From the NCBI RefSeq assembly GCF_028745515.1, contig NZ_JAQZSG010000031.1:21856-45855 (forward strand): 24,000 nt of DNA, read 5' to 3'. Shown here piece by piece: positions 1 through 24,000 of this stretch (position 1 is the stretch's first letter; each line of letters opens with the position of its first letter). Both the position numbers and the translations under genes were made by a program. Below the pieces are notes generated by a model. It did not search any database, was not told where the DNA came from, and was given only the letters and a program-made list of their open reading frames with translations. The DNA is from Paenibacillus thermotolerans (GTDB lineage Bacteria > Bacillota > Bacilli > Paenibacillales > YIM-B00363).

Positions 1-831
1 CAGCGCGTTGTCATAGAGCATTTTTTCAAAGTGAGGCACCAGCCACGCTTCGTCGGTGGAATAACGCGCAAACCCGAAGCCGATATGGTCGTAAATGCCG
101 CCGCGGTGCATGACGTCCAGCGTCTTCTCCACCATATCGAGCGCCTGATCTTCCCCGGTTAACGCATAGTAACGCAGCAGAAACAACAAATTATGAGGCG
201 TCGGAAATTTAGGCGCATCCCCGAAGCCGCCGTGTTCCGCGTCGAACAGCTGCGTATACATGACGTACGCCTCGTCGAGCGTCATTTCCGACACTTCGCC
301 TTTGAGCCGGGTAATGGACCGCTGGGCGGTATGCTCCGCCACCGTTTCGCCGGCTTGAAGCACTTCTTCGCGGGAGCCGCGCCACTTTTGTGCGAGCTGA
401 GCCAATATTTCCATTAAGCCGTGACGACCGAATTTCCGCGTCTTCGGAAAATAAGTGCCCGCAAAAAAAGGCTTCTTCTCCGGCGTCATGACGATCGTGA
501 GCGGCCACCCGCCGTGCCCCGTCATCGCCTGACACACCGCCATATATAAATTGTCGACGTCAGGGCGCTCCTCCCGGTCGACTTTGATCGCTACATAGTC
601 TCGATTCAAAAGCTCGGCGACCTCGTCATCCTCGAACGATTCCCGCTCCATGACGTGGCACCAATGGCAGGTGGAATAGCCGATCGATAAAAAAACCGGT
701 TTATTTTCAAGCTTCGCTTTATCAAAAGCTTCGTCAGACCAAGGAAACCAATCCACCGGATTATAGGCGTGCTGCAGCAAGTATGGCGATTTTTCTTTGG
801 CTAAGCGGTTAGGCTTCTTGCTCGTTGACAT
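1..831 (-). CDS. thioredoxin-domain protein, YyaL/DUF255 family (N-terminal 277 aa; C-terminus lies beyond the window edge)
   Basis: Absent from the ORF track because it runs off the edge. Reverse translation from the ATG at 831-829 reads [93 protein letters not shown]... and stays open to position 1 (exactly 277 codons). [13 protein letters not shown] and CHWCHVM are hallmark motifs of this family. Confidence 0.9.
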
Positions 832-1029
832 AGGTCACCAACCCTTTGCTTTGGGTATTTTTGGTTATATTCACTTATCATAACCCACAACATAAAGAAA
901 AACCCATGGGAAAAGCATGAGTTCATTAATACCTTCACTTCTCTTGACATGTAAAAAGGAGCCCCGCGTTCATCGCCATTACCGTAAACCGATTCGTTCG
1001 GCCGCGCGGCTAATATCAGGGTTCTATTC

Positions 1030-1719
1030 CTACACATTCAGGCGGTATCCGACTCCCCAAATCGTTTCGATATATTGCGGCTTGGCGGGATTCGGTTCAA
1101 TTTTCTCCCGCAGTTTACTAACATGCACCGTGACAGTAGCGATGTCTCCCAAGGAATCCATACCCCATATTTTTTCGAATAGCTCGTCTTTGCTGAACAC
1201 ATGATTGGGATTGTGCGCCAAAAAGAGAAGCAGATCGTATTCCTTGGAAGTCAGCTGCGCTTCGGATTCGTTGACGAATACTTTTCGGGAGCGCTTGTCG
1301 ATATGAATGGCCCCGATTCGGAGCTCATCTTTTTTAAACGCGGCGGTTTGCGTCAACCGTTCATATCGGGCGAGATGCGCCTTAACTCTTGCGACCAATT
1401 CTCCCATTTGAAACGGCTTGGTCACGTAATCGTCCGCGCCGAGACCGAGAGCGCGGATTTTATCGATCTCCTCTTTCTTGGAGGAGACGACGAGGATCGG
1501 TATGTTTTTGCTTCGGCGAACGTGCCGGCAAATTTCAAAGCCGTTCGTCTTGGGAAGCAATAAATCGAGAACGATCAGGTCGTAATCTTCCGTAGACGCT
1601 TTTTGCAGGCCGATGTCTCCGCTTTGCGCGATATCGACCCGAAATCCGCTCGCTTCCAAATAATCTTTTTCCACTTCCGCAATGACGTCTTCGTCTTCAA
1701 TGATTAAAATCCGTTTCAT
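1030..1719 (-). CDS. OmpR-family response regulator (receiver plus winged-helix DNA-binding domain)
   Basis: 229-aa ORF. The receiver domain reads MKRILIIEDE...DLIVLDLLLP...VSSK. The C-terminus (LTSKEYDLLLFLAHNPNHVFSKDELFEKIWG...IETIWGVGYRL) is typical of OmpR/PhoB output domains. Its start overlaps the upstream kinase stop by 4 nt (ATGA). Confidence 0.95.
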   Translation of the reverse strand: MKRILIIEDEDVIAEVEKDYLEASGFRVDIAQSGDIGLQKASTEDYDLIVLDLLLPKTNGFEICRHVRRSKNIPILVVSSKKEEIDKIRALGLGADDYVTKPFQMGELVARVKAHLARYERLTQTAAFKKDELRIGAIHIDKRSRKVFVNESEAQLTSKEYDLLLFLAHNPNHVFSKDELFEKIWGMDSLGDIATVTVHVSKLREKIEPNPAKPQYIETIWGVGYRLNV

Positions 1720-3200
1720 GACCGACCACCTTCCGCCCCGAACTTTTTGCGTAATGTAAAGGAAACGGTTGTTCCCTCCCCGACTATGCTTTTCGCCCGA
1801 ATCGTTCCGCCATGCTCCTCCACGATTTGTTTTACGATAGCAAGTCCTAAACCGCTGCCCCCGGTCAATGTGTTTCTCGACGGCTCCACCCGGTAAAATC
1901 GATCAAAGATGTAAGGAAGAACCTTCTCGTCAATTCCAATCCCATTGTCTTGCACGTTGACCGTCACTTCTTCCTCTTCCCGATCCAGCAGCTCGATTCG
2001 AATGACTTTGGGATCTCTGACCGTATATTTAAAGCTGTTATCTACAAGGTTGATCAACACTCTGCGCAGCTTCTCCTTATCGGCCATCACATAAACCGGA
2101 CGGTCTTCGTCGCTGCGGAAGTCTATCCTTATCCCCTGATTTTGAGGGACTAGCCGAAGCTCCTCCACAAAGTCGCGCAAATAGGCCGAGAGATCGATGC
2201 TAACAAAATGAAACGGCAAACGCTTCAAATCAAGCTTGGAAAATAAAAATAACTCATCGATTAAATAGTCCATTTCCGTTGCTTTTTTGTAAATCATCTT
2301 CAAATATTTATCGCGCTTTTCGGCAGTGTCGGCAATTCCGTCAAAAATGCCCTCGATACACGCCTTTATTCCGGTTATCGGCGTTTTTAAATCATGAGAA
2401 ATACTCGAGATCAGCTCTTTTCGGTTTTCTTCGTACTGAAGCTGAATTTGAAGGGATTGTTTCAACCGCCGCCTCATTTCTTCGAAAGCAGCGCCGAGTT
2501 GTCCGATTTCATCATTTTTTCGCACTTTCAATCGATGATCGAGGTCTCCCTCTTGAATATGTTCGGCCGCTTGCTTCAGTGCAAATAAGGGTCTGATGAT
2601 GCTTCGGGAAACAAGGTAAGTTAACAGGCCGTTCGTCAGTCCGATGGCGAGAAGCAGAGAAACAATAACGGCGGGGAAAAATTTCGTTATAAATCCGATA
2701 AACTGCGTAACGTCTGTGAGAACATAGACGGTTCCGGAAGTGCGGTTGCCGAGCGTGAAATCAATCCGTTCCACTGAATATCGGTCGTTGCCGTTGTCGC
2801 CCCAGCGGCTCGTATCCAACTGCTTAAGCCGGGCATATAGATCATCGCGATCCGCTAAAGAAGACGCGAATGTTATGCGATCGTTCGTCACGACGATAAG
2901 CCCCGTCTGCAGCGGCTTCAGCTGTTCGTCGGTTTTTGTTAAAAATGTATCGTCCGCCAATAGATCGGGGTCATATTGAGCAATAAATCGGATTCCGGCA
3001 AGCAATTCATTTTTTTTGTCAAATGATTCTATAACGGATTGAAACCATTCTTTACCGATATTTTCGTTATTCACATCCCCAAGTGCTTTGATATCCTTGA
3101 AAAACACTGCAGCGAGCAAAGCGGCGAAGAGAGAAAAAATAACGATAGGGACTAAAATCATCGCAAAGTAAGAAACCAATAGCTTGAACCGGATGGACAT
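1716..3200 (-). CDS. membrane sensor histidine kinase (2 TM, extracytoplasmic loop, HAMP, HisKA, HATPase_c)
   Basis: 494-aa ORF. It has hydrophobic segments near the N-terminus and around FPAVIVSLLLAIGLTNGLLTYLV, and a HAMP-like region (IIRPLFALKQAAEHIQEGDLDHRL). The H-box is SSISHDLKTPIT, the N-box LINLVDNSFKYT, and the G-boxes DNGIGI and GGSGLGLAIVK. RBS AAGGGGA lies 7 nt upstream of the ATG at 3200. Confidence 0.95.
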   Translation of the reverse strand: MSIRFKLLVSYFAMILVPIVIFSLFAALLAAVFFKDIKALGDVNNENIGKEWFQSVIESFDKKNELLAGIRFIAQYDPDLLADDTFLTKTDEQLKPLQTGLIVVTNDRITFASSLADRDDLYARLKQLDTSRWGDNGNDRYSVERIDFTLGNRTSGTVYVLTDVTQFIGFITKFFPAVIVSLLLAIGLTNGLLTYLVSRSIIRPLFALKQAAEHIQEGDLDHRLKVRKNDEIGQLGAAFEEMRRRLKQSLQIQLQYEENRKELISSISHDLKTPITGIKACIEGIFDGIADTAEKRDKYLKMIYKKATEMDYLIDELFLFSKLDLKRLPFHFVSIDLSAYLRDFVEELRLVPQNQGIRIDFRSDEDRPVYVMADKEKLRRVLINLVDNSFKYTVRDPKVIRIELLDREEEEVTVNVQDNGIGIDEKVLPYIFDRFYRVEPSRNTLTGGSGLGLAIVKQIVEEHGGTIRAKSIVGEGTTVSFTLRKKFGAEGGRS

Positions 3201-3383
3201 AAGAAAATCCCCTTACGTTAAGGTTCGTATCGAGGGTTACAAACCATTCTCCGCTAAGATTCATTCAGCATATCTCGTTACATTTTATACTTTTTTTAGA
3301 CTTTATTTAAGGACAATTTGAAAACGGAAATTAAGATAAAGGTCGGAAGTGATATTCTCGACTAAAACGAAGAGGTGATTGGA

Positions 3384-4076
3384 ATGAAAGATTTGAAGTA
3401 TAACCTGATTTTTCGCCGCGTTGCGGCAATATTCCTGATCGTCGGCAGCGCTGCCGTGCTCGTATTTCGCGGTTTGCATGGAGACCTTCCGGCAGGAGAT
3501 GCTCATGCCGCCATGCAATTCATCGTTTCGCATCCGTTTTATAAGGGAGTCCACCTTGGAGCCGTGGTCGGCGTCATGCTCTCGGTCATCGGATTCGTTG
3601 CGTTCTCTTTCACCCTTACCGACAAGTACGCCGCGACGGTTAGCTGGCTTGCAACGGCCATTATGCTTGTAGGGGCGGCCGTGCACATCGTCGAGCACAC
3701 CATCGACGGGCATGCCGGACAGACGCTCGCCGGGTTGTGGCATGCTTCCTCTCATGCGGAGCAGGCGAATATCGAACACTCCGCCGGTACGGTGTTCGTA
3801 GCTCTTCACGGCCCCGCGCTTGTATCGGTCAGTATGCTATGGGGCTTTTCCGTTCTTCTGTTTGCGCGGGCGGCGAAGCTTGAAAACTATCCCTCGTGGT
3901 TCTATTGGTCGGGATTGGCCGCAGGAAGTATAACCTTCATCAGTGCCCTTTCACAATACCTTCACCCGGATCTGATTCCCGGATTTCTTATTTTCGGCAT
4001 GCTTGTGTTCCTCGTACAGCTCTGGACCATCTTGCTCGGTTTCATCTTGCTACGGCAGGGAAAGTTGGATTCGTGA
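3384..4076 (+). CDS. hypothetical polytopic membrane protein (family not recognised)
   Basis: The track ORF 3375..4076 begins at GTG. The ATG at 3384 is better placed, 6 nt after RBS AAGAGGTGA. The translation contains several long hydrophobic stretches (VAAIFLIVGSAAVLVF, LGAVVGVMLSVIGFVAFSF, WLATAIMLVGAAV, MLWGFSVLLFA, GFLIFGMLVFLVQLWTILLGFILL). It is divergent from the two-component operon. Confidence 0.7.
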   Translation: MKDLKYNLIFRRVAAIFLIVGSAAVLVFRGLHGDLPAGDAHAAMQFIVSHPFYKGVHLGAVVGVMLSVIGFVAFSFTLTDKYAATVSWLATAIMLVGAAVHIVEHTIDGHAGQTLAGLWHASSHAEQANIEHSAGTVFVALHGPALVSVSMLWGFSVLLFARAAKLENYPSWFYWSGLAAGSITFISALSQYLHPDLIPGFLIFGMLVFLVQLWTILLGFILLRQGKLDS

Positions 4077-4089
4077 TGGCGTATATGGA

Positions 4090-4130
4090 GACGGCCGCTC
4101 GGCTTGAAAGCCGGCGGCCGTTATAGGTTT
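4090..4130 (+). terminator. GC-rich hairpin plus T-rich tail between convergent genes
   Basis: ACGGCCGCTCGGCTT-gaa-AGCCGGCGGCCGT (4090-4120, one bulge) is followed by TATAGGTTTTCACTGGTTTTT. It sits 14 nt after the stop of the 3384..4076 gene. Confidence 0.45.
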
Positions 4131-4144
4131 TCACTGGTTTTTCA

Positions 4145-4747
4145 TTATGCTCTGTATTTCTTAATCAAATCAACGAACGCATTGACGAACGTTTGAAGGA
4201 ATGTAACGGTTCCCTCGTCTTGAATCTTACCGTTATCGTCCAACAGTTCGGCAACGTTCCCGATATAAGCCTCCGGTTGTTGGAGGACGGGCATATTCAA
4301 AAATACCAGAGGTTGGCGCAAATGATGGTTTGCACCGAATGCACTCAGCTTACCCGGCGAGTTGCTAATAATTGCCGCAGGTTTGCCATCCCACACACTT
4401 GCACCATAAGGACGGGAGCCTACATCCAGCGCGTTCTTCAATACTGCCGGTACTGAGCGGTTGTATTCGGGGGTTACAAACAATACAGCGTCGATTTCCT
4501 TCATTTTATTTCGGAAAGCGGTATATTCTGCTGGAACCCGATTTTCATCATCAAAGTCTTGATTATACAGAGGCATCTCAATATTAATCACCTCCGTTGT
4601 AAATCCTTCGGGGAATAATGCTGTAACATTCGCTGCAAGTTTTTTCGAAAAGGATTCTTTCCGCAAACTACCAACCAATACGCTAATACGCCGACCCTTG
4701 TCATTAAGCCTTCCTCCAGTAATCGTGAAAGTGAAGTCTACAAGCAA
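4145..4747 (-). CDS. NAD(P)H-dependent FMN reductase family oxidoreductase (start codon problematic, see finding)
   Basis: The 200-aa maximal ORF starts at TTG 4747. The core ISVLVGSLRKESFSKKLA...VLFVTPEYNRSVPAVLKNALD...GKPAAIIS matches the flavodoxin-like FMN reductase pattern (GSxRxxSxN, PEYN). The well-placed RBS plus ATG (GGAGG 4717-4713, ATG 4704-4702) is out of frame with this core. Confidence 0.8.
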   Translation of the reverse strand: MLVDFTFTITGGRLNDKGRRISVLVGSLRKESFSKKLAANVTALFPEGFTTEVINIEMPLYNQDFDDENRVPAEYTAFRNKMKEIDAVLFVTPEYNRSVPAVLKNALDVGSRPYGASVWDGKPAAIISNSPGKLSAFGANHHLRQPLVFLNMPVLQQPEAYIGNVAELLDDNGKIQDEGTVTFLQTFVNAFVDLIKKYRA

Positions 4748-4816
4748 TTACCGGAATAGCCTTCCCTCCATACTGGAAATCATGCTTTCGAAAAAACAAA
4801 CCGTATTCCGTGCTGC

Positions 4817-4857
4817 AAAAAAAGAGAAACTCATGCCTGTTAGACATGAGTTTCTCT
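4817..4857 (-). terminator. rho-independent terminator of the gerP-like operon
   Basis: Perfect 13-bp stem AGAGAAACTCATG (4823-4835) / CATGAGTTTCTCT (4845-4857) with a 9-nt loop. On the minus strand it is followed by a run of seven T (plus-strand A-run 4817-4823). It lies 34 nt after the stop at 4891. Confidence 0.65.
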
Positions 4858-4890
4858 TCGTTCTTTCAAAGGCTCGCTCCGCTTCATGAT

Positions 4891-5127
4891 TTAAAATGCG
4901 CTCGTTTTTCCTGTATTGCTGTCCAATACGTCCGGATCCGTAACGTTGGAAATCGGCAAGCTCAGAGGCGACAAATCGCCGTTTAATTCCGATACCGCCT
5001 GATTCCGTTTATAAGAAACCACTTTGTCGATAATTTGAACCGCTCCTGCATTGATGAGCGATCCATTATCGACGGTATTGATTTTAAATGCAAAAACATT
5101 GACCGCTGTCGGAGTAAAGAAAATCAT
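4891..5127 (-). CDS. small GerPA/GerPF-family spore germination protein paralogue (4th gene of operon)
   Basis: 78 aa from the ATG at 5127 (RBS GGAGGG 6 nt upstream; the track start at 5133 abuts the RBS). It reads MIFFTPTAVNVFAFKINTVDNGSLINAGAVQ...SYKRNQAVSELNGDLSP...NVTDPDVLDSN. This follows the GerPA/GerPF pattern (I/V)(K/R)IN(T)(I/V)..(S/G)S.(V/I)..G ... GD ... D.D(V/I).D. Confidence 0.8.
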   Translation of the reverse strand: MIFFTPTAVNVFAFKINTVDNGSLINAGAVQIIDKVVSYKRNQAVSELNGDLSPLSLPISNVTDPDVLDSNTGKTSAF

Positions 5128-5148
5128 CCTCATCCCTCCAATGGATAA

Positions 5149-5382
5149 TCATACAATGCTGTTCTTAATCGTATTGGCATCGATAAGATCGGTATCCGAA
5201 ACCCATGAAAGGGACATCGTAATCGGCGACAAATCTCCGTTGTTTTCACCGATTCCCTGATTACGCTTATAGGACACGAATATATCGATGTGCTGGCTCG
5301 GACCCATAGTTACAACAGCCGAGTTATCGATGGTATTGATTTTAAAGCCAAGCATATTTACGTCCATCGGAGCAAAGGTCAT
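5149..5382 (-). CDS. small GerPA/GerPF-family spore germination protein paralogue (3rd gene)
   Basis: 77 aa, with RBS GGGAGGA 8 nt upstream of the ATG at 5382. It reads MTFAPMDVNMLGFKINTIDNSAVVTMGPSQ...SYKRNQGIGENNGDLSP...SDTDLIDANTI. This is close in pattern to B. subtilis GerPA as I recall it (..IRINT.SGSSVV.IGDS...NTGD...D.DI.DQN). Confidence 0.8.
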   Translation of the reverse strand: MTFAPMDVNMLGFKINTIDNSAVVTMGPSQHIDIFVSYKRNQGIGENNGDLSPITMSLSWVSDTDLIDANTIKNSIV

Positions 5383-5411
5383 TGGGGCAATCCTCCCGTA
5401 ACCGATCGCAG

Positions 5412-5639
5412 CTAACGATCATTTTTTACCGTGAACTTATCCATAACGTCTTCATCCAGTGTCATATGAATCGTGCCGACGCGAATGGCCCTATCCGCAT
5501 GCTGTTGGCCGAAGCCCTGCGTTTTTTTTGCGTACACGTTTCGATTGATCTTTTGATTTTGTCCGATCGAAACGTTGCTTAACTGGTCCACGTTGTTCAG
5601 TTTCATGATGCCGATATTCACACTCGTCTGCTCGAACAT
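5412..5639 (-). CDS. small GerP-like protein, divergent paralogue (2nd gene)
   Basis: 75 aa from the internal ATG at 5639 of track ORF 5412..5852. The longer N-terminus overlaps the upstream gene in another frame. It reads MFEQTSVNIGIMKLNNVDQLSNVSIGQNQ...AKKTQGFGQQ...LDEDVMD. RBS AAGGAGAAAGGG overlaps the upstream stop codon. Confidence 0.7.
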   Translation of the reverse strand: MFEQTSVNIGIMKLNNVDQLSNVSIGQNQKINRNVYAKKTQGFGQQHADRAIRVGTIHMTLDEDVMDKFTVKNDR

Positions 5640-5658
5640 GCGACATATCCCTTTCTCC

Positions 5659-5910
5659 TTAAGGTAATGGCGTCCGCCCCGCATCGAAGGTCGATATCGA
5701 GTCGAATTGGTCCCGGTCGTCCACAAAGCTTCTCGTGGCGCAAAAAGCGCTGTCGTCTCCCATATTTTGTCCCCAGCCCATTGTCTTTTTGTCCGAATTA
5801 TGCCATTCCGCCAATAAATTTTGACCGACATTGATCGCCGACGCATTTTCAAAGGAATTAACTTTGATGATATGAATATTGATCACGATTCGGGGGGAAG
5901 GATCCGTCAT
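5659..5910 (-). CDS. small GerP-like protein, divergent paralogue (1st gene)
   Basis: 83 aa from the ATG at 5910, with RBS GAAGGAGG 9 nt upstream (track start 5970 has no RBS). It reads MTDPSPRIVINIHIIKVNSFENASAINVGQN...SDKKTMGWGQNMGDDS...VDDRDQFD, the same N-terminal beta-strand-like motif as the other three. Confidence 0.7.
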   Translation of the reverse strand: MTDPSPRIVINIHIIKVNSFENASAINVGQNLLAEWHNSDKKTMGWGQNMGDDSAFCATRSFVDDRDQFDSISTFDAGRTPLP

Positions 5911-6121
5911 TGCCGTTAGCCTCCTTCGCTGACGAATAAAAATCGGCCCGTATGTTAATAGGTATTCCAAGTCGAAGGAGTCGATTACTGTTTGCCGATT
6001 TTCTCTTACCGGAACATGTAAATCCTATTTTCATAATAAAATTGTGTATGCGATGCTTTTATGTTTAGCCTCATGTATATCATTGTCGATCGTCCCGAAC
6101 CGAAGTTGGAGGTTAAGACAT

Positions 6122-6583
6122 ATGGATTTCAATAAGATGAACAAATGGATGGAGCTTGCGAAAAAGTTTCAACAAGGTTCGTTTTGGGACGATGTGCTCG
6201 AGAACGTCTCTACCAAGGAATTGATGGAGCAATTATCGAATTCGCCCGGCAATAAGCCTTCCAAAATCGAGTTTCCTTCTGTCGACATATACAAGAGAAA
6301 TCAGGATTTGATCGTAGTGATCGACCTTCCCGGCGTCCGAAAGGAGGACATTGAAATATCGGTCGCGGACTATACGCTGCATGTGAAAGGCGTATCGAAC
6401 CGCAATCACTGCAATTTGGCCCATATTCATAAAGAAAGGTTCAGCGGGGAATTTGAACGTACGGTTACATTGCCTGAGGCGGTTCGGCCGGGTGCGAAAA
6501 TATCGGCGAAGTACGAGTACGGCACAGTTGAAATCATCATACCGTGCACTCCGACAACCATCGGAAAAATCGTAATCGAGTGA
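6122..6583 (+). CDS. Hsp20/alpha-crystallin family small heat-shock protein (possibly spore-coat type)
   Basis: 153 aa from the ATG at 6122, with RBS GGAGG 9 nt upstream. The alpha-crystallin domain reads PSVDIYKRNQDLIVVIDLPGVRKEDIEISVADYTLHVKG...ERFSGEFERTVTLPEAV...ISAKYEYGTVEIIIP. The track's earlier GTG at 6044 lacks an RBS. Confidence 0.9.
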   Translation: MDFNKMNKWMELAKKFQQGSFWDDVLENVSTKELMEQLSNSPGNKPSKIEFPSVDIYKRNQDLIVVIDLPGVRKEDIEISVADYTLHVKGVSNRNHCNLAHIHKERFSGEFERTVTLPEAVRPGAKISAKYEYGTVEIIIPCTPTTIGKIVIE

Positions 6584-6597
6584 ATGGTCAAAAGGAA

Positions 6598-6620
6598 GGG
6601 AGACACCCACGGTGTCCCCC
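6598..6620 (-). terminator. hairpin that may terminate the 6704..7762 gene
   Basis: GGGAGACACC-cac-GGTGTCCCCC (one bulge). On the minus strand it is followed by TTCCTTTTG. There is no T-run on the plus strand. Confidence 0.35.
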
Positions 6621-6676
6621 TGAATACTTGAAAGATATGCTGGCGCATGATATCGTTTATGAAGGAGTTGTTTTCC

Positions 6677-6712
6677 AGACCGTGCCTTTGCGACAGGTGC
6701 GGTCTATTTTTT
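6677..6712 (+). terminator. rho-independent terminator for hsp20, overlapping the stop codon of the convergent gene
   Basis: An 11-bp stem 6677-6687 / 6695-6705 (AGACCGTGCCT / AGGTGCGGTCT, two G-U pairs) with a 7-nt loop, followed by A and TTTTTT (6707-6712). Confidence 0.5.
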
Positions 6713-7762
6713 CGTTAATGCCCCGATATAAGACAATTGATTTGTCTCTATGCCGTCCGTTCCTCCGTCCAGTATTCGCCTCACATTATCCATTGTCTCC
6801 TGAAGCGGCAGCCATTCTCCTGTTTTCTTCGTATACGGTTCAGCCGTATAGAAAGGCTGCGTTAGGTAAGCCTCAAGTCTTTCTCCCCGATGATACGTTT
6901 GAATGTCCGTCTCCGGCAATTTTTCCAACCCTTGTTTATCGACGATGAAACGCAATTCCCGGTAGCGCCGAAGCATCTTTCGGGCACGCTGCTGGATCAT
7001 GAGATGCGCCGCTTCAAGCTGAGCCCCTTCCAATACCGTCGATGCGGATGCCACCGGATCTACCGCCGGGAAAAGCCCTCGCGACGCCAAATCAACATCG
7101 AAGCGAAGAAGGGTGTCAAGCGGCCCATACGGCACTTCTTCATCCGGAGCTTCGAAGCGAGTGTCGACCAGCACTACGGTCGGCTGGCGCAAGCCTGCTT
7201 CCCGCAGCTTTTCCCGCAAAGTCATCAGCTCTCCGGAAATGACGACGGACCGATCGGCGCCGAGAATCACATCGCGCTCCTGCTTGTGCGATACGATCTG
7301 CCGATACGCTTCGTCAAGCGAATCGCAAATAGAATCGGCCTGGGGCAGAACATCTTCCATACCTTTAACGTCCGGATCTTCGGGCTTCCACAATATCGAA
7401 GCGAATCCGCGTTTCTTAAGCCGATGAAACAGTTCGGCAAGCATGACCAGCTGCCCCATTCCGTGTCGAGCCACCAGACCTACGCTGCCCCCTCGTACGA
7501 CGGGTGCAAATAAATCCAACACTTTAATGCCGGTTTCGATCATCTTTACACCGCTCCCTCGAATAATCAATTCATCGAGACTGCAATTCGCAAGAGTTGC
7601 GAGAATGGCCAGCGTCCGCACCTCCGCTCTTCCCACCGGAATTTTACCGGTACACAGATTGGACACCGTTGCAGCCCTTAATCCTGCTGCGCGGGCTGCA
7701 GCCGTTAGATTCGGAACACGCCGCCGCAGCAACGAAACATTAAGCTGTAAATCTTCGTTCAT
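6704..7762 (-). CDS. XRE-type HTH domain fused to a truncated F1-ATPase beta-subunit-like domain with a degenerate Walker A motif
   Basis: 352 aa from the ATG at 7762 (RBS AAGGAGG, 8-nt spacer; the track GTG at 7771 lies inside the RBS). The N-terminus (LTAAARAAGLRAATVSNLCTGK...CSLDELI) is a Cro/C1-type HTH. Then IETGIKVLDLFAPVVRGGSVGLVARHGMGQLVMLAELF parallels AtpD ETGIKV.DLLAPY.KGGKIGLFGGAGVGKTVLI.ELI. GLFPAVDPVASASTVL, RRYRELRFIV and YLTQPFYTAEPYT parallel GIYPAVDPLASTSRAL, QRYKELQDII and FLSQNFHVAEQFT. Confidence 0.85.
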   Translation of the reverse strand: MNEDLQLNVSLLRRRVPNLTAAARAAGLRAATVSNLCTGKIPVGRAEVRTLAILATLANCSLDELIIRGSGVKMIETGIKVLDLFAPVVRGGSVGLVARHGMGQLVMLAELFHRLKKRGFASILWKPEDPDVKGMEDVLPQADSICDSLDEAYRQIVSHKQERDVILGADRSVVISGELMTLREKLREAGLRQPTVVLVDTRFEAPDEEVPYGPLDTLLRFDVDLASRGLFPAVDPVASASTVLEGAQLEAAHLMIQQRARKMLRRYRELRFIVDKQGLEKLPETDIQTYHRGERLEAYLTQPFYTAEPYTKKTGEWLPLQETMDNVRRILDGGTDGIETNQLSYIGALTKK

Positions 7763-7785
7763 CTTAATCACCTCCTTTACTCTGA

Positions 7786-7814
7786 ATAGTAATTTAAATT
7801 CCGTTTAAACGCAA
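7786..7814 (-). promoter_or_regulatory. putative sigma-A promoter with two 10-bp perfect palindromes in the spacer (candidate autoregulatory operators)
   Basis: The minus strand reads TTGCGT (7814-7809), a 17-nt spacer, then TACTAT (7791-7786). The spacer contains CGTTTAAACG (7802-7811) and AATTTAAATT (7791-7800), both perfectly self-complementary. The -10 lies about 24 nt upstream of the ATG at 7762. Confidence 0.35.
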
Positions 7815-7850
7815 TCATTATTTTGGCGGAATTTTCCTTGGCGAGAACGC

Positions 7851-7884
7851 AAAGCAACGCAGCCATTGGGGGCTGCGTTGCTTT
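7851..7884 (-). terminator. strong hairpin (second of two tandem terminators after the SDR gene)
   Basis: Perfect 14-bp stem AAAGCAACGCAGCC / GGCTGCGTTGCTTT with a 6-nt loop. On the minus strand the stem runs into TTTGCGTT. Confidence 0.5.
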
Positions 7885-7940
7885 ATAGAATGAGGAAAGA
7901 AGGATTCTAAATGATTTCTAAAAAAGTATATATTCGGAAA

Positions 7941-7970
7941 CGTAAAAGAGACACACCGCGAGGCGTGTCT
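7941..7970 (-). terminator. rho-independent terminator of the SDR gene
   Basis: Stem AGACACaCC (7949-7957) / GGcGTGTCT (7962-7970) with a GCGA loop. On the minus strand it is followed by CTTTTACGTTT. It lies about 30 nt after the stop at 8001. Confidence 0.45.
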
Positions 7971-8000
7971 AAATATCGTAATGTCTATGTTTCTTCATGC

Positions 8001-8855
8001 CTACAACCGACCTTGCGCAAACGATGTTCTCCAACTCGGATAAAGCGGCTTCCATCCGTACTCGCTTCGCGCTTTCGCATTCGATGCGCCGCGTTCGCCC
8101 CGGTTGCGTCCAGGTTGAATATCCGGAATCGGCGCGCCGATCATTCCGGCATATGCCGGAAGCCATTCCTTCCCCGCAGCGGGTTCGTCGTCGACGATAT
8201 TGACCGGTCCGGTCGGCCACTTTAACGCAAGCATTGCGGCATTCGCCGCATCCTCCACGTGCAGGAAGGAAGTTACCCCATCCGTTGCCGGCACTTGCTT
8301 GCGGCGCACTCTGTCAGCCATTGCGCCGTTCGTATCATACCATGTGCCCGGACCGTAAAGCATTCCGTATCGCAGAATGACGTACTCCGGCATTTCCGCC
8401 ACGGCGCGCTCCAATGCAATAATACCGTCAATCGTCGTTTTGCGCGGCATCGGAGCATCCGCATCCAATCGATCGGTTTCAACGGCAGGCGAGATCCCGG
8501 GTTCGTATGCCCACGAAATGCTCTGCGCAATCATACGCTTTACACCGCCAGCCTGTGCGGCATCCACCAAATTTCGAGTACCCCTGATCCGAATGTCGGC
8601 ATTGTCCTTCAAGTTCCAGCTGCTGAGCGAGGTTAGCTGATGGATCATCGTATCCGGCTGTGCGTCCGCAACCGCCCGCACGACCGCCTCCCGGTCAAAC
8701 GCATCGACAACGATCCCTTGTGCGCCCACGGATTGAATCCAGGCGATATTGTCCTTGTTATGGGTCATCCCGATCACCTCATGACCCGCCTCTACCAGCT
8801 TCGGCAGCAGTAGTCGTCCGACGACGCCCGTCGAGCCTGCTACAAATATTTTCAT
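8001..8855 (-). CDS. NAD(P)-binding SDR-family oxidoreductase (atypical/extended SDR, NmrA or epimerase-like)
   Basis: 284 aa from the ATG at 8855 (RBS AGGGGTGG, 7-nt spacer). The N-terminus MKIFVAGSTGVVGRLLLPKLVEAGHEVIGMTH is a Rossmann GxxGxxG motif. Confidence 0.9.
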   Translation of the reverse strand: MKIFVAGSTGVVGRLLLPKLVEAGHEVIGMTHNKDNIAWIQSVGAQGIVVDAFDREAVVRAVADAQPDTMIHQLTSLSSWNLKDNADIRIRGTRNLVDAAQAGGVKRMIAQSISWAYEPGISPAVETDRLDADAPMPRKTTIDGIIALERAVAEMPEYVILRYGMLYGPGTWYDTNGAMADRVRRKQVPATDGVTSFLHVEDAANAAMLALKWPTGPVNIVDDEPAAGKEWLPAYAGMIGAPIPDIQPGRNRGERGASNAKARSEYGWKPLYPSWRTSFAQGRL

Positions 8856-8967
8856 CGTCAAACCACCCCTAATCATCCTTTTCGTTTTGCATTTCCGGTT
8901 TGAAATTAACGGTTATTGTATGAATCTCCGCCGGCATTGTCAACAAAAAAAGTAGTTGTAAATTCGG

Positions 8968-8982
8968 TATATAACTTATATA
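8968..8982. promoter_or_regulatory. palindrome TATATAA-C-TTATATA inside a putative TetR promoter (candidate operator)
   Basis: The 7-bp arms are perfectly inverted. The palindrome overlaps a plausible promoter, TTGTAA-N17-TATATT, upstream of the TetR gene at 9045. Confidence 0.3.
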
Positions 8983-9044
8983 TTAAATACAATAACAACT
9001 TACCAAAATTTACCCCGCAGACGAAATCGAAGGAGTAATGAATC

Positions 9045-9647
9045 ATGAGCGACACGAAGCGCACATACTCCTCGCCGCTTCGCCAAGAAAGAAAGCATAA
9101 CACGATCCGCTCCATTGTTGAGAATACGTACCGCATGCATTCCATAGGGGTCACCGACATCAAATCCATTGCCGAGGCATCCAACATTTCCGTCGCCACG
9201 ATCCGAAAATACTTTCCGACGAATGAGGATTTGTTTCAAGGCTGTGCCGCTCATTTTTTAGAAGTAAACAAACTGCCTGAAATCCACAAATATTTGCACA
9301 TCGCTGATTTCGCGCAAAAGGTCCGCGCCATCGTTACTGACTTTTACAACTTCTACGAAAATACGATGGAATTGCTTTGGCTTTCCATTCGGCTTGCCGA
9401 TCAATCGACCGTCATGAGAAATTCCGCATTGCAAGCTGAGGCCATTGTTAAAGCGGCCGTTCAGGTCATGCTCCAGGACCAGGAATGGATCGAAGAGAGC
9501 CGGAAAGCGGAAATATTCGGCTACACCCAAAGCCTGCTGCACCCGTTATTTTATAGAACGTTAAAAACATTCGGTCATCTTTCCGGGCAACAATGCGCGG
9601 ACCATACGATCCGCGCCATTATAAATTTGCGAGAGGAGCATTTGTAA
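9045..9647 (+). CDS. TetR/AcrR-family transcriptional regulator
   Basis: 200 aa, with RBS GAAGGAG 9 nt upstream. The N-terminal HTH reads RSIVENTYRMHSIGVTDIKSIAEASNISVATIRKYFPTNEDLF. Confidence 0.9.
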   Translation: MSDTKRTYSSPLRQERKHNTIRSIVENTYRMHSIGVTDIKSIAEASNISVATIRKYFPTNEDLFQGCAAHFLEVNKLPEIHKYLHIADFAQKVRAIVTDFYNFYENTMELLWLSIRLADQSTVMRNSALQAEAIVKAAVQVMLQDQEWIEESRKAEIFGYTQSLLHPLFYRTLKTFGHLSGQQCADHTIRAIINLREEHL

Positions 9648-10064
9648 ATGAAAAACACGAATCTGAATCGGCTGCCGCTTCTGGACTTATGGTATGAGAG
9701 TTCTTCGGACAAAAAGTGGAAGGTCAATCTTCCGTTCAACCCTAAGTTCCCGCTTTGGTCGGGAATAAAGTCGGAACAATCCAATGTTATCGCTTTTGAA
9801 CTGGACCCGGGCTGCTCATTGGGGGAGCACAAGGAAGATGTGGAGGAAATTCTTTACGTTATTGGCGGCAAGGCCGAAATCACGGTTGGCGGTGAAATAC
9901 GGGAAGTGACCGAAGGGGAGCTGGTCGTCATCCCTGAAGGCATTGTTCACGCAATAAAAAATATCGGGGAAGCCCCCGCAAAGTTTCTGGGATTTTTCCC
10001 TTCTACGAACCATATCTCCACCTTCACGGAAGTTGTGTCTCCAATAGGATTGAAGGCTCTCTAG
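9648..10064 (+). CDS. cupin-domain protein
   Basis: 138 aa. The ATG directly follows the TetR stop (TAAATG). The cupin motifs are GCSLGEHKEDVEEILYVIGG and GELVVIPEGIVHAIKN. Confidence 0.9.
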   Translation: MKNTNLNRLPLLDLWYESSSDKKWKVNLPFNPKFPLWSGIKSEQSNVIAFELDPGCSLGEHKEDVEEILYVIGGKAEITVGGEIREVTEGELVVIPEGIVHAIKNIGEAPAKFLGFFPSTNHISTFTEVVSPIGLKAL

Positions 10065-10095
10065 GATCGCCCCTGAGAGGTGCAGTCGGCAAAAC

Positions 10096-10125
10096 GGGCT
10101 AGAGAAATCGTTTGTTCTCTAGCCC
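10096..10125. terminator. bidirectional hairpin between the cupin and CWC genes
   Basis: Perfect 11-bp stem GGGCTAGAGAA / TTCTCTAGCCC with an 8-nt loop. On the minus strand it is followed by GTTTTGCC. The T-run on the plus strand is weak. Confidence 0.5.
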
Positions 10126-10133
10126 TGCTCCGC

Positions 10134-10331
10134 TTATTCTTTAACGAACTTTTCCACGCAGTGTCGACAGATGCATGCTTTCCCTCTCAGCTCTTCCGGT
10201 ATTTGTTTTCGCAGCTCCATCGGCACCTTTATATGAAAGCACCAGCAATTGCCGCTTCCGGCATTGCAATCGTTTCCTTCATTACACAAAGGACACCGCT
10301 GATCCGCTGATACGGTTTCATCGCGGTTCAA
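10134..10331 (-). CDS. cysteine-rich CWC-family small protein
   Basis: 65 aa with a TTG start and RBS GGGGAG 9 nt upstream (spacer TGAATTTGT). It reads CPLCNEGNDCNAGSGNCWCFHIKVP...CICRHC, the CxxC...C...CWC...CxCxxC pattern of the cysteine-rich CWC family. Confidence 0.75.
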   Translation of the reverse strand: MNRDETVSADQRCPLCNEGNDCNAGSGNCWCFHIKVPMELRKQIPEELRGKACICRHCVEKFVKE

Positions 10332-10371
10332 ACAAATTCACTCCCCATTGGATATCTGTGCTTTTTCATAT

Positions 10372-11286
10372 TTAATGCGCTACCGTAACGACTACATTCC
10401 CTTTTTTGCGGCCGGTTTCCACATACCTGTGAGCCTCGGGGATTTGTTCCAGCAAATATTGCCGGTCGATGACCGGCTTCAGGCTTCCCGCTTCAATCAG
10501 TTCTTTGAGATGCGTTAAATCTTCCGCTCGAACTTTCGCGATTCCTTGCCCGTCCACCGTCACAAAATTTCCTTTCGCGGTAAGCGCGCTCTTGCATTCC
10601 TGCTTCGAGAGCTTCCCGACGGCGTCAAAAATAAGATCATAACGTTCTCCGTTATTTGTAAATTTTTCTTTCGTATAATCGATCGCCCGATCGGCTCCCA
10701 ACGCCTTTACCAATTCGAAATTGGCGCCGCTGCACACGGCGGTTACTTCCGCCCCGTAAAATTTCGCAAGCTGCACCGTGGAAACGCCTACCGCTCCCGA
10801 AGCTCCATAGATCAGAACTTTTTGTCCGTGTCGAATACCGCCTTTTCGAAGAAAATACAATGCCGTGGTTCCCCCCATCGGAACGGCAGCGGCTTCCTCA
10901 TACGATAGATTGGCAGGTTTTAAAGCTATTACCGCATCTTCTGGCAGGCAGGTATACTCGGCGTATCCCCCGAATCTCATTCCCGTTAAAGCGAAAATCC
11001 GGTCGCCCTTCTTGAATCGCGTTACATTTTTCCCGATCTCTTCGACTTCACCGGCTATTTCTACCCCAAGTACTGGCTTTCTAGGTCTTCTAATTCCCAA
11101 AACGATTCGCATAGGAATCCACAGCAAGAGCGGGCTATTGAAGCTTCGAACCCGTATATCCCCGGACGCTACGGTAGTCGCATGAATTTTTACAAGCATT
11201 TCGTTAGGTTTCGGGACAGGCTTCTCCATCTCCGCCGGCTTTAAAACATCCGGTGAACCGTAATTCGTGCACACGATCGCTCTCAT
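10372..11286 (-). CDS. MDR-superfamily NAD(P)-dependent oxidoreductase (quinone oxidoreductase / alcohol dehydrogenase-like)
   Basis: 304 aa from the ATG at 11286 (RBS GGAGG, 6-nt spacer). It contains [16 protein letters not shown] and the nucleotide-binding motif [19 protein letters not shown]. Confidence 0.9.
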
Positions 11287-11366
11287 GAGTTTCCTCCATG
11301 CTTCAAGATGCGACAAGTATATCCCGCGTACGGTATTGTTATATAGATACTAAAGTATTGTTTTGG

Positions 11367-14018
11367 CTACAAAAGTCCCAGCTCGCGGGCGCGCGCCACC
11401 GCCTCGGTACGTCTCGCAACCTGCAATTTGTCGAAAATGACGCGGTTATGCCCTTTCACGGTACTGAGCGCGAGAAAAAGCCGTTCGCTTATTTCATGAT
11501 TCGAAAGTCCTCCTGCGATCAGGTTCAGCACTTCCAACTCCCGATCGCTTAGAGGATCGATCAACGGCTCGGCAGGTTGGGCCTCTCGCCGGCCGAGTTT
11601 GCGCTCCCTCTTTTCCGCTTCGGCTTCAAATGCCGACAACAAACGAACCGCATATTCCGGCGTAGCATTACCGGCAGCCGCCTTGCGCAGCAGCCTCTCC
11701 ATCGCGATCCCCTCGTCGACAAAGATGCGCGTGAAGCCGCCGGGCTCAGCCATCGTTAATGCTTCCGACAAGGTTCGTTCCGCCTTGCGCGTTTCGCCTT
11801 GGACATGCAAAGCCAACGATTGCAGAACCGTTGCTGTAAGCAATTCATCCGCCCAGCCCTTCGCCTCCGCATTTCGTCTTAACGGAGCAAGCACCGCAAG
11901 CGCTGCGGATGCATCTCCTTGTGCCATCCGCACTCTTGCCAGACTAGGCTGAAGCTCGTGCTTCTGCGCCAGCTCGGCGGCTGCCGGCACATTGCCTTGG
12001 CGAAGCAGCACCTGCACTTGTAAGGCTGCAATCTGAGGGAGCTGATTGACGAAATGATGCAGGCGAGCGAAATGCTCGGCTTCAGCCAAAGCGGCTGAAG
12101 CGCCGCTCGCTTCTCCCCGAGCAAGCTTCAGCCGTGCGAGAAACACCTCGCCGGCAACGGCCCGATCCGTTTGCTCCAATTGCCGAGCCAGCTGAACGGC
12201 CAGCTTCCCGTGCCTCTCTGCGGCGTTCAGGTCGTTCCATTCATAATGGATTCGGGCGAGGCCCAGATGCGTTTCGCACGCTGCCGGTAGCGGAGGCTCT
12301 CCCGCCATTGCCAGAACGCGCTTATACGTTTCAGACGCCGCAAAAAGCAAGTTATCCGCCTCTTGAATAAGCCCTAAACCGACAGATGACATGACGGCGA
12401 TCATGACGTGTCCGATCTTATGGCTGATCGACAATGCTTCATCATAAGCCTTGCCGGCGGCGGCGCGGTCTCCCTTGAGCTGATAAGCGTATCCTAGCGT
12501 CCATGTAGTGGCCGTGCGAACCGGAAGATTGCCCGGGTGTAAATATGCCAAGGCGCGGCGGGATTCGGTCAAGACAGTCTCCGCATCGTGCTTGCTGACA
12601 GCCAGCGTGGCGCGTATGGAAGCCATATGTCCGATCATGTCTCGGATTTTGTCGGTTTCCTCGGCGCCTCGTATGGCTGCTTCAGCCGCTTGCAGCTTCG
12701 ATTCGATCCCGGTTATTTGCCCTGCCATCAGCAGCGCGGAAGCATAAATGACCCACAGCGAGGGGTTTGCATTCAATTCCTTCTCCGGCATCGAAGCCAG
12801 CCATTGTAATACAGGGTTCACCGCTCCTTTAAAAATCAAAGGCATTCCCCCGCCCTCAACCAATCGTCCGGCGCGCTCGACATCATGGGCGGCAACGGCA
12901 TGTTGAAATGCCTCCAGCTCAAATCCCTGTTCTTCATACCATTCGCTTGCACGCGTGTGCAGCTCCGCAGCGGCCCCTCGCTCCAATCTCTGCCGCAGCA
13001 GATCGGCAAAGAGATGGTGATAGCGGAACCAGCGCCGCCCGTTGTCTAAAGGAACGATAAAAAGATTGGCTCGTTCCAAATATTCCAATATATGTTGTCC
13101 GCAGGAGGAAGGAGCGGTCGACTCTCCGCCATTCCTGCGAAGCACGGCATCGCAAAGCGGACCGCACATCCGGTTAAGAACGGACGTGCGCAGCAAAAAA
13201 TGTTGAATGGCTGCGTCTTGCTGTTGAAGCACTTCTTCAACCAGATAATCGAGCACGTGATAATGGCTTCCGGTAAAAGAGCGGACGAAGCCGGCGGCAT
13301 CCTCATGTCCTTGTAAAGAAAGTGCGGCTAAATGCAGACCTGCAATCCAGCCTTCCGTTCGATATTCAAGCAAAGAAATGTTTTCTTGAGAAAGGTTCAG
13401 ACCCATCGCTTGATTAAGAAACGTTTCCGTTTCGGCGGAAGTAAACCGCAGGTCAGCGGCGCGCACTTCGGTCAATTGGTCCCGAGCACGCAGCCGGGCC
13501 AGAGGAAGGCGAGGATCCTCCCGGGTAGTCATGACCAAATGCATTTGTGCCGGCATGCGCTCGATCAGGAGGCCGACGATATCTTCAATCGGTTTGGAAT
13601 GAACCGCATGATAATCGTCAAGGACAAGAATGAACGGGCGAGACAGCGTAACGAGTTCGTTGATCAACGCCGCTACGATCAATTCGGATGAAGGCGGATG
13701 AGACGATTGGAGCAGCCCGAACACCCCTTCTCCGATGCTCGCGTCTGTCTGACGCAGAGCGGATAAGAGGTATGACAAAAACCGGGAACGTTCGTTATCC
13801 CCTTCGTCTAATGACAGCCAGGCGGCTGGCTGCCCACAGGCGGCGAGCCATTCGGTGACTAGCGTCGTTTTGCCGCTCCCGGCTGATGCGCAGACGACGG
13901 TCAGCTTCCGCTTGCGCTGTAGCCCTTCGTTCAGCCGCTCGATCAGGCGGGGGCGGGGTACCATGTTCGTCCGAGACGGAGGAATATATAGTTTAGTGGT
14001 TATAATTGGTATCGTCAT
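11367..14018 (-). CDS. MalT-like STAND ATPase / LuxR-family transcriptional regulator
   Basis: 883 aa from the ATG at 14018. The N-terminus MTIPIITTKLYIPPSR...VPRPRL is typical of MalT-like regulators. Walker A is CASAGSGKTTL and Walker B is ILVLDDYH. A long helical TPR-like middle section follows. The C-terminal LuxR HTH reads LSDRELEVLNLIAGGLSNHEISERLFLALSTVKGHNRVIFDKLQV. Confidence 0.9.
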   Translation of the reverse strand: MTIPIITTKLYIPPSRTNMVPRPRLIERLNEGLQRKRKLTVVCASAGSGKTTLVTEWLAACGQPAAWLSLDEGDNERSRFLSYLLSALRQTDASIGEGVFGLLQSSHPPSSELIVAALINELVTLSRPFILVLDDYHAVHSKPIEDIVGLLIERMPAQMHLVMTTREDPRLPLARLRARDQLTEVRAADLRFTSAETETFLNQAMGLNLSQENISLLEYRTEGWIAGLHLAALSLQGHEDAAGFVRSFTGSHYHVLDYLVEEVLQQQDAAIQHFLLRTSVLNRMCGPLCDAVLRRNGGESTAPSSCGQHILEYLERANLFIVPLDNGRRWFRYHHLFADLLRQRLERGAAAELHTRASEWYEEQGFELEAFQHAVAAHDVERAGRLVEGGGMPLIFKGAVNPVLQWLASMPEKELNANPSLWVIYASALLMAGQITGIESKLQAAEAAIRGAEETDKIRDMIGHMASIRATLAVSKHDAETVLTESRRALAYLHPGNLPVRTATTWTLGYAYQLKGDRAAAGKAYDEALSISHKIGHVMIAVMSSVGLGLIQEADNLLFAASETYKRVLAMAGEPPLPAACETHLGLARIHYEWNDLNAAERHGKLAVQLARQLEQTDRAVAGEVFLARLKLARGEASGASAALAEAEHFARLHHFVNQLPQIAALQVQVLLRQGNVPAAAELAQKHELQPSLARVRMAQGDASAALAVLAPLRRNAEAKGWADELLTATVLQSLALHVQGETRKAERTLSEALTMAEPGGFTRIFVDEGIAMERLLRKAAAGNATPEYAVRLLSAFEAEAEKRERKLGRREAQPAEPLIDPLSDRELEVLNLIAGGLSNHEISERLFLALSTVKGHNRVIFDKLQVARRTEAVARARELGLL

Positions 14019-14024
14019 AGAGGA

Positions 14025-14054
14025 ATTATAATGACCGCCGCCACGCACCGTCAA
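14025..14054 (-). promoter_or_regulatory. near-consensus sigma-A promoter abutting the MalT-like start codon (leaderless mRNA candidate)
   Basis: The minus strand reads TTGACG (14054-14049), an 18-nt spacer, TATAAT (14030-14025), then TCCTCT and ATG (14018). No Shine-Dalgarno sequence lies between the -10 and the ATG. Confidence 0.4.
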
Positions 14055-14082
14055 TGCCGATCAATACAGTCTCGCTAATAAC

Positions 14083-14103
14083 AAAACTCCCGAACGTCGG
14101 GGA
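14083..14103 (-). terminator. short GC hairpin plus T-run after the HK-STAS gene
   Basis: The minus strand reads CCCGA-cgt-TCGGG followed by AGTTTTGTTATT. The stem is only 5-6 bp. Confidence 0.3.
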
Positions 14104-14127
14104 ACAGGCAAACGAAACAAGCCCTTG

Positions 14128-15645
14128 TTACTCGCTATACTCCTCTATCGCTTGCTGCAGCGTCCCTCTCGTTTCCACTTTGTCTTGCAGCGCAATCCCT
14201 AACTCAACCATCGTATTGGTAATTTCGGGCCGAATGCCGGTGATGACCGCTTTGCAGCCTTGTATGCCGATCCCGTTCACGATTTTAAACAAATGCGAGA
14301 CGATCGCCGTATCCATGTAAGCGACCGCGGATAAATCGATAATGATCCTCTTGATTTTCAATCGAAATATTTGCTCCAGCACGCTTTCCTGTATTTTTTT
14401 CGCGCGAAGCGTATCCATCGTGCCGACGATCGGAAGAATGGCGATATGGTCGGACAAAGGAATGACAGGTACGGATAATTCCTCAATCACTTCCCGCTGC
14501 GCTTGAAGAAGCTCGTTCTTATACTCGGAGAAGCTGGAAGAAAAGTGTTTCAAGTACGTGTCCAGATTGGAATTGACCTTCCTCTCGATTTCGAAAAACT
14601 GTTTCTGCTCAAGCTCGATATTCGAATAATAGTTATAAAGAAAATCCCAATACAGCTTACGCAGCGTTTGAATCCATTCGAGCTTTAAAATTAAGTCCAA
14701 ATTGTTTTTGGCCCAGTTTCTTCCGTGCTCCTTAGCGTGAATAATAAGCCCGTGCTCATTGCTCTCATTCAGTAAAAGAACCACTTGCCGTGCGGACTGA
14801 AGAACGAAATCCATACTTCCCGCCGACGAATCTTTCACCGACTCAAAGGTCTCCTTCCAGCGGTGCTTCAGTATTTCATCAAATTTATCCTGATTGTCCG
14901 TAAAATAGTGCGAAAATTCCTGTTGCTCGGTAAACATCAAATTCAATGTAACCACTCCCGGCTGGTCGATTTGTTGTAACGGAAATTTGATCTTGAACTC
15001 CGTCCCTGCTCCCACTTTGCTCTTTACATTAATTTTCCCGGCATGCTCGTAGATGGTCGCAAAAACTTGAGTCAGCCCCATTCCGGTTCCTTCTGTTTTA
15101 GAGGTGTAAAATGGAGTTCCCAGCAGATTGATTTTTTCCGGCGGGATGCCGACTCCCGTGTCTGAAATCGCAATAACCAATTTCCCGTTTGAAATATAAT
15201 GCCTGATCGTGATCGTACCCTGATCCGAGATGGCCTCGAATGCATTTTTTAACAGGTTAAAGAACGCCTTTTTTAATTGATTTCGTTTTCCGTAAATGTT
15301 TACTTTCGTATTCGAAAACTGTTTTATTATCGTTACGTGATACGATTTCTCTTGAAACAAGTACAGTATGGACTCCAGTTCCGCACAAAGATTGATGGAA
15401 TCGAACGGCTCGTCCTCTAAATCGGGCTTGGAAACATGCAATAAATTTTGTAAGGTGGAAAGCGCGTTTTCCAGCTCGGTATAGGCGAAATCAAGATATC
15501 GGTGCGACGATTCAGCCTTTAACAGTTGAAGAAAACCTTTCACCGCGGTTAAAGGGTTTTTCACCTCATGGGCAATGCCTGCCGCGATTTGGCCGATTGA
15601 TGCTAAACGGTCTAAGGTCAAATCGGCTTCATTTACCCTAGCCAT
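14128..15645 (-). CDS. histidine kinase core (HisKA + HATPase_c) fused N-terminally to an RsbR-type module (globin-like sensor domain + STAS)
   Basis: 505 aa from the ATG at 15645, which overlaps the upstream stop as ATGGCTAG. An alternative TTG at 15669 follows AAGAAGG. The H-box IAAGIAHEVKNPLTAVKGF lies about 25 aa from the N-terminus. The N-box is FFNLLKNAFEA and the G-boxes are DTGVGI and GTGMGLTQV. The C-terminal third (ELSVPVIPLSDHIAILPIVGTMDTLRAKK...IIIDLSAVAYMDTAIVSH...ITGIRPEITNTMVELGI) parallels the B. subtilis RsbRA STAS domain and keeps both phosphorylatable Thr positions. Confidence 0.88.
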   Translation of the reverse strand: MARVNEADLTLDRLASIGQIAAGIAHEVKNPLTAVKGFLQLLKAESSHRYLDFAYTELENALSTLQNLLHVSKPDLEDEPFDSINLCAELESILYLFQEKSYHVTIIKQFSNTKVNIYGKRNQLKKAFFNLLKNAFEAISDQGTITIRHYISNGKLVIAISDTGVGIPPEKINLLGTPFYTSKTEGTGMGLTQVFATIYEHAGKINVKSKVGAGTEFKIKFPLQQIDQPGVVTLNLMFTEQQEFSHYFTDNQDKFDEILKHRWKETFESVKDSSAGSMDFVLQSARQVVLLLNESNEHGLIIHAKEHGRNWAKNNLDLILKLEWIQTLRKLYWDFLYNYYSNIELEQKQFFEIERKVNSNLDTYLKHFSSSFSEYKNELLQAQREVIEELSVPVIPLSDHIAILPIVGTMDTLRAKKIQESVLEQIFRLKIKRIIIDLSAVAYMDTAIVSHLFKIVNGIGIQGCKAVITGIRPEITNTMVELGIALQDKVETRGTLQQAIEEYSE

Positions 15646-16036
15646 ATCTCTTCCACTTGCTACAGACAATTGATGTACCTTCTTTCGATGTTGTGATCCG
15701 AAACTCGTCCATCATCCGCTTTGCGCCTGCCAATCCCAAACCTAGCCCGGTAAACGATGCAGGCCTCTCCCCGTTTAATATGCGTTCGACATCAACGATC
15801 CCCCCTCCGTTATCTTGAAACGTCATTCGCACGCCTAGATTGTCTACCGGCTCACAAGCGAAGCTTCCGTCAGCCCCGGCATGATCCAATATATTGCGGG
15901 TCAATTCCGAGACGGTTACTATCACTTTTTGTTTATCCATTTCGGAGAATCCAAGCTGATTCATTAGCAATCGAACCTTATGCAAGGCTAAAAAAATATC
16001 GTTCTCGGTACTTATCTTCATGCTGCTGCTTGACAT
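15638..16036 (-). CDS. RsbT-like serine/threonine protein kinase (anti-sigma regulatory factor type, GHKL fold)
   Basis: 132 aa: KISTENDIFLAL...LGFSEMDKQKVIVTVSELTRNILDHAG...FQDNGGGIVDVERIL...FTGLGLGLAGAKRMMDEFRI...GTSIVCSKW. This is collinear with B. subtilis RsbT as I recall it (TEWDIVAARQ..LGF...TAISELARNI..YAG...DQGPGI.D...GGLGAGLPGVKRLMDEF...GT.I...KW). Confidence 0.85.
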   Translation of the reverse strand: MSSSSMKISTENDIFLALHKVRLLMNQLGFSEMDKQKVIVTVSELTRNILDHAGADGSFACEPVDNLGVRMTFQDNGGGIVDVERILNGERPASFTGLGLGLAGAKRMMDEFRITTSKEGTSIVCSKWKRYG

Positions 16037-16065
16037 GACACCTCATTTCCTCCGGTTGCCAAAAC

Positions 16066-16074
16066 ATTATGGCA
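16066..16074 (-). promoter_or_regulatory. possible extended -10 element (TGcCATAAT) for the rsbT-like operon
   Basis: The minus strand reads TGCCATAAT about 30 nt upstream of the ATG at 16036, immediately after the strong terminator. I could not identify a good -35. Confidence 0.25.
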
Positions 16075-16080
16075 TTAATT

Positions 16081-16126
16081 AAAAAAAGCCTAAATAAAAG
16101 CTGCTCTCACAACTTTTACTTAGGCT
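16081..16126 (-). terminator. strong rho-independent terminator about 45 nt upstream of the rsbT-like start
   Basis: 14-bp stem AGCCTAAATAAAAG (16087-16100) / CTTTTACTTAGGCT (16113-16126), one mismatch, 12-nt loop. On the minus strand it is followed by TTTTTTT (plus-strand A-run 16081-16087). Confidence 0.65.
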
Positions 16127-16235
16127 TATGTCCAGCGATCGTTCTGGCTCATTACTGCCACAAAAAAAATGTCGAATGCGATTGTGTTATGAGATATCCG
16201 TCTAGCTTAAGGTTTCCCGTTAGCAATTATCTGCA

Positions 16236-16265
16236 CAAAAGGTAAAAACGTCCTCACTTTTACCC
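16236..16265 (-). terminator. weak AT-rich hairpin plus T-run, first terminator-like element after ubiB
   Basis: The minus strand reads GGTAAAA-gtgaggacgt-TTTTACC followed by TTTTGTG. The stem is only 7 bp and AT-rich. Confidence 0.3.
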
Positions 16266-16338
16266 TTGATTAGTTTATATGAATTTTCATAAAGAAAACA
16301 AGTTTTTCTTTATTTTTGTTTACGATTCGACCGGTCCG

Positions 16339-18012
16339 CTAGAACCGTCCGGAGCGGAAGATGGCATAAATTAGCCAAAAAAACATAAATACCGCAATGG
16401 CTAACCCGATCTCGATAACCGGAATGCGCCACAGAACGGATTGGGTATGGCTCAATGCCGCTCCGACAATAAGTCCGACCATGACAATGCTTAAAGAAAG
16501 CAGCACGATGCTGAACGATAACCGGTTGCTGATGCGGTCCATTTTTTTCATCAGCTCGTCCAGCTGCGGAACCGCAACCTCCACTTGCACTTTCCCTTTG
16601 CGCATCAGCGAAGTCAAATGCTTGAGTCCCGAAGGAAATTCGCGGAGCACCTCCAAATAATCGGGCACGTCGTCCATCCACGATTTCAGCATCTGAACCG
16701 GGCTTAGACGCTCCAAAAACAGCTTCTTCCCGAACGGTTCGGCCACGTCAAAGACGCTGAACGTCGGATCGAGCGCGGTAACGACTCCTTCCATCGTCAA
16801 AAGCGCCTTCCCAAGCAAAGTCAATTCCGTCGGGATTCGGATGCGGTGGCGGAGCGCCACGTCAAATAAATCTTTGACCGCTCCTCCCAAGCTTACCCGG
16901 TCCAGCGGCACTTTGTAATATTTATCGCGCATTTCGTCTACATCCGCATACAGCCGGTCCTCGTTCACATCCTCCGGAACGATGCCCATATCGGAAATGG
17001 CGCGAACGACTCCTTTGGAGCTTTGATTACGCAATGCGATGACGAACGAGACGAAATGCTTTTTCATCCCGGGAGTCAGCCTGCCCGCCATGCCGAAATC
17101 GAGCAGCATAAGGCTGCCGTCCCTAAGCGCAAGCACGTTGCCGGGATGGGGGTCGCCGTGAAAAAATCCCTCAACCAATACCTGATGCAATATGGTTTTG
17201 GCAAACCGCTCCGCGAGCCTTCTCCGGCCCAGTCCCGCCCGATCAAGCTTTTCTTGGTCGGATAGCTTAATTCCTTCTACATATTCCATTGTCAATACCC
17301 GGCTTGTGCAGTAATCCCAATATACTGCCGGCACATGGACTTGATCCCATTTGCCGCTTTGATTCGCGAACTTTTCGGCATTTCGCGCTTCCGACGTATA
17401 ATCGAGCTCGGCGCGCAGCGCCTTTCTCAATTCGTCGACTATGTCGCGGAGTCGGTAGTTTCTGGCCCACCCCAGGCGGGCTTCGGCCAATCTCGCCCAT
17501 GCGGTCAATATGTCCAAATCGGTTTCGATCACCGGCTGAATGTCCGGACGCTGCACTTTGACGGCGACGGGGGTGCCGTCCTTTAATACGGCGCGATATA
17601 CTTGACCGATGGACGCGGCCGCAACCGGGGTCTCGGAAAATTGCATAAACAGCTGCTCCACGGCCCCGCCCAGCTCCTGCTCGATTATGTAGGACGCTTC
17701 CTGATACGAGAAAGCGGGTACATCGTCCTGCAGACGCTCCAGCTCCGACAAGATCGGCGCAGGAATCAGATCGGGCCGCGTGCTTGCAATTTGGCCAAGC
17801 TTGACGAATGTCGGCCCCAAATCCTCCAGCAGCAGACGAATGCGCTCCCCGACGCTCTTGCCGCGAATTCCTTGTCGTTCCTTGCCGCCGCTGAACGGAA
17901 CCCATTCGGTCAAACCCATCTCTTGAAATATATAACCGAAGCCGTTGCGCGCAAAAGCCGAAGCGATCGTCCGGTACCGGCGCAGCCGGCGAATCCGTTT
18001 CCCAGCGTTCAT
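16339..18012 (-). CDS. ABC1/UbiB (ADCK)-family atypical protein kinase with C-terminal TM helices
   Basis: 557 aa from the ATG at 18012 (RBS GGAGGAGG, 3-6 nt spacer). It contains LGPTFVKLGQIASTRPDLIP, AAASIGQVYRAVL..G..VAVKVQRP and FFHGDPHPGNV.....G.L.LLDFGM. The C-terminus is hydrophobic (IVLLSLSIVMVGLIVGAAL, IGLAIAVFMFFWLIYAIF). Confidence 0.92.
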   Translation of the reverse strand: MNAGKRIRRLRRYRTIASAFARNGFGYIFQEMGLTEWVPFSGGKERQGIRGKSVGERIRLLLEDLGPTFVKLGQIASTRPDLIPAPILSELERLQDDVPAFSYQEASYIIEQELGGAVEQLFMQFSETPVAAASIGQVYRAVLKDGTPVAVKVQRPDIQPVIETDLDILTAWARLAEARLGWARNYRLRDIVDELRKALRAELDYTSEARNAEKFANQSGKWDQVHVPAVYWDYCTSRVLTMEYVEGIKLSDQEKLDRAGLGRRRLAERFAKTILHQVLVEGFFHGDPHPGNVLALRDGSLMLLDFGMAGRLTPGMKKHFVSFVIALRNQSSKGVVRAISDMGIVPEDVNEDRLYADVDEMRDKYYKVPLDRVSLGGAVKDLFDVALRHRIRIPTELTLLGKALLTMEGVVTALDPTFSVFDVAEPFGKKLFLERLSPVQMLKSWMDDVPDYLEVLREFPSGLKHLTSLMRKGKVQVEVAVPQLDELMKKMDRISNRLSFSIVLLSLSIVMVGLIVGAALSHTQSVLWRIPVIEIGLAIAVFMFFWLIYAIFRSGRF

Positions 18013-18025
18013 TCGCCTCCTCCTG

Positions 18026-18334
18026 TCAGCTCTCGGGATTGATGCTTCGGCTTCGTTCCGACGCCTCAAGCCGCCGTTCGAGCCGTTCAATGTCCTCTTT
18101 CGTGGCGAAATGCAAACCGCTCAGAACGGCTTGTACCCGCTCGCCGGCAATATCCTCGATTTGCTTCCTTGTTTCATCTCCCTTCTTGATGAGCTCTTCG
18201 GCGAACGCTTTGGATTCCGTGCGGGAAACCTCGCCTTTTTTCACGAGCTCCTCCACCGTTTTCTCAACCTGTTCTTTGCCCGCCATAACGATTCCCAATC
18301 CGAGCGAAACGGCTTTTGTAATCGTGTCTTTCAT
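18026..18334 (-). CDS. phasin-like coiled-coil protein (PHA synthesis regulator/phasin family)
   Basis: 102 aa, with RBS GAGGGAG 9 nt upstream. It reads MKDTITKAVSLGLGIVMAGKEQVEKTVEELVKKGEVS...ATKEDIERLERRL. It ends 13 nt before the ubiB-like start, so the two are probably co-transcribed. Confidence 0.75.
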   Translation of the reverse strand: MKDTITKAVSLGLGIVMAGKEQVEKTVEELVKKGEVSRTESKAFAEELIKKGDETRKQIEDIAGERVQAVLSGLHFATKEDIERLERRLEASERSRSINPES

Positions 18335-18529
18335 GTTTCACGGCTCCCTCTTTTGCCAATTTGTTTCCTCCTATATAATGATGAAGCAAATGTTGGTTTT
18401 TCATCCGCTTTTCGCATGTTATAACTATATAGGTACGATCTTTCATCCCTGTTCTTACAGTGCGAAATAAAAACCGGCAAGCAAGGAACATTATAAACAT
18501 TTCACTTATCATTCGAAGGGAAGATTTAT

Positions 18530-19144
18530 TTGAACGCCGTTGTGTTCGACTTGGAATTGGTCAAGCGGTTTAAGAAGGGACAGCTTAGCGAGATCGTTGA
18601 AATCGGGGCATGTAAGGTGGATTTGCTTGAGAGGAAAATTATCGATCATATACAAATCTACATTTGTCCGAAAAGAGGATACATATCGAAAAGCACCCGC
18701 AAATTTATCAACATGGCTGAAGAAGATTTGGACAAAGCGGTTCCGTTCGAAGAAGGAATCGAGCGGTTCAAAGATTGGCTCGGAGAAGATTATTATTTAT
18801 GCTCTTGGGGCAAAGACGACAAAGTGCACCTAGTGAACGAATGCGTCCGTAATCACTTAAAGCTCGACTGGATCAAAAATTATAACGATATTCAACATTC
18901 GATCGGAAAGCTGTTGTCGTCGAATACGAAAAACCAGCTGGGGCTCAAAAACGCTCTAAAGCTGGCGGGCTTTGAATTTAGCGGTATCGCGCACAGAGGG
19001 ATCGACGACGCGGTGAATACGGCCATGCTGTTGATTGCATATGCCGATCGAATTAAGCTCAGCAGAAATCAAATCGCGCAAGATGCTGCCGCGCAGAAGA
19101 AGACGCATCGCTCCAAGCGCCGTCCGCGCACTGTAACCCGTTGA
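18530..19144 (+). CDS. DEDDh 3'-5' exonuclease, KapD/ERI-1-like
   Basis: 204 aa with a TTG start and RBS GAAGGGAAG 7 nt upstream. The Exo motifs are VVFDLEL..., SWGKDDKVHL and the C-terminal HRGIDDAVNTA. Size and layout resemble B. subtilis KapD. Confidence 0.85.
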   Translation: MNAVVFDLELVKRFKKGQLSEIVEIGACKVDLLERKIIDHIQIYICPKRGYISKSTRKFINMAEEDLDKAVPFEEGIERFKDWLGEDYYLCSWGKDDKVHLVNECVRNHLKLDWIKNYNDIQHSIGKLLSSNTKNQLGLKNALKLAGFEFSGIAHRGIDDAVNTAMLLIAYADRIKLSRNQIAQDAAAQKKTHRSKRRPRTVTR

Positions 19145-19150
19145 CATTCA

Positions 19151-19675
19151 CTACCCGAGTTCTCCAATCACACAGACGACGGGCACAGGGTTCTGATCGC
19201 CGAGCACGATCGGTCTGACTTCGAAGCCGGCGTTAAGCAGGTTTTGTTTTGTTTTTTCCGCAATTGCATTCACTTGCTCGGGCTTGGGCGGTTGATTGAA
19301 CAAGTACACCGCGCCGCCCGGCAGCAGCAGTTTGCGGATCATAGCAAGCTCGCGGTCTGCCTTCATCCAGAACAAATTGACGTTGACGGCAAATATTTTG
19401 TCAAACCTGGATTGATTCAGAGCTGCCTCGTGAAACGGTGCAGCAAGAAAGCTTGCTTTCCCTTCCGAAACGAATTCGGCGTTCGTCTTCTTCGCGATTT
19501 CGATCATTGTTTCGGAACGGTCGATAGCAGTTATCGCACCATTGTCCAACCTCTTGCAAATATATGAAATCAAAGCTCCGTTTCCGCAGCCGAGTTCAAG
19601 CAGACGATCGGAAGGATTTACAGCCAACGTTTCTAAGGCCCATAAAAGCCGCTCTGCGATCGGCTTTGTTGTCAT
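19151..19675 (-). CDS. class I SAM-dependent methyltransferase
   Basis: 174 aa from the ATG at 19675 (RBS AGGAGG, 10-nt spacer). Motif I is LLELGCGNGAL, and a post-I acidic residue follows (ITAIDRSE). Confidence 0.85.
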   Translation of the reverse strand: MTTKPIAERLLWALETLAVNPSDRLLELGCGNGALISYICKRLDNGAITAIDRSETMIEIAKKTNAEFVSEGKASFLAAPFHEAALNQSRFDKIFAVNVNLFWMKADRELAMIRKLLLPGGAVYLFNQPPKPEQVNAIAEKTKQNLLNAGFEVRPIVLGDQNPVPVVCVIGELG

Positions 19676-19733
19676 CGCGCCAGAGCCTCCTACCTTCAAG
19701 TTTTTGTTTACCTGATGATGAAAATTGCTTCGC

Positions 19734-20315
19734 TCAACCTATTGAATCAATATGCCGGCTCAGCACCTCGACGATTCGTTCGCGGTCCAATCTCTTAGGC
19801 TCTAGCATCGCATGCAGTGCCAGCCCATCAATCATTGCATACAACCGTTCGGCCTCGACTTCTTTGTCCAATCGTTTGTCGAACAAGCGCTCTTGATCCA
19901 AAAATTCGATGATATTTCTCATTCCCTCAAAAATTCCATCATGCCGTGCGTCAAACGAAACTTCCGCATATTTGCTGTGAAAGGTAAAGGCAAACCATAC
20001 TTCCATTTCAGCCATCTTGTTATCGTCTACAGGCACAAGCTCGAGCAATATTGAAAGAACTTTTTCCTTCGGCGGCATGTCGCGCCGGATCATGTCATTG
20101 ATTCGACTGTTGACCCGCTCCTTGACGAGATCCATAGCGAAAGCAAGCAGTTCTTGCTGGGTTGTGAAGTAATGGCGCAGCGCTCCAAGCGATAACCCTG
20201 CTTCTTCCGCAATCTTTCTTACTGTCGCCCCCTTCATTCCCTGATTCAAGATAACGCGCCATGTAGCCTCAGCGATCTGAACCTTTCTTTCCGTACGATC
20301 CACTATTTTCGGCAT
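19734..20315 (-). CDS. TetR/AcrR-family transcriptional regulator
   Basis: 193 aa. The HTH reads ATWRVILNQGMKGATVRKIAEEAGLSLGALRHYFTTQQELL. Confidence 0.9.
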   Translation of the reverse strand: MPKIVDRTERKVQIAEATWRVILNQGMKGATVRKIAEEAGLSLGALRHYFTTQQELLAFAMDLVKERVNSRINDMIRRDMPPKEKVLSILLELVPVDDNKMAEMEVWFAFTFHSKYAEVSFDARHDGIFEGMRNIIEFLDQERLFDKRLDKEVEAERLYAMIDGLALHAMLEPKRLDRERIVEVLSRHIDSIG

Positions 20316-20352
20316 GTCCTAATCTTATCAAAGGGCAAATGCAAACACAATT

Positions 20353-20420
20353 AAATAATACAGTTGTATTATTTAGGGTGTGACGATATACTTACTTGTG
20401 TTATTTAATACATCTGTATT
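20353..20420. promoter_or_regulatory. two related palindromic operators in the TetR / membrane-protein divergent intergenic region
   Basis: Site 1 is AAATAATACA-gt-TGTATTATTT (20353-20374), with perfect 10-bp arms. Site 2 is AATACA-tc-TGTATT (20407-20420). Both share the core AATACA-N2-TGTATT. Confidence 0.45.
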
Positions 20421-20440
20421 TTTAATAGAGGAGCATGATC

Positions 20441-20983
20441 ATGGGGTTTGTGGCGTGGGCAATTATCGCTTGTGAAATATTGTTTTGGGCCGTTATTTTG
20501 TCGGGACTTATTGCACGTTATGTGTTCAAACGGCAAAAGCCGGGTTTCATATTGCTGGCATTAACGCCGGTTATTGACTTTTTATTATTAGTAACGACGA
20601 GCATTGACCTGATGCAAGGGGCGGCAGCCACGACGGCTCATGCGATTGCGGCGGTGTATATCGGAGTTTCGCTTATTTTCGGGAAAGGCATGATCGAATG
20701 GGCGGACGAACGGTTTCGCTATTACGTTGCGAAGCAAGGGCCGAAACCGATGAAGCGTTACGGTATCGATTATGCGAAGCATCAATTCAAGGGATGGATT
20801 AAGCACGTATTTGCCTTTTTGATCGGAGCTGCGCTTTTGATCGGGCTAATGCTCGTCATTAACGACTCGGCTCGTACTCAAGCTCTATCCGGAGTGTTGA
20901 AAATCTGGATGCTTGTACTTGGGATAGACTTTATAATCACCATGACTTACTGGATCTGGCCGAGGCAAGCGAAGCAGCCTTAA
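20441..20983 (+). CDS. hypothetical membrane protein (family not recognised)
   Basis: 180 aa from the ATG at 20441 (RBS AGAGGAG, 7-nt spacer; the track ATG at 20435 is 1 nt from the RBS). Hydrophobic helices include FVAWAIIACEILFWAVILSGLI, FILLALTPVIDFLLLV and VFAFLIGAALLIGLMLVI. Confidence 0.7.
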   Translation: MGFVAWAIIACEILFWAVILSGLIARYVFKRQKPGFILLALTPVIDFLLLVTTSIDLMQGAAATTAHAIAAVYIGVSLIFGKGMIEWADERFRYYVAKQGPKPMKRYGIDYAKHQFKGWIKHVFAFLIGAALLIGLMLVINDSARTQALSGVLKIWMLVLGIDFIITMTYWIWPRQAKQP

Positions 20984-21007
20984 GCTTATTTTATAGGAGG
21001 CTTGCCT

Positions 21008-21724
21008 ATGTTACCGAAAGCCTTATTATTGGATCTCGACGATACGATTATTTCATTTGATCATGGCGTTGATCTCGATCGTTGCTGGAAAGAGGCTTGC
21101 AGCAAGCATCTGCATGTGCAAGATGCAAATATTGAACATGTCGTATCCCTCATCAAATCGCAGGCAACATGGTTCTGGAGCGACCCCGAGAGGCATCGGA
21201 TCGGACGGATGGATCTTGACCGGGCAAGAATAAGCATTGTCGCAAAAGCACTGGAAGATGCCAAACTTGACCATAGAGCTGCAGCCGAACGCATAGCGAC
21301 CGAATATGGAATGATGCGTGACGAGGCTGTCTCCTTATATCCCGGCGCGGTCGAAGCGCTGCATTACTTCCGTGATGCCGGCATGAAGCTTGCGCTCATA
21401 ACGAATGGAAGCTCACGCGCGCAAAGAAAGAAGATTGAGCGCTTCGGATTGGCTCCATTGTTCGATTGCATCATTATCGAAGAGGAATTCGGGGCCGGCA
21501 AGCCTGCTCCTGAAGTGTATATTCATGCTTTGGAACAACTCGGTGTCCGCGCGGATGAAGCTTGGATGATCGGGGATCGTTATGAATGGGAGGTTGCCGC
21601 ACCTCAGAAATTAGGCATTAAGGGCGTCTGGGTAAATCCGAAAGGCACGGAGTGTCCGTCACCTATGCTCCCCTTTAGAACGATTGACACTCTAAGCGAA
21701 GTAATAAGTTTCTTTACGTCTTAA
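21008..21724 (+). CDS. HAD-superfamily hydrolase (subfamily IA-like)
   Basis: 238 aa from the ATG at 21008 (RBS AGGAGG, 7-nt spacer). Motif I is LLLDLDDTII, motif II LALITNGS and motif IV MIGDRYEWEV. Confidence 0.9.
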   Translation: MLPKALLLDLDDTIISFDHGVDLDRCWKEACSKHLHVQDANIEHVVSLIKSQATWFWSDPERHRIGRMDLDRARISIVAKALEDAKLDHRAAAERIATEYGMMRDEAVSLYPGAVEALHYFRDAGMKLALITNGSSRAQRKKIERFGLAPLFDCIIIEEEFGAGKPAPEVYIHALEQLGVRADEAWMIGDRYEWEVAAPQKLGIKGVWVNPKGTECPSPMLPFRTIDTLSEVISFFTS

Positions 21725-21729
21725 GACTC

Positions 21730-21762
21730 AAAAAAAGAGGTTGCCTGTCGACGGCAGCCTCT
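21730..21762. terminator. bidirectional terminator between the HAD and ArsR genes (T-run strongest on the minus strand)
   Basis: 10-bp stem AGAGGTTGCC (21736-21745) / GGCAGCCTCT (21753-21762) with one G-U pair and a 7-nt loop. The minus strand continues with TTTTTT. The hairpin abuts the ArsR stop at 21763. Confidence 0.6.
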
Positions 21763-22092
21763 TTAATGTTTTGGTCCGCTGCCGGATTGCAGCTCGCTCA
21801 AATATTGATCCAGACGGTCAAGCCTCTCTTCCCAAATGGCGCGAAACGATTGAAGCCATTCGTCCATCTCTTGAAGCGGCTCGGCGCGAAGTTTATAAAA
21901 TCGGCGATTGGCTTCCGGACGGACCTCCACGATCTCAGCCTCATTGAGCACCTTCAAATGCTTTGAAACCTGAGGCTGCCTCAATTGAAGCTTCTCCGCA
22001 ATCTCATTCACGGTAAGCGGTCCGTCGCGAAGCAGTTCGACCATATGCAGCCGGTTCGGTTCAGCAAGTGCGCTTAATGTTTCCGTCCTCAT
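21763..22092 (-). CDS. ArsR/SmtB-family transcriptional regulator
   Basis: It reads LSALAEPNRLHMVELLRDGPLTVNEIAEKLQLRQPQVSKHLKVLNEAEIV. The start is taken at ATG 22092, 6 nt after GGGGG. ATG 22098 abuts the RBS, and track start 22167 has no RBS. Confidence 0.85.
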   Translation of the reverse strand: MRTETLSALAEPNRLHMVELLRDGPLTVNEIAEKLQLRQPQVSKHLKVLNEAEIVEVRPEANRRFYKLRAEPLQEMDEWLQSFRAIWEERLDRLDQYLSELQSGSGPKH

Positions 22093-22191
22093 GTCCATCC
22101 CCCTGCTGTATGATAATGAAAAATGAACTTTTGCTATGAGCCTGCCCGACACAACATTATAATACATTATATATCCACAAGAGAAGGGTTC

Positions 22192-24000
22192 GTGAAAACG
22201 GTGCTCCGATTAAACGCGATACGAGTGGTTTTTTTGCTAGGCGTTTCACTTATTGCTGCCGGCATCATTTATTTCTTTGCCGCGAACTGGGGCGGGTTGC
22301 CCCGATTACAAAAAATATCGCTTGCAGCAGGATTGATTGTAATATTTTACGGGGCGTCGTATTTGTTCTCGCGGCTAAAGACGCTTCCCGGCCATCATGC
22401 CTTTCTGTCCGACATATTGCTGGTCGCAAGCTGCATATCGTTCGGAGCGGCCGTCGCTCTGCTCGGTCAAATTTATAATTGGCACGCCGACAGTTATACG
22501 TTGTTTCTCGCCTGGTCCGTTCCTGCGTTATTGTTCGCCCGAATCGGGCGGTACGGCCCGTTCTATGTTCTTTCGTACGTACTGCTGCATGCAGCGCTAT
22601 GGTTTTATTTCTACCCTTCATCCTTAGGAACAACTTACACTGAAATCGAACGCCTTGCAATCGGCGGATTGTTTGCATCGATCAATTTCATCGCATTCCT
22701 TCTTGCCGAGTACAAACGACTTCCGTCAGCGGCCGTAAAAACGTTGAGTTTTCTCGTTTTTTACCTTTTCCTGCTGCTGATGACGAATTCATTCGAATAT
22801 GAAACGTATGGCGTATGGATAAACCTGCTTTATATCGTTGCGGCTATATTTTGTTTCTATTATTTTATCCGCATCCGTAGAAATAAGACGTTTCTTACAT
22901 TGAATGCGCTGGCCGTGTCCGTTTTCGCCGTTTTTAAGTTTATCGAGTTGGCTTCCAGATTCGGTTCAACCGGCTTTTACGTGCTCGGGCTTTGCTTTGT
23001 CGCATTGCTCCTTACGGGGAACGTGCTGTTCTTTCGCTATGTCAACCGGTTAGATGATGAGTCTTCTCCCAGCTTACACATGGACGACTTCGAAGAGCGG
23101 CCGGAGCGGGAAACGAGCCGCAACGGGCGAATGCTTCGCGAAGTCGTATCAACGATCGTAACGATTGTCGGCGTATTGATCGGGAGCATTTCTTTAATCG
23201 GGCTCGTAATGTTTGCCGCGGGCAGCTCTGAGCCGCAATACGCGTTATTTATCATTGCTCTGGTGCTCATCGCCCCGATGCTTGCGCTCAACGAATGGAA
23301 CGAAGCCGTCCGCTATACGCTGCTGACCGTCGGCTTTATCGCGGGAATCGTCTCAACCGTCTGGATCCATATGGCCGTCTTGTCTGTAGTTATGCTCCTT
23401 TTGTCCATAGCGGGATGGCTCGCATTAAAAGGACGCATCCAACGATTACTTACCTATGCCGTTACAAATTTGAATATCGGCATTGTGCTGGTTCAGCTGT
23501 TCGAATGGGCCGATCCGCAATTTGCATATTTTATTCTTACGCTTGCTGTTATTAACTCGGCTATATTCGTACCGCTTCATAGGAAGGCGGATCGGCCGTT
23601 CAGCCGGCATCTCAGGGAAAGCAGCTTGTTTTTTACTTTGCTGTACTTATTCTGGCTTACGTTTTTAGACGGCATTTTTCCATATTCCTATGAAATTTTT
23701 AATGCAGTCAACTTCATCGTCGTAACCTCGCTGATCTTCGTCTTTCTGCGGATGAAGAAATCGTCGGACGCAGGAGTCGCTTTTGTATTTTGGTTTGTGT
23801 ATGTCGCATTCAAATATTACGATATGTTGTGGCCGCTGCTCCACAAATCGGTAACATTAATCGTTGCAGGAGTGCTTTTGTTCTCCGCTGTCTATATCAT
23901 CGCACGAAAAGCCGGGTCCGGCGACGAGGAGCGACCCGGTTTGGCCATCGTCCGTAAGAGCTCGCTGGCGATATTCGCAGTCATCGTGCTGCAGCTCGCT
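22192..24000 (+). CDS. polytopic membrane protein, DUF4401-like (N-terminal 603 aa; continues beyond the window)
   Basis: Absent from the track because there is no stop in the window. The frame is open from GTG 22192 (preceded by GAGAAGGG) to 24000, exactly 603 codons. The translation VKTVLRLNAIRVVFLLGVSLIAAGIIYFFAANWGGLPRLQKISLAAGLIVIF... has many hydrophobic helices. The IYFFAANW-type N-terminus recalls DUF4401/DUF2157 membrane proteins. The start codon is tentative. Confidence 0.75.
   Translation, partial: MKTVLRLNAIRVVFLLGVSLIAAGIIYFFAANWGGLPRLQKISLAAGLIVIFYGASYLFSRLKTLPGHHAFLSDILLVASCISFGAAVALLGQIYNWHADSYTLFLAWSVPALLFARIGRYGPFYVLSYVLLHAALWFYFYPSSLGTTYTEIERLAIGGLFASINFIAFLLAEYKRLPSAAVKTLSFLVFYLFLLLMTNSFEYETYGVWINLLYIVAAIFCFYYFIRIRRNKTFLTLNALAVSVFAVFKFIELASRFGSTGFYVLGLCFVALLLTGNVLFFRYVNRLDDESSPSLHMDDFEERPERETSRNGRMLREVVSTIVTIVGVLIGSISLIGLVMFAAGSSEPQYALFIIALVLIAPMLALNEWNEAVRYTLLTVGFIAGIVSTVWIHMAVLSVVMLLLSIAGWLALKGRIQRLLTYAVTNLNIGIVLVQLFEWADPQFAYFILTLAVINSAIFVPLHRKADRPFSRHLRESSLFFTLLYLFWLTFLDGIFPYSYEIFNAVNFIVVTSLIFVFLRMKKSSDAGVAFVFWFVYVAFKYYDMLWPLLHKSVTLIVAGVLLFSAVYIIARKAGSGDEERPGLAIVRKSSLAIFAVIVLQLA

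Follow-up and report, generated by a model that had tools for sequence, protein, structure and literature searches.

A Cro/C1-type helix-turn-helix protein with a degenerate F1-ATPase beta-like domain, and a conserved putative operator that it shares with amidase genes

The window analysed here is a 24-kb stretch of Paenibacillus thermotolerans DNA. Positions 6704..7762 of its minus strand hold a complete gene for a 352-aa protein that joins a helix-turn-helix (HTH) to an F1-ATPase beta-like region (ATG at 7760-7762, stop codon at 6704-6706). The original prediction had placed this reading frame at the same coordinates; its strand is corrected here to minus. A database match of 100% identity was obtained with a protein of Paenibacillus thermotolerans. 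The sequence AAAGGAGG is located 8 nt 5' of the ATG (ribosome binding site, 7771-7778), and a GTG at 7771 is a possible alternative start. Terminator-like hairpins occur on the same strand to either side of the gene: the one at 6597..6621, ~85 nt 3' of the stop codon, probably ends a monocistronic transcript, and the one at 7949..7970, behind the upstream epimerase gene, insulates the regulator promoter from read-through. The copy in this window is a monocistronic 'orphan'; its earlier description as stand-alone therefore holds here, but in other genomes the gene is tied to an amidase operon. As had been stated, atp, fli and T3SS genes are absent from its vicinity, and indeed from the whole window. 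An Rfam search of positions 6400-8100 returned nothing relevant.

Residues 1-70 (7553..7762, minus strand) had been read as a Cro/C1 (XRE)-type HTH, and profile searches agree with this assignment. HTH_26 scored 19 bits on the whole protein, below the cut-off of 22, and 22.5 bits on the isolated N-terminal domain, a small margin; HTH_26, HTH_31 and HTH_3 all matched in each of 18 family members (best E value: 9e-07). Helices are predicted at residues 9-15, 19-25, 30-38, 48-57 and 62-65 of the AlphaFold model (pLDDT 83-91), which would give an N-terminal five-helix HTH like that of XRE/Cro-C1 one-component regulators such as the PuuR-type HTH-cupin and SinR-like proteins. This region is the best conserved of the protein, with a mean column identity of 78% in the family alignment. 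When the HTH was searched against PDB sequences, the best match was the HigA antitoxin, and a weak one (E 0.14).

The remainder of the protein is homologous to the F1-ATPase beta subunit (AtpD) far beyond chance. It consists of a reduced RecA-like nucleotide-binding domain (residues ~73-245; 7028..7546, minus strand), supported by profiles, PDB alignments and the model, and a C-terminal helical domain (residues 246-352; 6707..7027, minus strand), supported by ATP-synt_VA_C, the atpD profile and PDB alignments, which carries QPFYTAEPYT and covers atpD profile positions 315-452. Pfam ATP-synt_ab (PF00006) matched at 30.1 bits, just over the gathering score of 29.5, and ATP-synt_VA_C (PF22919) at 25.9 bits, slightly over its gathering score. 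The NCBIfam atpD model gave an E value of 1.8e-35, yet its 122.7 bits fall below the cut-off of 462.85. A phmmer search matched PDB F1 beta chains at 8e-32, and the motif pairs from which homology to F1 beta had first been proposed were reproduced in these alignments. The AlphaFold model (pLDDT 87.6) is confident over both domains; its top 50 Foldseek matches were all F1/G1-ATPase beta chains apart from one modelled ATPA-ATPB entry, and the match to F1 beta reached 2e-19 with a TM score of 0.67. Hence the relationship is significant in profile, sequence and fold searches alike. Within these top 50 matches, TM scores are highest for 'E' chains, at 0.64-0.65, and reach 0.57-0.63 for the remaining beta chains from the F1 beta entries concerned; the E chain of bovine F1 is the beta subunit in its open, empty state.

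The protein shares with AtpD the nucleotide-binding and C-terminal fold, the motifs ETGIKVxDLxAP, YPAVDP and QPFxxAExxT, and the Walker B Asp (D170), which is invariant in alignment A2 and is D or E in alignment A1. In contrast to AtpD, it has no atp operon context, and the N-terminal beta-barrel is absent with an HTH in its place, as had been proposed: residues 1-70 give no match to the crown domain. The central catalytic segment, likewise predicted to be shortened, differs from that of a genuine beta subunit by two deletions, and the nucleotide-binding domain has lost ~50 residues; the core strands are kept in the predicted structure.

The Walker A region is degenerate: residues 95-106 (GLVARHGMGQLV; 7445..7480, minus strand; alignments A1 and A2) include ARHGMGQL, in which Gln104 replaces Lys and Leu105 replaces Thr, and GxxxxGK[T/S] is not matched. 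The P-loop had been called destroyed, and the substitution is indeed present, but drift is not its cause: x-G-Q-[LMFV] occupies the P-loop in 112/112 family members scanned, so the variant is a selected alternative motif and not the product of decay. The catalytic-Glu (GER) loop is missing, its region being short and non-conserved (WKPEDP here, variable in alignment A1), and the segment that follows Walker B has been lost. Together with the replacement of Lys and Thr throughout and the lack of a gene for an alpha-like partner, these features support the proposed pseudo-ATPase status. Residues that correspond to the adenine pocket of F1 beta have been preserved: the GIYPAVDP position has Y or F in 98 of 110 regular-expression matches, a few of which are likely off-target, and QPF..EP[YF]T is retained. 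Conservation of these pocket residues is only modestly over the family mean and partly reflects the fold core. Since neither the Lys nor the Thr of Walker A remains, canonical Mg-nucleotide binding is disfavoured and any ligand may be a non-nucleotide; the beta-like domain could instead serve protein interaction or oligomerisation.

Loss of catalysis within this superfamily is also seen in F1 alpha and in the V/A-type B subunit, whose roles are structural or regulatory and the second of which likewise has no canonical P-loop. Unlike the present protein, a predicted soluble DNA-binding factor that is nearest to beta and not to alpha or B, those subunits still work inside the hexameric motor with their crown domain intact. 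The closest relatives that have no HTH are equally degenerate beta-like proteins which are either fused to ECF-sigma/ankyrin proteins (P0147 and ten or more other clusters) or encoded beside them (P0166, locus L143). These share the deletion after Walker B, a Walker A that has lost its Thr, the motifs YPA[VI]DP and TQPF..AEP, and the coupling to a transcription factor in the same polypeptide or the next gene. They differ in that part of the crown domain survives as a stub, along with the first deletion-free segment, in that many keep the Walker A Lys, and in their partner, which is an ECF sigma factor with ankyrin repeats and not an XRE HTH.

More than 120 full-length orthologues with 48-80% identity were found in Bacillales and in one Clostridium, all collinear with the protein described here. 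The fusion is thus conserved, is not an artefact of this genome, and extends beyond the Paenibacillaceae, for which conservation had been suggested as a check. The same cannot be said of its neighbours: an all-against-all BLAST of the ORFs of 12 loci found no neighbour common to several genera, and nine more orthologue contexts were equally variable. One orthologue, annotated as hypothetical, is carried on an 897-kb replicon of Paenibacillus cellulositrophicus, in a record with no amidase. No curated family, defence-system model or paper for the HTH/F1-beta-like architecture was found in NCBIfam, PADLOC or the literature, in agreement with the original view that it is not a characterised regulator family. 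It is in the sensor, here an F1-beta-derived pseudo-ATPase, that the protein would depart from other XRE/Cro-C1 regulators.

A promoter/operator block at 7777..7814 (minus strand) aligns column-for-column with the upstream regions of 18 orthologues (alignment A3) and of amidase genes (alignment A6). Its layout is TTGCGT-N17-TACTAT bearing AGTAA-N6-TTACT-N6-AGTAA, with a putative -35 hexamer TTGCGT at 7809-7814, a putative -10 hexamer TACTAT at 7786-7791, a palindrome cGgAA-TTTAAA-TTACT at 7788-7803 and a third half-site AGTAA at 7777-7781 that abuts the ribosome binding site (all minus strand). In this window the left half-site, CGGAA, is degenerate. The 18 orthologues, from more than 10 genera, carry the operator at a fixed position, and it is also present in L148 and L076. 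The block is the sole match in the window at ≤2 mismatches. Over 340 kb, 20/24 operator sites with ≤1 mismatch lie upstream of a regulator or amidase gene and within ~125 bp of its start; extra copies that have no promoter hexamers occur in L008, L009, L011, L021 and L147. A palindrome of 14-16 bp with half-sites of 4-5 bp and an AT-rich 6-bp spacer, set over the regulator's own promoter, is also the arrangement of other XRE/Cro-C1 regulators, and the geometry of AGTAA-N6-TTACT is that of the phage 434 operator, ACAA-N6-TTGT. By comparative genomics, the block is therefore put forward as the putative operator of the regulator. The HTH profile matches and the occurrence of this palindrome across genera at the regulator's own and the amidase promoters support the DNA-binding role that had been proposed.

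In a metagenome scan with AGAGTAAWWWWWWTTACTAT, nearly all of the 120 matches listed were chance occurrences in AT-rich contigs, and the two informative ones were L076, an orthologue promoter, and L097, at an MBL-fold hydrolase gene. An MBL hydrolase near L021 was considered and rejected, being unrelated to the L097 protein and having no operator.

The amidase link surfaced solely via the operator. The block lies upstream of an FmdA/AmdA-family amidase gene in 5/5 amidase loci examined (L001, L007, L145, L146 and L147). At L145 the amidase and the regulator are on different contigs, and the amidase is still preceded by the operator-bearing promoter. The two genes form an amidase-regulator operon at L146 and an amidase-hydrolase-regulator operon at L147, the amidase gene being sometimes followed by that of an alpha/beta hydrolase; an amidase remnant stands directly after the regulator at L022. 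A further, indirect link is given by regulator/amidase pairs on contigs of identical size and source: P0122/P0410 (2288 nt), P0117/P0446 (3022 nt) and P0115/P0428 (9557 nt). No amidase was found within 6-10 kb in ~18/24 regulator loci or in the 24-kb window, and P. thermotolerans was not among the best 120 amidase matches listed. The amidase belongs to an uncharacterised FmdA/AmdA subfamily of 310-320-aa proteins for which structural-genomics structures exist.

Taken as a whole, we consider it probable that the protein is an autoregulated one-component repressor which controls its own gene and the amidase operon and in which a pseudo-ATPase exapted from F1 beta does the sensing. The Cro/C1-type HTH, presumably as a dimer, would recognise AGTAA-N6-TTACT, with a third AGTAA half-site one helical turn further along. 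Since these half-sites take up the spacer between -35 and -10, the -10 hexamer itself and the point where transcription is expected to start, RNA polymerase should be blocked when they are bound. The regulon would comprise the regulator's own gene and the amidase operon; the latter is included because the same operator precedes the amidase gene, which is often adjacent or co-transcribed. The C-terminal two-thirds, judged by its motifs, would be an exapted F1 beta incapable of ATP hydrolysis, given the Gln/Leu in place of Lys/Thr, the lack of the catalytic Glu loop and the lack of an alpha subunit to supply the arginine finger. We infer that this domain senses a signal: a ligand in the remnant nucleotide pocket may act as nucleotides do on F1 beta and bring about closure of the hinge that joins the nucleotide-binding domain to the C-terminal one, and hinge closure may alter the geometry of the HTH domains such that DNA is released. 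A substrate or product of the amidase and the alpha/beta hydrolase is the likely effector. Dedicated regulation of aliphatic amidases and formamidases is known from AmiC/AmiR of Pseudomonas aeruginosa, AmiA/AmiD of the Mycobacterium smegmatis acetamidase, and FmdB. By description these systems have unrelated architectures and a different mechanism, acting by antitermination or through other HTH families, and the amidase here is of an uncharacterised FmdA/AmdA subfamily.

An activator, which would bind the spacer of a weak promoter and recruit or remodel RNA polymerase when ligand is present, appears unlikely. Both promoter hexamers are weak (3/6 at -35, 4/6 at -10) and a consensus scan did not call the conserved TTGCGT/TACTAT promoter, which may leave room for an activator role or for a promoter further upstream, and the additional upstream operator copies of several genomes are typical of class I activators. 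Against this, the half-sites overlie the -10 hexamer and the expected +1, and the spacer has the optimal 17 nt and not the overlong spacing of MerR-type activation; XRE-family autoregulators with such an operator layout are normally repressors. It is somewhat more doubtful that the beta-like domain receives no signal and is a mere oligomerisation scaffold or structural relic of a constitutive repressor. The loss of the canonical phosphate- and Mg-binding residues and the lack of a known ligand would fit such a role, but the domain is 45-80% identical across families with an invariant G-Q in its altered P-loop, and degenerate beta-like modules recur with ECF sigma/ankyrin proteins, a pattern typical of a regulatory input module.

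The beta-like domain might alternatively dock on free alpha or, possibly in the manner of a decoy beta, on the whole F1 complex, so that transcription would track ATP synthase assembly or energy state. The strong retention of the beta-specific ETGIKVxDLxAP, YPAVDP and QPFxxAE motifs speaks for docking, as does the fact that alpha, FliI and V-type subunits are all more distant homologues than F1 beta. The protein nevertheless has no crown beta-barrel, the part by which the alpha3beta3 ring is held together, and its nucleotide-binding domain has lost ~50 residues; ~24 loci show no linkage to atp genes (nor to fli or T3SS genes), and the cis-element points to the amidase and not to atp genes; we regard this reading as distinctly improbable. 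An antitoxin-like (HigA-type) or phage-defence-associated XRE protein has very little in its favour beyond the weak HigA match of the HTH, and is opposed by the lack of a PADLOC match or toxin-like neighbour, by a variable, chromosomal context, and by an operator common to the regulator and a metabolic amidase gene. That the gene arose as an error of annotation or assembly, with a frameshifted HTH gene run together with part of atpD, or is a pseudogene in decay, is suggested by nothing beyond the unusual architecture and can be dismissed almost entirely in view of the intact frame, the good ribosome binding site, the full-length orthologues with a conserved HTH/beta junction (alignments A1 and A2) and a structure model that is confident in both domains.

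The reading of the protein as a repressor with a pseudo-ATPase sensor can be extended, tentatively and with less likelihood of being correct than otherwise, to its ECF-associated relatives. F1-beta-derived pseudo-ATPases might form an unrecognised class of signal-input module, recruited independently to XRE HTH domains in Bacillota and to ECF-sigma/ankyrin proteins elsewhere, in both fused and split forms. Such modules would have kept a ligand-driven open/closed hinge, possibly for an adenine-containing ligand, and would use it to switch expression, in Bacillota that of the amidase operon.

If the proposed reading is true, this would be the first case that we know of in which the catalytic subunit of a rotary ATP synthase, stripped of catalysis and of its crown, has been reused as the sensor of a transcription factor. 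Hundreds of Bacillales sequences make this a large family; they are labelled 'hypothetical' or mis-named 'ATP synthase subunit beta/B', and a correct description would mend this mis-annotation. A testable regulon is defined by the 16-bp operator, the regulator's own gene and the FmdA/AmdA amidase, and the tie to ECF sigma-ankyrin-beta-like proteins suggests a general control principle for ECF sigma factors with C-terminal extensions.

Searched as a whole against Pfam, the regulator (352 aa from an ATG; 6704-7762, minus strand) matched ATP-synt_ab at residues 78-121 (30.1 bits) and ATP-synt_VA_C at residues 250-330 (25.9 bits), both slightly over the gathering score, while HTH_26, HTH_31 and HTH_3 at residues 11-67 were all sub-threshold. 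The HTH_26 threshold was reached with the N-terminal domain alone and Cro/C1-type HTH models were matched by 18/18 family members tested, bearing out the original prediction of such an HTH in residues 1-70. The NCBIfam atpD model gave 122.7 bits (1.8e-35; cut-off 462.85) and a phmmer search of the PDB matched about 60 F1 beta sequences (best 8e-32), with alignments that recovered the motif pairs with ATP synthase beta read earlier from the sequence. Judged by these scores, the regulator is a homologue of AtpD and not an AtpD. An AlphaFold model (56 family sequences; pLDDT 87.6, pTM 0.76) contained five helices in residues 9-65, alternating strands and helices as would fit a RecA-like core, and a helical bundle at the C-terminus. 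The top 50 Foldseek matches of this model in the PDB were all beta chains of F1 or G1 ATPases, with a single modelled ATPA-ATPB entry in addition (best values 2e-19, TM 0.67), so that homology to F1 beta was confirmed by both profile and structure searches. Within one entry the 'E' chains, which by the bovine convention we take to be the open, empty beta, fitted best, at TM 0.64-0.65; the D and F chains in the list gave 0.57-0.63.

In the regulator family the N-terminal beta-barrel (crown) of F1 beta is replaced by the HTH, about 24 residues are deleted after Walker B and another 25-30 or so are gone between the P-loop and Walker B, in agreement with the missing barrel and shortened central catalytic segment described previously. 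The catalytic-Glu loop (GER) is also shortened and is without conservation. In place of the Walker A motif GGAGVGKT stands (A/G)RxGMGQL, and 112/112 members scanned have Gly-Gln and then one of Leu, Met, Phe and Val, a constancy indicating that the change is under selection rather than drift. The P-loop had been called destroyed; its Lys/Thr motif is indeed lost, but not by random decay. Retained are the ETGIKVxDLxAP lead-in, the Walker B Asp (D170) with an invariant Arg or Lys as next residue, all core strands according to the AlphaFold model, and the beta-specific Y or F at the GIYPAVDP position and QPF..AEP[YF]T, which presumably correspond to Tyr345, Phe418 and Phe424 of bovine F1, lining the adenine pocket. 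The motif losses make ATP hydrolysis very unlikely, and a remnant binding pocket in the beta-like domain is possible.

The regulator exactly matches a Paenibacillus thermotolerans entry and has more than 120 collinear orthologues at 58-80% identity in Paenibacillus, Brevibacillus, Alicyclobacillus, Caldalkalibacillus, Pseudalkalibacillus and Symbiobacteriaceae, with others at 48-56% in Sediminibacillus, Ornithinibacillus, Rossellomorea, Planococcus, Sporolactobacillaceae and the clostridial genus Oceanirhabdus. The fusion is thus kept in Paenibacillus and in many other genera, and the reading of it as an artefact was rejected on these orthologues. The alignments place the regulator in a conserved family, of which the HTH is the most conserved region (78% mean column identity). 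Its members are labelled 'hypothetical', 'HTH domain-containing', 'P-loop NTPase' or 'ATP synthase subunit beta/B' in the sources; the last label is wrong. One orthologue, P0043 of Paenibacillus tarimensis (L016, 8001-9551), carries an annotation of 516 aa in which it is fused to a DnaJ-C28-like domain (PF09350), which may be a real fusion or come from a missed stop codon; an amidase-signature (PF01425) gene follows it.

In the window the regulator gene looks monocistronic, since terminator-like hairpins lie 3' of the upstream epimerase gene (7949-7970) and about 85 nt beyond its own stop codon (6597-6621). The sequence AAAGGAGG is positioned 8 nt 5' of the ATG. Between this epimerase terminator and the promoter of the regulator there is a second hairpin rich in GC, GCAACGCAGCC...GGCTGCGTTGC and then TTTGCG (7854-7881, minus strand), which might give added insulation or mark where a small unannotated transcript ends. 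Neighbouring genes encode an FMN reductase, small GerPA-like ORFs, a convergent Hsp20, an NAD-dependent epimerase, a cupin and an alcohol dehydrogenase. The convergent Hsp20/alpha-crystallin gene (6044-6583, plus strand) is listed with a hydrophobic N-terminal extension that is probably spurious, and its terminator-like hairpin (6677-6705) overlaps the regulator stop codon, so the 3' ends of both transcripts would overlap. The consecutive small paralogous ORFs of 80, 77 and about 100 aa at 4891-5970 (minus strand) have in common the pattern KINxxxNxSxxxxGxxQ...NxGDLSP, and one of them gave a weak GerPA/GerPF spore-germination match below cut-off (E 3.5e-4). Further away are two-component and STAND regulators. 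A signalling cluster (11367-16036, minus strand) encodes an 895-aa MalT-like STAND/TPR LuxR-type regulator, a histidine kinase whose C-terminus is a STAS domain and a small HATPase_c_2 protein resembling anti-sigma kinases, and next to it is an ABC1/UbiB-type kinase (16339-18090). As originally noted for the vicinity, no other atp, fli or T3SS genes were found, here across the whole 24-kb window.

Every orthologue examined (the window, L001-L011, L013, L014, L016-L018, L021, L022, L076 and L148) carried the same block 5' of its gene, reading TATTGCnTTTnAGAGTAATTTAAATTACTATATAAAGTAAnnAGG. The block consists of a promoter part (-35-like TTGCnT, 17-nt spacer, -10-like TACTAT) and an operator part, the perfect palindrome AGTAA-N6-TTACT with a third AGTAA after six more bases. 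Half-site centres are 11 bp apart, so that all three fall on one helix face. The half-site bases show little or no variation and the spacer is just AT-rich, a signature of protein-DNA recognition rather than RNA structure; an Rfam scan of window 6400-8100, block included, matched no family. The palindrome is duplicated further upstream, without promoter hexamers, in five genomes. The window copy (7777-7814), whose left half-site is degenerate (CGGAA), was the sole match at ≤2 mismatches in 24 kb. In related Firmicute loci totalling 340 kb we counted 24 sites at ≤1 mismatch, 20 of them just 5' of a regulator or amidase start and four elsewhere.

The amidase belongs to the FmdA/AmdA family. An extra perfect site at L007 position 9642 lies 5' of an amidase and alpha/beta hydrolase operon 2.5 kb from the regulator, and in L001 a homologous amidase is directly 3' of the regulator. 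Three more amidase orthologues, fetched blind, had the block upstream in 3/3: Shouchella (L146; amidase then regulator), P. thiaminolyticus (L147; amidase, alpha/beta hydrolase, then a regulator 55% identical to the window protein, with two operators) and Pseudalkalibacillus caeni (L145), which has the full operator though its regulator is on another contig (L021). A 96-aa ORF directly 3' of the Paenibacillus flagellatus regulator (L022, 11143-11433) matches only the last 75 amidase residues, which suggests decay of an ancestral pair. Indirect support comes from regulator/amidase entries of matching source and equal-sized contig (P0122/P0410, 2288 nt; P0117/P0446, 3022 nt; P0115/P0428, 9557 nt); P0028/P0396 and P0109/P0471 are also on common contigs. 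At most regulator loci, this window among them, no amidase was found near the regulator. The uncharacterised amidase subfamily scores far under the formamidase equivalog cut-off, and its existing structures are from structural genomics only. A metagenomic contig of 33% GC (L097, 1440-2386) has the complete block (TTGCTT ... AGTAAATTAAATTACTAT ... AAGTAA) 5' of a gene for an MBL-fold metallo-hydrolase (277 aa), a possible further member of the regulon.

Beyond the HTH family, an exhaustive HMMER search placed nearest the beta-like proteins of about 355 aa with only a crown stub, and proteins of about 690 aa that combine ECF sigma regions 2 and 4, ankyrin repeats and a beta-like module. Pfam confirmed the latter layout in P0147 and 6/10 further long matches, and it was seen by reading the sequences in P0157, P0173, P0184 and P0209; with P0176, P0198, P0203, P0211, P0227 and P0249 these form an uncharacterised family of some size. 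A sigma-ankyrin gene is followed directly by a stand-alone beta-like gene (P0166) in L143 (6751-9074), and a complete fusion by an alpha/beta hydrolase gene in L144 (7001-9076). Like the HTH family, these proteins have the deletion after Walker B and have lost the Walker A Thr. The module has thus been coupled repeatedly to transcription factors, which argues for the degenerate beta-like module as a regulatory input domain.

The best supported reading is an autoregulated XRE-type one-component repressor that would recognise AGTAA-N6-TTACT both in its own promoter and in that of the amidase; the F1-beta-derived pseudo-ATPase would be its sensor part. Homology, fold, loss of motifs, conservation and the linkage of operator and genes are shown here, whereas we infer in which direction the regulator acts, its oligomeric state, and whether it has a ligand and which; docking to ATP synthase, activation in place of repression, a pure scaffold and an antitoxin are the rival readings. 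Searches of curated models, defence-system models and papers turned up no description of the architecture, in line with the earlier view that it is not a characterised regulator family. One-component HTH regulators are a well-known kind, and the regulator would be one of them; new are its putative sensor domain, which descends from the catalytic subunit of the rotary ATP synthase, the operator and predicted regulon defined here, and a sister family in which the fusion is to ECF sigma factors.
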